A program made the position numbers and the translations under genes. This document shows, one piece after another, positions 1 through 60,374 of a stretch of DNA of 60,374 bases. Source of the DNA: Candidatus Omnitrophota bacterium (lineage in GTDB: Bacteria > Omnitrophota > Gorgyraeia > Zapsychrales > Zapsychraceae); assembly GCA_023247445.1 (NCBI GenBank), contig JAHFGL010000010.1, positions 1-60,374 on the forward strand. Direction: 5' to 3'. Under the pieces are notes generated by a model. That model was not told the DNA's origin and searched no databases. It worked only from the letters and a program-made list of their open reading frames with translations. Each line of letters starts with the position of its first letter. Position 1 is the stretch's first letter.

Positions 1-3000
1 GCCACTGGTTACAGAAGTACCAATCCCTATATTGCCACCTTCGACAATACTTAAATATCGATTTATGATCCCGGCTGTTCTTGTCCCAAACCACATGTAC
101 CCATCGCCTCCGACGCCATATCCACCCGCAATTAGTCCCGTGCCATGATCTGTATTAACAAATATAACTCTGCCTTCATTACCGGCGACCTTTGTCACAC
201 CATCGATGGCGATCTGCGCGGTCCAATTCGTTGATTCATCGACGTCTTCCGTTATCCATAAACGTGTCGGCGCGCCGGTTGTCCCGATCCCAACGTTACC
301 GCTGGTAACTGTTAACGCTGGACCGGCGCCAGCCTGTGAAATACTAAGCGCTGTTGTTCCTGTTGACGCCGTACCGCTGTTAGTAATTTGGACTAAAGTT
401 CTAGTATTCGTCGTGGTACTCGCTGAGGCAAAGTTTGCAATTTTACCCGTCGTCAGCGCATCGGCATCACCAATATCAAGTGCCGTTCCGGTTGTTAATA
501 CCGTCGGCTGGATATCAACAACATTACTGGTTGTATTTTCTCCATCAATATCTAAAGCAACAATACCGGTAGCCACATCCTGATCTAAACGCAATAAAAA
601 CGCTGAATCTGTTCCAGCGGCGGCTGGATTCTGTAAAATAATTGAATCATCCGCCGTGGTTAAGGCGATTATCGCATCGCTTCCATCCACATCTTGATTG
701 TATACTGACTGTAGCGCAATCGCTCCCGCAGTATTAGCATCCGTCCCGCAAGCTAAGACGCCATTAGCATCTGTATCAATCGTATCGCAACTTGCTAATG
801 TTGTGATTCTCGTCGTCCCTGTGACATGTAAATCTGTGCTTGGAATGGAATTGCCAATACCAACTCGGCCACTGACCGTCAATGCCCCACCCGGTGCCGT
901 ATATCCAATCCCGATGTTGCCATTAGTTGTTAATGCCGGGCCTCCAGAATTTTGCGTAATATTTAATGCCGTGACATTAGTCGTTACAGTCGCAGAATTC
1001 GTAATCTGAACTAGCGTCCTTAAATCTGCGGTGCTTATACTATTCGATGCAAAGTTGGCGATCTTTCCTGTAGTCAATCCGTTTGCATTGCCAATATTTA
1101 ATAATGTCTGTGTTGTATCCGCTGCAAAAGAAATATCTAATCGCGCTGCCGCGCCGGTGGTTCCAATCCCGACGTTATTTGCAAAATAATGTAAGTTTGT
1201 TGTCCCTGGCGCATAAATTCCCCAATTCTTAGTTCCTGCGGTCTGATCATTGATATAAAGTCCATAGGCATTAGTAATTGTACTAGCAGCTCCTTTTATA
1301 GGATTAAGAGCATACAAAGCAACAGCACTATCTACTGTAAAAGCTGTATTTGTCGTTTGTACATATCCAGCTATCGCCGTTACAAAAGTAGCATTTGCAG
1401 GATTAGGATTATCAGCGGTTGGATTTGAAATAATTCCCCAACAGGAATAAGTAGTACTACAATCATCCGCACTATCAAATGTTTGGGAAGCAGCTATCCC
1501 AATAGTATTCAATGCTGCTGCCGCCGCAGATCCAATCGCAAAACCGCCTCCATTTCCTGTAATTGATAAAGCTGGATAAACTGAATCTTGCTTAATCGTA
1601 AGTCCGACTGTTCCCACCGCGGCGGAGTTATCATTTGTAATCTGGACAAGCGTCCTTGTATCAGTTGTTGCACTATTCGACACAAAATTGGCAATTTTTC
1701 CCGTTGTCAATGCATTGGCATCACCAATATCAAATGCTGTGCCCGTTGTTAATGCCGTGGCTTGGGCATCAATGATATTCGCTGTCGTGTTCGCCGCTGC
1801 AATATCTAACGCAATTACTCCAACCGCATCTTGTTTTAATCGAAGCAAAAATGTTGAATCCGTTCCACCAGCAGCGGGATTATTTAAAATCAGGGAATCA
1901 TCGTTAGCAGATAATTGAATGGTTGTATCGCCAGCATTTGCATCATTGTCATACGCATTTTGCAGCGTTGATCCGGTTCCACTATCGCCTTGCAATACCC
2001 AATTATTCGCGGTTTCGCAGGCATAAAGTCTTTGTCCACTGGACGCATCCGTATCCATATAAATTTGTCCAACCGCGCAAGCCGCTGGCAAACTCGTCGA
2101 ACTTGGAAGTTTCAAAGCCGCTGTATTTAAATCAACCAAACCATTCGTAACATTAATGGCCTTGGCATCAGCATCTTGTTGGATGTTGAGCGCGGTCGCT
2201 CCCACCGCTCCACTGTCGTCATTAGTAATTTGTACTAATGTTCGTGTTGCTGTGCTCGCACTCGTTGAACTAAAGATCGCGGCTCCACCGGCTGTGACTG
2301 AATTTGCTGTCACTTCAACCGCCGTTGCTGTCGTTGCTGAACTTGTAATCAACATCGACCGCCCATTTGCTGTTTGCGTTATTGCAACCGCACTGCCTCC
2401 CGCCGCCTGATTAATTCCTAAGCCCACTGTTCCAACAGCAGCAGTACTCGAGTTTGTTATTTGCACTAGTGTTCTAGTATCTGTTGTTGCACTGTTCGAT
2501 ACAAAATTTGCAATTTTACCCGTCGTCAGTGCATTGGCATCACCGATGTCGAGCGCCGTTCCGGTTGTTAAGACCGTCGGCTGAATGTCGACCACATTTG
2601 CCGTTGTGTTCTCGGCATCAATATCAAGTGCGATAACTCCCGCCGTATCTTGATCAAGTCGAAGTAAGAATGTTGAATCTGTTCCCGCTGCCGCTGGGTT
2701 CTGGAAAATGATTGAATCATCCGCCGAGGTTAATGCAATCGTCGCATCCGATCCATCGGCGTCAAAGCCATAGGATCCTTGTAAATTGGCTGAACTAGCT
2801 GTTGCGAGTAATACCCAGCCCGTATTTCCACCATCCGTTGTCTTGATATACAAATTACCGTTGGTGTGATCAACACAGAGGTCACCTTTATTTCCCGTGA
2901 TTTCAGCTTCTGGCGTCGCATTATTAATAAATGTTTGATAGTCACCACCGGTGTTGGCCAATGTCACGACTGCGACCGTATCTGCTCCTCCACTATTAAT

Positions 3001-3348
3001 ATGTAACTTCGTACTCGCCGTTGTCACACCGATGCCAATTGTTCCATCCACAATTAATCCTTCGGCATCAACGCACTCTGCTCCACCTAAATCAATTCGC
3101 ATACATCCCTTCGCATTTACATTTCCATCTGAATCAATATGCAAGACTTCAGCTGGTGATGAATCTTGAACCGCAAACACACTCGATCCATCCGTTGAGT
3201 CAAGCACTGCTTCGATGTTTGTCGCTTCGCTTGTTTGCGGATTAAATAATACAAAGGCACAGAGCATCAGACCTATATATAGAGAAGAGACAAAGCTCCG
3301 CATCCATTGCCAAATATTCATCTTCAATTTTTTATTTTCTATCTTCAT
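1..3348 (-). CDS. Large secreted phage-tail-fibre-like (trimeric adhesin-like) repeat protein, 3'-truncated by the window edge (>1116 aa)
   Basis: Manual translation shows an uninterrupted frame from ATG 3348 (MKIENKKLKMNIWQW...; alternative ATG 3321) to position 1. It has a signal-peptide-like N-terminus (..LMLCAFVLFNPQTSEA|T), repeated G(N/T)(V/I)GIGT motifs and T/A/S/N/G-rich beta repeats. Absent from the ORF track because there is no stop in the window. Confidence 0.85.
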   Translation of the reverse strand, partial: MKIENKKLKMNIWQWMRSFVSSLYIGLMLCAFVLFNPQTSEATNIEAVLDSTDGSSVFAVQDSSPAEVLHIDSDGNVNAKGCMRIDLGGAECVDAEGLIVDGTIGIGVTTASTKLHINSGGADTVAVVTLANTGGDYQTFINNATPEAEITGNKGDLCVDHTNGNLYIKTTDGGNTGWVLLATASSANLQGSYGFDADGSDATIALTSADDSIIFQNPAAAGTDSTFLLRLDQDTAGVIALDIDAENTTANVVDIQPTVLTTGTALDIGDANALTTGKIANFVSNSATTDTRTLVQITNSSTAAVGTVGLGINQAAGGSAVAITQTANGRSMLITSSATTATAVEVTANSVTAGGAAIFSSTSASTATRTLVQITNDDSGAVGATALNIQQDADAKAINVTNGLVDLNTAALKLPSSTSLPAACAVGQIYMDTDASSGQRLYACETANNWVLQGDSGTGSTLQNAYDNDANAGDTTIQLSANDDSLILNNPAAGGTDSTFLLRLKQDAVGVIALDIAAANTTANIIDAQATALTTGTAFDIGDANALTTGKIANFVSNSATTDTRTLVQITNDNSAAVGTVGLTIKQDSVYPALSITGNGGGFAIGSAAAAALNTIGIAASQTFDSADDCSTTYSCWGIISNPTADNPNPANATFVTAIAGYVQTTNTAFTVDSAVALYALNPIKGAASTITNAYGLYINDQTAGTKNWGIYAPGTTNLHYFANNVGIGTTGAAARLDISFAADTTQTLLNIGNANGLTTGKIANFASNSISTADLRTLVQITNSATVTTNVTALNITQNSGGPALTTNGNIGIGYTAPGGALTVSGRVGIGNSIPSTDLHVTGTTRITTLASCDTIDTDANGVLACGTDANTAGAIALQSVYNQDVDGSDAIIALTTADDSIILQNPAAAGTDSAFLLRLDQDVATGIVALDIDGENTTSNVVDIQPTVLTTGTALDIGDADALTTGKIANFASASTTTNTRTLVQITNSGTASTGTTALSISQAGAGPALTVTSGNVGIGTTGAPTRLWITEDVDESTNWTAQIAIDGVTKVAGNEGRVIFVNTDHGTGLIAGGYGVGGDGYMWFGTRTAGIINRYLSIVEGGNIGIGTSVTSG
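379..2784 (-). repeat. Three ~111-aa intragenic repeat modules (2452-2784, 1633-1965, 379-714) plus partial copies near 1000-1100 and 2220-2330
   Basis: Shared LQxxY..D...I.L...DDS.I..NPAA.GTDS.FLLRL.QD..G..ALDI...NTT.N..D.Q.T.LTTGTA.DIGDA.ALTTGKIANF.S.S.TT.TRTLVQITN. Confidence 0.9.
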
Positions 3349-3371
3349 CTATTTTATATTGTTCATCCCCA

Positions 3372-4004
3372 TCATCTCTTTTTAAACTGATCTCTAAACT
3401 CTCGGTCTCCAATAGCCTGACCACGGAAATTAATGACATCTAAATTCTTCAGAAGACCTTTAACAACCAAAGTCTTATATAAAAGTTTTCTCTCTGTATC
3501 ATTCTTTCCTAAATCTTCATAAAGCTTGTGATGGTCAAGCTTCAAAACCCCAACCTTCCCCGAGGCTAATTGATTAAATCCAGACCAGACATAATCTGCT
3601 GGATCTTTAGCTATTTTTTCTTTAACAGGATCTAAATCAATATGGCGAGAACAGGCTAAGAAATATTTTTCTTCTTGAACGACAAAATTTTTATAGCGTC
3701 GTAAGAAAACATGCCCGATTGCTTTGTATTTTTTATTGAAATATTTGGCGTACTTCTTGGAGACAAGCTCCATAAACTTGGAAAGGCTCTCCTCTTCTTG
3801 AGGTTCGAGCAATAAGTGGATGTAATGATCCATCAAGACATAATTGAAGATCTTGACGGAAAACTGCTCTCTGGACTCATTTAAATAAGCTAAATATTGA
3901 TTTCGATCTTGATCGGATAAAAAAAGCGGACGCAGACCTGTGCCACGGCAGATGACATGGTAAATATGCCCTAGTTTCTGATAACGCATAGAGCGCATCA
4001 ACAT
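3372..4004 (-). CDS. RAYT/TnpA(REP)-like Y1 HUH transposase homologue, predicted catalytically inactive
   Basis: The YHVICRG, LF...D...Y, YVLM..xxHLLL, YFNKKY...GHVF..RY and DP.DY.WS motifs match RAYT. However, MxNHxH is MDHYIH and RYIxxNP is RHIDLDP. Confidence 0.8.
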   Translation of the reverse strand: MLMRSMRYQKLGHIYHVICRGTGLRPLFLSDQDRNQYLAYLNESREQFSVKIFNYVLMDHYIHLLLEPQEEESLSKFMELVSKKYAKYFNKKYKAIGHVFLRRYKNFVVQEEKYFLACSRHIDLDPVKEKIAKDPADYVWSGFNQLASGKVGVLKLDHHKLYEDLGKNDTERKLLYKTLVVKGLLKNLDVINFRGQAIGDREFRDQFKKR

Positions 4005-4010
4005 GACCCT

Positions 4011-4039
4011 AGCATATCAACATGCTGTGAATATGTCAA
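4011..4039 (-). promoter_or_regulatory. Sigma70-type promoter of the RAYT-like gene (leaderless or very short leader)
   Basis: TTGACA (4039-4034), 17 nt, TGn-TATGCT (4016-4011); ATG 6 nt downstream with no SD. Confidence 0.7.
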
Positions 4040-4135
4040 TAATTAGCTGCTAAATATTATGTATTTTACAGCACCTTAGTGAATAACAAAATAGAGGAAA
4101 AATAATTTAGGAAATATGTAGAAGGGAGGGCAAAC

Positions 4136-4168
4136 AAAAAAGAGCAAGGATATTATCCTTGCCCTTTT
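4136..4168 (-). terminator. Rho-independent terminator of groESL
   Basis: Minus strand AAAAGGGCAAGGATA-A-TATCCTTGCTCTTTTTT hairpin plus U-tract. Confidence 0.8.
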
Positions 4169-4180
4169 GATCTTATTATC

Positions 4181-4263
4181 GTCATCCTGAGTCCGTAGGA
4201 CGAAGGATCTCAGAATTCTTTAAGTACGTTGAGATTCTTCGCACCTTTGGTGCTCAGAATTAC
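4181..4263. repeat. REP/REPIN-like inverted doublet, family A copy 1
   Basis: GTCATCCTGAGTCCGTAGGACGAAGGATCTC ... GAGATTCTTCGCACCTTTGGTGCTCAGAATTAC; homologous to 5966-6034. Confidence 0.85.
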
Positions 4264-4278
4264 GGAATTTTAAAACTA

Positions 4279-5949
<1,671 letters not shown>

Positions 5950-5965
5950 TTAATAAAACCATTTT

Positions 5966-6034
5966 GTCATCCTGAGCGAAAGCGAAGGATCTCTTTATTC
6001 TTTGAGATTCTTCGGCCTTTGGCCTCAGAATGAC
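5966..6034. repeat. REP/REPIN-like inverted doublet, family A copy 2 (groES-groEL spacer)
   Basis: GTCATCCTGAGCGAAAGCGAAGGATCTC ... GAGATTCTTCGGCCTTTGGCCTCAGAATGAC. Confidence 0.85.
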
Positions 6035-6043
6035 GGAGATTAA

Positions 6044-6334
6044 TTAGCCAACAACTGCAAATACATCTTCTTCTCTCATGATCAAATAATCTTCACCGTC
6101 TTTGGTGCTGATTTCCGTTCCGCTGTATTTTCCATACAAAATGCGATCGCCGGCTTTAATTTCTAACGCAACAATTTTTCCAAGTTCATTCATCTTGCCC
6201 TTACCGACAGCAATAACTTTACCTTCTTGTGGTTTTTCTTTGGCTGTATCTGGAAGGACGATCCCGCCTTTTGTTTTTTCTTCGGCCTCTAAAGGCTTGA
6301 CAAGAATTCTGTCACCTAATGGTTGAATTTTCAC
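6044..6334 (-). CDS. groS: Co-chaperonin GroES
   Basis: [21 protein letters not shown]; GTG start with GGAGG SD. Confidence 0.99.
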
Positions 6335-6385
6335 TACCCACCTCCTGTTTGTTGATTGGTCTTTATATTTATTAAAAAACTTGGC

Positions 6386-6412
6386 TTAGCACTGATTCCA
6401 ATAGAGTGCTAA
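6386..6412. promoter_or_regulatory. CIRCE element (HrcA operator)
   Basis: TTAGCACTG-N9-GAGTGCTAA, one mismatch to TTAGCACTC-N9-GAGTGCTAA, upstream of groES. Confidence 0.9.
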
Positions 6413-6438
6413 TTTAACAAAATTAAAATTTTTGTCAA
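6411..6438 (-). promoter_or_regulatory. groESL sigma70 promoter
   Basis: TTGACA (6438-6433), 16 nt, TGn-TAAATT (6416-6411), overlapping the CIRCE edge. Confidence 0.6.
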
Positions 6439-6513
6439 GGATAAATTTTTTAGTAAAGCTAACTGAAGGTATTATTGAGTTTAGATTCCGGCGAGAATTA
6501 GGCCAAGAAAAAT

Positions 6514-7272
6514 TTACTTTGATGATAGCAGCGCCATGCCCTTAAAGACAAGGTCGCGGTCAATTTTATGGATCTTATGCGCAATAAAACGTTTCATCAA
6601 ATAAAGGTACCCACCAGTAACAATCACTCTTGGACGGCCCTTTAGTTGACGGGAAATACGATCAATCAACCCAACGAGCATTTCACCATAACCGTAGAAA
6701 ATTCCGCTGAGCATACTCGTCACGGTATCTTTGCCGATGAGCTTTCTCGGGGCTTCAATGTTATTAATTTTAGGCAGTAGTGCCGTTTTACGAAACAGCG
6801 ATTCAAACGACAAACGAATTCCGGGAACAATAATCCCTCCTTCATAAGCGCCGCTTTTAGAAACAGCATCAAGCGTGATGGCTGTTCCCAGATCAATGAC
6901 AATGGCTGGCGCGCCATAAAGACATTTGGTCGCGTAGGCGCAGACCAAACGATCTTGGCCCACCTGTTTTGGATTCTTGTAATTATTTTTAATGGGAACA
7001 ATAATGTCTTCGCCAACAAACAAAGGATTGATCTTAAAAATATTTTTAATTTGTCCTCGGACAATATGATTAAGTGGTGGGACGACGCTACAGACAATAA
7101 TATCAGCAATCGCATTATGATTTCGTTTTATTATTTTTAGCGTCTGCAATAGTTTTATTTTAAAGGCGCTAGTGGAAATCGTCTTATCAAAATAATAAAC
7201 CTTTATCACCTTAGAATTTTTAAGAACAGCCAGATGAATGGATGTGTTGCCTAAATCAATTGCCAAAAGCAT
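6514..7272 (-). CDS. coaX: Type III pantothenate kinase
   Basis: MLLAIDLGNT, SVVP, VGQDR, VIDLGTA, GGII.PG; real start at 7272, the upstream ORF-track extension is spurious. Confidence 0.93.
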   Translation of the reverse strand: MLLAIDLGNTSIHLAVLKNSKVIKVYYFDKTISTSAFKIKLLQTLKIIKRNHNAIADIIVCSVVPPLNHIVRGQIKNIFKINPLFVGEDIIVPIKNNYKNPKQVGQDRLVCAYATKCLYGAPAIVIDLGTAITLDAVSKSGAYEGGIIVPGIRLSFESLFRKTALLPKINNIEAPRKLIGKDTVTSMLSGIFYGYGEMLVGLIDRISRQLKGRPRVIVTGGYLYLMKRFIAHKIHKIDRDLVFKGMALLSSK

Positions 7273-7279
7273 TTTATTC

Positions 7280-9034
7280 TTACCAACCACCGCCACCACC
7301 TCCTCCGCCGCCACCACCAGAACTCCCACCGCCACTAAAGCCACCGCCGCCAGAAGTTGATCCGGGAGGCGATGAAGAAGCAGCAATCGTTGTCGCAAAT
7401 GTCCCTGCGAGACTCGAAGCAAAATTAGTCGGTCTTGAGGAACTCCACGATGGCCCATAATACCATCCTGGAGAATAGGGTTGCCCCGCTTCTTCTGCGC
7501 GTTTAAACACCTCAGCAAATTGCTGTGACCATTTCTGCTCGACATCAAGAGCTAGGGCGTAAGGCAAATATTTTTCAAATAACTCCGGCGTTTTTTCCGG
7601 AGGATTGAGCATATTCAATCGATCTTTTTCCGCGACAGATAAATACATTCTAAAACCTTCAATGGAATCCATTAGTTTTCGGCCGGTCATCGTTGGGGCT
7701 TTAAGCAAATAATAAAAAAGGGCATGCACACCAATAGTCAAAATTGAAAGAAGCACAATTGATGAAAATGGAATCTGATTAAATTCCTTTCCGCTTGAAC
7801 CTCCCCAAAAAATAAAAAGACCGGTAAAAACAAGACCCCAGAAAAAATATTCTTTGTTAGTATGAAAATAAATCTTTTCATAACTTTTCTTTAGCGAATC
7901 CTGTAGATCAGTCATGGCGCTACGAATATCTTTATAATTAAGATTATTCAGTTGAATTTGTGAACGATTTGAAAATAACTGACGCGCGGACGCGGCTTCT
8001 TCTTTGGTAAGCATCGACGCATCTTTGGTAAGTTGTTTGAGCGTATACTTTCCACTTATCTCTTCAATCTTGGCATAGCCCTTGACCGCCATGTTTAGAA
8101 TGGCAGCGGTAAAGACTTTATTATCATATCCCATATGTAAAATATAGCGAATGACCGCCGGAGAAAGATTCATTGGTGGAGAATATAATGGAATAATCGT
8201 TCCTTTAGCTGGATCCTTACCCACCAAATCCCAAATGATGACGTAATAAACCAATAAAATAAGCAAACCTAAGAAACAAAGAAATGTTCCCCAATTATCT
8301 TTAATAAAATAGTTGCATCTCTGAAACCATGTCGGCTCATGAATAATTCCTTTTGGCCAAGAAACGACAACGGTTAACCCCTCATTTGAATTAAGCCCCC
8401 GCGTCGTTGTGAAGACTAAGTGATCATTTTGATTCCGTTCAAAAGCAAAATGTTGCTCACGGGACCCCATAAGACCCGTGTACCCACCTGTTTCTAAAAT
8501 ACGTTCCGCCGCTTGCTGTGGCAAATCAATCGTAACAGAAGCTTCATCGATCGGAAAATTCCAACCATTGCCGGTTACGTTCCAATAAAGTTCATCATGA
8601 TCCTTAAAAAATCCCAGTTGACGGTTGGTTTCATATGTAATTGTGTACGTATATTCACCGGAAGGAAGAAAATAATCTTTGTTTCCAATATAAACCCGTT
8701 TGCCATTGGCCCAATCTTTTACAAAATAATTTTCTTTTCGATTGTCTCTTAAAACATCAATCATGCGAAAACCAACCACAACGTGATTTCCCAATCGATC
8801 CAAATAATTTGTCGGGAAATCCCGATAAATCCCTCTTTTAATTTGATTCTCTGCGCTACGCACCTTAATAATTTCGGTAACGGTCATCGACGCGTCTGGA
8901 TGCACACGGACATAACTATGAAAAGAAAGAATTCGTTCATCGGCCGCCGCTAAAGTCGATAAAGCCCCGAACAAACTAATTAGAAGAAATAAAACAAAAC
9001 CTGTCGTCAGCTTATGGTTAAAATATTTTCTCAT
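7280..9034 (-). CDS. DUF2207-family membrane protein
   Basis: [27 protein letters not shown], Gly-rich GGGGGW C-terminus; adjacent to LemA. Confidence 0.88.
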
Positions 9035-9035
9035 T

Positions 9036-9593
9036 TTAAGTTCCCTTAATAAATTTAGCATCTGGGACTTGGCGTTCTGTTGCATATTCAATCTCAAAAA
9101 ACTTAGCCGGCTGAAAATTAAACAGTGACGCGATCGTATTCGCCGGAAACGATTGAACCATTACATTATAATTGCGCACAGTGCCATTGTAATAACGTCT
9201 CGCCATCTGCAATTGATCTTCAATTTCCGATAAACTATTTTGCAGAGAAAGAAAACCTTGATTAGCTTTCAAATCTGGATAATTTTCTGCTAACGCAAAA
9301 ATAGTTTTTAGCCCTCGCGAAAGCTGATTCTCCATCGATTCACGCTGAGTATCTGACGGGGCACTCACAAGCTGTGTACGCAACTTGGCAATATCTTCCA
9401 ATGTCTTTTGCTCATGCTGAGCATACCCTTTGACTGTCTCAACGATATTTGGAATCAAATCATATCGACGCTTTAGCTGAACATCAATCCCGCTAAAGGC
9501 TTCTTGCAAAAACATCTTTAGCTGAATCAAACGATTATAAATCATCGCAATCACAACGGCGATTAAAACAACAATTCCTAATGCGATAAACAT
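9036..9593 (-). CDS. lemA: LemA family protein
   Basis: [38 protein letters not shown]. Confidence 0.95.
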
Positions 9594-11602
9594 TATCGAC
9601 CTTTCTTTACGGTTTTTGGAAGTTCTGGATTCGGGCCTTTTAATTCCTTAATTTTATCTCGAATTAATGCGGCCTTTTCAAATTGCAAATTCCGTGCGGC
9701 CTGCTCCATATCGTTCTCTAAACGCGAAATAAAACTCGCTAGCTCAAATTCTTCCTTATCTTGCCCAACGGATGACAAAACTAGCTCTTCTGCTTCTTCC
9801 TCCGCCAGTTCTTCAATGCCATTGCGGATTGCCTTCTTGATCGTTTGCGGGGTAATGTTATGATCTTTATTAAATTTTGTTTGAATTTCTCGACGGCGAT
9901 CGCATTCGCCAATGGTTGCCTTCATCGCCTGGCTTATTGTATCAGCATACATGATGACAAGGCCATCGATATTTCGCGCCGCGCGACCGGAGACTTGAAT
10001 CAAAGAAGTTTGGGAACGCAAAAATCCTTCCTTATCCGCATCAAAGATCGCAACTAGCGATACCTCCGGTAAATCGAGTCCTTCACGAAGTAAATTGACG
10101 CCAATCAAACAATCAAACTTTTTCTGACGCAATTCTTTGAGAATTTTTGTTCTGTCAATTGTTTCAATATCAGAATGAAGATATTTAACCTTGAGTCCTT
10201 TTTCCGCTAAATATTCTGTCAGGTCTTCCGACATTTTTTTAGTTAAGGTCGTTGCCAAGACCCGCTGATTAATCTTGGCACGTTTCTGTACTTCCTTCAC
10301 AAAATCATCAATCTGACCTTTGGTGGGGCGAACCTCAATCGGCGGATCTACAATTCCTGTTGGACGAATAATTTGCTCAATGATATTTCGTTGCCCGCTT
10401 TCCTTGCGTTCAAATGGGCTCGGCGTTGCCGAGACATAAATTCGCGGGCCAATAATCGAGGTAAATTCATCAAACTTAAGCGGTCGATTATCTAAACACG
10501 ATGGCAAACGAAATCCATAATCAACCAACATCTGTTTACGGGCGCGATCACCCGCATACATCCCATGAAGTTGCGGGATCGTGACATGCGATTCATCAAT
10601 GAGCGTAATAAAATCTTTAGGGAAATAATCAATCAAGCACGACGGCCGGCTGCCCGGCGGACGGTCAGATAAAACACGCGAATAATTTTCAATCCCGTGA
10701 CAATACCCCATCTCTTTCATCATTTCCATATCATAACGCGTGCGTGAATTAAGACGCTGAGCTTCGGCTAATTTACCCAACTTATTTAACTGCGTCAAAC
10801 GTTCTTTAAGTTCATCTTCAATTAAACTTAAAGCAGCCTCAATGCGCGGTTGTGAAATAATAAAATGTTTGGCCGGATACACAGCCACTTGATCGACTTC
10901 GCTGATTTCATTTCCTGAAACGGGATCAATCTGAGAAATCTTTTCTATCTTATCGCCAAAAAATTGAATTCTAATCGCATCCTGGCGATACGCTGGATAA
11001 ACCTCAACCACTTCACCGCGCACTCGTATTTTCCCTCGGCTAAAATCATAATCGTTACGCTCATATTGAATGTCGATTAACTTCATGAGCACTTGATCAC
11101 GGTCAATTTCTTCTCCTTTAGATAAGTAAACTAAAAATTCTTTATAGTCATCTGGCGAACCCAAGTTATAAATGCAGGAAACACTCGCGACAATAATCAC
11201 GTCGTGTCGCGACATTAACGAAGTTGTTGAGGAAAGTCGTAGACGATCTAACCGATCATTGATCGAAGAGTCTTTCTCAATATAAATATCAGTTTGTGGA
11301 ATATACGCTTCGGGCTGGTAATAATCGTAATAGCTAACAAAATATTCAACAGCATTGTGAGGGAAAAATTCTTTAAACTCGCTATAAAGTTGGGCGGCGA
11401 GAGTTTTATTATGCGAGATAACTAAGGTGGGACGATTAATCTTCTCAATGACATTGGCGAGGGTGAAGGTCTTTCCGCTCCCAGTGACCCCTAAAAGAAC
11501 TTGAGATCCTTCACCGCGCTTAATGCCATCGACTAATTTATCAAGAGCGCCTATTTGTTCAACAACCGGCTTAAAACGACTCTTAAGGAGGAACTTCTCC
11601 AT
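9593..11602 (-). CDS. uvrB: Excinuclease ABC subunit B
   Basis: LLGVTGSGKTFT, SYYDYYQPEAY, LLREGLDLPEVS, C-terminal UVR domain. Confidence 0.99.
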   Translation of the reverse strand: MEKFLLKSRFKPVVEQIGALDKLVDGIKRGEGSQVLLGVTGSGKTFTLANVIEKINRPTLVISHNKTLAAQLYSEFKEFFPHNAVEYFVSYYDYYQPEAYIPQTDIYIEKDSSINDRLDRLRLSSTTSLMSRHDVIIVASVSCIYNLGSPDDYKEFLVYLSKGEEIDRDQVLMKLIDIQYERNDYDFSRGKIRVRGEVVEVYPAYRQDAIRIQFFGDKIEKISQIDPVSGNEISEVDQVAVYPAKHFIISQPRIEAALSLIEDELKERLTQLNKLGKLAEAQRLNSRTRYDMEMMKEMGYCHGIENYSRVLSDRPPGSRPSCLIDYFPKDFITLIDESHVTIPQLHGMYAGDRARKQMLVDYGFRLPSCLDNRPLKFDEFTSIIGPRIYVSATPSPFERKESGQRNIIEQIIRPTGIVDPPIEVRPTKGQIDDFVKEVQKRAKINQRVLATTLTKKMSEDLTEYLAEKGLKVKYLHSDIETIDRTKILKELRQKKFDCLIGVNLLREGLDLPEVSLVAIFDADKEGFLRSQTSLIQVSGRAARNIDGLVIMYADTISQAMKATIGECDRRREIQTKFNKDHNITPQTIKKAIRNGIEELAEEEAEELVLSSVGQDKEEFELASFISRLENDMEQAARNLQFEKAALIRDKIKELKGPNPELPKTVKKGR

Positions 11603-11603
11603 G

Positions 11604-12056
11604 TTATTTCAAAAGCTGGTCAATGCGTTTAAAGACACGTTCGACGAAATGATCGCTGCGGTATTTATAAAAGTTTTTAACGGACATCGAGTTGACAGTA
11701 ACATAACGAATCTCAACCTCTGTCGAATTATCTGTGCCTTCGCGGAGATAAACATTAATGCGGGAATATTTCGTTCCGACGAAAAACGATGTCTGCTTAA
11801 GTTCAGTGAAAAGAAGAATTTGTTGCCCTGGGGTATGTTCTGATCCTTCAGCGCGTTCAAAAACCGATGGGGCTGAGGTGCTGGCAATTCTCCAGCCATA
11901 TTCCTCAAGGGTCTTTTTCGTTGCATCTAAAATGTCATCAAAGTTTCCATAGAAACTCTTCTTATAAGGATGTTTGTCTTGAATATAGTTGGGGACGTTG
12001 ACACTTGCACATCCAGCGAGAAGAAAAACAAGAAATAATGGTAAGAGTCTTTTCAT
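11604..12056 (-). CDS. Hypothetical lipoprotein
   Basis: Lipobox LLAGC after a hydrophobic signal; operonic spacing. Confidence 0.75.
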   Translation of the reverse strand: MKRLLPLFLVFLLAGCASVNVPNYIQDKHPYKKSFYGNFDDILDATKKTLEEYGWRIASTSAPSVFERAEGSEHTPGQQILLFTELKQTSFFVGTKYSRINVYLREGTDNSTEVEIRYVTVNSMSVKNFYKYRSDHFVERVFKRIDQLLK

Positions 12057-12371
12057 CTAACAAATTTTGCCGTGTTTATATGGTCTATTTTTATTTTTAA
12101 GGCATTTCTGATGAATCTCTTCTTCAATATCAATCTTTAACCCGCCACATAAATCTAATAAACGAATAAATGTATCCGCTAACTCTTCTTTAAAATTAGC
12201 TTGGTCTTGATGACGATGGGCCTCCATCGCCTCGGCTAGCTCGGTTACAATGAGCATGAGGGCCTCTCCAATATTACGATCCTTCTCCCAAAAACCTTTT
12301 TCAACCGCAATCGAGTGGCAAATCTGTGCCAATTCATTTAATGATCTTCCTTTAATTTCTGTGTTTTGCAA
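12057..12371 (-). CDS. MazG-like NTP pyrophosphohydrolase
   Basis: TELAEAMEA ... EELAD motif. Confidence 0.8.
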   Translation of the reverse strand: MQNTEIKGRSLNELAQICHSIAVEKGFWEKDRNIGEALMLIVTELAEAMEAHRHQDQANFKEELADTFIRLLDLCGGLKIDIEEEIHQKCLKNKNRPYKHGKIC

Positions 12372-13041
12372 GGAACTCCTCCATGTCTTTAGGTAAATCT
12401 GATTCGATAGTTATTATTTTATGTGTTATCGGATGCGGCCACTCTAAACGTGCTGCGTGTAGTGCTGTGCGCCGGAATGTTATATTATATTCACGTGCAA
12501 TGGAATATTTCCGATCCCCTACGAGCGGATGACCAATCTCAGCAAACTGAATACGGATCTGATTGGTTCGTCCCGTTAACGGTTCAACCTCAATTACGCT
12601 GTAGGAACTTTTCGTTTCAATCGCTTTATAACGTGTAATGGCAAATTTTGCTTTTGAATTTCGTTGAAATTTCTTTTGATCTAAATCGCGAATGGCGCTA
12701 CGCAACTCACCTGTATTTTTCACCAATCGTCCCTGAACAAATGCAATATAAAATTTTTTAATACGCTGATGCTTAAATTCTTCCATCATCAGCTGTTGAT
12801 GGTGTTTGCCTTTGGCAAAAATGATTGCTCCCGAGGTCTCGCGGTCAAGCCGATGACATGGATGCAAACGCCAATCTTTATTTAAGGCGTACTGATGATT
12901 AACAATATTAACCAGGGTGTTCGACTCATTTTTATCCGTTGGGATAACTAATAACCCTGATGGTTTGTCAAAGACGATAAAAGCCTCATCTTCGTAAAGA
13001 ATCGGAATTGGCTTTTTAAGATAATGGGCCGCATCTTGCAC
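12352..13041 (-). CDS. RluA-family RNA pseudouridine synthase
   Basis: KPSGLLV, HRLDRETSG, TGRTNQIR, GHPLVGD..Y. Confidence 0.93.
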   Translation of the reverse strand: MQDAAHYLKKPIPILYEDEAFIVFDKPSGLLVIPTDKNESNTLVNIVNHQYALNKDWRLHPCHRLDRETSGAIIFAKGKHHQQLMMEEFKHQRIKKFYIAFVQGRLVKNTGELRSAIRDLDQKKFQRNSKAKFAITRYKAIETKSSYSVIEVEPLTGRTNQIRIQFAEIGHPLVGDRKYSIAREYNITFRRTALHAARLEWPHPITHKIITIESDLPKDMEEFLAKHRN

Positions 13042-13071
13042 TAAGTTTTATTAAGCGCGTTACTCAAAAAT

Positions 13072-13236
13072 TTAAGGATTTTCTTCCTTCTTTGAGTAAT
13101 CCTGCTCCTGTAATAACGTGGTCAAATGATTTAGTTTGCGAATAATAATGATGGGAAAAGCGACAATCCATATTTGAAATGCAAGTGAAAGGATAACCTG
13201 TAGTGGTGAGAAGCTAACGCTGATTGAATTTTCCAT
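13072..13236 (-). CDS. Small single-TM protein (54 aa), not in ORF track
   Basis: MENSISVSFSPLQVILSLAFQIWIVAFPIIIIRKLNHLTTLLQEQDYSKKEENP*; GAAAGGGA SD. Confidence 0.65.
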   Translation of the reverse strand: MENSISVSFSPLQVILSLAFQIWIVAFPIIIIRKLNHLTTLLQEQDYSKKEENP

Positions 13237-13287
13237 TAATTATCCCTTTCAAGAATAATCGAAGGTTTTTGATCCGCTGGCTTTAGA

Positions 13288-13668
13288 TTAAAGTTTTTGT
13301 TTATGATCTTGCTCTAAGGACGAACTCACATAATCAGCAATGCTTTCAGCATCACGCTGGGAAATATCGTTAAAGAAAATCGCAATATTATAGGCATTAT
13401 CAGCGAGGATTTTTTCTGTACGAACAATCGCTCCCTGACAGGTTATCTTTTTCGAAGTACTTTTTCCATTTTTCTTAATCGGAAGAAGAAGATTAATCTT
13501 AAGCTTTGTCATCGGCTCAATATATTTCTCAACCCGGCAATACGCACCCGAACGGCTGATATTAGCTGTTTGCGTAACAATATCACCGTCATCATGAAAA
13601 ATCTTCAAGGGAACATTATTGTATAATCGGGGATCACGACGTCGTTCTTGGGAAGACTTCTGACTCAT
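13288..13668 (-). CDS. PilZ-domain protein
   Basis: RxxxR (ERRRDPR) and NxSxxG (NISRSG). Confidence 0.85.
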   Translation of the reverse strand: MSQKSSQERRRDPRLYNNVPLKIFHDDGDIVTQTANISRSGAYCRVEKYIEPMTKLKINLLLPIKKNGKSTSKKITCQGAIVRTEKILADNAYNIAIFFNDISQRDAESIADYVSSSLEQDHKQKL

Positions 13669-13682
13669 AAAGCGAATATCCT

Positions 13683-13859
13683 TTATTTAGCTTCTTCGGT
13701 TACTTCTGCGGGAGCCGCTTCTTTGACATTAACTTTGTGATAGCAATTCTTATTACAATAATAAGCGCCATTACGATAATAGCGTCGGGCTCTCTTCATA
13801 ACTTTTTTACATGCGGGACAATTTTTACTTACTTCTTTAGTTTCTGTTTGCTCTGCCAT
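13683..13859 (-). CDS. Small Cys-rich (TRASH/YHS-like zinc finger) protein, 58 aa, not in ORF track
   Basis: MAEQTETKEVSKNCPACKKVMKRARRYYRNGAYYCNKNCYHKVNVKEAAPAEVTEEAK*; CxxC...CxxxC; AAAGGAG SD. Confidence 0.75.
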   Translation of the reverse strand: MAEQTETKEVSKNCPACKKVMKRARRYYRNGAYYCNKNCYHKVNVKEAAPAEVTEEAK

Positions 13860-13895
13860 GATAAACCTAAACTCCTTTCACCACCAACCGTTAAC

Positions 13896-14258
13896 TTATA
13901 ATTTATTTCTTAAATAACTATCAAGAAATTTGTGAATCTCTTGTTTTGCATCAAATAACGAGTCCGTACTTTCAAATTTTAATCCCGCCTGATAACGTTC
14001 CGCATGGGGAAGTTGCTCAACCCACATGACGCGCCCACGACACTCCACAACCTTTTCATGAGTCAATTGAACTGAAAGGGTAACTTCGGTATTGACTGGG
14101 ATAAAATTACTGACATTAATGCGAATTCCTTCTTCACTAATATCGGTAGAAAGACAACCGCCAAAATCATTCGAATCTTTAAAACGGTATTGAACGGGTT
14201 CTTTAAGCGAAACCCGCTTAAATTGCCTACGTTCATCAATCTTTTCTGACCCCTCCAT
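13896..14258 (-). CDS. PilZ-domain protein
   Basis: ERRQFKR and DISEEG; likely ATG 14258 with AAGGAG SD. Confidence 0.85.
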   Translation of the reverse strand: MEGSEKIDERRQFKRVSLKEPVQYRFKDSNDFGGCLSTDISEEGIRINVSNFIPVNTEVTLSVQLTHEKVVECRGRVMWVEQLPHAERYQAGLKFESTDSLFDAKQEIHKFLDSYLRNKL

Positions 14259-14314
14259 GCTTAAATCTCCCTTGATCCTAAGAGCGAGAGCTTTCACGCT
14301 ATTGGATGTGGTGC

Positions 14315-14342
14315 ATTATAGCATAATTGTTTTTAGTGACAA
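14315..14342 (-). promoter_or_regulatory. Promoter of the PilZ cluster
   Basis: TTGTCA, 16 nt, TGn-TATAAT. Confidence 0.6.
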
Positions 14343-14416
14343 TTAGTTTTTTGGGCTACCTATATAGGAGGGACACAAGATTTTGGACCCTCCCTAACCA
14401 GGCCTAAAAATCATAT

Positions 14417-14445
14417 TTTACCAAATATAATGATCATGCTATAAT
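14417..14445 (+). promoter_or_regulatory. Divergent promoter of the exeA-like gene (leaderless)
   Basis: TTTACC, 17 nt, TGn-TATAAT (14440-14445); ATG 14453 is 7 nt downstream with no SD. Confidence 0.55.
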
Positions 14446-14452
14446 GCGCTCC

Positions 14453-15271
14453 ATGTATAAAGAGTTTTATCAACTAAAAGAAGACCCTTTTAATATCACC
14501 GCTGACCCTGACTTCTTTTTTTCCAGCGCACGACATGCTGAGGCGTTCTCCCATCTGACTTACGGGATTAAACAACGTAAAGGCATCCTTGTGGTCACCG
14601 GAGAAATTGGAACGGGCAAAACCACTCTTTGTCGAACCCTTTTAAATCGCCTGGATGAAAATATAAAGACGGCCTTAATTTTAAATCCAACCTTTTCTGA
14701 TCTACAACTTCTACAACTTATTCTAAAAGATTTAGGAATCAAGGCCCCTTTAAAAAACAAATTTGCACTTATCGATGCCCTCAACGAATTTCTATTAAAC
14801 GAAACAAATTTAGGTCACAACGTTGTCATGATTATTGATGAAGCCCAAAATCTGGGGGTCAAGCAACTAGAGCAAATTCGCCTACTCTCAAATTTGGAAA
14901 CCGAAAAACAAAAACTCCTTCAAATCATCCTTGTCGGCCAACCAGAACTATTAGATAAATTAAAGCTTGTATCGTTACGACAGTTAAACCAACGTATTGC
15001 GGTGCGTTATCACATCCTTCCCTTAGATCGCTCTGAACTTCAGCAATATATTCAGCATCGTTTAAAAATTGCTCAAGTTTCTAATAAATCGAACCGTCAT
15101 TTACAGTTTACAGATGACGCTGTTGAAGCGATTTATGCACTTTCAAATGGAACACCGCGCATGGTCAATATCCTTTGTGACCGGGCGCTTTTGGCAGGAT
15201 TTGTTCAAGAGACGTGGACGATTGATAAAAATATTGTCTATAAGTGTGCGCAGGAGGTAGTTCATCAATGA
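14453..15271 (+). CDS. ExeA/GspA-like AAA+ ATPase (secretion/pilus associated)
   Basis: MY..FY.L...PF..T.DP.F, GEIGTGKTT, IIDEAQNL, LVGQPEL, G.PR.VN.LCDRALL. Confidence 0.9.
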   Translation: MYKEFYQLKEDPFNITADPDFFFSSARHAEAFSHLTYGIKQRKGILVVTGEIGTGKTTLCRTLLNRLDENIKTALILNPTFSDLQLLQLILKDLGIKAPLKNKFALIDALNEFLLNETNLGHNVVMIIDEAQNLGVKQLEQIRLLSNLETEKQKLLQIILVGQPELLDKLKLVSLRQLNQRIAVRYHILPLDRSELQQYIQHRLKIAQVSNKSNRHLQFTDDAVEAIYALSNGTPRMVNILCDRALLAGFVQETWTIDKNIVYKCAQEVVHQ

Positions 15272-15807
15272 GCATCATCAACGACGCCCTTAAAAAAGTT
15301 CAAACAAACTTAGTAAAGAAAGAACAAAAAGAGCCGCCAACAAATAAAGTTGATATCTACGCGAAACTTCATAAACCCAGAGAACCGCAGCCTCCTCAAG
15401 ATCCATCCACAACAGTTAACACAAATCCTATTTTAGAAAAGCCTGAATCTTCTCCGGTAACACTGCCTATTTTGATTGGGGCCTTCACGCTTATTATTGG
15501 ATTTCTCTTGGCTGTCTTAATATTTGTTTCAAATCCAGCTCTCATGAAATCAAAAACGGTCAGCTCTGCCCCAGCGGCATCAACAGTTGAGCCCACAGTT
15601 ACCCCTCCCAAAGTTTATGGCAAAGATGAATTTGTTTTAAGTGGAATTATGATGATGGGAGATAAACGCGTGGCTTTGATCAACAATGATATTTATGAGA
15701 CAGGAGAAACAATCCAAGGCAGGAAGATTATCAATATTACCTTCGATAAAGTTGAACTTCAAGACGGCCAAAAAATCATTGAATTAAGCGTCCGCAAAAG
15801 TAAATAA
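15268..15807 (+). CDS. GspB/ExeB-like single-TM protein
   Basis: MSIINDALKK N-terminus, TM, C-terminal LSGI...RVALIN...Y..GE.I; ATGA overlap with exeA. Confidence 0.7.
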   Translation: MSIINDALKKVQTNLVKKEQKEPPTNKVDIYAKLHKPREPQPPQDPSTTVNTNPILEKPESSPVTLPILIGAFTLIIGFLLAVLIFVSNPALMKSKTVSSAPAASTVEPTVTPPKVYGKDEFVLSGIMMMGDKRVALINNDIYETGETIQGRKIINITFDKVELQDGQKIIELSVRKSK

Positions 15808-15814
15808 AAAAAGA

Positions 15815-16900
15815 TTAGCGATACGCGTTAATGGCTTTTTCAATAACAGGTAAAGAAATTCCTTCTACGACCTTCACCTTCCCAATCTGAGTTGCTAGAA
15901 CAAACCGATTCTTCCCGGCAATAAATTTTTTATCATGTCGCATAATACGTAAAATATCTGCCACCTTAATCTCTCTTATCTTCTGTGGTAATCCTATCTT
16001 TGATAAAAGATTGTTTAAGCGTAAACTATCATTTACCTTAAACATTTTAAGCTGACAAGAAATATGTGCGGCCACCCTCATCCCCAAAGCGATCGCTTCT
16101 CCATGATGATAGAGATGATATTTTCCAGCAGCCTCAATAGCGTGACCAATGGTGTGTCCAAAATTAAGAATCGTGCGGATGCCTTTGGTTTCCTTTTCAT
16201 CCGCAAGGACTACCGCTGTTTTGATTTGACTGCTGGAAAGAACAACATGAGCTAAAACCGAAATATCGCCAGCGACAAGGGTTTTGACATTCTTCTCAAT
16301 GTAATTAAATAACTTTTGGTCGTAGATGACGCCATATTTAACCGCCTCCGCTAACCCATTTCGAATCTGACGCACGCTTAATGTTTTTAAAACAGTGACA
16401 TCCGTAAAAACCAATTTGGGTTGATAGAACGCGCCAACTAAGTTCTTTCCAACGGGCAGATCCACCGCGGTCTTGCCACCAATAGCCGAATCAATCTGAG
16501 CCAGAAATGTTGTTGGAATTTGAATGTAAGGAATTCCTCGTTTATAAATAGCCGCGACAAAGCCCGATAAATCACCGATCACCCCGCCGCCTAAAGCGAC
16601 AATAAAAACTTTTTTCATCACATCATAATGGGCCAGCTTTTCTAAAAGCGTAAAGGCCGTTTTTACCGACTTACTTTGCTCGCCATCAGGCACTTCTAAA
16701 ACTTTTACGGCAAATCCATTTCGCTTAAGACTGTCGATAACCCTTTTTCCATGCAATTTATTGATGACAGAACTTGTAATAATAATAGCATCGGCCCCAA
16801 GCTTCAAACTTTTACAGGCTGGGCCTATTTCTGATAAATTTCCAGTTCCAATAACAATATTGTAAGGATTATTCTTTAGCGAAACTTTTACTGTGCTCAT
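15815..16900 (-). CDS. aroB: 3-dehydroquinate synthase
   Basis: GGGVIGDLSGF, PTTFLAQIDSAIGGKT, LNFGHTIGHAIE. Confidence 0.97.
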   Translation of the reverse strand: MSTVKVSLKNNPYNIVIGTGNLSEIGPACKSLKLGADAIIITSSVINKLHGKRVIDSLKRNGFAVKVLEVPDGEQSKSVKTAFTLLEKLAHYDVMKKVFIVALGGGVIGDLSGFVAAIYKRGIPYIQIPTTFLAQIDSAIGGKTAVDLPVGKNLVGAFYQPKLVFTDVTVLKTLSVRQIRNGLAEAVKYGVIYDQKLFNYIEKNVKTLVAGDISVLAHVVLSSSQIKTAVVLADEKETKGIRTILNFGHTIGHAIEAAGKYHLYHHGEAIALGMRVAAHISCQLKMFKVNDSLRLNNLLSKIGLPQKIREIKVADILRIMRHDKKFIAGKNRFVLATQIGKVKVVEGISLPVIEKAINAYR

Positions 16901-17559
16901 TAGAAGTTTACCCCTAATAAATGACCGGCATATTTGACGACCGGCAAAACCAATGTATCGAATAAACCAAGATAAAGAAAAAGGACGACGACAATAATGA
17001 TGCCATAGCGTTCTAATTGTGCATATTGAGCGGCATAACGATTAGGCAGAATTCCCATGACCACACGTGAACCATCTAGTGGTGGAATAGGAATTAAATT
17101 AAAGAAAGCTAGTATAAGGTTTATGAAGATGGCGGAAACCAACAAATCAAAATTTCCAAAAGATATGGTTGATTGATTCAATCTCAATATTTGGCTAAAT
17201 ATAATCGCCAAAAGAATGTTGATGGCTGGTCCAGCGAGGGCCACCAAAATCATATCCCGTTTAGGATTGTTTAAGCGATTAAAACTAACAGGAACTGGTT
17301 TCGCCCAACCAAAAACAAATGTATTTAATCCCATCGCCTGCAAAAAAATCAAAATTCCCGGCAGTAAAACTGTTCCAACCGGGTCAATGTGTTTTATTGG
17401 ATTAAGTGTTAATCGTCCGGCATTCTTTGCCGTCGGATCACCCAACTTATACGCCACCCATCCATGCGCGTATTCGTGTAAGATCACCGCTGATCCAACA
17501 ATCACCGCTAATTTTAAAATCCACTCAACTTTATCCCATGATAAGGATTCAATAGACAT
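16900..17559 (-). CDS. Site-2 protease family (M50) metalloprotease
   Basis: HEYAH and NLIPIPPLDG. Confidence 0.93.
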   Translation of the reverse strand: MSIESLSWDKVEWILKLAVIVGSAVILHEYAHGWVAYKLGDPTAKNAGRLTLNPIKHIDPVGTVLLPGILIFLQAMGLNTFVFGWAKPVPVSFNRLNNPKRDMILVALAGPAINILLAIIFSQILRLNQSTISFGNFDLLVSAIFINLILAFFNLIPIPPLDGSRVVMGILPNRYAAQYAQLERYGIIIVVVLFLYLGLFDTLVLPVVKYAGHLLGVNF

Positions 17560-17564
17560 ATTAA

Positions 17565-18362
17565 TTATAAAACTAATTGTATTCGTGAAATAGTTAACAA
17601 CGGGTGCATCGTTTGATTTTGATCATCTTTTTTAACAAATCCTTCAATCTTAACTTTGTAATATCCCCACTTATCAAGAAAATCTTTGAGGCCCTGGATA
17701 TAATAGGCCGGATGTCCGTCAATGATCAGTTGATATGAAATCTCTGGTGATGTGGAATCTTTACTAGGTTCGAGATACCCCGTCACAGAAACAACTTCTA
17801 ACTTTTCAATCTTTTGTTCTTGAACCGAGGGCGTTGGTAGAGAACTTACCGCTACCTCTTGTTTTCCCCTTTGGGTCGCGACGTAACTACTAATATCTTT
17901 TGATTTAAAAGAGACGAAATCCTGCGCAAGCCAGCCAAAACTTTCTTCAAGCGGTTCAATTTTGTACCAACCTGGTAACTTTTCTATAATATGGATTTGC
18001 GTTCCAAGCAAGACCTGCCCCAAGCTTGAGGCGTCGACATTAGTACTGGCGCGAATATTGACGCGATTGGCCGTGACTTCTCCTTTGGCCATATTAATGA
18101 TCTTAACGTATTTATCGCTGATAAAACTATTAGCTGTTTTAGGTAATTTGATTTTGTACCAACTGTAACTCTTATCGACAACAATAACTTCATCACCCTT
18201 TTTTAGTCGACAAATTTTTTCAAAATTGGCACTTTGTCCAGCGCGGACATTGACATTATCGGATGTAACTTCGGCTACAAATGGAAAATCCCCAGACTGT
18301 GCTTCTACTGTCAAAGGCAACAAGTAGAAGAAACATAGTATGGGGATAATCCGAAGAAACAT
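17565..18362 (-). CDS. Secreted tandem SH3b-domain protein
   Basis: Signal peptide; two VNVR/VNIR...WYKI repeats. Confidence 0.8.
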   Translation of the reverse strand: MFLRIIPILCFFYLLPLTVEAQSGDFPFVAEVTSDNVNVRAGQSANFEKICRLKKGDEVIVVDKSYSWYKIKLPKTANSFISDKYVKIINMAKGEVTANRVNIRASTNVDASSLGQVLLGTQIHIIEKLPGWYKIEPLEESFGWLAQDFVSFKSKDISSYVATQRGKQEVAVSSLPTPSVQEQKIEKLEVVSVTGYLEPSKDSTSPEISYQLIIDGHPAYYIQGLKDFLDKWGYYKVKIEGFVKKDDQNQTMHPLLTISRIQLVL

Positions 18363-18386
18363 AGGATGGGAAATGTTATTGATTAA

Positions 18387-18668
18387 CTATTTCTTAGCTT
18401 CGGCTTTTCCTGCTGGAGCTTTAGCCGCTGGAGCTTTTCCCGCAGTAGCTGGAGTAGCCGCGGCACCTTCAGCAGCACCCTCTTCCTTAGCCTTAACTGT
18501 CTTTTTGGCTTTAATCTTAATAATCTTTGTTTTAGGAAGACCAACCACTGACTGCTTGTCAGACCAAAGATCTTTTTTCATCATTTCTTTAATACGCTCG
18601 ATGCGTGTTAAAACATTTCGTTGCTGCGAATCAGCACTATCAACTCTTAATGATGGATGTAGAGACAT
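18387..18668 (-). CDS. Small basic protein, PVC-superphylum signature protein family, with Ala/Lys tail
   Basis: MSLHPSL...RNVLTR.ERI......W....S..GLPK pattern recognised from memory. Confidence 0.75.
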   Translation of the reverse strand: MSLHPSLRVDSADSQQRNVLTRIERIKEMMKKDLWSDKQSVVGLPKTKIIKIKAKKTVKAKEEGAAEGAAATPATAGKAPAAKAPAGKAEAKK

Positions 18669-19355
18669 TTATAAACTCCTTATCAGATAATCTTTATATC
18701 GCCCTTTTAATTTACTTGTCATTTTCTTTGCGTCGGCTGTTTGTATAAATTTACCCACACAAACAATCGAATAATTACCTTTGCCAACCACAAATGCGTC
18801 CAATCCCGTCAACTTTAGCCGATCAGCTTCTTTTTGGGCGAAACTAGCCTGCTTATATGAGGCCACTTGAATCGTATAATTAAAATTTTCAAGAGGCTTA
18901 GTAGGCTTACTAACGACCGGGACAACTACAGCAGGAGCCTTATTAATCATCGCTGTCTGAATGCTCGCATTAACTCCTGAAACAATCTGAAGCGGGACAT
19001 TCTTATTAACCGCTTTGGGATTAACGCTCGATCCCTGGGTATTTGGCTGCTTGGCGGCTATGGTTGACACCGTCGCAGGCTTACTTAAGGGGGTTATTAT
19101 AGCATTATTTTTATTTTGTAAAGGAATTTTTTCTTGAGGGCTAGGAATGGCCGGGACCGCCTTACGCCCACGCTCAACACCCATGGAAAAAGATAAAACA
19201 AATACCATAAGAAGAATAATACATAACACGATAATATTTTCTGGAGGAAGTGTAATCGCTCGTAATATATAAGACCGCTGAGAAGTTTCCCCAGGGTTAG
19301 CGGACGCGCCAGGAAAGAGTTCGAACTGAGATTGTCGTTTATACGGGAGATCCAT
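18669..19355 (-). CDS. SPOR-domain membrane protein
   Basis: N-terminal TM, linker, YTIQVASY...A...L....G.F; TATAAT 7 nt before ATG. Confidence 0.8.
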   Translation of the reverse strand: MDLPYKRQSQFELFPGASANPGETSQRSYILRAITLPPENIIVLCIILLMVFVLSFSMGVERGRKAVPAIPSPQEKIPLQNKNNAIITPLSKPATVSTIAAKQPNTQGSSVNPKAVNKNVPLQIVSGVNASIQTAMINKAPAVVVPVVSKPTKPLENFNYTIQVASYKQASFAQKEADRLKLTGLDAFVVGKGNYSIVCVGKFIQTADAKKMTSKLKGRYKDYLIRSL

Positions 19356-19374
19356 GGGCGTAATTATAGTCCTT

Positions 19375-20442
19375 TCAATTAATAGAACTCAAGTACTTTC
19401 TAAATTTTTTTTGGTGCGACAACTCAATAAAGACATCGACGATCTTTGGATCAAATTGTGTACCACTATTGCGCTTTAATTCAAGGAGCGCCTCTTGAAT
19501 CGATAAACGACGTTTATACGGACGTTCTTTGAGCATCGCTTCAAAGGCATCCACAATCGCCATGACTCGCGCACCGAGCGGAATTTGTTCTTTCTTTAAA
19601 CCCGACGGATATCCCGTCCCATCATATTTTTCATGATGATAAAGGACAATGGGCAAAACTGGTTTTAAAAACCGCACTGGCTTAATTAATTCTACACTCT
19701 TTTTCGGATGTGTACGAATAATTTTAAATTCTTCTGCCGTCAAACGGCTGGTCTTCGAAAGAATGTCGTATGGCACATCAATAGCCCCTGCATCGTGCAG
19801 GACACTCGCATAATATAAACTATTAATGCCTTCCTGCCCCATGTTAATCTTTTCACCAATTGATTTCGTAATCTGGAAGTACGCTGGGGTGTGCGTTGAC
19901 ACGGCTGGTCCATGACGCTGCAACAATTTTCCAATAAATTCGATACTTCCTAAAATAATTTTCTGTTGCTCCTCATAAAGTTGTAAATTTCTAATCGCCG
20001 TGACAGCTTGTTCGCCAATAACTGAAAGCATTTCGCGGTCATATTCGGTAAATGAAGGTTCATCGACTTTTCGACGGACAAAAATAGCGCCAACGTTATC
20101 ATCGGCGACTAGCGGCAAACCAATTAAATGTTTCTCAAAAACTACATACCCTTGGGCCGCTTTTCGTTCAGCACTGGAAATTTTATCAATATCTTTTTTC
20201 TTGGTTACAAGAGTATTAATCTTGTTATCAAAGTTAGCGATAAGAATAATTTTTTCTTTTTTAGGATCAAGGATATAAATGCTGGACGAATTGGCATGAA
20301 TAAATTGACACAATAACCGCGCCAACCGCAGACTCAGTTCTTGCACGTTATAGGTTGAATTCACCAACCGATAAACCATGTGTACGGCGGATAAAATTTG
20401 TTTATATTTTTTGGTAGGGGTCGAAGAACTTTTTGTGTTCAT
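19375..20442 (-). CDS. GAF + HD-GYP domain protein
   Basis: GAF-like N-terminus (FTEYDREML...QAVTAI.N..LY), HD, HHEKYDGTGYPSGL, SGTQFDP. Confidence 0.85.
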   Translation of the reverse strand: MNTKSSSTPTKKYKQILSAVHMVYRLVNSTYNVQELSLRLARLLCQFIHANSSSIYILDPKKEKIILIANFDNKINTLVTKKKDIDKISSAERKAAQGYVVFEKHLIGLPLVADDNVGAIFVRRKVDEPSFTEYDREMLSVIGEQAVTAIRNLQLYEEQQKIILGSIEFIGKLLQRHGPAVSTHTPAYFQITKSIGEKINMGQEGINSLYYASVLHDAGAIDVPYDILSKTSRLTAEEFKIIRTHPKKSVELIKPVRFLKPVLPIVLYHHEKYDGTGYPSGLKKEQIPLGARVMAIVDAFEAMLKERPYKRRLSIQEALLELKRNSGTQFDPKIVDVFIELSHQKKFRKYLSSIN

Positions 20443-21586
20443 CTAAGGCAAACCTGTCCGTCATGGACGCAATGTGGTTACAAATAATTTGGTATTTCAT
20501 TTTTTCATCGTAATTGGTGTTGCGTTGATAAATCGAATACGGCAATTGATTTGGATTATCTTTATAAACTTTAAAAAGGTCCTGAATAATTCGCTTGGCC
20601 TTTTGCGTCATACGCTCAACGCGATAATGATGATAAAATTTCACATTAAGCAAATCTTGCAAGTAATCACGCTCGGACTTAATCGTTGGGCTAAAATCAA
20701 TAATTGATTCATCTGGGTGCTTGGCATTATGATTCTTAACTTCTTCCGACGATTTAAAATTATGGTCTTTGATCCGATTATCAGAATATGCAAGCAAATC
20801 TTTAGTCTGCATATCAATCAAGAATTTAACCACCTGATATTTTAACATATCTTTATTTTTTTGTGTAAGGCCATCATCGATCTTGCGGTAAGCCTTTTCC
20901 CAAAGAACACTTTCTTTCAAATCATCTTCGGTGATGCAACCTGAAGTTAATCCATCATCAATATCGTGCGACAAATAAGTTAAGGAATCAGCAACATCAA
21001 CCACCTGGGCCTCAAGCGTCGTCCCTTTATTTTTGTATTCACTCATGTCGCCCGCTTCATCATATTCAGTACGATGTTTTAAAATGCCAATTAAAACTTC
21101 TTGCGTCAGATTTAATCCACTAAAGTCAGGATAACGTTTTTCAAACTTCGTTACAATTTCAAAACTGCGGACATTGTGATTAAATCCAGGAACATGCGCC
21201 GCTTGCATGATGTCGTTAAGCGCGTATTCTCCAGCGTGGCCAAACGGTGGATGACCCAAGTCATGCGCAAGGGCAATGGCTTCAATTAAATCTTCGTTAA
21301 GCCTTAGACTTCGGCCAATTGTGCGAGCAATTTGTGCAACTTCAATTGTATGCGTCAAGCGCGTGCGGTAATAATCTCCTTCAAAGATGACAAAGACCTG
21401 TGTTTTGTACTCGAGTTTACGAAAGGCCTCTGAGTGCACAACACGATCACGATCACGCTGGTAACACGTCCGTGTTTCATGTTGAGGCTCCGCATGTTCG
21501 CGCCCGACGGAGTCTTTACTTTTCATCGCATACGGGGCTAAAATCTGATTTTCTAAATCCTCAAATTCTTTTCTTGTTCGCATCAT
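20402..21586 (-). CDS. dgt: dGTP triphosphohydrolase-like HD protein
   Basis: RDRDRVVHS.AFRKL..KTQVF, RTRLTHT.EV, AHDLGHPPFGHAGE. Confidence 0.92.
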   Translation of the reverse strand: MMRTRKEFEDLENQILAPYAMKSKDSVGREHAEPQHETRTCYQRDRDRVVHSEAFRKLEYKTQVFVIFEGDYYRTRLTHTIEVAQIARTIGRSLRLNEDLIEAIALAHDLGHPPFGHAGEYALNDIMQAAHVPGFNHNVRSFEIVTKFEKRYPDFSGLNLTQEVLIGILKHRTEYDEAGDMSEYKNKGTTLEAQVVDVADSLTYLSHDIDDGLTSGCITEDDLKESVLWEKAYRKIDDGLTQKNKDMLKYQVVKFLIDMQTKDLLAYSDNRIKDHNFKSSEEVKNHNAKHPDESIIDFSPTIKSERDYLQDLLNVKFYHHYRVERMTQKAKRIIQDLFKVYKDNPNQLPYSIYQRNTNYDEKMKYQIICNHIASMTDRFALDEHKKFFDPYQKI

Positions 21587-22058
21587 CCAACTTTTCAAAT
21601 AACGTTTTTAACGATTGAGAAATTACTTTGGTGTTTGACATAACCGGCATAAAATTAACATCACCATACCAACGGGGAACCAGATGAATATGAACATGCC
21701 CTGGAAAACCAGCCCCAGCGACGCGTCCAAGATTTATTCCGATGTTATAACCGCCAGGTTTTAATACTTTCTTTAAAAGCTTTTGTGTCTCTTGTAGAAG
21801 ATCAAACAATTCGTTTCGCTCAGCCTTTGTTAACTTACCTAAATCATCAACATGGCGATTGGGAAGAATTAACATGTGTCCATTATTGTAAGGATAAATG
21901 TTAAGAACAGAGAAACAATGCTTTGTTCGCGTTAAGATATAATTCTTCTTATCTTTTTTCTCTTTTAAAATGCGACAGAAAACGCACCCCTTCTGTTCTT
22001 TAAGAATCTTCGTAATATATTTAACCCGCCAGGGTGCCCAAAGTTTATCCATCATCAA
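21561..22058 (-). CDS. HIT-family hydrolase
   Basis: LWAPWR..Y, C.FC, HVHIHLVPRW. Confidence 0.92.
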   Translation of the reverse strand: MMMDKLWAPWRVKYITKILKEQKGCVFCRILKEKKDKKNYILTRTKHCFSVLNIYPYNNGHMLILPNRHVDDLGKLTKAERNELFDLLQETQKLLKKVLKPGGYNIGINLGRVAGAGFPGHVHIHLVPRWYGDVNFMPVMSNTKVISQSLKTLFEKLDDANKKRI

Positions 22059-22537
22059 TCCTTAATCTTTACAATTTTTCCTACAACTTTATTTTTATTC
22101 ACTTCTAAAATTCCATACGAACGAAATGGGGCACGGACAATATCATTCGGACTGCCCGGGTTAAAATACAAGACATTATTAATCCGTTCGTTGAAAGCTT
22201 CATGAGAATGCCCAAAAACAACAACATCCACCTTATCTTTTTCAAATTGGGCCTGGACACACGCCAAAATATTCTTGGGAGCGCCCGCTCCGTGATAAAG
22301 ACCAATGACAACATCTTCTACCTTAAAAATTAATCGCTCAGGGATAGCCTGCCGCACCTTCACATCATCCATATTCCCAAAAACAGCTTTGACATCTTTT
22401 ATTTTTGAGAATATTTTCAGATCTTCCATCGAACAAAAATCACCCGTATGAATAATCAAATCTACTGTTTTAAAACTATCGAGAACAACCTGGGGAACCG
22501 CGAGTGAATGCGTATCTGAAACAACACCGATTTTCAT
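22055..22537 (-). CDS. YfcE-like metallophosphoesterase
   Basis: SDTH, H.GD, GNMD, GHSH, NPGS. Confidence 0.92.
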   Translation of the reverse strand: MKIGVVSDTHSLAVPQVVLDSFKTVDLIIHTGDFCSMEDLKIFSKIKDVKAVFGNMDDVKVRQAIPERLIFKVEDVVIGLYHGAGAPKNILACVQAQFEKDKVDVVVFGHSHEAFNERINNVLYFNPGSPNDIVRAPFRSYGILEVNKNKVVGKIVKIKD

Positions 22538-24171
22538 TAAACAATAAATGGCTGATCAAACAGCGTTAGAAGAGTGTTGAGCTCCCCTTCATTCCAGATC
22601 CAAAATCTTTCTTGAAGAGCTTTTAATCGGGCATTGACATCTAAATCCGACAGACAAACCAAAAGACACCGTTCAGGTTTTTGTCCAATTTTCTTTAATT
22701 CCGATAAAACAAAATTAATATCAGTTTCGACGAAATTGTCTTTCTTTGTCACCACAAACCAAATCGTATCTTGTGTTGATGCTTTAATCACATCAAAACA
22801 AAGCCCATTGTCACTCTTTATTTTGATTGGTTCAAAGGAACGAAAAATCGGCAACTTGTAACGACGCCCATTTAAGTCAAAGGACTCATTGTCAAAACAA
22901 TGCAAAAGCTCAACAATGCGTGACGAGAAATCTTTACGAGAACTGAGTTTGAAACTCTCAATGAGCTTATTAAACTCCTCTTTAAATTGCTTACGCTGCT
23001 TATCCGGGGAAAGCTCCACATCACGCAAACGTTTCTGGTAAACATATTTAATCCAGAACTTCAACAGCTTATCTTTAAAATAATAAAAGTTGCCGTTCTT
23101 AACAATAATTCCTTGTTCTAACAGTCTTAAGATCTTCTGATGAATCTGTGTCCGAGGGATGCTAAGATCAGCAACAATTTCTTCAATTTTATGCTTACCA
23201 TTAGCCAAAGAAATAAAAATGGAAGAAATCATTCGATTGCCCTTACCGCTACAGAGATCACTAACAACAAGTTCAAAATGACGACTCACAACTCCCCAAC
23301 GGTCAAAGATTGTATTCTCAATGGCCTGGGTAACAATGGGCATATAAACTTCACTTTGATTATGAATAGCGCTCAAATTTTTTAGTTCTTGGCAGATTAG
23401 ATTTAAATACAGCGGATGTCCGCCGGTAAAATCCGTAATGAAACTTCTCAGTTGAATCCCAATTCTTTTTTCCTTAAGACTATATTCAATAAATTCCTGA
23501 CTGGTTTGTAAATCAAAGGCCTCAACATCGACAACTTCAAAATTACCAAAAAGCAGTGACAACTTTTCGCTAACAATCTTTTTGGCTAAAGAAGGAAATG
23601 AACTCGAAAGAATATAGAAACACTTTTTTTGCGTCATGATCTTTTTTCCAAGATCTTGGAACGCATTGGCAATTCCAAAATCTTCCAAATTTTGAAATTC
23701 ATCTAAGATCAAGACACAAAATTTGCCAGTTTCATTAGTAAAGATTTCAGGAAGCACCAATAATCCCTGAAACAAATCGGCTGTTTTATCTTTGATTAAA
23801 TCAGCTTGTAACTTTCGAATAACTTGAACTGTCTGGGGGATAAACTTTTCCGTGCTGGTTAAGAGAAGATTAATATCATCGTACAACGGAAGCTGTTTGT
23901 TTTTGGAATAATTATAGAGAAGACTACCGATGAATTTTGAAAAGAAGTATCTAAAATCTTTATTTTCTAAATCGAGGTAGATAACCGTCACATCTGGGTC
24001 ATCTAAGTTAATGACAAAATGATGTAAGATCGTACTTTTACCAACATACGGAAGTCCTAAAAAGGCAATATTTTGGCGGTACCCTTCTTTTAAGTCAACA
24101 ACGCGCCTTTTAAGCAAGTTTAGAATCTTTGTTCGGCCAAAAAATTTATGTTCTGATTCGGTATAGTTCAT
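22537..24171 (-). CDS. Archaeal-type (ATPase_2-like) P-loop ATPase with winged-helix and C-terminal nuclease-like domain
   Basis: FFGR, Walker A GLPYVGKS, Walker B LILDEFQ, TGGHPLYL. Confidence 0.7.
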   Translation of the reverse strand: MNYTESEHKFFGRTKILNLLKRRVVDLKEGYRQNIAFLGLPYVGKSTILHHFVINLDDPDVTVIYLDLENKDFRYFFSKFIGSLLYNYSKNKQLPLYDDINLLLTSTEKFIPQTVQVIRKLQADLIKDKTADLFQGLLVLPEIFTNETGKFCVLILDEFQNLEDFGIANAFQDLGKKIMTQKKCFYILSSSFPSLAKKIVSEKLSLLFGNFEVVDVEAFDLQTSQEFIEYSLKEKRIGIQLRSFITDFTGGHPLYLNLICQELKNLSAIHNQSEVYMPIVTQAIENTIFDRWGVVSRHFELVVSDLCSGKGNRMISSIFISLANGKHKIEEIVADLSIPRTQIHQKILRLLEQGIIVKNGNFYYFKDKLLKFWIKYVYQKRLRDVELSPDKQRKQFKEEFNKLIESFKLSSRKDFSSRIVELLHCFDNESFDLNGRRYKLPIFRSFEPIKIKSDNGLCFDVIKASTQDTIWFVVTKKDNFVETDINFVLSELKKIGQKPERCLLVCLSDLDVNARLKALQERFWIWNEGELNTLLTLFDQPFIV

Positions 24172-24176
24172 GATAT

Positions 24177-24866
24177 CTAAGGTAAATAATAAAGTGGATT
24201 CTGTTCATTTGAATTTCGACGAATCTCAAAATGTAAATACGCTAAATCATTATTCTTTTTAGCGGCGTGGGCAATCTCTTGCCCGCGATGAACAACATCA
24301 CCTAAATTAACTAACAACTTCGCATTCTTCGCATATAAAGAATATAGACCATCCGAATGATCCAAAACGATTGTATAGCCATAACCAGTCAAGTAGTCAC
24401 TAAAAATAACATTCCCTTGACGTGCGGCTTTAACTATTTGTCCCTCTGTCACTTGAATATCAATACCATTATTGACCCGAGACCCATCACGGTCACGAAA
24501 ATATTCAATGACCTTGCCCTTAACAGGCCAAATAAAATCATTGTCTAATTGTTCTTTACTCAAAGTTACTTCTTTAACGGCCATTGCTCCTGGAATAAAA
24601 ACCAGCTGATTTTCTTCAAGGCGGGCGACGTTGGGAATATCATTGCTCTTAATAATATCATCGATGGAAACAGTATAGGTCGTCGCAATTCGCCAAAGGG
24701 TTTCGCCACGTTTAACCTTGTGATAAATACCGACTTTTTCTGGCTCAGGAAATTTAGTAGAAACATTTGTCGTAGGGGTCGTTGTGCAACCGGTTAGCCA
24801 GATGGAGGATAGAAGGGAGATGATGGAAATTAGAAAAACTGTAAAAAAAAGTTTAAAATCTTTCAT
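24177..24866 (-). CDS. LysM + M23 peptidase-family lipoprotein (NlpD-like)
   Basis: LTGC lipobox, HKVKRGETLWRIA, FIWPVKG, NNGID, LHFEIR; start uncertain. Confidence 0.88.
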   Translation of the reverse strand: MKDFKLFFTVFLISIISLLSSIWLTGCTTTPTTNVSTKFPEPEKVGIYHKVKRGETLWRIATTYTVSIDDIIKSNDIPNVARLEENQLVFIPGAMAVKEVTLSKEQLDNDFIWPVKGKVIEYFRDRDGSRVNNGIDIQVTEGQIVKAARQGNVIFSDYLTGYGYTIVLDHSDGLYSLYAKNAKLLVNLGDVVHRGQEIAHAAKKNNDLAYLHFEIRRNSNEQNPLYYLP

Positions 24867-24928
24867 AAAACTTTTAAAACGATTTAATTCCATTTTCTCT
24901 CTTCTATCTTCCATTATCATTTCAAAAA

Positions 24929-24999
24929 AGCGAGGGACGGGAATCGAACCCGCGCGATGAGCTTGGGAAGCTCACATTCTACCATTGAATTACCCTCGC
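24929..24999 (-). tRNA. tRNA-Gly(CCC)
   Basis: GCGAGGG acceptor stem, anticodon arm GAGC-TTCCCAA-GCTC, GGTTCGATTCC T-arm; CCA not encoded. Confidence 0.95.
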
Positions 25000-25011
25000 A
25001 ATTCTTAAACT

Positions 25012-25641
25012 CTATATCCGGTCTTTAAATTTTCTGACCTGATCTTGAACATTTTGCGCTTCTAAAATTGCCCGACAAACGGCAATACGCTTTATTCCGC
25101 GCATTTTTATCTGATCAACATTGTTTAAATCAATCCCGCCAATAGCAAAAATTGGAACCTGATTATACTGCACTACTTTTTTCAACAAATTTAAATCCAT
25201 TGGGGAACGATTGGGCTTTGTTAACGTTTTAAAAATCGATCCAAAACCAATATAGTCAACCCCTGCTTTTTGTGCGGCCGCAAGATGCGCGAACGTTTGA
25301 CAAGAAGTTCCAATAATCGCCTTTGGCCCTAACATTTTTCTGGCGATTTTAATGGGGATGTCTTCTTGTCCCAAATGAACACCGGAAGCCTTGGCGATGA
25401 TCGCTAAATCAACGCGATCATTGATAATGTAAGGAATGCGTCCTTTTGTTACTCTAAGAACTTCTTTAGAAAATTTCAGGATATCGGCAGCATTCCCACC
25501 CTTATCGCGTAGTTGAATAATATCAACTCCAGCGGCAATGGCTTTACCGGCAATATCAAATAGCTCATCGTACGACTTAACTTCTGTATCCAAAATCAAA
25601 TACAACTTACAACTGCTGAGTAACTTTCTTTTCAAGAGCAT
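25012..25641 (-). CDS. thiE: Thiamine-phosphate synthase
   Basis: QLRDK, IINDRVD, GVHLGQED, AIGGI. Confidence 0.95.
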   Translation of the reverse strand: MLLKRKLLSSCKLYLILDTEVKSYDELFDIAGKAIAAGVDIIQLRDKGGNAADILKFSKEVLRVTKGRIPYIINDRVDLAIIAKASGVHLGQEDIPIKIARKMLGPKAIIGTSCQTFAHLAAAQKAGVDYIGFGSIFKTLTKPNRSPMDLNLLKKVVQYNQVPIFAIGGIDLNNVDQIKMRGIKRIAVCRAILEAQNVQDQVRKFKDRI

Positions 25642-26023
25642 ATACTTTGTAACGCATCTGTTTGATCTTCACCGCCAAATTGGTATTGAGCAACTTCGTT
25701 ACTTCTTCCAAAACCCGCATTGATTCTTTGACACGTTGACTATTGGCATAGAAAACATCAGCCATCTTTTTTCGCTTTAATTCTAAACTTGTGCTTGCGC
25801 GCCCGACATCACCATCAATGTCACGTGCTTGAATGACAATCGAAATCTTCAAGCTAGCGATACACTGGGTTAATTCATGACGGATATTTTTAAAAGATCG
25901 GGCAAAGCTACTCTGATCTAATACAAATCGGCAAATATCTTCACAAACACGCAAACCTTCCTTCGTGCGATTAAAATTCGCATCGACAATGCGATAGATT
26001 TTTTGACTGGCTATTTGGCGCAC
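25607..26023 (-). CDS. ThiD2-like protein (stand-alone N-terminal domain of long ThiE)
   Basis: RIVDANFNR..EGLRV.ED, R....DVG, AN..RV.ES.RVLEE. Confidence 0.8.
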   Translation of the reverse strand: MRQIASQKIYRIVDANFNRTKEGLRVCEDICRFVLDQSSFARSFKNIRHELTQCIASLKISIVIQARDIDGDVGRASTSLELKRKKMADVFYANSQRVKESMRVLEEVTKLLNTNLAVKIKQMRYKVYALEKKVTQQL

Positions 26024-26499
26024 CGTTCACTAATTGTTTTGATGATATTTGTCGATGATAATCCATCAACATAGGTGATGAACTCAACTTTTCCGCCATG
26101 TGATTTGACACTCGCTGCGCCAACCACATCCTTGCCTTTCCAATCCGCCCCCTTAATCAAAACATCTGGCTTGATCGCTTCAATAACCTTTAAAGGCGTT
26201 TCTTCATTAAATATAGTTACAAAATCAACACACTCTAAAGCGGCTAGGACAGCCGCGCGTTGATTCTCTGAGACAATCGGCCGCTTCGGTCCCTTCAATT
26301 TTCTGACGGAACTATCACTATTTAATCCAATAATCAAAATGCGGGAATCTTTCTTTGCCGCTTCTAAATAACTAACATGGCCAAAATGTAAAATATCAAA
26401 ACAGCCGTTGGTAAAAGCGATCTCTTTTCCTTGCTTACGTAAGGAAAGAATTTTCTTTTTAAGCGTCGCGCTACTAACGATTTTATGTTTCGTATTCAC
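26011..26499 (-). CDS. rfaE2: Heptose-1-phosphate adenylyltransferase (RfaE domain II)
   Basis: FTNGCFDILHFGH, GLNSD.SV..LKG..RP, KGADW. Confidence 0.93.
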   Translation of the reverse strand: MNTKHKIVSSATLKKKILSLRKQGKEIAFTNGCFDILHFGHVSYLEAAKKDSRILIIGLNSDSSVRKLKGPKRPIVSENQRAAVLAALECVDFVTIFNEETPLKVIEAIKPDVLIKGADWKGKDVVGAASVKSHGGKVEFITYVDGLSSTNIIKTISERCAK

Positions 26500-26504
26500 A
26501 ATAA

Positions 26505-27071
26505 TTATTTAAATTGGTTTTCAACTAATTCACAAATTGAATGATAAATACAGATGTGGGATTCTTGAATGCGTGCCGTTACATTGGATGGAACAATAAC
26601 GCAGATATCAGAAATTTGGGCTAATTGACCGCCGCTACATCCCGTGAGCGTAATGGTTGTAAGTCCCATGGACTTCGCCTTTTTGACGGCCTCAACAACA
26701 TTTTTGGAATTGCCGCTGGTTGAAATCCCAAAGGCTATATCACCTTTTTGTCCAAGCCCTTCGATCTGGCGCGCAAAAACAATATCAAATGAATAGTCAT
26801 TGCCTAAGGCGGTAAGAATTGATGAGTCCGTCGTCAAAGCAATCGCCGCTAATGATTTTCGTTCCTTCTGAAAACGTCCAATAAATTCGGCGGCGATGTG
26901 TTGGCTATCGGCCGCGGATCCGCCATTGCCAAAAAATAAAAGTTTGCCACCATTTTTTAATGTTGTTGTAATCGATTCTACAATCGAAACAATTTTATCG
27001 ACATTGGATTTAAGCGTGGCCTCTTTAACGGCTATCGATTCTTTAAAAATATTTTCAATGCGTTCTTTCAT
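26505..27071 (-). CDS. gmhA: Phosphoheptose isomerase
   Basis: GNGGSAADSQH.AAE, STSGNS.NV, RIQE.H. Confidence 0.96.
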   Translation of the reverse strand: MKERIENIFKESIAVKEATLKSNVDKIVSIVESITTTLKNGGKLLFFGNGGSAADSQHIAAEFIGRFQKERKSLAAIALTTDSSILTALGNDYSFDIVFARQIEGLGQKGDIAFGISTSGNSKNVVEAVKKAKSMGLTTITLTGCSGGQLAQISDICVIVPSNVTARIQESHICIYHSICELVENQFK

Positions 27072-28108
27072 AGATTATTTTCCGTTACGGCTGAGAAAAC
27101 CTTGGATATTTCATAAAGGTCAAGATCAATTGACTTACGCTGCTTAACAGCTTCTTTAATATCAACTGAGCGAATCTTGTTGTCATGTAAGCTAACCATT
27201 TTTCCAAATTTACTTTCTTTAACTAATTCAACGGCTTTAACCCCAAAACGCGTACCGATGATGCGATCATACGCGGTTGGGATACCCCCGCGCTGGATAT
27301 ATCCAAGTACGCTTACGCGAGTTTCATAACCTGTTTTATCTTCGATTAGATTCGCTAAGAATTCTCCCATTTTTCCGACGCGATGTTTACCGCTGGTGTC
27401 ATCGCGATCAAAATCTGTATATCCTGCAACGCGGGCTCCTTCAGAAACCACGATGATACTAAATGATTTGCCACGTCCATGACGTAATCGCAAAGAATCG
27501 CAAATCTCGTCGATATTAATTGGAAACTCCGGCACCAAAATAATATCAGCCCCACCCGCGATTCCTGCCTCAAGGGCGATCCATCCGGTATAACGCCCCA
27601 TGACCTCAATAACAATGATGCGATGATGACTTTCGGCCGTTGTGTGAAGACGATCAATGCATTCGGTCGCGACATTAACAGCTGTATCAAAACCAAAGGC
27701 ATAATCCGTTCCCGAGAGCGCATTATCAATTGACTTTGGAACGCCAACAACACGGATAACATCCATCTCATGTAAATCAAGCGCAATTTTTAACGTGTCT
27801 TCGCCTCCAACAGCAATGACGGCGTCAATACCGCTGCGTTTATAATTCTCACTAATTTTTTTAATTTGATCAGCTTTAAGAGGAGAAACCATTCGGCTGG
27901 TTCCAAGAATGGTACCGCCGCGATCTAAGATGCCGGAGGTCAAACGAAGATCAAGAATGCGCATATCATTTTCAATTAGTCCCATCCATCCATTTTTTAT
28001 GCCCGTCACCACGCAACCTTCCTGCATTGCCTTACGCACCACCGCGCGAATCACTGAATTTAATCCAGGACAATCAGCGCCACCAGTTAAAATACCTATT
28101 TTCTTCAT
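27068..28108 (-). CDS. PfkA-family phosphofructokinase (GGEDT/PK signature, PPi-type or mixed)
   Basis: GILTGGADCPGLN, GGTILGTSR, GGEDT, PKSIDNA, EVMGR, LGYIQRGG. Confidence 0.9.
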   Translation of the reverse strand: MKKIGILTGGADCPGLNSVIRAVVRKAMQEGCVVTGIKNGWMGLIENDMRILDLRLTSGILDRGGTILGTSRMVSPLKADQIKKISENYKRSGIDAVIAVGGEDTLKIALDLHEMDVIRVVGVPKSIDNALSGTDYAFGFDTAVNVATECIDRLHTTAESHHRIIVIEVMGRYTGWIALEAGIAGGADIILVPEFPINIDEICDSLRLRHGRGKSFSIIVVSEGARVAGYTDFDRDDTSGKHRVGKMGEFLANLIEDKTGYETRVSVLGYIQRGGIPTAYDRIIGTRFGVKAVELVKESKFGKMVSLHDNKIRSVDIKEAVKQRKSIDLDLYEISKVFSAVTENNL

Positions 28109-28121
28109 GGCCTTTCCTTTT

Positions 28122-28245
28122 AAATTCCAACTTTACAAATCACAAATACCAAACAATCTACAAATCACAATAACCAATACGTTTGTCGCTTGTTCATTGG
28201 TATTTGTAAATTGTTTAGCATTTGGAATTTGTTTATTGTGATTTG
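28122..28245. repeat. Inverted array of degenerate 7-mers (CAAATCA/CAAATAC-type)
   Basis: Left arm AAATCAC AAATACC AAAC AATCTAC AAATCAC AATAACC; right arm TTGGTAT TTGTAAA TTGT TTAGCAT TTGGAAT TTGTTTA TTGTGAT. Confidence 0.75.
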
Positions 28246-28248
28246 CCA

Positions 28249-28860
28249 TTAAACACGATACCCTTGAAACGGAAAATATAGAGGCTTCTCATCAATCTTT
28301 TCTTTATCACTTGGTCCCTTGCTTTTGATTTCTTCTGTAATAATTCGGCCGACATAAATTGAAACTTTCATTTGTTCTTCAACGCCAACCGTATCTTGAA
28401 TCTTCTTTGTCACAATTCGCTGAACCCTGGCAGAGACTTCTGGAATATTTACTTCCGACGATAAATTTAATCTAATCTTTATATCCAACCCCTGTTTAGT
28501 TGCTTTGATTTCAGATCGGACAGCCTTTACTTCACTTAATCTTAAAACTGTTCGCTTAATAAGATCTTCAACCGCGATTAAAGAAACCGTCACGCGGCCA
28601 GAAGGATTATCAAAAGCGATGATCTTATCGCGATGAACATTGATCGAAAAAAATTGATAAAAAACAAGATTAAACACAAGTAGCGCCCCAGCAAAAACGC
28701 CAACACCAAATCGTAAATGATCATTAAAATAAATACTGTTGAGTGCGTCTACGACAAAATCAATGTTTAACCAATGTAAAACAAAAAGCATAACAAAACA
28801 TCCGACAAATAAAATCAAAGTCACATACGTTAAAATCGCGATACGTTGAAAGAAAGTCAT
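28249..28860 (-). CDS. AmaP-like alkaline-shock membrane anchor
   Basis: Two TMs, G.V.VS..A.EDL, Asp23-like C-terminal fold; adjacent to Asp23. Confidence 0.7.
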   Translation of the reverse strand: MTFFQRIAILTYVTLILFVGCFVMLFVLHWLNIDFVVDALNSIYFNDHLRFGVGVFAGALLVFNLVFYQFFSINVHRDKIIAFDNPSGRVTVSLIAVEDLIKRTVLRLSEVKAVRSEIKATKQGLDIKIRLNLSSEVNIPEVSARVQRIVTKKIQDTVGVEEQMKVSIYVGRIITEEIKSKGPSDKEKIDEKPLYFPFQGYRV

Positions 28861-29213
28861 TGGACCCCCCTTTCAATGCCATGAATAGAGACATTGATCC
28901 CCTTTAATTTTATATCCACCATCTTTTCAATGGCGAATTTAACAGTATCTTGAATTTCGGTGGCAACATGAGGAATATTTAATCCGAATCGGACAATGAC
29001 CTTGACATCTAAACTCACATCACCGTTTTCATCAATATTAACATCAACGCCAGGATACATTTTGTATTCAAAGGCTTTTAGAAATTTACTGGCAATATTA
29101 TCTTGAACAAGAGTCACCCCTTCAATAGATGCCACGGCTGAGGCGACAATTTCGGCCAACGCCTGTTTGTGAACTTTAATGGACCCTAGATCAAGATTGT
29201 TCAGCTGTCTCAT
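28857..29213 (-). CDS. Asp23/Gls24 family protein
   Basis: LGSIKV....LAEI...A...IEGV, V.FG.NIP.VA..IQ..V...IE.M. Confidence 0.85.
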
Positions 29214-30570
29214 TGATGCGACTTCCTTCCGGTTTAATAATTTTTTCGAGAAAATGTGTTGTAACACGTCCTTCTAAAAATAATGGATGATTTAAGATTT
29301 TTGAATGTAAACCAATCGTTGTTTTAATCGGACTGATATAAAATTCTTCTAAAGCGCGGCTCATAATACTAATGGCTTCACGTCGATTTTTTCCAAAGGT
29401 AATGAGCTTTGCCACCATCGAATCATAATTAGGCGGAATCTTGTAGCCTGTATAAATATGCGTATCGACACGCACCCCCGGTCCGCCAGGCAAATTAAGC
29501 TGTTCAATTTTTCCCGGCGAAGGAATAAAACCATTGTCAGGATCCTCGGCATTAATTCGGCATTCAATCGCCGCGCCATGTATTTTAACATCATCTTGCT
29601 TAATCTTTAATTTTTCTCCGGCCGCAATCTTTAACTGTTCTTTAACAATATCAATGCCTGTTACCATCTCTGTTACGGGATGTTCAACCTGAATACGCGT
29701 ATTCATTTCCATAAAATAAAATTCGCCATGGCTATCTAACAAAAATTCAATGGTCCCAACATTACGATAATTGACTGACTTAGCTGCACGAACTGCAGCA
29801 TCGCCCATTCTTTTTCTTAATTTGCTGTCGAGCGCTGGCGAAGGGGCTTCTTCCAACAACTTTTGATGCCGACGCTGAATACTGCAATCACGCTCGCCTA
29901 AATGAATAATGTTGCCATAATGATCCGCCATGATTTGAAATTCAATGTGACGCGGGTCTTGAAGATATTTTTCAATATAAACATCCGGGTTGCCGAAGTT
30001 TGCCTCCGCTTCCTTTTGCGCCATTGTAAAAGAACTGACGAGCGTCACATCATTGTGGCAAACGCGCATCCCCTTACCACCACCACCGGCCGACGCTTTG
30101 ATAATAACGGGATAACGAATTTTTTTGGCAATATCAAGCGCCTCTTCTTTGGTTTTAACAACGCCTTTGCCACCGGGTGTTAAAGGAACACCAATTTTAC
30201 GCATTGTTTGTTTGGCGATAACCTTGTCTCCCATCGCGCGAATAGCTTGTGGCGTTGGGCCGATAAAATTAATATTACACGATTGACAAATTTCAGCAAA
30301 ATGGGCATTCTCAGCTAAAAATCCATACCCAGGATGAATGGCTTCGACATCTGTCACTTCAGCGGCAGAAATAATAGCGGGAATGTTTAAATAACTATCA
30401 GCGCTTGGGGCTGGGCCAATGCAAACCGCTTCATCGGCAAAGCGCACATGGGAAGAATCACGATCGACTTCCGAATAAACCGCAACCGTTTTGATATTGA
30501 GTTCTCGGCAGGCACGGATAATACGTAAAGCAATCTCACCACGATTAGCAATTAATATTTTGGAAAACAT
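29191..30570 (-). CDS. accC: Acetyl-CoA carboxylase biotin carboxylase
   Basis: [42 protein letters not shown]. Confidence 0.98.
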
Positions 30571-30600
30571 AAGATTATCAAATGATCAGGTGAAAAATTA

Positions 30601-31053
30601 TTAGGTCGTTTCAACGACAAAAAGTACCTGCCCAAATTCAACGGGCTGAGCATTATCAATTAACGATTCAACAACCTTACCGCGAACTTCAGATTTAATT
30701 TCATTCATCAGCTTCATGGCTTCAACAATACAAACAACTTGCCCAACTTCAACAGTTTGTCCCACCTCAATAAATGGCGGCGTTTCAGGAGATGGTGATC
30801 GATAAAAAGTTCCAACCATTGGCGACTTAATATCTTTTCGATTTGGATTAACAGGTTGTTCCCCTTCTAAACCAGCTTTAACAGAATGGGGTGTTTCAAT
30901 ACGATAGGAAATAGGCGTGCGGGGCATCATTTCGGAAATTTCTGAGGAGGATTTCTTGAGCTTGACCTTCATTCCATCTCGTTCAATTTCAATTTCCGCC
31001 AGATCATTTTCATTCATCAAATTAATGATTTCTTTTATTTCTTTAAGGTTCAT
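30601..31053 (-). CDS. accB: Biotin carboxyl carrier protein
   Basis: SPMVGTFYR, EAMKLMNEI. Confidence 0.97.
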   Translation of the reverse strand: MNLKEIKEIINLMNENDLAEIEIERDGMKVKLKKSSSEISEMMPRTPISYRIETPHSVKAGLEGEQPVNPNRKDIKSPMVGTFYRSPSPETPPFIEVGQTVEVGQVVCIVEAMKLMNEIKSEVRGKVVESLIDNAQPVEFGQVLFVVETT

Positions 31054-31616
31054 TTTTTTACCCTTTCGACATATTCTCCAGATCTTGTGTCGATCCTAAC
31101 CCAATCACCTTTGGCAATAAATAATGGTGCATAAACCGTTGCCCCTGTATCAATCTTAACGGGCTTGGTGCCAGCCCGAGAAGAATCTCCCTTTAACCCA
31201 GGATCAGCTTCCATAATTTCTGTAATAATAAAATTAGGAAGTTCAATCTTTAAAACTTTATTGTTGTAACAAATTCCTAAAACTTCCATATTCTCCTGTA
31301 AAAATTTAATATTATCACCCAAAACCTCTTCAGGAATGACAACTTCTTCATAGGTTGAATGGTCCATAAAATGATGTCCGTCCGCACTCTGATAAAGATT
31401 TTGCAATTTTCGTTCTTCTAGCTCAATATCATCCAGGGAATCTGACGATCGGAAGGTTCTTTCTAAGACCTGCAGTGTTTTAAGATTTTTTACTCTAACG
31501 CGGACAAACGCAGCGCCTTTGCCAGGCTTGACATGGTTAAATTCTTGGACCAAAAAGATTTGGCCGTCAATCATCAGCCCCATGCCAGATTCAATTTCAT
31601 TAATCGATATTCCCAC
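31050..31616 (-). CDS. efp: Elongation factor P
   Basis: HVKPGKG, DTRSGEY..R. Confidence 0.97.
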   Translation of the reverse strand: MGISINEIESGMGLMIDGQIFLVQEFNHVKPGKGAAFVRVRVKNLKTLQVLERTFRSSDSLDDIELEERKLQNLYQSADGHHFMDHSTYEEVVIPEEVLGDNIKFLQENMEVLGICYNNKVLKIELPNFIITEIMEADPGLKGDSSRAGTKPVKIDTGATVYAPLFIAKGDWVRIDTRSGEYVERVKK

Positions 31617-32661
31617 TTAACACCTTTCCCTTATCTTTTTGAACTAAAACCATATCTTCAATGCGAATCCCAAATTTATTCGGTAAGTAAACGCCAGGCT
31701 CTACTGTCACGATCATGCCTTCTTTTAAAATCGCATTGCTATTTTGCGAAAGCCTTGGATTTTCGTGAATCTCAAGCCCTACGCCGTGGCCTAACGAATG
31801 TCCAAAATATTGATCTAACTTATTTTTTGCTAACGAGTTACGAGCCTCTCGATCAACGTCAGCAACTGAAATTCCAGCTTTAATTTTAGCAATCGCGATT
31901 TGCTGCGCTTCTCGAACAGATGCGTTTACTTTTTCTACAAGAGGCGTTATTCTACCTAAAAAGAACATACGTGTCAAGTCGGACTTATAGCCATTTACGT
32001 CAATTCCGATGTCAATCAGCACTGGTTCGTTATTTTTGATTTTTCGATTCGTTACTTTAGCATGCGGATAACAGGAGTTAGGTCCTGAGGCGATAATAGG
32101 GCTAAAAGAAAATCCACATCCTCTGGATTTTACATAATTTTCCAGCTTTAAAAAGACGTCTTGCTCCGTAACACCAGGCTTAATAACCCCCTTCAAGAAT
32201 TTAAGCGTATCCGCATGAACTTTTAGCGCCTTTTTAACCTGATTAACTTCATAAGTATCCTTAATTTCTCGAAAATTCTCGACTAGATTACTGGTTGGAA
32301 CCAATTTGATCGTTTTAGGACATTTTTCAGTTAATGTTCGATATTGCGCAAGTGTGATATGGCGATCATCAAACCCAATTGATTTAATTTTCTGCTCAGC
32401 TGCTGTTTCAAAAAGAGTTTGATAAATAGATTTGGTATATTGTTTAATCGCAATGCCTTTAAGTCCTCTTTGCGCTTCCAAAATATATCGAAAATCAGTG
32501 ATATAAAATGATTTTTGGGGCGTGACGAACAACCAAGACTCGCTGGCTGGAAAATTTGTCAGATAAGTGATATTGACGTCTTTTACAACGAGAAAGGCAT
32601 CAATTTTATGTTGGGCAAACGTTGCGGTAAGTTGTTTAATTCTTGAATTCACCAAGAGCAC
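31600..32661 (-). CDS. Xaa-Pro aminopeptidase (M24B)
   Basis: TDFRY, SDLTR, HSLGHGVGLEIHE, EPGVY, GIRIED. Confidence 0.93.
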   Translation of the reverse strand: MLLVNSRIKQLTATFAQHKIDAFLVVKDVNITYLTNFPASESWLFVTPQKSFYITDFRYILEAQRGLKGIAIKQYTKSIYQTLFETAAEQKIKSIGFDDRHITLAQYRTLTEKCPKTIKLVPTSNLVENFREIKDTYEVNQVKKALKVHADTLKFLKGVIKPGVTEQDVFLKLENYVKSRGCGFSFSPIIASGPNSCYPHAKVTNRKIKNNEPVLIDIGIDVNGYKSDLTRMFFLGRITPLVEKVNASVREAQQIAIAKIKAGISVADVDREARNSLAKNKLDQYFGHSLGHGVGLEIHENPRLSQNSNAILKEGMIVTVEPGVYLPNKFGIRIEDMVLVQKDKGKVLSGNID

Positions 32662-32668
32662 CCGAGAA

Positions 32669-33109
32669 TTATTTGTTTAATAGGTTAATGATCGCTTGTA
32701 ATCCAAGAATATAACTGTTTGGTCCAAAGCCGGTGACCTGCCCATGGCAGACGGGCGCAATGAGGGATGTATGCCGAAATTCTTCTCGGGCAAAGATGTT
32801 GGACAAATGCACTTCAACGGTAGGAATGTTGTTCGCGGCAACCGCATCGCGGATCGCAATGCTGGTGTGCGTATACGCCGCAGGGTTCATTAGAATAGCT
32901 TTGATATTATTGGTCTTGGCTTTGCCAATAATATCAACAATTTCACCCTCATGATTCGACTGAAAAATCTCTAAACTGACATTGTTGGCTTGGGCTAATT
33001 TCGTTAAAGAAGCATTAATCTCATCAAGTGTCGTTTTACCATAAACATTCTGTTCTCGCTGACCTAATAAATTTAAATTGGGGCCATGAATGACTAAAAC
33101 TTTATTCAT
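32669..33109 (-). CDS. aroQ: Type II 3-dehydroquinate dehydratase
   Basis: [32 protein letters not shown]. Confidence 0.97.
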
Positions 33110-33130
33110 ATTTTTTCTCCAAACGATTAA

Positions 33131-33286
33131 CTATTTTTGGGCTTCCTCAACTAACATAACAGGGATTCCATCTTTAATCGGATACTTACGCCCGCAGGAC
33201 GAACACACAATCTTACCATTTGCTTCTTTGACATCCCCGCGACAAGCCGGACAGGCTAAGATGCTTAACAATTCCTTGTCGATCAT
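33131..33286 (-). CDS. Trm112/YcaR-like protein (51 aa), not in ORF track
   Basis: MIDKELLSILACPACRGDVKEANGKIVCSSCGRKYPIKDGIPVMLVEEAQK*. Confidence 0.9.
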   Translation of the reverse strand: MIDKELLSILACPACRGDVKEANGKIVCSSCGRKYPIKDGIPVMLVEEAQK

Positions 33287-33747
33287 GCTACGCCTTCGCG
33301 TTTATAAAGCTCAATAAATTTCATTTGTAGCTGATATAAAGATGTGTTTAAAACATCTCCCTCTTTTTTTGTCAGATTGCCTTTTGTTTTTTCTCGAAGC
33401 ATGGCCAAAGTATCAATAATAAATTTAGCCTGCTCAAGATTAGTCTCTGGCATATTCGTCATTGGGTTTGGAATTTCCCCCAAGAAAATCATCGCCTGGT
33501 ACGCTAAGCTGGAAATATAGTTTAAAAAATTAATTTGCGATTCGCTGGATTCTCCTGCCTCTTCTTGGGAATCTTGGGCTTGATCTTGAGTTGAAGATTG
33601 AGGCGCTTGTTGATCTGTCGATTGTGGATGCTCCTGTGTGGAAGATCGTTGGGGTTGTTCACGGCTGCCCGCAACTACTTTTAACTTTTCCTTTTCTTGT
33701 TGAGCCGTTTCCTTCCAAGACTCATCAACATATTTTTCTCGATCCAT
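33283..33747 (-). CDS. DUF1844-family protein
   Basis: VDESWK; QAMIFLG.IPNP, NL.QAK..ID.L.ML.EKTKGNL. Confidence 0.85.
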   Translation of the reverse strand: MDREKYVDESWKETAQQEKEKLKVVAGSREQPQRSSTQEHPQSTDQQAPQSSTQDQAQDSQEEAGESSESQINFLNYISSLAYQAMIFLGEIPNPMTNMPETNLEQAKFIIDTLAMLREKTKGNLTKKEGDVLNTSLYQLQMKFIELYKREGVA

Positions 33748-33793
33748 AACGACAACTCCTGTTTTGCAAAGATTTTCCTCTTTAAGCGCGTCT

Positions 33794-33822
33794 AGATTAT
33801 CATTTCAGATAACCATTGTCAA
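33794..33822 (-). promoter_or_regulatory. Sigma70 promoter upstream of DUF1844-aroQ-efp-acc cluster
   Basis: TTGACA, 17 nt, TGn-TAATCT. Confidence 0.6.
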
Positions 33823-33852
33823 TCGTGGACAAAAGGCCCTTCTTGGCTATTT

Positions 33853-34578
33853 CTACTTATCACTAACCTCAAAGGAAATAACCACATTAAAGGTCAACTC
33901 GGGATAGTTAAGATCTTCAGGAAATTTATCAAAAGGTCCAGATTCTTCAATACTTCGTATTCCAACTGTTCGCAAATAACTATTGGCCGATGTCTTGTCT
34001 TCAATAATCTTGACCTGCTTAAGTATTCCGTCAGAGGCAAGCGCAAAAGTCAAATACACTTGCCCGGCCTGAAAATCAGGACTGTCAACATAGGCATAAG
34101 CTCGTTGGCGAATTTTTTGACGGATACGATCGTTATAACTCAAATATTTAGGATTTGTAATTTTCTCGGATTTCAAAATAGGAACGGTAATCTTTCGTTC
34201 CATATTAAACGCTTTAACAGGCAACCCTTCTTTACTTTCAAAACTAAGATCACTTGCCTTCATTTTCGACGTATCATTAATACTTTTCTCTGCAGGAGAA
34301 AAAACATCGGTCGCCTTAGAGAAAACTTTAATATTCTTAATCGGTTTTTCTTTTGTCACATTTAGATCTTTAACACTCTTTTTATTGGCCTCTGGTATTG
34401 GTTTTATCGAATCATAAGTGATCTCGATCATATTCAACGGTTTCTTTAACGCTTTAATTCTCTTTAAAGTAAAGTAACTAATAAGAACCAAATGAACAAA
34501 AAGAGAAATTAGTAGCGCCCAGTAAAAAAAACGGTCTCGATTGGTCATCCAATTAAAATAAAGTTTTTGATTGTTCAT
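33853..34578 (-). CDS. TonB C-terminal-like single-TM protein
   Basis: SLFVH TM motif, linker, Y...I..KI...G.V.L.F....DG...S...PF..FP. Confidence 0.7.
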   Translation of the reverse strand: MNNQKLYFNWMTNRDRFFYWALLISLFVHLVLISYFTLKRIKALKKPLNMIEITYDSIKPIPEANKKSVKDLNVTKEKPIKNIKVFSKATDVFSPAEKSINDTSKMKASDLSFESKEGLPVKAFNMERKITVPILKSEKITNPKYLSYNDRIRQKIRQRAYAYVDSPDFQAGQVYLTFALASDGILKQVKIIEDKTSANSYLRTVGIRSIEESGPFDKFPEDLNYPELTFNVVISFEVSDK

Positions 34579-34590
34579 CGCTAACAGATA

Positions 34591-35274
34591 CTAGGGGGAA
34601 TATTTCTTATTAGAAAAAAATACCTCTTTAATAAAATAATTAAAGAAGCGAATTGTGTCTTTAACGGGATGAATATGACTTGTTTCATCGCCATAAATAG
34701 TCCGTATAGGGACCGAATAAATCTTATATCCCTTGCGAGACGCTTCGATAAGCATCTCTGTTTCAATCTCAAAACTATTACACCTTAAATTAATATTTCT
34801 TAAAACATCCGCGCCAATATAGCGATAACCGCACTGTGTATCAGCAACGGATTGATGACAGGCCCAAGAGATAAGAAATGACATAAAACGATTGGTTGCA
34901 TAGCGAACCAGGGGCATCCCTTTGGCATTCTTCATTCGATTTCCTGTCACAATGCTCTGGGGATGAATGTTGGCTTCACCAGTAAAAAGCTCAAGGTCCT
35001 CGGTGGCGTGTTGGGCATCTCCATCCATGATAATGACGCCATCATAACCCTGCTTTATAATATATTCGAAACCTTTCTGAAGAGAATATCCTTTACCATT
35101 CTTTTGATCATTTCTAATGACCTTGGCTCCATTTTTTAAAGCGATCGCCCCGGAATTATCCGTTGAACCATCATCAACCACAACAACATCAAATTTCAAG
35201 TTTCTAACGGCCGCAACAACCGAACCAATATTTTTTGATTCATTATAAACTGGAATAAGAATACAAATTTTCAT
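34591..35274 (-). CDS. GT2 glycosyltransferase (DPM-synthase-like)
   Basis: IPVYNE, VVDDGSTD, MDGD.QH, DTQCGYR. Confidence 0.92.
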   Translation of the reverse strand: MKICILIPVYNESKNIGSVVAAVRNLKFDVVVVDDGSTDNSGAIALKNGAKVIRNDQKNGKGYSLQKGFEYIIKQGYDGVIIMDGDAQHATEDLELFTGEANIHPQSIVTGNRMKNAKGMPLVRYATNRFMSFLISWACHQSVADTQCGYRYIGADVLRNINLRCNSFEIETEMLIEASRKGYKIYSVPIRTIYGDETSHIHPVKDTIRFFNYFIKEVFFSNKKYSP

Positions 35275-36167
35275 GTTTTTAAATTACCTTTTATTTTACT
35301 TAAATCATCAATCCAAAACTTTCTAAACATCAACCATTGAGATGGATATTTCAAGATTTTATCTTCAATAATACCAATATATTTCTTCATAAAATTCTTC
35401 AGTAAATCTTGATCAATTTCCCCTTTAAAAACTTTCTCGGGATAAATTGGATCAGCGACCATCAAACGAAATTGACGTTCGCCCTCCCGAATAAGAAACA
35501 TCGGAACCACCGGTGCTCCTGTTTTATAGGAAAAAATTGCCGGTCCTTTGGGAATCAGTGTCTTTCGTCCAAAAAAGTCGAGAACTTCTCCCGTTAAACC
35601 AAAATCACGATCCGCGACCAGCGCAATAATGCCATTCTTATGCAAGGTTTCAAGACACCGACGAACGGCATAATGGCTCGGCACCACAGTTACTCCCCGA
35701 ATAGCCCTTTGATTATTAAACAGATCATTAACCGGACGTTCTTTATGAGGAAGCGCCACCGCAACCAGACGGTAACCCATCATCCCCAAAAGAATACTTC
35801 CCAGTTCCCAGTTTCCAATATGGGCCGTTATAATAATTGCGCCCTTACCCTTGGCTAAGACTTGTTCAAGTCGTTCAATATGATCAATCTTAATATGTTC
35901 CCGGATATAATCGTCATTCATCATCTCCGGCATGCGAAAAAACTCAACCAAATATTGTCCAAAATTCTGAAAAACTTCTTTTGTTAGAGTTTCTAAATTA
36001 TTGGAGGACTTTAGAATAACTTTTATATTGTCATGGACTGCTTTGCGATCCCGCGGTGAAAAATAGTATTGTAAACCGGAGAAAAATCGAGCAAGTTTAA
36101 AAGATGTTTCTAAAGGAATCAGCCGTATGACGAACAGACCAAATTGATACAGCAGGAATTTAAACAT
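35271..36167 (-). CDS. LpxL/PatA-like lipid acyltransferase
   Basis: TAHIGNWE, LVADR, FFG, P.QW. Confidence 0.88.
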   Translation of the reverse strand: MFKFLLYQFGLFVIRLIPLETSFKLARFFSGLQYYFSPRDRKAVHDNIKVILKSSNNLETLTKEVFQNFGQYLVEFFRMPEMMNDDYIREHIKIDHIERLEQVLAKGKGAIIITAHIGNWELGSILLGMMGYRLVAVALPHKERPVNDLFNNQRAIRGVTVVPSHYAVRRCLETLHKNGIIALVADRDFGLTGEVLDFFGRKTLIPKGPAIFSYKTGAPVVPMFLIREGERQFRLMVADPIYPEKVFKGEIDQDLLKNFMKKYIGIIEDKILKYPSQWLMFRKFWIDDLSKIKGNLKT

Positions 36168-37350
36168 AATTCTTTAGCTTTAGATCATTTTCAAAACTTC
36201 TGTCGAGAGAGCTACTCTCTTGGCCTAAGATCAACTTGGCAATATTAATGGCAGAAAAAGGTTTGGCACTTTCCAGGGCAGCTTGACGCATCGCATTTAA
36301 TCGTTCTGGAGATTTCAACAAAATCTCAACTTCCTCACCGATATCATTAGTACTATCAATACGAACAGCAATTCCTTTATGAATAAGAAAATCTGTGTTA
36401 CGCATCTCTTGTCCTGGGATGGGATTGACAATAACCATGGGAAGATTCTTCGCGAGCGACTCCGCAGTTGTCATGCCGCCGGGTTTAGTTATAATCAGGC
36501 TTGATAACTCCATGAACTCATCGACATTGGAAACAAATTCATAGATAAGAATTTTCTTATCTGTTTTTTTAGATAATTTATTTAATTTTTTTATAATCTT
36601 CTTATTCATTCCCGCTAAAACAACAATTTGGCAATGAACTTCCATCTTAATAAGCGACTTAACAATGGATTTAATTGGTCCCAACCCTTGACCGCCGCCC
36701 ATTACTAGAATCGTTGGAAGGTTAGGATTTAATCCCAATTTAATTCCCAATTGTTTCTTTTCAGGGTGCGTGGCAAAGCAAGGCCGAATGGGAATCCCAT
36801 AAACTTTAATTGCCGCGGGATTCATTCCCTTACTGATAAATCGTTCCCGAGCATCTTCAGAGGGGACGACATAATAATCAACCCCCTCATTGATCCAATA
36901 GGAATGGGGAGCAAAATCTGTTAACACTCCAATAATTTTGACATTTAAGTTATTAGCTTTTTTATAATCAGCGACCATGCCACAGGGAAAGGCTTGGGTA
37001 CAAACAATAATGTCGGGTTTATATTGATCAAAAAGTTTCTCTAACTTTTTATGGCTAGTTTTATGGAGAAAATTTTTAAGTGATTGCGATTTCTTAAAAA
37101 CTTTGGGATTATCATATAAATAATCCCAAACCTTTGGCGTACGTTTAATGACGCTCATGTATGTCTTATGGATAATCTGTTCAAGAATAGGATACGTGTA
37201 GCCGAATCCATTTACGGAAGGCGTTTCTATCGTAGGATCTAACTCTTCAAGGGCATGTTGGATAGCAACAGTCGCCTGACGGTGACCAGAGACTCGGGTA
37301 ATATACATTAATAATACGCGTAATTTTCTAAGCTCTCGATTTGTCGTCAT
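36160..37350 (-). CDS. MGDG-synthase/UgtP-like GT28 glycosyltransferase
   Basis: SGH, TDF..H..W, GIPIRP.F, MGGGQG, ITKPGG.T..E, PIPGQE..N. Confidence 0.88.
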   Translation of the reverse strand: MTTNRELRKLRVLLMYITRVSGHRQATVAIQHALEELDPTIETPSVNGFGYTYPILEQIIHKTYMSVIKRTPKVWDYLYDNPKVFKKSQSLKNFLHKTSHKKLEKLFDQYKPDIIVCTQAFPCGMVADYKKANNLNVKIIGVLTDFAPHSYWINEGVDYYVVPSEDARERFISKGMNPAAIKVYGIPIRPCFATHPEKKQLGIKLGLNPNLPTILVMGGGQGLGPIKSIVKSLIKMEVHCQIVVLAGMNKKIIKKLNKLSKKTDKKILIYEFVSNVDEFMELSSLIITKPGGMTTAESLAKNLPMVIVNPIPGQEMRNTDFLIHKGIAVRIDSTNDIGEEVEILLKSPERLNAMRQAALESAKPFSAINIAKLILGQESSSLDRSFENDLKLKNYV

Positions 37351-37354
37351 AAAA

Positions 37355-37594
37355 TTAAGTGGACGCTTCAATAATGGCTAAGACTGATCCAATTTGAGCT
37401 TCTTTCCCTTCAGGAATTAAAATTTGTTTAACAACGCCTTTACTCCCCGCGGAAACATTAAATGTCGCCTTGTCTGTTACTAATTCCACAATATCGTCTT
37501 CTTCATAAACTTGATCGCCAACCTTACAATGCCAGCAAGCCACAACCGCTTTTTCAATACCTTCACCTAGTTCTGGGATAAGCACTTGGCTCAT
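37355..37594 (-). CDS. Stand-alone lipoyl-domain protein
   Basis: IPELGEGI, W....GD.V, TDKA lipoyl-lysine motif; only 79 aa. Confidence 0.85.
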   Translation of the reverse strand: MSQVLIPELGEGIEKAVVACWHCKVGDQVYEEDDIVELVTDKATFNVSAGSKGVVKQILIPEGKEAQIGSVLAIIEAST

Positions 37595-37608
37595 GACAAA
37601 CTCCTTCA

Positions 37609-38262
37609 TCAAATATGCAATTGAAATGACTTTATAAAATTCTTTATCATTAAATCTTTGACCTGTTGCATCGAGATATTTTTACCTTTGAGGGAAGCGA
37701 TCGAGGTCATCTGAATATTTAAACCGCAAGGTCGAATCATTTTAAAAAGATTCAAATCTGTATTAACATTTACTGCCAGTCCATGATAGGAAATCCATTT
37801 ACGAACCCCCACCCCAATGGAAACAATCTTTTTTCCGCCAACCCAAGCCCCTGTCCGTCCTGAAAATCTAGTAGCCACTATATCAAAATCCTTTAATAAA
37901 TCAATGGCAACTTGTTCTAATTTGGACAAATACGCATGTAAATCTTTGCCATAATGCGTCAAATCAAAAATCGGATACACAACCAATTGCCCTGGGCTAT
38001 GCAGCGTCACATCTCCGCCACGATCAATATTATGAATGTTAACCCCTTGGTCTAATATTTCTCCACTCGACATCAATAGGTTTTCCTTTTTAGTCATTCG
38101 TCCCAAGGTCAAAACAGCTGGATGCTCACACAGCAACAACCTTTGGATGCCGTTCTCACGCACCTTTTGGACATAATCCATCTGTACCGCATAGGCTTTT
38201 GTATAGTCAATCAAACCTAAATCTTCGATTTCACAGGCCATTACTTTTTGCGTTTGTAACAA
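37609..38262 (-). CDS. lipB: Octanoyltransferase
   Basis: EHP.V.TLG, DRGG.VT.H.PGQ, KIVSIG, HGLAVN, PCG. Confidence 0.95.
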   Translation of the reverse strand: MLQTQKVMACEIEDLGLIDYTKAYAVQMDYVQKVRENGIQRLLLCEHPAVLTLGRMTKKENLLMSSGEILDQGVNIHNIDRGGDVTLHSPGQLVVYPIFDLTHYGKDLHAYLSKLEQVAIDLLKDFDIVATRFSGRTGAWVGGKKIVSIGVGVRKWISYHGLAVNVNTDLNLFKMIRPCGLNIQMTSIASLKGKNISMQQVKDLMIKNFIKSFQLHI

Positions 38263-38281
38263 TTGATCCCCCTTAAATACA

Positions 38282-38314
38282 AACCCCGATTCAAATTATC
38301 TTCGAATCGGGGTT
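38282..38314 (-). terminator. Probable intrinsic terminator after the icd-like gene
   Basis: AACCCCGATTC...GAATCGGGGTT 11-bp stem followed on the minus strand by TGTATTT. Confidence 0.6.
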
Positions 38315-38345
38315 CAGTATACAATAAACACACACTAATTAGAAA

Positions 38346-39425
38346 TTATAATTTCCTACAAATCGCTTCGGCCATCTGCTGTGTTCCGACGGGCTCACCC
38401 TTATCCCCTTTTTTCTTTAAATCATAGGTTACATATTTGCCTTCTTTAATGACTTTCTTAACGGCTTCTTCCAGTCGATCAGCAGCCTTAATTTCATTAA
38501 TATATCGAAGCATAAGAACCGCTGATAAAATTGTTGCCGTTGGATTGACTTTATTTAATCCAGCATATTTAGGTGCTGAACCATGCACAGGTTCAAATAA
38601 TGCAGCCTTGGCCCCAATATTAGCTCCCGGAGCAATTCCCAACCCCCCCACAAGACCTGCACACAAATCAGAAACAATGTCACCATATAAATTGGGAAGA
38701 ATTAAAACATCATAATATTCTGGGCGCTGGACAAGCTGCATGCAAAGATTATCCACGATACAATCTTCAACTTCAATTTTTCTTTTATATTCTTCAGCAA
38801 CTTCACGAGCGATCTTTAAAAATAATCCATCGGTGAATTTCATGATGTTGGCTTTATGAACAATCGTCGCTTTTTTACGTTTTGTTCTGACGGCGTGATC
38901 TAAAGCATGTTTAACAAGTCGTTTCGTTCCAAAGACTGAAATAGGTTTAATGGAAATTCCAGAATCCGGTCGGATTTGTCTTTTCTGAAGACCATTAATT
39001 GTCTTTATAACTTTTTTGGCATCTTTGCTTCCCTTTTCAAATTCAATCCCAGCATAAAGATCTTCCGTGTTTTCGCGAAAAATCAAAATATCAACATTCT
39101 TAGCAATTGATTTTGTTCCTTCATAATATTTGGCCGGGCGCACACAAGCAAACAAATCAAGAGATTGTCTTAAAAGCACATTAATCGATCGAAACCCTGT
39201 GCCAATCGGTGTTGAAATCGGCCCTTTAATCGCAACTTTAGCTTTTTTAATCGCACCAACCACATGCTCTGGAAGCGGTGTTCCAAATTCCTTAATGGCA
39301 TGTTCTCCGACGGGAAAAGTCTCCCATTTAATATCAAGACCGGTTGCGCTAACGCATGTCTGCATAGCTTTCGTAACTTCTGGACCGATGCCGTCACCGG
39401 GAAGTAGCACAATTTTATGAACCAT
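38346..39425 (-). CDS. Isocitrate/isopropylmalate dehydrogenase family (NAD-IDH-like)
   Basis: GDGIGPEV, RENTEDLY, VHKANIMK.TDGLF, NLYGDIVSD, FEPVHGSAP. Confidence 0.92.
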   Translation of the reverse strand: MVHKIVLLPGDGIGPEVTKAMQTCVSATGLDIKWETFPVGEHAIKEFGTPLPEHVVGAIKKAKVAIKGPISTPIGTGFRSINVLLRQSLDLFACVRPAKYYEGTKSIAKNVDILIFRENTEDLYAGIEFEKGSKDAKKVIKTINGLQKRQIRPDSGISIKPISVFGTKRLVKHALDHAVRTKRKKATIVHKANIMKFTDGLFLKIAREVAEEYKRKIEVEDCIVDNLCMQLVQRPEYYDVLILPNLYGDIVSDLCAGLVGGLGIAPGANIGAKAALFEPVHGSAPKYAGLNKVNPTATILSAVLMLRYINEIKAADRLEEAVKKVIKEGKYVTYDLKKKGDKGEPVGTQQMAEAICRKL

Positions 39426-39466
39426 TCTTTATCTCCTTGATCAAACCAACATATTGGTTGAATTGC

Positions 39467-40573
39467 TTAACCACGAAAACCTTTTTTAGGTTTCGCATTA
39501 TGGACACTTGCGTCGTTTTCGTTGTCTAAGAGTTGCTGGAACTCATCGGCATTACGCACTTGCGAAAATGCATCTTCGTAGGTAATGATTCCTTCTTGAT
39601 ACAACCTCTTTAAAGAAGAATCCATCGTATGCATTCCATACTGCATCCCTGTTTGGATAGCTGTTGGGATTTGTTCAACCGCTTGTTCACGAATAAGATT
39701 ACGAATCGCGGGAGTGGCCACCAAAACCTCACTGACTAAAACGCGACCGCGCCCTTCAGCCCGTGGGAGTAAAGATTGTGCGGCAATTCCCTGAAGACAC
39801 GCCGATAACTGTAACCGCACTTGTTGCTGCTGATGTGAGGGGAAAACATCAATAATTCTTTCAATGGTTTGAGCAGCATCAGGGGTATGAAGCGTCGCTA
39901 AAACTAAATGTCCTGTTTCCGCAGCGGTTAATGCTGTTGAGATTGTTTCTAAATCTCGCATTTCTCCAACGACAATAACATCTGGATCTTGACGCAGACA
40001 TCGTTTAAGCGCCTCAGCAAATGAATGCGTATCACTATAAACTTCTCGTTGTTTAATAACTGCTTTTTTGTTTCGATGAACATACTCAATAGGATCCTCA
40101 ATGCAGGTAATCATACACGCACGCTCTTCATTAATAATATTGATCATCGCCGCGAGCGTCGTGGTCTTTCCAGATCCCGTTGGACCAGTAATTAAAATAA
40201 GGCCATTGGGCTTTCGAGCAAAGCTAACAATCGCCGGTGGAAGGCCAAGTTCAACGATACTAGGCACATACACGGGGATACGTCTAAAGGCCGCTTCAAT
40301 AGATCCTTTTTGAATATGCACATTAACCCGAAAACGATCCATTCCTTCCAAAGCCAAAGAGAAGTCTAGCTCGCGGTCTTTTTCAAATTTCTCCTTTTGA
40401 AAATCCGATAAGATCCCATAAATACCTTTTTTTAATTCTTCGCGAGACACAGGAGCATGATCAATGAGAATTAATTTACCATCAATGCGTAAAATAGGAG
40501 GACTGTTCTCGGTAAGATGAAGGTCGGAAGCTTTATTTTGAATCGCTTGCCTGAGGAGCTCTCTTAAATCCAT
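39467..40573 (-). CDS. pilT: Type IV pilus retraction ATPase
   Basis: ASDLHL, GPTGSGKTTT, EDPIE, LRQDPD, AETGHLV..TLH, AIRNLIRE. Confidence 0.93.
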   Translation of the reverse strand: MDLRELLRQAIQNKASDLHLTENSPPILRIDGKLILIDHAPVSREELKKGIYGILSDFQKEKFEKDRELDFSLALEGMDRFRVNVHIQKGSIEAAFRRIPVYVPSIVELGLPPAIVSFARKPNGLILITGPTGSGKTTTLAAMINIINEERACMITCIEDPIEYVHRNKKAVIKQREVYSDTHSFAEALKRCLRQDPDVIVVGEMRDLETISTALTAAETGHLVLATLHTPDAAQTIERIIDVFPSHQQQQVRLQLSACLQGIAAQSLLPRAEGRGRVLVSEVLVATPAIRNLIREQAVEQIPTAIQTGMQYGMHTMDSSLKRLYQEGIITYEDAFSQVRNADEFQQLLDNENDASVHNAKPKKGFRG

Positions 40574-40600
40574 GATGATCTCCTTTAGAGGATAAAAAAA

Positions 40601-41785
40601 TTAGTGAGGATTATTTTTGCTGATCCATTCGTTTATTCGTCGGATACCTTCTTTGATACGCTCGGCTGAGGTGGCAAAGCTCAAACGAATAAAACCAGGA
40701 GCTCCGAAACTATCTCCCGGAATCATAGCTACTTTCATTTCATTTAAAATAGCCTTGGCAATTTCTTCAGATTTCCCGACTTTCGAAAAATCACAGAATA
40801 AGTAGAACGCACCATCGGGCCTAATATAGCTGACCTCTTTAATCTTGTCAAACTCTGCCATCATTAAGTCGCGACGATTTTTAAACTCTTGTCGCATCTT
40901 TTCTATGCTTTCATTTGTTTCCTTAAGGGCCTGTAACGCCGCCATCTGACTAATTGAAGTTGGATTTGATGTTGTGTGATCTTGAAATTTATTAATATAA
41001 TCAATAATTTCTTGGCTAGCGGCACAATATCCAATGCGCCAACCCGTCATTGAATAAGCCTTCGAGACACCGTTAACGGTAATCGTTAAATCATAAATAT
41101 CTTTTCCCAGCGCAGCAATCGATGTGTATTCATTCGTATCATAAATTAATTTTTCATAAATCTCGTCGCTTAAAACATAAATATTATGTTTAACGCAGAT
41201 CGCCGCAATATCTTCTAATTCTTTTTTTGAATACAACATCCCTGTTGGATTAGATGGGGAATTAAGAATTAATAATTTTGTCTTTGGCGTAATATTTTGA
41301 GCGAGCTGGCTGGCGGTAATTTTAAATTGTGTTTGAGTTGATGTGCGAAGAAGTTTACACGTCGCCCCGGTCATTTTAATCATCTCGGGGTAACTGACCC
41401 AATACGGCGTCGGAAGAAGAACCTCATCTCCCTCATCGGTTAAAACTTGAATGACATTATAAATAGAATGCTTAGCGCCGCAGGAGACGGCAACCTGTGA
41501 GGGTTTATACTCAAGATTGTTATCTTTCTTAAATTTCTGCGCAATGGCTTGTCTTAATTCGGGAGTGCCGAGACTCGGAGTATATTTGGTAAAGCCGCTT
41601 TCAATAGCTGTGATAGCTGCTTTTTTGATGGAATCTGGGGTATCAAAATCTGGTTCGCCAGCAGCAAAATTAACAACGTCGTGCCCTTGAGCTTTGAGCT
41701 CTTTGGCTCTGGCGGTTATGGCGAGGGTCGAAGAACCTAATAAATTTTTAACTCGACTGTTAATTTTGAGGGTCAATGTCTCCAT
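40601..41785 (-). CDS. PLP-dependent aminotransferase class I (aspartate aminotransferase-like)
   Basis: GEPDFDTP, NSPSNPTG, SDEIY, SKAYSMTGWRIG. Confidence 0.93.
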   Translation of the reverse strand: METLTLKINSRVKNLLGSSTLAITARAKELKAQGHDVVNFAAGEPDFDTPDSIKKAAITAIESGFTKYTPSLGTPELRQAIAQKFKKDNNLEYKPSQVAVSCGAKHSIYNVIQVLTDEGDEVLLPTPYWVSYPEMIKMTGATCKLLRTSTQTQFKITASQLAQNITPKTKLLILNSPSNPTGMLYSKKELEDIAAICVKHNIYVLSDEIYEKLIYDTNEYTSIAALGKDIYDLTITVNGVSKAYSMTGWRIGYCAASQEIIDYINKFQDHTTSNPTSISQMAALQALKETNESIEKMRQEFKNRRDLMMAEFDKIKEVSYIRPDGAFYLFCDFSKVGKSEEIAKAILNEMKVAMIPGDSFGAPGFIRLSFATSAERIKEGIRRINEWISKNNPH

Positions 41786-41791
41786 ACCCTA

Positions 41792-42394
41792 TTATTGGCC
41801 GGGCGCTTTTCTGTTAAACATTTTTCTTATCCCACCAACAAACTTTTTTCCTGCTTTAGTCTTATCTTCGTGGGTAACTGAATCCTTGGCTTCGCTTTTT
41901 ACAGCGTCTTTGGTTGAGGCATGCTCTTTCGGAGATTCCTTAACCTCTGACTTTTTTTCTTCTTTTGCAGCTGGTTTTGCCTGCACATCGATTGTTTTAG
42001 ACTTCGATTGGGCCTTTGGTTTATTAACAATAATTTCTTTTTTCTCCGTTAACTCTAAGAAAACTAATTTTGCATTATCTCCGCGACGATTAGCAAGGTT
42101 AATGATACGTGTATATCCCCCAATACGATTTTTGAAACGTGGGGCTGTGTCATTAAATAGCTCACTAACCAATTGATGATCGCATAAAATCGCAAAAGCA
42201 CGTCTCTTATCAGCAAGCTCCCCTCGTTTTCCTAAGGTAATGAGTTGCTCAACTAACTTTCTAGCTTCTTTCGCTTTGGCTTTAGTTGTGCATATCCGCT
42301 GAGCGATCAACGTTGCTTTCGCAAGATCACGAACAGTAGCTTTTCTTAACGTAGAATTTCGGCTTAACCGATTGCCTGCAATACCATGTCGCAT
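41792..42394 (-). CDS. rplQ: 50S ribosomal protein L17 (with C-terminal extension)
   Basis: MRHG, TTKAKAKE, GGYTRI, RRGD. Confidence 0.97.
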   Translation of the reverse strand: MRHGIAGNRLSRNSTLRKATVRDLAKATLIAQRICTTKAKAKEARKLVEQLITLGKRGELADKRRAFAILCDHQLVSELFNDTAPRFKNRIGGYTRIINLANRRGDNAKLVFLELTEKKEIIVNKPKAQSKSKTIDVQAKPAAKEEKKSEVKESPKEHASTKDAVKSEAKDSVTHEDKTKAGKKFVGGIRKMFNRKAPGQ

Positions 42395-42395
42395 A

Positions 42396-43394
42396 TTAGT
42401 CCTTCTTTGGTGATTGTCTTAACTTCTTTGGATCAACTTTCATTCCTAATTGTAATCCCATAACTTTCAAAAGATCGCCAATTTCAGATAATGATTTTTT
42501 TCCAAAATTACGAAAAGACAATAATTCTGATTCTTGTTTTCTGACTAAGTCAGAGATTGTTTTAATATTTGCATCCTTTAAGCAATTAGCGCTACGAACC
42601 GAAAGTTCCAATTCGGAAATTGGTAACCTAAGTTTTTCATAGAGCGCTTGCTCTTCAGCAGAAATTTCTTCTTCTTCTTCCTCTTCTTCTGGAAGTTGAC
42701 CGTAGCTAACAAAAACATCTAGATGTCGTTGTAAGATATTAGAACCATAGAGCATGGCTTCTTTTGGATTAATGGCCCCATTGGTCCAAATTTCAAAAAT
42801 AAGACGGTCATAATCAGTTCGCTGACCTACACGAGTATTTTCAACGCCAAAATTGACCTTAACAATCGGCGTAAAAATAGAATCGATAGCGATTGTACCA
42901 AGAGCTGCTTCTTTTTTATTAAACTCAGCTGGCACATACCCTCGCCCACGAGAAACTTCCATTTCAATATAAAAATGGGCATCGCGGGTTAATGTTGCAA
43001 TATGAAGATTGGGATTTAACACCTCAACCGTTTCATCAGAAATAATATCTTTCGCTTTAATCTCACCTTTTTTCTCCGCCTTAATGTAAATGGCTTTGGC
43101 AACTTTTGAATGAGATCTTAAAACGACTTTTTTAATATTTAAAATAATTTCTGAAACAGATTCAAGCACACCAGGAATTGTTGAAAATTCATGTTGCACC
43201 CCATCAATCTTAATGGATGTAATAGAGCTTCCTTCAATTGACGATAGAAGGATGCGACGTAAAGAGTTCCCTAATGTGACTCCATAACCTCTCTCAAATG
43301 GTTCGGCAACAAATTTACCGTAAACATCTGTATAAGTTGTTTCATCACAATCCAGCCTTTTAGGCATCTGAAAATCTCGCCATTTAACTCCCAT
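42396..43394 (-). CDS. rpoA: RNA polymerase alpha subunit
   Basis: EPFERGYGVTLGNSLRR, LSVRS.NCL, NFGKKS. Confidence 0.99.
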   Translation of the reverse strand: MGVKWRDFQMPKRLDCDETTYTDVYGKFVAEPFERGYGVTLGNSLRRILLSSIEGSSITSIKIDGVQHEFSTIPGVLESVSEIILNIKKVVLRSHSKVAKAIYIKAEKKGEIKAKDIISDETVEVLNPNLHIATLTRDAHFYIEMEVSRGRGYVPAEFNKKEAALGTIAIDSIFTPIVKVNFGVENTRVGQRTDYDRLIFEIWTNGAINPKEAMLYGSNILQRHLDVFVSYGQLPEEEEEEEEISAEEQALYEKLRLPISELELSVRSANCLKDANIKTISDLVRKQESELLSFRNFGKKSLSEIGDLLKVMGLQLGMKVDPKKLRQSPKKD

Positions 43395-43453
43395 GCTTTC
43401 CTCCTAAATTATATATTGATGGATCTAATTGAAACTAACTGTATCAAAACGTA

Positions 43454-44083
43454 TTACATTGAATAAAGCTCAACGATGAGCTGTTCATTAACTGGGTATC
43501 CAATATCTTCCCGAGAAGGTAATCGATTAACCTTAGCTTTAAAATGTGGGGCATCAACGGTTAACCAAGCTGGAGCTGTTCGATTTTTTGATCCTTCAAT
43601 ATTATCAGAAACAGCCTTTTCACCCTTTTTCTTAAAACGGATACTAATCTCGTCATTTTCTTTAATCTGACAAGATGGAATATTAACAACATGATCATTA
43701 AGATAAACATATCCGTGACCAACGATTTGACGAGCTTCACGACGTGAAGTCGCAAATCCACATTGATAGATAACATTATCTAAACGTCTTTCCAAGAATT
43801 GTAACAAGACATGACCTGTAACGCCCTTGCTGCTGGCCGCTTTATTAAAATAATTTCTAAATTGTTTTTCATAAAGGCCATAGATTCTTTTGACCTTTTG
43901 TTTTTCACGCAATTGCAAACCAAAGTTAGATAACTTCATACGTTTATTCTGGCCATGTTGACCAGGAGCATAAGCTCTTCGTTCGATAGCACAGCGATGG
44001 GTATAACAGCGTTCTCCTTTTAAAAAGAGTTTTTCGCCCTCCCTTCGACATAATCGACAAACTGAACCAACATATCTTCCCAT
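43454..44083 (-). CDS. rpsD: 30S ribosomal protein S4
   Basis: CRLCRREG, PGQHG, LERRLDNV, VELYS. Confidence 0.99.
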   Translation of the reverse strand: MGRYVGSVCRLCRREGEKLFLKGERCYTHRCAIERRAYAPGQHGQNKRMKLSNFGLQLREKQKVKRIYGLYEKQFRNYFNKAASSKGVTGHVLLQFLERRLDNVIYQCGFATSRREARQIVGHGYVYLNDHVVNIPSCQIKENDEISIRFKKKGEKAVSDNIEGSKNRTAPAWLTVDAPHFKAKVNRLPSREDIGYPVNEQLIVELYSM

Positions 44084-44138
44084 AAATCCCTTCCTCGTTA
44101 TTGTTCTTCGCTAATACTTTTTTATTTAGCGAAGGAGA

Positions 44139-44558
44139 CTATACTCTTCGTTTTTTGCGTGACCGGCAACCATTATGTGGCAGCGGCGTAATGTCTTTAA
44201 TCGTTGTAATCAAAAGTCCGGCCGCTTGTAATGCTCGGATAGCGGATTCTCGACCTGAACCAGGACCATTGACATAAACCTCAACCGTTTTTAAACCTAG
44301 ATCTTTTGCTCTTTTGGCCGCATCTGTTCCGGCAACCTGAGCCGCAAAAGGAGTTGATTTTTTTGACCCACTAAAACCAACAACCCCTGGGGTCGACCAA
44401 ACCAAAACATTGCCTTGCAAATCCGTAATCGTGACGGCTGTATTATTAAAACTCGCCTTGATATAAACAGCACCGGCGGTTATGCCTTTAAGCGCTTTTT
44501 TCTTTGCTTTATCTTTTTTTGGTTGTGCTGTTGCTGATGTTTCTTGAGGCTTTGCCAT
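44139..44558 (-). CDS. rpsK: 30S ribosomal protein S11
   Basis: [19 protein letters not shown]. Confidence 0.99.
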
Positions 44559-44561
44559 AAA

Positions 44562-44957
44562 TTATCCTTTTGCTTGCTTTGCTGGTTCAACCTTCATCTT
44601 AGCCGCGACGATTGGTTTTTTACCTTTTCGTGTACGAGCATTTGTACGTGTTCGTTGGCCGCGCGCTGGAAGACCTTTACGATGACGAGTCCCACGGTAA
44701 GAACCAATATCAATTAAACGTTTAATGTTTTGACCTACTTCGCGCCTTAAATCACCTTCAATAATATATTTATTTTGAATAAGCGTCGTGATCTTAGCAA
44801 TTTCCTCATCTGACAAATCTTTTGCACGACGATTTACATCAATCTTAACTTCATCTAAAACTTTACGGGCGGTGGTTGGTCCAATACCATAAAGAAAAGG
44901 CAAAGCCGCTTCAATACGTTTCTCTTTTGGAATATCAACACCTAAAATTCTTGGCAT
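44562..44957 (-). CDS. rpsM: 30S ribosomal protein S13
   Basis: RGQRTRTNARTRKG. Confidence 0.99.
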   Translation of the reverse strand: MPRILGVDIPKEKRIEAALPFLYGIGPTTARKVLDEVKIDVNRRAKDLSDEEIAKITTLIQNKYIIEGDLRREVGQNIKRLIDIGSYRGTRHRKGLPARGQRTRTNARTRKGKKPIVAAKMKVEPAKQAKG

Positions 44958-44962
44958 ATATT

Positions 44963-45076
44963 TTACCCTTGTCTTTGTTTATGTTTTGGATTGGAGCAAA
45001 TAACGCGCACGACACCTTCTCGTCGCACAATTTTGCAATGACTACAAATACGTTTTACAGATGATTTAACTTTCAT
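44963..45076 (-). CDS. rpmJ: 50S ribosomal protein L36 (zinc-binding type), not in ORF track
   Basis: [37 protein letters not shown]. Confidence 0.98.
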
Positions 45077-45097
45077 TTCTTTAAACTCTCTTTTATT

Positions 45098-45316
45098 TTA
45101 TTTGCATCTAAATGTTATTCTCCCCTTAGATAAATCATAAGGAGAAAGCTCAACTTTAACACGATCCCCAGGTAAAATACGAATAAAATTCATCCGAATC
45201 TTTCCTGAAAGGTGACCTAATACAAGATGCCCATTATCTAATTCAATACGAAATTTCGCGTTGGGCAATGCTTCTCTAATAACTCCTTCAACTTCAATTA
45301 AATCTTCTTTTGCCAT
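45098..45316 (-). CDS. infA: Translation initiation factor IF-1
   Basis: MAKED.IE.EG, LPNA.F, SPYDL. Confidence 0.99.
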
Positions 45317-45326
45317 AAACTATTTT

Positions 45327-46085
45327 TTAAGCTGTTAGAATTTCTGGTTCCTTCTTTGTAATGGCTATCGTATGTTCAAAGTGCGCTGAAGGTAAACCAT
45401 CTTGGGTGACAACCGTCCAGCCATCGCTTAAAATTTTTGTCGGCCAGGTCCCTAAATTTACCATCGGTTCAATCGCTAGTACCATACCTTCTTTTAGGAT
45501 TGGTCCTTGGTGTGGAGGTCCATAATTTGGTATTTCGGGGTCCTCATGTAATCGTCGACCAATTCCATGCCCAACGAAATCACGCACAACCGAAAACCCA
45601 TGCGCCTCAACATACACCTGAACAGCATGAGAGATATCCGATAAATGGTTATTGGCCCGTGCCTGTTCGATACCTTTATAAAGAGCTTCCGATGTTACAT
45701 CCAGCAGCTTCTGCAATTCTGGTTTAATCGGTCCAATCCCAACGGTTACCGCTGTATCCGAAAAATAATTTTTATGAATAATCCCAACATCTAAACTAAC
45801 AATATCACCGTCTTTGATCACCCGTGCATTCGGAATGCCATGAACAACTTCTTCGTTCATCGAGATACATACAGATGCAGGAAATCCACGATAACCCTTA
45901 AATGCTGGGACAACTTTTTTATCGCGTATCAGACTTTCAGCTAAACTATCAATGGCTTTGGTCGTTAATCCTGGTTTTAAAGAGCGTTTTAATTCTTTGA
46001 TTATTCCTGCTAAAATCTTGCCTGCTTCACGAAGAACTTCAAGTTCCTCAGAAGACTTAATGGTTATGAGATTTTCCGTTTTCAT
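45327..46085 (-). CDS. map: Methionine aminopeptidase type I
   Basis: VVHGIP, GHGIG..LHEDP, AIEPM, SAHFEHT. Confidence 0.97.
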   Translation of the reverse strand: MKTENLITIKSSEELEVLREAGKILAGIIKELKRSLKPGLTTKAIDSLAESLIRDKKVVPAFKGYRGFPASVCISMNEEVVHGIPNARVIKDGDIVSLDVGIIHKNYFSDTAVTVGIGPIKPELQKLLDVTSEALYKGIEQARANNHLSDISHAVQVYVEAHGFSVVRDFVGHGIGRRLHEDPEIPNYGPPHQGPILKEGMVLAIEPMVNLGTWPTKILSDGWTVVTQDGLPSAHFEHTIAITKKEPEILTA

Positions 46086-46725
46086 TAAAAGTCTTCATTA
46101 ATATCGTCTGAACATCCTCGGATTCCTCATCTGAATCAACCGTCACGAGGATTCCTTGCTTCTTATAATATTCAATAATCGGCTTAGTATTCGTCAAATA
46201 TTCTTTCATCCGCGTTTCAATGGTTGTCTTATTATCATCGGGCCGTTGATACAGTTCGCCTTGACAAAGATCGCAAACCCCTTCTTTTTTTGGCGGCCGA
46301 TTTTTAATATGAAAAACGGCTCCACATTTTCGACAAATGCGACGTCCACCTAAACGCTGAATAATAACCGGCAACGTTGAATCTAAATAAATAGCATAAT
46401 TAAGCAGCTTCTTTTCTTCTTTTAGAATCTTATCTAAATCCTGTGCTTGCTGTTCGGTGCGAGGATAGCCGTCAAGCATATAGCCTTTAGAAATCCGATC
46501 ATCCTTTGCGAATTTATTTTTAATCAGGCGCGTGACAAGTTCATCTGGAACTAATTTCCCATTATCAATATACTTTTTAGCTTCCTGTCCAAGCGTAGTA
46601 TTATTTTTAATCTCTTCACGTAAAATATCACCGGTTGAGATATGCAAAATATTCAAAGAGCTTTTCAATAAATTCGCGAGGGTTCCTTTTCCGGCTCCCG
46701 GTGGTCCTAAAAGAACCAACTTCAT
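46057..46725 (-). CDS. adk: Adenylate kinase
   Basis: GPPGAGKGT, LDGYPR, zinc lid. Confidence 0.98.
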   Translation of the reverse strand: MKLVLLGPPGAGKGTLANLLKSSLNILHISTGDILREEIKNNTTLGQEAKKYIDNGKLVPDELVTRLIKNKFAKDDRISKGYMLDGYPRTEQQAQDLDKILKEEKKLLNYAIYLDSTLPVIIQRLGGRRICRKCGAVFHIKNRPPKKEGVCDLCQGELYQRPDDNKTTIETRMKEYLTNTKPIIEYYKKQGILVTVDSDEESEDVQTILMKTFNENGKSHNH

Positions 46726-48074
46726 CGTCGTCCTCGTAACTGTCCGGTTTTCATGAATCCGTCATAATGACGTGTCAATAAATGTGACTCAATCTGCTTC
46801 ATGGTATCAAGCATAACGCCAACCATAATCAAAACCCCGGTCCCACCAAAGAATGATGCCACTAAATAGGGAACTTTAAAAGACGACATAATCGCATCCG
46901 GCATAATTGCAATCGCACAAACAAATAACGCCCCAGCTAATGTAACACGTGTCATGACAAAATCTAAATAATCGGAAGTCTGTCCCCCTGGACGTACCCC
47001 TGGAATAAAACCGCCGTGTTTTTTCATATTCTCGGCAACATCAACAGGATTAAAAACAATCGCCGTATAAAAATAACAAAAGAAAACAATGAGCAATCCA
47101 TAAATTGAATAATATAAAATATGTCCACGCTGAATGTAAGCAGCAAAAGAATGAAAAGCCTGACTTGGGATAAAACTTGCTAAAGTTGCTGGAAAAAGAA
47201 TAATCGATTGCGCAAAGATAATTGCGATGACGCCAGCCGTATCAACCTTTAAAGGGATATAAGTGCTTTGTCCACCATAAACTTTTCGTCCAACAATCCG
47301 TCGTGCATATTGAACAGGAATTTTTCTCTGGGCCTGTGTAATCAAGGTAATCGAAATGATAACCCCGATTAAAAATGCAATCATGATTAAAAGAGTTAAA
47401 GGCTGCAGCTGACTCCCACCGCTCCCATTAGGTGATAATAAAAGTATCAACGTGTGAATCGCTGACGGCAGAGCTGAAATAATCCCCGCGGTAATAATAA
47501 GAGAAATACCATTACCAATACCACGTTCCTGAATCTGCTCGCCTAACCACATCAGAAGTAACGTACCGCTGGTGAGCGTAACAACCGTGGTAAAACGGAA
47601 CCCCCACCCCGGATCATTCACAATTTGTAATCCTGCAAACTGCGTTGGACTTTCAAGCCAAAGAGCAATAAAAAATGATTGAATAGCCGCTAAAATAAAC
47701 GTGCCATAACGTGTATATTGATTAATTTTGTGATACCCAGCTTGTCCTTCTTTTGCGATTTTTTCAAGTGCTGGAATAACGGCGGTTAACAACTGCATGA
47801 TAATAGAACTTGAGATATACGGCATAATCCCTAATGAGAAAACCGTTAATTTCTCAAGCGAACCGCCTGAAAACATATTCATGATACCAAAAATACTACC
47901 GTTGGCCGTTGAATCGATCCGTCTAAAAAATTCCGCCAACATCGAACCATTAACGCCCGGCGTTGGGATATAGCATCCGATGCGATAGACAACAATAATC
48001 AGTAAGGTAAAAAGAATTTTATTCTTTAATTCAGGTATCTTGAAACAATTTGCATATGTCGATAAAATGGGCAT
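46722..48074 (-). CDS. secY: Preprotein translocase SecY
   Basis: LGIMPYISSSII.QLL, GIGNGISL, IPGVRPG. Confidence 0.99.
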   Translation of the reverse strand: MPILSTYANCFKIPELKNKILFTLLIIVVYRIGCYIPTPGVNGSMLAEFFRRIDSTANGSIFGIMNMFSGGSLEKLTVFSLGIMPYISSSIIMQLLTAVIPALEKIAKEGQAGYHKINQYTRYGTFILAAIQSFFIALWLESPTQFAGLQIVNDPGWGFRFTTVVTLTSGTLLLMWLGEQIQERGIGNGISLIITAGIISALPSAIHTLILLLSPNGSGGSQLQPLTLLIMIAFLIGVIISITLITQAQRKIPVQYARRIVGRKVYGGQSTYIPLKVDTAGVIAIIFAQSIILFPATLASFIPSQAFHSFAAYIQRGHILYYSIYGLLIVFFCYFYTAIVFNPVDVAENMKKHGGFIPGVRPGGQTSDYLDFVMTRVTLAGALFVCAIAIMPDAIMSSFKVPYLVASFFGGTGVLIMVGVMLDTMKQIESHLLTRHYDGFMKTGQLRGRR

Positions 48075-48077
48075 GCT

Positions 48078-48560
48078 TTATTTCTTAGCGATTGATTCTT
48101 TTTTTGTTAAAGAGCTACTCTCTACGCTTTCAACCTTTCCACCAGCTTTTGCGATCTTCTCCTGCGCTGCCTTGGAAACACGTCCACCCTGAATCGTTAA
48201 CGATTTCTTTAAATCCCCTGTACCCAAAATCTTAAATGGTCTGTTAAGACTTCTAATTAAACCCTTAGATTTTAAAAATTCAGCCGTAATAACTGTTCCA
48301 TTGCTAAATTTATTTAGTGTTTCAACATTGATCACTTGCATATCAAGTGGATTACGATTACGAAAACCAAATTTTGGAAGACGTCGAATCAGTGGAACTT
48401 GACCACCTTCAAGTCCTAAGATAATTCCACGACCAGCGCGTGACCTTTGTCCTTTGTGACCACGAGTTGATGTTTTTCCATGACCAGAACCACGGCCACG
48501 GCCGACTATCTTTCTTCGTTGATTTGATCCTTTTGGAGCTTTTAAATCGTGTAAAAACAT
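48078..48560 (-). CDS. rplO: 50S ribosomal protein L15
   Basis: GRG.GSG.GKT..RGHKGQ, EGGQ.PL.RRLPK. Confidence 0.98.
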   Translation of the reverse strand: MFLHDLKAPKGSNQRRKIVGRGRGSGHGKTSTRGHKGQRSRAGRGIILGLEGGQVPLIRRLPKFGFRNRNPLDMQVINVETLNKFSNGTVITAEFLKSKGLIRSLNRPFKILGTGDLKKSLTIQGGRVSKAAQEKIAKAGGKVESVESSSLTKKESIAKK

Positions 48561-48574
48561 GAAAAATCCTATCG

Positions 48575-49195
48575 TTAAATAATTACTTGCTTTAAACGGC
48601 TTAAACCATTAAACGTGGCTTTAACCACATTGATGGGATTGTTTGATCGATGACACTTGGTTAAAATATTTCGGATACCAGCTCCGTCACAAACCGCACG
48701 AACGGGTCCAGCGGCAATAACGCCCGTACCTTCACCAGCTGGTTTTAAAAGAACTTTAGCACTACCACACTCACCAATAATTTCATGTGGAATAGATGTT
48801 CCCTTCATCGAGACCTTAATCATCTGGCCTTTGGCAGCGTTCATGGCTTTACGAATGGCAATCGAAACTTCACTCGCCTTTTCAAGACTATACCCAACAC
48901 GCCCTTTGGTATCACCAACGACGACAAGTGCGCTAAAAGATAATTTTTTCCCACCCTTAGTAACTTTTGTAATTCTGTTGATTGAAACCACTTTTTCAAT
49001 AAATTCAGAGGTTTCGCGAGCAGCTGCGGTTTCAGCGGCTTTTAAACGTTTTGCGGCTTTGGCAACAGTTTGCGCAAGAACATCGTCACCCTCTAACTCA
49101 ACTTGTTTTGTTAGATCAATTCCCGGTTCTTTCGTTGCCTTTAATTCACGCTTTTTAGCGCTTTCGATCTTATCATCACCAAACTTCTTATTCAT
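48575..49195 (-). CDS. rpsE: 30S ribosomal protein S5 (long N-terminal extension)
   Basis: [24 protein letters not shown]. Confidence 0.97.
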
Positions 49196-49197
49196 AC

Positions 49198-49566
49198 TTA
49201 AAACTCCATTCCGGCTTGTCGAGCTGCCTCAGCAAACGCTTTAACACGGCCATGATATAAATATCCACCTCGATCAAAACAAACTTTTTTGATCCCTTTT
49301 TTCTGAGCTTCTTGAGCAAAATGAGTCCCTAAAATGGACGCGGCTTGCACATTGCCCCCGCTTTTAATCTTGCTACGAATATCTTTAGCAAGTGTTGATA
49401 CACCAAATAAAACTTTTCCAGCATTGTCATCAATGGCTTGAACAAAAAGATTGTTCAAACTGCGATGAACGCAGACGCGCGGTTTATTTGCCGTGCCACT
49501 GATCTTTGCACGAATTCTTTTATGACGATAAAATCTTTTAACTTCTCTTTCTTGACTATCACTCAT
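49198..49566 (-). CDS. rplR: 50S ribosomal protein L18
   Basis: [12 protein letters not shown]. Confidence 0.98.
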
Positions 49567-49575
49567 ATCTTAACC

Positions 49576-50115
49576 TTATTTTGTTACAGATTTTCCTTGT
49601 TTTCGACGAACAACTTCACCAGTATAACGAATGCCCTTACCCTTGTAAGGCTCAACTGGCTTAAGAGCTCGCATTTGAGAAGCAACGAGTCCGACACGCA
49701 TTTTATCTGAGCCCTCGACCTTAATCACTGTTTGATTATCAACAGCAACTTTCACATCATCTGGGACATCAAACTCGACAGGATGACTTAAACCTATACT
49801 AAAAATAACTTTTTTGCCTTGTAAAGCGGCTCTAAAACCAAGACCTTGAATCTCTAATTCCTTTTTATGTCCTTTTACAACACCCTCAATCATGTTAACT
49901 AAACTTGCACGGATCGTCCCATGATTAGCGCGATCTTGTTTTGTATCTGAAAGTCTATTGACAATTAATTTCGAATCTTTCAATTCAACTTTTATGCCTT
50001 GAGGAACTTTTAAATCAAGTTTACCTTTCGGGCCTTCAAAATGAACATTCTCATTATTAATCGAAACCTTCACATCTTTAGAAACATCTACCGGATTTTT
50101 ACCTATTCTAGACAT
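49576..50115 (-). CDS. rplF: 50S ribosomal protein L6
   Basis: MSRIGK, EPYKGKGIRY. Confidence 0.98.
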   Translation of the reverse strand: MSRIGKNPVDVSKDVKVSINNENVHFEGPKGKLDLKVPQGIKVELKDSKLIVNRLSDTKQDRANHGTIRASLVNMIEGVVKGHKKELEIQGLGFRAALQGKKVIFSIGLSHPVEFDVPDDVKVAVDNQTVIKVEGSDKMRVGLVASQMRALKPVEPYKGKGIRYTGEVVRRKQGKSVTK

Positions 50116-50121
50116 AGTTGA

Positions 50122-50517
50122 TTACCAAATGTGGCACAAAACTTCGCCGCCAATGTTTAACTTACGGGCTTCACGATCGTTAATGACACCTTTTGAGGTT
50201 GAGATAACAGCCGTACCCATTCCGTTTAAAACGCGTGGAATAGAATCTTTTTGAGCATACACGCGTAACCCTGATTTAGAAATTCTCTTGAGTCCCATGA
50301 TTGTCGATTTTTTATTTTGATACTTTAAATAAATCTTATAGCTGCCTTGAACGTCAGCCTTCATTAAACGAAAATCTTCAATGTATCCTTCGTTTTTAAA
50401 AATTTCCAAAATTCTTCCTGTTAATTTTGAAGCTCGCACATCAACCGTTTCTTTACCAGCGGAAGCGGCATTACGAATATTCGTTAACAAATCGCTAATT
50501 GGATCATGTAGTGACAT
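50122..50517 (-). CDS. rpsH: 30S ribosomal protein S8
   Basis: DPI.D.LT.IRNA, STSKG, GGEV. Confidence 0.98.
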   Translation of the reverse strand: MSLHDPISDLLTNIRNAASAGKETVDVRASKLTGRILEIFKNEGYIEDFRLMKADVQGSYKIYLKYQNKKSTIMGLKRISKSGLRVYAQKDSIPRVLNGMGTAVISTSKGVINDREARKLNIGGEVLCHIW

Positions 50518-50558
50518 AATTTAAATCCTTATATTTTCTATTATCTAATCTCTTAATT

Positions 50559-50651
50559 CCTTCGACGCGTTCCTCGTTTCACTCGTCACTTGCTCAGGAT
50601 GGTTCTCCGCTTCTCACCAACAATGGTGAGCAAGCAAAGCGCGTCGAACCA
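50559..50651. repeat. 93-nt REP-like element, family B copy 1 (rpsN-rpsH spacer)
   Basis: CCTTCGACGCG...GCTCAGGATGG...TGGTGAGCAAGC...GCGTCGAACCA; 85/93 identical to 52556-52648 by manual alignment. Confidence 0.9.
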
Positions 50652-50837
50652 TTACCAGCTTGCTTTTTTAACGCCAGGGATTTCACCTTTCCACGCCAAC
50701 TCTCTAAAACAGATACGGCAACAGCCAAATCGACGTAAATATCCTCTAGGACGGCCACACAATTGACAACGATTATGTTGTCGTGTTGAAAATTTCGCTT
50801 TTCGTAAACTTCGGTTAACTAATGATTTTTTCGCCAT
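50652..50837 (-). CDS. rpsN: 30S ribosomal protein S14, zinc-binding type Z
   Basis: [23 protein letters not shown]. Confidence 0.98.
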
Positions 50838-50845
50838 AGAATCCT

Positions 50846-51391
50846 TTACTTTTTAGTAAAAGGCATGCCTAAGAAATTTAATAATTCAAATGTGTGTTCT
50901 TTTGGCCCCTTATTAAAAACAAATGTAATATCCATTCCTTGTGTATGGGCTAATCTACCTGTATCAATCTCAGGAAAAATAGATTGATCAGAAATTCCGA
51001 GCGTATAGTTACCATCTTTATCAAATGATTTTCGCGAAACACCATTAAAGTCACGGATACGTGGAAGTGCAACATTAACTAAACGATCTAAAAATTCGTA
51101 CATTCTTTTTCGGCGAAGCGTGACCTTGCAACCAATGGCCGCATTTTCCTTTAGTTTAAAATTTGAAATCGCAACTCGCGCACGAGTAACTACTGGTTTC
51201 TGTCCAGTGATCATCGTTAAATCGGCAACCGCACTCTCTAAAATTTTAGGATCACCAATAGCTTTCCCAACACCCATATTGATTGCAATCTTTTCAAGAT
51301 GTGGAATAGCCATAAAATTATCAATACTACATTTTTCTTTCATATAACCGAAAGCTTCTGTTTGACATTTTTTCTGTAAACGTGGGACCAC
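50846..51391 (-). CDS. rplE: 50S ribosomal protein L5
   Basis: ITGQKP, LPRIRDF.G, IFPEI. Confidence 0.98.
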
Positions 51392-51392
51392 T

Positions 51393-51704
51393 TTAAATTA
51401 CCTCACCTGTTTTTTTACTAACACGCATCTTATCCCCGTCTTTAAGGCGAGATGCCCCAAAACGAGTTGGTTTATTAGTTTTTTTATCGATCAACATAAT
51501 ATTAGAAACATGAATTGGGGCTTCACGCTGGACAAATCCACCTTGAGGGTTTTGTTGAGTTTTTCTGGCTGATTTTTTAATAATATTAATACTCTCAACT
51601 AATGCTCGGCCTTCCTTAGGAAAAATTCGTAAAACTTTTCCTGTTTTCCCTTTATCTTTTCCAGAAATAATCGAAACTACATCATCTTTTTTAATGTGTA
51701 ACAT
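51393..51704 (-). CDS. rplX: 50S ribosomal protein L24
   Basis: IKKDD.V..ISGKDKGK.G, EAPIHVSN. Confidence 0.97.
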   Translation of the reverse strand: MLHIKKDDVVSIISGKDKGKTGKVLRIFPKEGRALVESINIIKKSARKTQQNPQGGFVQREAPIHVSNIMLIDKKTNKPTRFGASRLKDGDKMRVSKKTGEVI

Positions 51705-51705
51705 A

Positions 51706-52074
51706 TTAAACAACCTCGGGAGCTAAAGAAATAATTTTCATATAATCTAAGTTTCGTAATTCTCGGGCAACTGGACCAAAAACGCGTGTCCCCTTTGGAT
51801 TGCCCGCCTCATCAACTAATACAACCGCATTGGTGTCAAATCGAACATAACTACCATCAGAACGTCGAATAGGAGCTCGTGTACGAACAATAATAGCACG
51901 AGATTTTTCCCCTTTTTTAACCGCGGCATCAGGTGCTGATTCTTTAATATTAACTTTTACGGTATCACCAATATGCGCGTGTCTGCGTCCCTTAGCTTGT
52001 AAAACACCAATGAGTGAAGCCTTGCGTGCGCCACTGTTATCTGCAACAACCAAAATTGTTTTCATCTGAATCAT
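51706..52074 (-). CDS. rplN: 50S ribosomal protein L14
   Basis: VADNSGA, GTRVFGPVARELR, SLAPEV. Confidence 0.99.
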   Translation of the reverse strand: MIQMKTILVVADNSGARKASLIGVLQAKGRRHAHIGDTVKVNIKESAPDAAVKKGEKSRAIIVRTRAPIRRSDGSYVRFDTNAVVLVDEAGNPKGTRVFGPVARELRNLDYMKIISLAPEVV

Positions 52075-52086
52075 AGAATCATCCCC

Positions 52087-52353
52087 TTAGCTGGACTTAA
52101 GAATATCTAAAATAACCCAGCGTTTTTCTTTAGACATGGGTCTTGTTTCCATCATACGCACAACATCACCAATTTTTGACTGATTCTTTTCATCATGCGC
52201 CTTATACTTAGAAGCGCGACGAACAATTTTATTATATTTGGAATGTTTCATCGACCATCGCACCTGAACCACGCGCGTTTTTTGCATCTTGTCGCTGACA
52301 ACAGTTCCTTCTAAAAACTTCCTGCGATTAATTCTTTCTTTAATCTCAACCAT
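52087..52353 (-). CDS. rpsQ: 30S ribosomal protein S17
   Basis: G.VVSDKM.KT, AHDE.N, ETRP.SK.KRW. Confidence 0.98.
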   Translation of the reverse strand: MVEIKERINRRKFLEGTVVSDKMQKTRVVQVRWSMKHSKYNKIVRRASKYKAHDEKNQSKIGDVVRMMETRPMSKEKRWVILDILKSS

Positions 52354-52543
52354 TCTTCAATTCTCTTTCTTTTAATATCGTAAGGATCTTGGCAATTAGT
52401 CGTCGTAATGACTTAAATCGGGCTGGTTTTTCAACGGTCCCAACTTTACGTTGATAATTTAATTCAAAAAGTTCTTTCTTAAACGTCTTTTCTTTTTGAA
52501 TTAATTCTTCCGAACCTAAATTGCGTAATTCTTTAATTTTCAT
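52346..52543 (-). CDS. rpmC: 50S ribosomal protein L29
   Basis: MK..ELR, KELFEL, IAKILT.L.ER; operon position. Confidence 0.95.
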   Translation of the reverse strand: MKIKELRNLGSEELIQKEKTFKKELFELNYQRKVGTVEKPARFKSLRRLIAKILTILKERELKNG

Positions 52544-52555
52544 AATCTTTTTTCT

Positions 52556-52648
52556 CCTTCGACGCGTTCCTCACTTTGTTCGTCACTTGCTCAGGATGGT
52601 TCTTCGCTTTTCACCAACAATGGTGAGCAAGCGAAGCGCGTCGAACCA
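52556..52648. repeat. 93-nt REP-like element, family B copy 2 (rplP-rpmC spacer)
   Basis: Near-identical to 50559-50651. Confidence 0.9.
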
Positions 52649-53065
52649 CTAACTTTCGTTTCGAGTAATAAATCGTGTTTTAACCGGCAATTTGAATGCG
52701 ACTAAACGAAAAACATATCGTGCAAAATCTTCGGGGATACCACTTAACTCAAACAACACTCGCCCACGCTTAACAACGGCTACCCAGTGACTTAACTCGC
52801 CTTTTCCTTTTCCCATACGAGTTTCTGGCGGCTTTTTGGTAACGGGTTTACAAGGAAAAATATTGATCCAAAACTTTCCAGCTCCTTTTAACTTTCGCGC
52901 AACGAGCACACGACTCGCTTCAAGATGAGCCCCTTTGACCAAACCATTTTCAAGCGATTTTAATCCAAACTCGCCGAAATGAAGGCGATTACCAGAAACA
53001 GCAACTCCACGTGTTTTTCCCTTTTGGGATTTACGATACTTAACTTTTCGGGGCATTAGTAACAT
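52649..53065 (-). CDS. rplP: 50S ribosomal protein L16
   Basis: ML.P...KYRK, ETRMGKGKG. Confidence 0.98.
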   Translation of the reverse strand: MLLMPRKVKYRKSQKGKTRGVAVSGNRLHFGEFGLKSLENGLVKGAHLEASRVLVARKLKGAGKFWINIFPCKPVTKKPPETRMGKGKGELSHWVAVVKRGRVLFELSGIPEDFARYVFRLVAFKLPVKTRFITRNES

Positions 53066-53093
53066 AACAAGCTACCTCTTCTTTAAAAATCTA

Positions 53094-53780
53094 TTAAACT
53101 TTATTTGTCTCGTCAATAGGAGCAGCGACCGGTGTTTGAATTTTTTTTATCTCTTTAATAACTTCCCCTCTATTAACCCAAGCTTTTACGCCAATGATCC
53201 CATAGGTCGTCAACGCTTCTGCAAAGCCATAATCAATATTCGCTCGTAAAGTCTGAAGAGGCAATTTCCCTTCTCGATACGATTCACTGCGGGCCATTTC
53301 TGCTCCATTAAGGCGGCCTGAACATTTAATTTTAATACCTTTCGCTCCTGAGCTTAATGATTGTTCCATCGCGCGCTTCATCGCTCGACGAAAAGCAACG
53401 CGTTTTTCCAACTGGAAGGCAATGTTTTGCGCTACCAATTGAGCATCAATAGAAGGATTTTTAATCTCTCGTGGCTCAATAGAAATTTCTTTGGTTGTGA
53501 TCTTTCCCAACTCAACCTTTAACTTATCAATATCAGCTCCACGACGACCAATAATAACACCGGGTCTGGCGGTATGAACAATAATCTTAATCTTCTCCGC
53601 TAATCGTTCGATAATAACTCTTGAAATAGCGGCCTGGATAAATTGCTTACAAATATATTTTCTAATTTTTGAATCTTCAACAACAAATTTTGTAAAATCA
53701 ACTTTTTCCGCGAACCATTGACTACGCCAATTTTCAATATAACCAATTCGTAACGCTATCGGATTTACCTTTTGTCCCAC
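53094..53780 (-). CDS. rpsC: 30S ribosomal protein S3
   Basis: MGQKVNP, ARPGVIIG, SGRLNGAE.AR. Confidence 0.99.
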   Translation of the reverse strand: MGQKVNPIALRIGYIENWRSQWFAEKVDFTKFVVEDSKIRKYICKQFIQAAISRVIIERLAEKIKIIVHTARPGVIIGRRGADIDKLKVELGKITTKEISIEPREIKNPSIDAQLVAQNIAFQLEKRVAFRRAMKRAMEQSLSSGAKGIKIKCSGRLNGAEMARSESYREGKLPLQTLRANIDYGFAEALTTYGIIGVKAWVNRGEVIKEIKKIQTPVAAPIDETNKV

Positions 53781-53793
53781 GAGAATTTTCCCC

Positions 53794-54129
53794 TTATTTT
53801 GTTTTTAAATCTAGTTCGATCGTTAAATGGGTTGTTCGTTTTAAAATTTCTGATGCCCGACCAAAAGACGCAGCTCTATAACGTTTCCAATTTGGTCCAG
53901 GATTGGCAACAATTTTAGAAATAACCAACTGCTCTTCCGTTAAACCTTTTTGTTTGGCATTAGCCACCGCTGAATTCAAAACTTTAGATATAATTTTTGT
54001 GCATCCTTTATCAACATGGGTCAAAACGACTTGTGACGTTGGGATATCTTTACCACGGATAAGATCAGCAACCAGTCTCATCTTCATGGGGGCAACGCGA
54101 ATATATCTTCCTTTAGCTTGAGCAATCAT
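53794..54129 (-). CDS. rplV: 50S ribosomal protein L22
   Basis: K.RLVADLIRG, SAVANA, KR..H.TI. Confidence 0.97.
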   Translation of the reverse strand: MIAQAKGRYIRVAPMKMRLVADLIRGKDIPTSQVVLTHVDKGCTKIISKVLNSAVANAKQKGLTEEQLVISKIVANPGPNWKRYRAASFGRASEILKRTTHLTIELDLKTK

Positions 54130-54142
54130 GAGTTTTTACCTT

Positions 54143-54430
54143 TTAAGTTTTTTGATCTGCTTTTTTAGCCTTAACTCCGCCGTGCTTTTTGAAAGTACGT
54201 GTTAAAGCAAAGTCGCCTAATTTATAACCAACCATATTTTCTGTAATAAAAACTGGTTGATGTTTGTGGCCATCATAAACAGCAATGGTGTATCCAACGA
54301 ATTCTGGTGTAACCGTTGATCGTCTTGACCAAGTTTTTAAAACTTGTTTCTGGCCGGAGGATATCATGCGATGCACTTTTTTTTGCAAACTTTCCTCGAC
54401 ATAAGCCCCTTTTTTAAGCGAACGTGTCAT
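54143..54430 (-). CDS. rpsS: 30S ribosomal protein S19
   Basis: RSLKKG, KTWSRRS, MVG.KLG.F..TR. Confidence 0.99.
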
Positions 54431-54431
54431 A

Positions 54432-55271
54432 CTATTTTGATCCTCTTCTCTTTAAAATAAACTGACTAGAATATTTTCTTCGGTTTCGTGTTTTAAATCC
54501 TTTGGTCGGTTTTCCCCAAGGTGTAACGGGATGAGGATTTCCTTGTGGCGCTTTACCTTCCCCACCACCGTGAGGATGGTCAACGGCATTCATCGCGGCC
54601 CCGCGAATATGAGGAAGCCGTCCTAACCAACGATTTCTTCCTGCCTTACCAATAGAACGTCCCTCATGCTCAACATTACCCATTTGTCCGATTGTGGCGC
54701 GACAGAGAACTGCAATTCTTCTAACTTCGCTCGATGGCATGCGCACAAAAGCATAATCACCCTCTTTCGCTAAAAGCTGAGCTGAAGTTCCAGCGGAACG
54801 AGCGATTTGCCCACCTTTACCTGGTTTTAATTCAATATTATGAATGGCTGTCCCAAGAGGAATTCGACGAAGCGGTAAACAATTTCCTGCTTTAAAATCA
54901 ATATCTTTATCCATCGTACTTTCAACCTTGTCACCGACTTTTAACTCAAGTGGCGCTAAAATATATGATTTCGTTCCATCAGCATATTGGATAAGAGCAA
55001 TGCGGCAGGTACGATTTGGATCATATTCAATGGCTAAAACATCTGCTGGCTGATCAATACGATCACGTTTAAAGTCAACCAAACGATACATACGCTTATG
55101 TCCACCACCTATAAAACGCATCGTAATACGGCCATAACAATTACGTCCACCAGATTTTTTCAAAGGGACAAGCAAAGATTTTTCTGGTTTGCCTTTTGTA
55201 AGTTCGGCGAAATCAGAAATGATTGCGTGTCTTACCCCATTGGTTGTTGGTTTAAATTTTTTAAGTCCCAC
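54432..55271 (-). CDS. rplB: 50S ribosomal protein L2
   Basis: [29 protein letters not shown]. Confidence 0.99.
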
Positions 55272-55272
55272 G

Positions 55273-55551
55273 TTAAGTTACCTCGATTTTTTGGCCTTCT
55301 TGGAGAGTCACAACAGCCTTTTTCCAATCAGGAGTTTTCCCTAATTCATTACGGACTCTTCTTAATTTTCCACGCACAATCGTCGTATTTACAGATTGCA
55401 CCTTAACCTTATAAATTTCTTCAACGGCTTTCCTAATTTCGATTTTGTTCGATCTTGATGAGACTTCAAAAAGATATTGCCGATTAGGCTCCATCATCGT
55501 CCCTTTTTCTGTGCGAACTAATGTTTTAATCACGTCGTAACAAGTAATCAT
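55273..55551 (-). CDS. rplW: 50S ribosomal protein L23
   Basis: TEK, K.EI..AVE, WKKA.VTL. Confidence 0.97.
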
Positions 55552-56174
55552 TCTGTAATCCGTTTCAGTAAGTTTTTAAAAGCTGTTTTTGTTACTAAAA
55601 TTTTCTTATTTCTTAAAATGTCTGATGCATTGACATCTTGAGATCGCATTAAATTAAAGAATGGAAGATTGCGCGAAACGCGTTCAACGCTTGGATCACT
55701 GCCATCTAAAAGAGCCAAAACCTTACCTTTAAGTTTCAACAATTTTAAAATCGCCGCAAACTCTTTGGTTTTATTAAATGGTTTTTTCAGATCATCTAAA
55801 CAAACTAAATCTTTTTCTTGTAATTTTGAATTTAAACTTTCGCGCAAAGCAGCAATCTTAACTTTTCGTGGAATTTGATAACTATAATCTCTAGGATGTG
55901 GACCAAAGACAACACCACCACCTGCCCATAATGGAGAACGGCTAGATCCTGCACGGGCACGACCAGTTCCCTTTTGTCTCCATGGCTTTTTACCACCACC
56001 GGATACAGCCCCACGCTCTTTTGTCGATGCCATTCCTTGACGCGTATTGGCATTATACATAACAACCGCTTGATGCAAAACATGCGTATTAACGCGACCG
56101 CCAAAAACATTTTCTGGCAAATCGATATTATCGGATTCTTTACCATCTGTATTAAATATTGAAAGCTTACCCAC
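55548..56174 (-). CDS. rplD: 50S ribosomal protein L4
   Basis: KPWRQKGTGRAR.GS.RSP.W.GGG. Confidence 0.99.
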   Translation of the reverse strand: MGKLSIFNTDGKESDNIDLPENVFGGRVNTHVLHQAVVMYNANTRQGMASTKERGAVSGGGKKPWRQKGTGRARAGSSRSPLWAGGGVVFGPHPRDYSYQIPRKVKIAALRESLNSKLQEKDLVCLDDLKKPFNKTKEFAAILKLLKLKGKVLALLDGSDPSVERVSRNLPFFNLMRSQDVNASDILRNKKILVTKTAFKNLLKRITE

Positions 56175-56176
56175 TT

Positions 56177-56905
56177 TTACTTCCCACCTTTCGCTGCTGC
56201 TTTACCGCCGCCCGCTGCTTTTTTACTTTGTTTAAGCGGATTAACCTTTTTAGCCACCGCAACAATTTTCTCATCCAATGGTTTAAAGGCTCTTTTTTGT
56301 GATCTTTTTATAATGACGGTTCCGCGGTCTTGGCCGGGGATTGCGCCCTTAATAAAAACTAAATTCTTTTCGACATTCACTTCTATGACACGTAAACTTT
56401 GAACTGTTACTGTTTCATCTCCCATATGACCAGGCATGGTCCGTCCGGTAAAAGGACGTGATGGATAAGCACTTGATCCAATAGATCCAACACGTCTGTG
56501 ATGCATAGATCCGTGTGTAGCCCCACCACCCTTCCAACCATGACGTTTCATTCCTCCTTGAAATCCCTTACCAATCGAGATGCCTTGGATATCCACAAAA
56601 TCACCAGCCTTAAAAAAATCCGCTTTAATCTCTTGCCCAACTGTGTAACCGCTATTATCCGTCGATGATACTTCACGAACTGTTCGCATCGGGGCAACGC
56701 CAAGCTTCTTAAAAAATCCTAATTGGGGCTTATTAAGTTTTGATTCTTTGATAGGGTCAAAACCTAATTTTATTTTTTTGGGAGATTCTTTAATTTCCAA
56801 AACAGTGCAAGGACCGGTTTCAACAACAGTTACGGGAACAATCAGTCCGTCCTTGTTGAAAGTTTGTGTCATCCCAATTTTCTTACCAATCAATCCTTTA
56901 ATCAT
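56177..56905 (-). CDS. rplC: 50S ribosomal protein L3
   Basis: G.K.GMTQ, GKGFQG.MKRH, GHMG. Confidence 0.99.
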   Translation of the reverse strand: MIKGLIGKKIGMTQTFNKDGLIVPVTVVETGPCTVLEIKESPKKIKLGFDPIKESKLNKPQLGFFKKLGVAPMRTVREVSSTDNSGYTVGQEIKADFFKAGDFVDIQGISIGKGFQGGMKRHGWKGGGATHGSMHHRRVGSIGSSAYPSRPFTGRTMPGHMGDETVTVQSLRVIEVNVEKNLVFIKGAIPGQDRGTVIIKRSQKRAFKPLDEKIVAVAKKVNPLKQSKKAAGGGKAAAKGGK

Positions 56906-56916
56906 TTTATTCCTTA

Positions 56917-57219
56917 TTATTGCTTAATCTCAACATCGACCCCAGCTGGCAAATTAAGCTTACGTAACGCTTCAACTGTTTTTGCCGTTGGCTCAACTAA
57001 ATCAATAAGCCGTTTGTGAGTCGCCAGAGAAAATTGCTCTCGTGATTTTTTATCAATGACAGGTGATCGAAGGACTGTGTAAAGTTCCTTTTTTGTTGGC
57101 AGAGGAACCGGACCACTTACCTTTGCCCCTGTACGAATGGCTGTATCAACTATTTCTTGTGCCGATTGATCAATCAAACGATGATCAAACGCTTTTAATT
57201 TTATACGAATCTTTTGCAT
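56917..57219 (-). CDS. rpsJ: 30S ribosomal protein S10
   Basis: [22 protein letters not shown]. Confidence 0.99.
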
Positions 57220-57242
57220 AACGCTCCAATACCCTTAATCAA

Positions 57243-58436
57243 TTACTGAATAATTTCGTGAATAACACCAGCTCCAACCGTACGACCACCTTCGCGGATA
57301 GCGAAACGTAATTCTTTTTCCATAGCGATGGGGACGATTAACTCAACTGTCATCTCCACGTTATCGCCAGGCATACACATCTCAACGCCCGCGGGAAGTT
57401 CAGCCGTTCCGGTTACGTCCGTTGTTCTAAAATAAAACTGTGGTCTATATCCTTTAAAAAATGGAGTATGACGTCCACCTTCTTCTTTTGTTAGGATGTA
57501 CGCCTTAGCCTTAAATTTCGTATGAGGCGTAATGGTTCCAGGCTTAGCTAAAACTTGACCACGTTCAATTTGTCCTTTATCAACACCACGTAACAAAAGT
57601 CCAACGTTGTCGCCAGCTTGACCTTGATCTAATTCTTTACGGAACATTTCAACACCCGTAATAACTGTCTTACCAACATCTTTTGTCATCCCGACGATAT
57701 CAACTTCTTCGCCGACTTTAACAATGCCGCGTTCGATTCTGCCTGTTGCAACTGTTCCACGACCAGAAATTGTAAAAACGTCTTCAACAGCCATCTGAAA
57801 TGGTTTTTCAAGTTCACGTACAGGTTCTTTTATAAAATCATCAACCGCTTGCATCAAATCGATGATTGGTTTGTTTTTTACAGGATCTTCAGGATTGTTT
57901 AATGCGTCCAATGCACTTCCACGAATAATTGGCGTCTTGTCTCCATCAAATTCATATTTACTTAAAAGTTCACGAAGCTCGAGTTCAACTAAATCTAACA
58001 ACTCTTTATCTTCAACTTGATCGCATTTATTCATAAAAACGACAATTGAAGGAACATTAACTTGACGAGCCAAAAGGATATGTTCTTTGGTCTGAGGCAT
58101 CGCCCCGTCGGTTGCGGCAACGACGAGAATGGCACCATCCATTTGAGCAGCTCCGGTAATCATATTCTTAATATAATCAGCGTGGCCAGGGCAATCAATG
58201 TGCGCATAATGTCGTTTATCTGTTTGATACTCAAGGTGAGAAATATTAATTGTAACACCTCGTTCTTTTTCTTCAGGAGCGTTATCAATCGAATCATAAG
58301 AACGTGCAGAGGCAAGACCCCTCTTGCTAAGAACCGTTGTGATCGCGGCGCTTAAAGTTGTCTTTCCATGGTCGACGTGACCAATGGTTCCGATGTTCAT
58401 ATGTGGCTTATTACGTAAAAATTTTTCCTTAGCCAT
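57243..58436 (-). CDS. tuf: Elongation factor Tu
   Basis: [31 protein letters not shown]. Confidence 0.99.
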
Positions 58437-58489
58437 GTTGAATTTCCTCCTGTTTTTTTATTTTCTTATCTGTTAATTCTTTTAATTAA

Positions 58490-60374
58490 TTATTTTTTTC
58501 TTGCTGAGACTTCTTGTCGATCACCAATAATTTTTTCAGCGACGTTACGTGGCACTTGCGCGTAAAAAGCTGGTTCCATCGAGAATGATGCGCGTCCCTG
58601 CGTTAACGAACGAACGGCATTCGCGTAATTAAACATCTCCGCTAGAGGAACATGGCAACGTGTGACTTTTAATTTTCCTCGCATCCCTGAGCTAACAATC
58701 ATTGCTCGACGAGTATTTAAATCACCAACAACTTTAGTCATATGCTCATCGGGCGCCACAACTTCCAAATCCATAATTGGCTCTAGAAACACTGACTTGC
58801 CCTTAACCAATCCGTCCTTTAACGCAGCCTTAGCTGCCAACTGAAATGCCATTTCACTAGAATCAACTTCATGGTAAGAACCATCAATTAAAGTTACAGT
58901 GATATCGGTAACAGGATAACCCGCTAAAACACCATTAAGCGCGCCGGTCCTTAATCCTTTTTCAACTGGAGTAAAGAATTCGCGAGGGATTGATCCTCCC
59001 TTAATCTTATTGATAAAAGTAAGACCTTTGCCTTTTTCTTCAGAAGGTTCAATATCGATAACCACATGTCCATATTGTCCACGACCGCCGGACTGACTGA
59101 TAAACTTTCCAACAACATCAGATGCTTTTTGAGTAATTGTTTCTTTATACGCAACTTCTGGCCTTCCGATATTTGTTTCCAAATTAAATTCGCGTTTCAT
59201 TCGATCAATAATAATTTCCAAATGCAACTCACCCATTCCAGAAATAATTGTTTGCGCCGTTTCATCATCATACTGAACACGCAACGATGGATCTTCGTCT
59301 AAAAAGCGTCGTAACGTCAAACCTAATTTATCTTGATCAGCCTTTGTCTTTGGTTCAATCGCCATGGAAACAACCGGTTCAGGAACACGCATGCTTTCCA
59401 AAACAATACGATTTTCTGAATCACAGATACTGTCCCCTGATTTCGCATCCTTTATTCCTACCAAGGCAACAATCTCACCCGCTTCAGCTTTGGTCACAAT
59501 CTCTTGCTTATTGGCATGCATAACAACAATTTTTGAAATACGTTCTTTATTTTGACGACTTGAGTTATAAAGTGTGTCGCCCTGAGAAATTGTTCCAGAA
59601 TATATACGGGTATAAAAAAGTTTTCCAACAAAAGGATCCATTGCGATTTTAAAAACAAGACCAGAAAGAGGAGCTTTTGGATCGGCAGGACGAGTAATCT
59701 TTTCACCTGTGGCAGGATCAGTACCAGCGACAGGAGGAATATCAAGCGGTGATGGAAGGTAATCACAAACCGCATCTAAAACTAACTGAACACCCTTATT
59801 TTTGAGTGAAGAACCACATAAGACAGGTAAAAATTTGCTTTTAATAACAGCCCGACGAATAGCGGCTTTAATGTCATCGTTAGTAATTTCTTTTTCTTCC
59901 AAGAATTTATCGCCAATCTCTTCATCCGCATCAGCTAAACGTTCAATCAAATTTTTTCGATACTTTTCAAGTCGTTCTTGATGCTCGGCAGGAACTTCAC
60001 CAACAACTAAATCTTCGCCCTGATCATCATTATACGTGATACATCTTTTATTAATAACATCAATGATCGCGTTAAAGGCATCTTCTTGGGCATTGGGGAA
60101 ATAGATTGGAGCAGCATTAGCACCTAAACGTTCATGAATTTCACCAACAACACGATCAAAACTAGATCCTAATCGATCACACTTATTGATAAAAGCAATA
60201 CTTGGAACACCATATCTTTCGGCTTGACGCCAAACTGTTTCTGTTTGAGGCTGAACACCGCTTGTCGAACATAAAACAATAACCGCACCGTCCAAAACTT
60301 TCAAAGAACGCTCAACTTCGATAGTAAAATCAACGTGTCCGGGAGTATCAATTAAATTAATTCTTTTACCATTC
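58490..60374 (-). CDS. fusA: Elongation factor G (5'-truncated by window edge)
   Basis: INLIDTPGHVDF at the right edge, NKCDR, GMGELHLEI, QSGGRGQYGHV, DGSYHEVDSS. Confidence 0.98.
   Translation of the reverse strand, partial: NGKRINLIDTPGHVDFTIEVERSLKVLDGAVIVLCSTSGVQPQTETVWRQAERYGVPSIAFINKCDRLGSSFDRVVGEIHERLGANAAPIYFPNAQEDAFNAIIDVINKRCITYNDDQGEDLVVGEVPAEHQERLEKYRKNLIERLADADEEIGDKFLEEKEITNDDIKAAIRRAVIKSKFLPVLCGSSLKNKGVQLVLDAVCDYLPSPLDIPPVAGTDPATGEKITRPADPKAPLSGLVFKIAMDPFVGKLFYTRIYSGTISQGDTLYNSSRQNKERISKIVVMHANKQEIVTKAEAGEIVALVGIKDAKSGDSICDSENRIVLESMRVPEPVVSMAIEPKTKADQDKLGLTLRRFLDEDPSLRVQYDDETAQTIISGMGELHLEIIIDRMKREFNLETNIGRPEVAYKETITQKASDVVGKFISQSGGRGQYGHVVIDIEPSEEKGKGLTFINKIKGGSIPREFFTPVEKGLRTGALNGVLAGYPVTDITVTLIDGSYHEVDSSEMAFQLAAKAALKDGLVKGKSVFLEPIMDLEVVAPDEHMTKVVGDLNTRRAMIVSSGMRGKLKVTRCHVPLAEMFNYANAVRSLTQGRASFSMEPAFYAQVPRNVAEKIIGDRQEVSARKK

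Follow-up and report, generated by a model that had tools for sequence, protein, structure and literature searches.

The window analysed here is a stretch of 60,374 nucleotides from a Candidatus Omnitrophota bacterium (contig JAHFGL010000010.1) whose genome comprises 2.29 Mb in 75 contigs with 39.6% G+C. Near the left end of the window, on the minus strand, a gene related to the RAYT and TIRYT members of the Y1_Tnp family lies between the end of a groEL transcript and the beginning of a giant gene. The features of this locus, in window coordinates, are as follows:

1..3348, minus strand: 5' part of a giant secreted repeat protein gene (1116 aa, running off the contig end), 23 nt after the stop of the RAYT-like gene
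3372..4004, minus strand: RAYT/TIRYT-like Y1_Tnp gene, intact, 210 aa, catalytic residues replaced
3627..3647, minus strand: degenerate Tyr motif R120-H121-I-D-L-D125-P126 (family consensus R-Y-I-x-L-N-P)
3816..3833, minus strand: degenerate HUH motif M58-D-H60-Y61-I-H63 (family consensus M-x-N-H-u-H)
4011..4039, minus strand: sigma-70-type promoter TTGACA-17-TATGCT with TG extension, the -10 element ending 6 nt before the ATG
4138..4168, minus strand: terminator-like hairpin with a T run at the end of the groEL transcript, upstream of the RAYT-like gene
4178..4265, no strand assigned: copy of a nested palindromic repeat of ~82 bp (CGTCATCCTGAG...CTCAGGATGACG), 174 bp upstream of the start codon

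The open reading frame at 3372..4004 (minus strand) begins with ATG and continues for 210 codons with no internal stop; it is thus full length and free of frameshifts, as originally predicted. Searches with family models place its product among the Y1_Tnp proteins. The match to Pfam PF01797 (Y1_Tnp) scored 44.2 bits, above the gathering cut-off of 23, and aligned residues 13-112 with profile positions 5-109 of 121. A lower standing was obtained with the more specific models, for which the protein scored 57.6 bits against NCBIfam NF047646 (REP_Tyr_transpos), under the equivalog cut-off of 80, and 19.5 bits against NF033573 (transpos_IS200), below the cut-off of 55. All 24 members of one alignment of its homologues (A2) matched the REP_Tyr_transpos model at E <= 0.001, with a best E of 3.4e-23. 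The wider family is very large, with 22,417 representatives at E <= 0.001, of which just 14 remain at E <= 1e-30. The gene also recurs in sequencing-run DNA with 0 differences and no variants listed, both in a 934-nt contig (X1) and in a 251-nt piece (X2), and an RNA run of the same sample contained almost none of its sequence words; these results bear on neither expression nor polymorphism.

The RAYT-like gene appears to be transcribed from a promoter of its own, because the groEL transcript ends at the terminator-like hairpin. The near-consensus promoter that had been claimed agrees with consensus at 10 of 12 positions and carries a TG before the -10 element. Four promoter-like sites were found between positions 3100 and 4400, as many as in shuffled sequence (mean 4.0), and only one of them reaches 10/12. 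Since the number of sites is no higher than in shuffles, support for the promoter comes instead from conservation: in 12 of 21 loci of the clade described below TTGACA is likewise found 34-39 nt ahead of the ATG, a placement with a chance of 0.017 per window. At the usual spacing from a -10 element to the transcription start, a leaderless mRNA is expected from such a geometry, and the mRNA of the RAYT-like gene is probably leaderless. A search for structured RNAs returned no Rfam match at E <= 1 between positions 3000 and 6600, and hence no riboswitch there; at gathering score there was likewise none in 14 of 20 clade loci, the other six having been left out for size. No terminator-like site was found in the 23-nt gap between the RAYT-like gene and the giant gene.

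Catalytic motifs and fold of the RAYT-like protein

The motifs were placed by three alignments that agree with one another, namely a MAFFT alignment of 164 homologues, a 125-row alignment (A3) and the family profile aligned to the E. coli TnpA-REP structure 4ER8. In all of them Y61 occupies the position of the first HUH His and H63 that of the second, and H121 (codon at 3642-3644) corresponds to the catalytic Tyr and D125 to the Asn of Y-x-x-x-N-P. The profile matched 4ER8 at E 1.3e-8 with the motif positions aligned, and H121 and D125 fall on the Tyr and Asn of its D-Y-I-Y-I-N-P-V stretch. In TnpA-REP the Asn N119 serves as the third metal ligand, according to the available text of PMC6006769. 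Of the 164 aligned homologues, 153 have HuH and 159 have the Tyr. The window protein lacks both of these catalytic features of RAYTs, reading Y61-I-H63 in place of the two-His HUH and H121 in place of the Tyr. The substitutions first read from the sequence, that is, Tyr for the first HUH His, His for the catalytic Tyr and Asp for the Asn, were therefore exactly placed, and the proposed degradation of RGNNR is also borne out, with R20-G-T-G-L24 standing where the family has RGNxR.

The changes are concentrated in these motifs. Among family columns conserved at 85% or more, the window protein is changed at four of six catalytic-motif positions as compared to one of 22 others (Fisher p 0.003), a figure obtained with a motif set picked after the finding was known and overstated in its significance because Fisher tests of this kind count related sequences as independent. 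The four motif changes are N60H, H61Y, Y121H and N125D, and the sole other change in a conserved column is N22T. The codons for Y61, H121 and D125 are each one transition away from codons for His, Tyr and Asn; codon 61, for example, reads TAC rather than CAC.

An AF2 model built from 125 sequences reached a pLDDT of 95.3 and a pTM of 0.91, a confidence that reflects the underlying alignment and does not respond to point changes. When this model was compared with the PDB by Foldseek, the top match was 4er8_A (E 7e-9, target TM 0.77), and the IS608, ISDra2 and IS200 transposases came next (E 2e-5 to 1e-4). A single-sequence phmmer search of the PDB gave only two weak, unrelated matches, and a profile search was needed in its place. 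The model also extends through residues 145-210, a C-terminal extension of ~65 residues that is folded into helices at a pLDDT of at least 90 and conserved across clade and family. These data show that the fold is retained and that the nucleophile, one HUH His and the Asn metal ligand have been replaced, in keeping with the earlier claim of a selective loss of chemistry.

A clade linked to giant genes

For the comparisons that follow we defined a clade by at least 39% identity to its members together with grouping inside the clade in the tree. The window protein is 39-68% identical to other members and groups inside the clade with P0002 and P0012 (SH-aLRT 98). Within the same taxonomic family, 13 of the 24 other genomes contain clade matches at this level of identity, and in 16 genomes from other families of the order the best match reached 34%. 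In the genome_contigs collection we recovered 19 loci with at least 40% identity to the window protein, 16 of which have titles naming Omnitrophota, Omnitrophica or 'uncultured Planctomycetales' contigs; the remaining three carry just the label 'bacterium' or belong to additional MAGs with a Planctomycetales label. The clade was found here only in Omnitrophota, at one or two copies per genome. The source genome itself encodes four Y1_Tnp genes, all different: the window copy, a clade paralogue of 211 aa that retains HuH and Tyr (on C24), a 223-aa non-clade gene with intact motifs (C19), and a 167-aa non-clade gene with both motifs lost (C59). The last of these has distant relatives only (<=39%), which occur in mixed contexts.

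The main new point of this analysis is the linkage of the RAYT-like clade to giant genes. At 17 of the 19 public clade loci, a same-strand frame follows the gene and either reaches 1138 aa or more, or measures 501-927 aa and is cut by the contig end. In twelve cases the downstream frame spans at least 1781 aa without closing before the 6-kb flank runs out, with one of the twelve lying behind a tandem duplicate and one fused in frame; in one case the frame is closed at 1138 aa; and in four cases the open frames of 501-927 aa run into the contig end. Only 464 nt are left at another locus, which is uninformative, and the single exception has a 317-aa frame only. By comparison, 47 non-clade loci were informative in the same scan and three of them had a downstream frame of at least 1000 aa, a plain contrast even though its significance is overstated to the extent that relatives were treated as independent. 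The source genome repeats the pattern. Here three of the four Y1_Tnp genes stand directly before frames of at least 1116 aa, of 2165 aa and of 2582 aa; frames of 1000 aa or more account for only 47 of its 2859 stop-to-stop frames of at least 100 aa. The paralogue on C24 has the same arrangement as the window copy, and the 2165-aa giant that follows it is a paralogue of the giant in the window. The pairing is frequent and not obligatory, since a third giant gene of this genome (2906 aa, on C65) has no Y1- or RAYT-like partner.

The two papers on Omnitrophota giant genes that were consulted name no neighbour of the IS200, Y1 or RAYT type. In the text available from a 2023 preprint the terms transposase, IS200 and Y1_Tnp occur 0 times, and the accessible portion of a 2026 preprint mentions only flanks with IS110, IS5 and IS1634-type transposases. 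Our literature search returned no paper combining 'Omnitroph' with 'IS200'.

Loss of catalytic residues is a recurrent property of the clade. One or more of His1, His2 and Tyr are missing from 16 of 34 clade rows as compared to six of 149 non-clade rows. His1 has been replaced by Y, Q, S, C, T or A, in at least five changes on the tree, and the Tyr has been lost three times, to His in the window protein, to Ala in L028 and to His in L040. The Asn ligand is variable as well, reading K in P0002, H in the C24 paralogue and D in both the window protein and L028. Selection nevertheless persists where His1 is gone: the pair L036/L037, both reading T-I-H, has a dN/dS of 0.027 at a dS of 0.22, compared with 0.048 for the motif-intact pair L026/L043. 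Other pairs have dN values of 0.13-0.33 with synonymous sites saturated. In genomes G002 and G007 the sole clade copy reads T-V-H, so that whatever its role there, it is independent of an intact clade partner.

Domestication of the clade as a whole is therefore well supported, because its members hold a fixed position relative to giant genes, number one or two per genome, have repeatedly and independently lost His1 or the Tyr, and remain under purifying selection without His1; the clade also looks largely independent of catalysis. The original proposal of domestication is thus supported at the level of the clade; for this particular copy, after its two knock-out changes, it is tentative. The main survey of the superfamily kept 722 of 924 sequences and set aside the rest, which lacked the core motifs, as probably non-functional, as stated in the accessible text of PMC6006769. 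The clade argues against equating lack of HuH or Tyr with lack of function, being conserved, selected and provided with a fixed genomic partner.

The same comparisons bear on the suggestion that the altered residues form a new active site. In one version Tyr61 would act as the nucleophile with a metal held by His63, His121 and Asp125, and in another His121 itself would be the nucleophile. His serves as the nucleophile in Tdp1 and PLD-type nucleases. In addition, His and Tyr have been exchanged between positions that face each other in HUH enzymes, Asp125 would be a better metal ligand than Asn, and the change from Tyr to His recurs in L040, P0131 and P0154. Against this, all three changes are single transitions, the likeliest of chance mutations, and the reciprocal pair occurs in no other sequence, L040 combining His at the Tyr position with Ala at His1 and L028 having Ala at the Tyr. 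A metal site built from H60, H63, H121 and D125, as first envisaged, fares poorly for a further reason: H60 is shared with P0002, which keeps both HUH and Tyr, and its side chain, if the residue lies in a beta-strand, would be expected to be directed away from H63. Apart from the reciprocal His/Tyr exchange nothing speaks for a rewired site, and we regard a rearranged enzyme as very improbable.

Use or decay of the window copy

The closest relative of the window protein, P0002, is 68% identical and keeps H-I-H and the Tyr, and the lineage that they form with P0012 has a long stem in the tree (SH-aLRT 98). No relative shares the two knock-out substitutions of the window protein except one protein that is 100% identical, whose only contig, of 934 nt, matches in length a contig of the sequencing run containing the window. 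Nor did DNA collections offer a closer comparison, the best identity being 51% in genome_contigs and 40% in metagenome_contigs, and the collection holding no other genome of the same genus. The knock-outs could be recent, because P0002 retains H-I-H and Tyr and the codons concerned are one transition off. The copy also shows signs of continued constraint. Differences between the window protein and P0002 affect 13 of 72 conserved sites versus 42 of 92 variable sites (p 2e-4), and most of the divergence of the window copy must have arisen under selection, since 5-6% of random base changes in its frame create a stop. Of 66 positions conserved in the clade the window protein retains 54, which ranks it third from the bottom among 34 proteins, and it has seven changes of its own at conserved sites compared with four for P0002, a difference that is not significant.

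These observations are relevant to a reading in which the window copy is a young pseudogene, a redundant paralogue recently inactivated by two transitions (His61 to Tyr and Tyr121 to His) and drifting since, its frame still open for lack of time. The two substitutions are indeed unique to this sequence and each is a single transition, the intact paralogue on C24 could have made the copy redundant, and low retention of clade-conserved positions (54/66) together with loss of the flanking GTGCCA/TGGCAC motifs of the clade point the same way. The open frame is compatible with this as well, for ten neutral substitutions leave a chance of 0.59 of no stop. Plain drift, however, does not predict that changes should cluster in the catalytic motifs (4/6 versus 1/22), the promoter has been kept at 10/12 positions with its TG, and the window-specific changes at conserved sites do not significantly exceed those of P0002. 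Moreover, many clade members with degenerate motifs are under strong constraint, so a protein of this kind may lose catalysis and still function. We consider a young pseudogene unlikely, though far from negligible.

The window copy is best described as the most degenerate member of a fast-evolving sub-lineage, more likely in use than dead; a retained non-catalytic function seems to us roughly twice as probable as early decay, and no more than that. Our preferred reading, to which we would give an even chance, is that the window gene is an inert member of an Omnitrophota-specific clade of class-2 TnpA-Y1 proteins, domesticated as the first gene of giant secreted-protein operons. On this reading a leaderless transcript from the clade promoter would run on into the giant gene, and the protein would act without cutting DNA, binding structured single-stranded nucleic acid (a hairpin of DNA or of RNA) in or close to the giant-gene locus. 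Such binding, modelled on that of TnpA-REP to REP hairpins (named in the title of 4ER8), would control or assist expression of the giant gene or affect its integrity. A hairpin-binding regulator would be a reasonable candidate mechanism.

Possible targets for such a protein were sought in the repeats and motifs around these genes. The hairpin at 4181-4263, put forward earlier as a binding target, is real (DNA fold z -2.8) and is one copy of the ~82-bp palindromic repeat, which is present at 70 loci in the source genome. This repeat is nearly confined to that genome, with 25 BLAST matches there versus at most one weak match in three of 40 relatives. A second hairpin put forward at the same time, at 50559-50651, is a different palindrome (z -4.4) that the ~82-bp repeat profile does not match, and it was rejected as the same element. 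One copy of the repeat lies 174 bp upstream of the window gene with none downstream, and another lies 39 bp after the C24 gene. That it lies near two of the four Y1 genes is at most a hint of a REP-like link.

In a further explanation, the dead copy shares its hairpin or repeat targets with the intact proteins of C24 and C19 and damps their activity. Truncated or dead transposases damp active ones in other systems, as with Tn5 Inh and the P-element KP. In the source genome a dead copy does coexist with two motif-intact copies, and the window gene and the C24 gene each have a member of the 70-locus repeat family close by. The clade role, on the other hand, requires no active partner, as the sole clade copy of G002 and of G007 lacks His1; the repeat family hardly occurs outside the source genome whereas the clade is widespread; and no repeat flanks the gene on both sides. 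An inhibitor or competitor is therefore improbable in our view.

For the preferred reading of an accessory protein of giant-gene operons, the relatives offer other candidates. Short inverted repeats (AAAGGTGCCA ... TGGCACCTTT) flank clade genes, nine of 21 loci having both; a GTGCCA-like motif occurs upstream at 17 of 21 loci and an inverted TGGCAC-like copy downstream at 10 of 21. Repeats containing GGTACC or GTGGTAC are found in both flanks of relatives' genes. The inverted AAAGGTGCCA...TGGCACCTTT pair and the GGTACC/GTGGTAC repeats are thus candidate ligands in the relatives. Both the GTGCCA-like motif upstream and the TGGCAC-like motif downstream are missing from the window copy, which has no evident ligand. 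We also considered the clade flanking motif as a dispersed repeat and rejected this, as AAGGTGCCA occurs seven times in the source genome versus 11.8 expected. A motif of the relatives reads AAGGTGGCACCTT.

In its fullest form the proposal is that Omnitrophota turned an ssDNA transposase into a dedicated, catalysis-free accessory protein of giant-gene operons that binds hairpins in ssDNA or nascent RNA at the operon head, a tentative idea to which we assign rather less than an even chance. If it is true, the protein would determine or protect the transcription of repetitive genes several kilobases long, or label their 5' cassettes for recombination. A small, soluble first gene product with a recognisable nucleic-acid-binding fold would also provide a handle on giant-gene expression.

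Comparison with known systems

The IS200/IS605 transposases (ISHp608, ISDra2, IS200) share the HUH/Y1 core fold with the window protein and differ from it in most other respects. The window gene is not multi-copy, has no adjacent tnpB and scores 19.5 against the cut-off of 55 for transpos_IS200; no subterminal hairpin ends were identified around it, and the class-1 context Y-x-x-x-Q is absent from its product.

TnpA-REP, the RAYT represented by 4ER8, is closer. It has the same fold, the class-2 frame of HuH followed by Y-x-x-x-N-P, and a copy number of one or two per genome, and it is itself regarded as a domesticated transposase in the part of PMC8266576 available to us. Unlike TnpA-REP, the window protein is without the nucleophilic Tyr, the first HUH His and the Asn ligand, and it carries ~65 additional C-terminal residues (145-210). 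Its gene has no clear REPtron arrangement and holds a fixed position before a giant gene, and its score lies below the REP_Tyr_transpos cut-off.

On our own reading, TnpA-Y1 subclass 2.1, or TIRYT, is the closest described group, an assignment that rests on the text of the two papers concerned and not on their supplementary motif figures. Subclass 2.1 is described in the accessible text of Quentin et al. 2018 (PMC6006769) as having a conserved C-terminal extension and no REPs nearby, and TIRYT genes are described in that of Di Nocera et al. 2013 (PMC3733652) as carrying TIRs, with catalytic motifs conserved in all TIRYTs. These two papers were the only ones returned by a literature search for 'TIRYT', and a linkage to giant genes is not mentioned in the text available from either. 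The window protein shares with this group the class-2 context, an apparent absence of nearby REPs and a C-terminal extension, the last compared by description only. The inverted repeats of the clade, AAAGGTGCCA ... TGGCACCTTT, resemble TIRs, and some relatives carry a DnaA_C-like HTH. In contrast to TIRYTs, the clade repeats do not have the published core GGGGWSAS, the window copy is without either repeat, and the catalytic motifs have been lost in 16 of 34 clade rows. As judged from its sequence, then, the window protein appears to be a derived, inert relative of RAYTs and TIRYTs, and we do not file it as a member of either because the catalytic features that define them are missing from it. 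The clade to which it belongs provides a natural case in which the HUH fold has been kept for a purpose other than DNA cutting.

Shared 5′ ends of giant genes and one RAYT-like/giant-gene fusion

The 5′ ends of three giant secreted-protein genes in the genome of the window (on contigs C58, which carries the window's giant gene, C24 and C65) have in common a cassette made up of a ribosome-binding region and a signal peptide. The regions compared were:

window 2470-3360, 5′ cassette region
C24:15280-16270, 5′ cassette region
C65:43700-43790, 5′ cassette region

Between C58 and C24, DNA identity is 87% over 819 nt; between C58 and C65 it is 90% over an 84-nt stretch beginning 7 nt before the ATG. 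The neighbouring RAYT-like genes share only 76% identity over a 235-nt core. This pattern suggests that the giant-gene 5′ ends have been shaped by recombination or gene conversion.

At locus L030 (5992-12624), which shares its genome with L012, the RAYT-like frame lacks a stop codon and continues in frame into the giant protein, first its signal peptide and then its body. The fused open frame spans 2211 aa up to the locus end and 2736 aa in the search of relatives' genomes; its RAYT-like part reads S-I-H at the HUH motif and retains the Tyr.

Y1_Tnp genes beside large proteins outside the clade

Two Elusimicrobia MAGs (L054, 6004-6909; L046, 5878-6894) encode a Y1_Tnp protein of 300-340 aa with a DnaA_C-like HTH. 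The HUH motif is Y-V-H, and the Tyr is present in L054, the only one of the two that was read through. Large secreted-protein frames flank the gene on both sides (1134-1230 aa upstream; at least 1047 to at least 1901 aa downstream). A pairing like that of the clade may extend beyond Omnitrophota. Within the window's genome lies a second degenerate gene, unrelated to that of the window:

C59:12994-13497 (L004 1408-1911), Y1_Tnp gene of 167 aa, its HUH motif reading T-T-H and Leu standing in place of the Tyr

A gene for a 2582-aa protein with Pfam matches to SpvB, FG-GAP and TcdB_mid (L004 2010-) starts 99 nt after it.

Repeats and palindromes around the genes

At six clade loci (L033, L036-L040), arrays of GAAC[AG]TGG[AT]AC-like repeats occupy the 150-320-nt spacer between the RAYT-like and giant genes and also lie upstream, the 13-nt palindrome AAGGTGGCACCTT comes after the RAYT-like stop codon, and a conserved membrane-protein gene pair (~205 and ~430 aa) precedes the RAYT-like gene. 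GGTACC, the core of motifs adjoining the clade promoter in relatives' genomes, is strongly depleted across the window's whole genome (62 sites versus 322 expected from base composition).

This genome also holds a nested palindromic repeat of ~82 bp (CGTCATCCTGAG...CTCAGGATGACG), present at 70 loci (55 near full length) and almost missing from 40 relatives' genomes. Its copies include one in the groES/groEL intergenic space and one that the C24 giant ORF reads in frame within its N-terminal region. The palindromes considered were:

window 4178-4265, ~82-bp repeat copy
window 5964-6037, ~82-bp repeat copy
C24:15354-15435, ~82-bp repeat copy
window 50559-50651, separate strong palindrome with a DNA folding energy of -20.6 kcal/mol (z -4.4), without sequence kinship to the 4178-4265 repeat

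The ~82-bp repeat carries CGTC/GACG at its ends and in this resembles the CGTC-tagged REPs, which the abstract of PMC3733652 describes as lacking a transposase.
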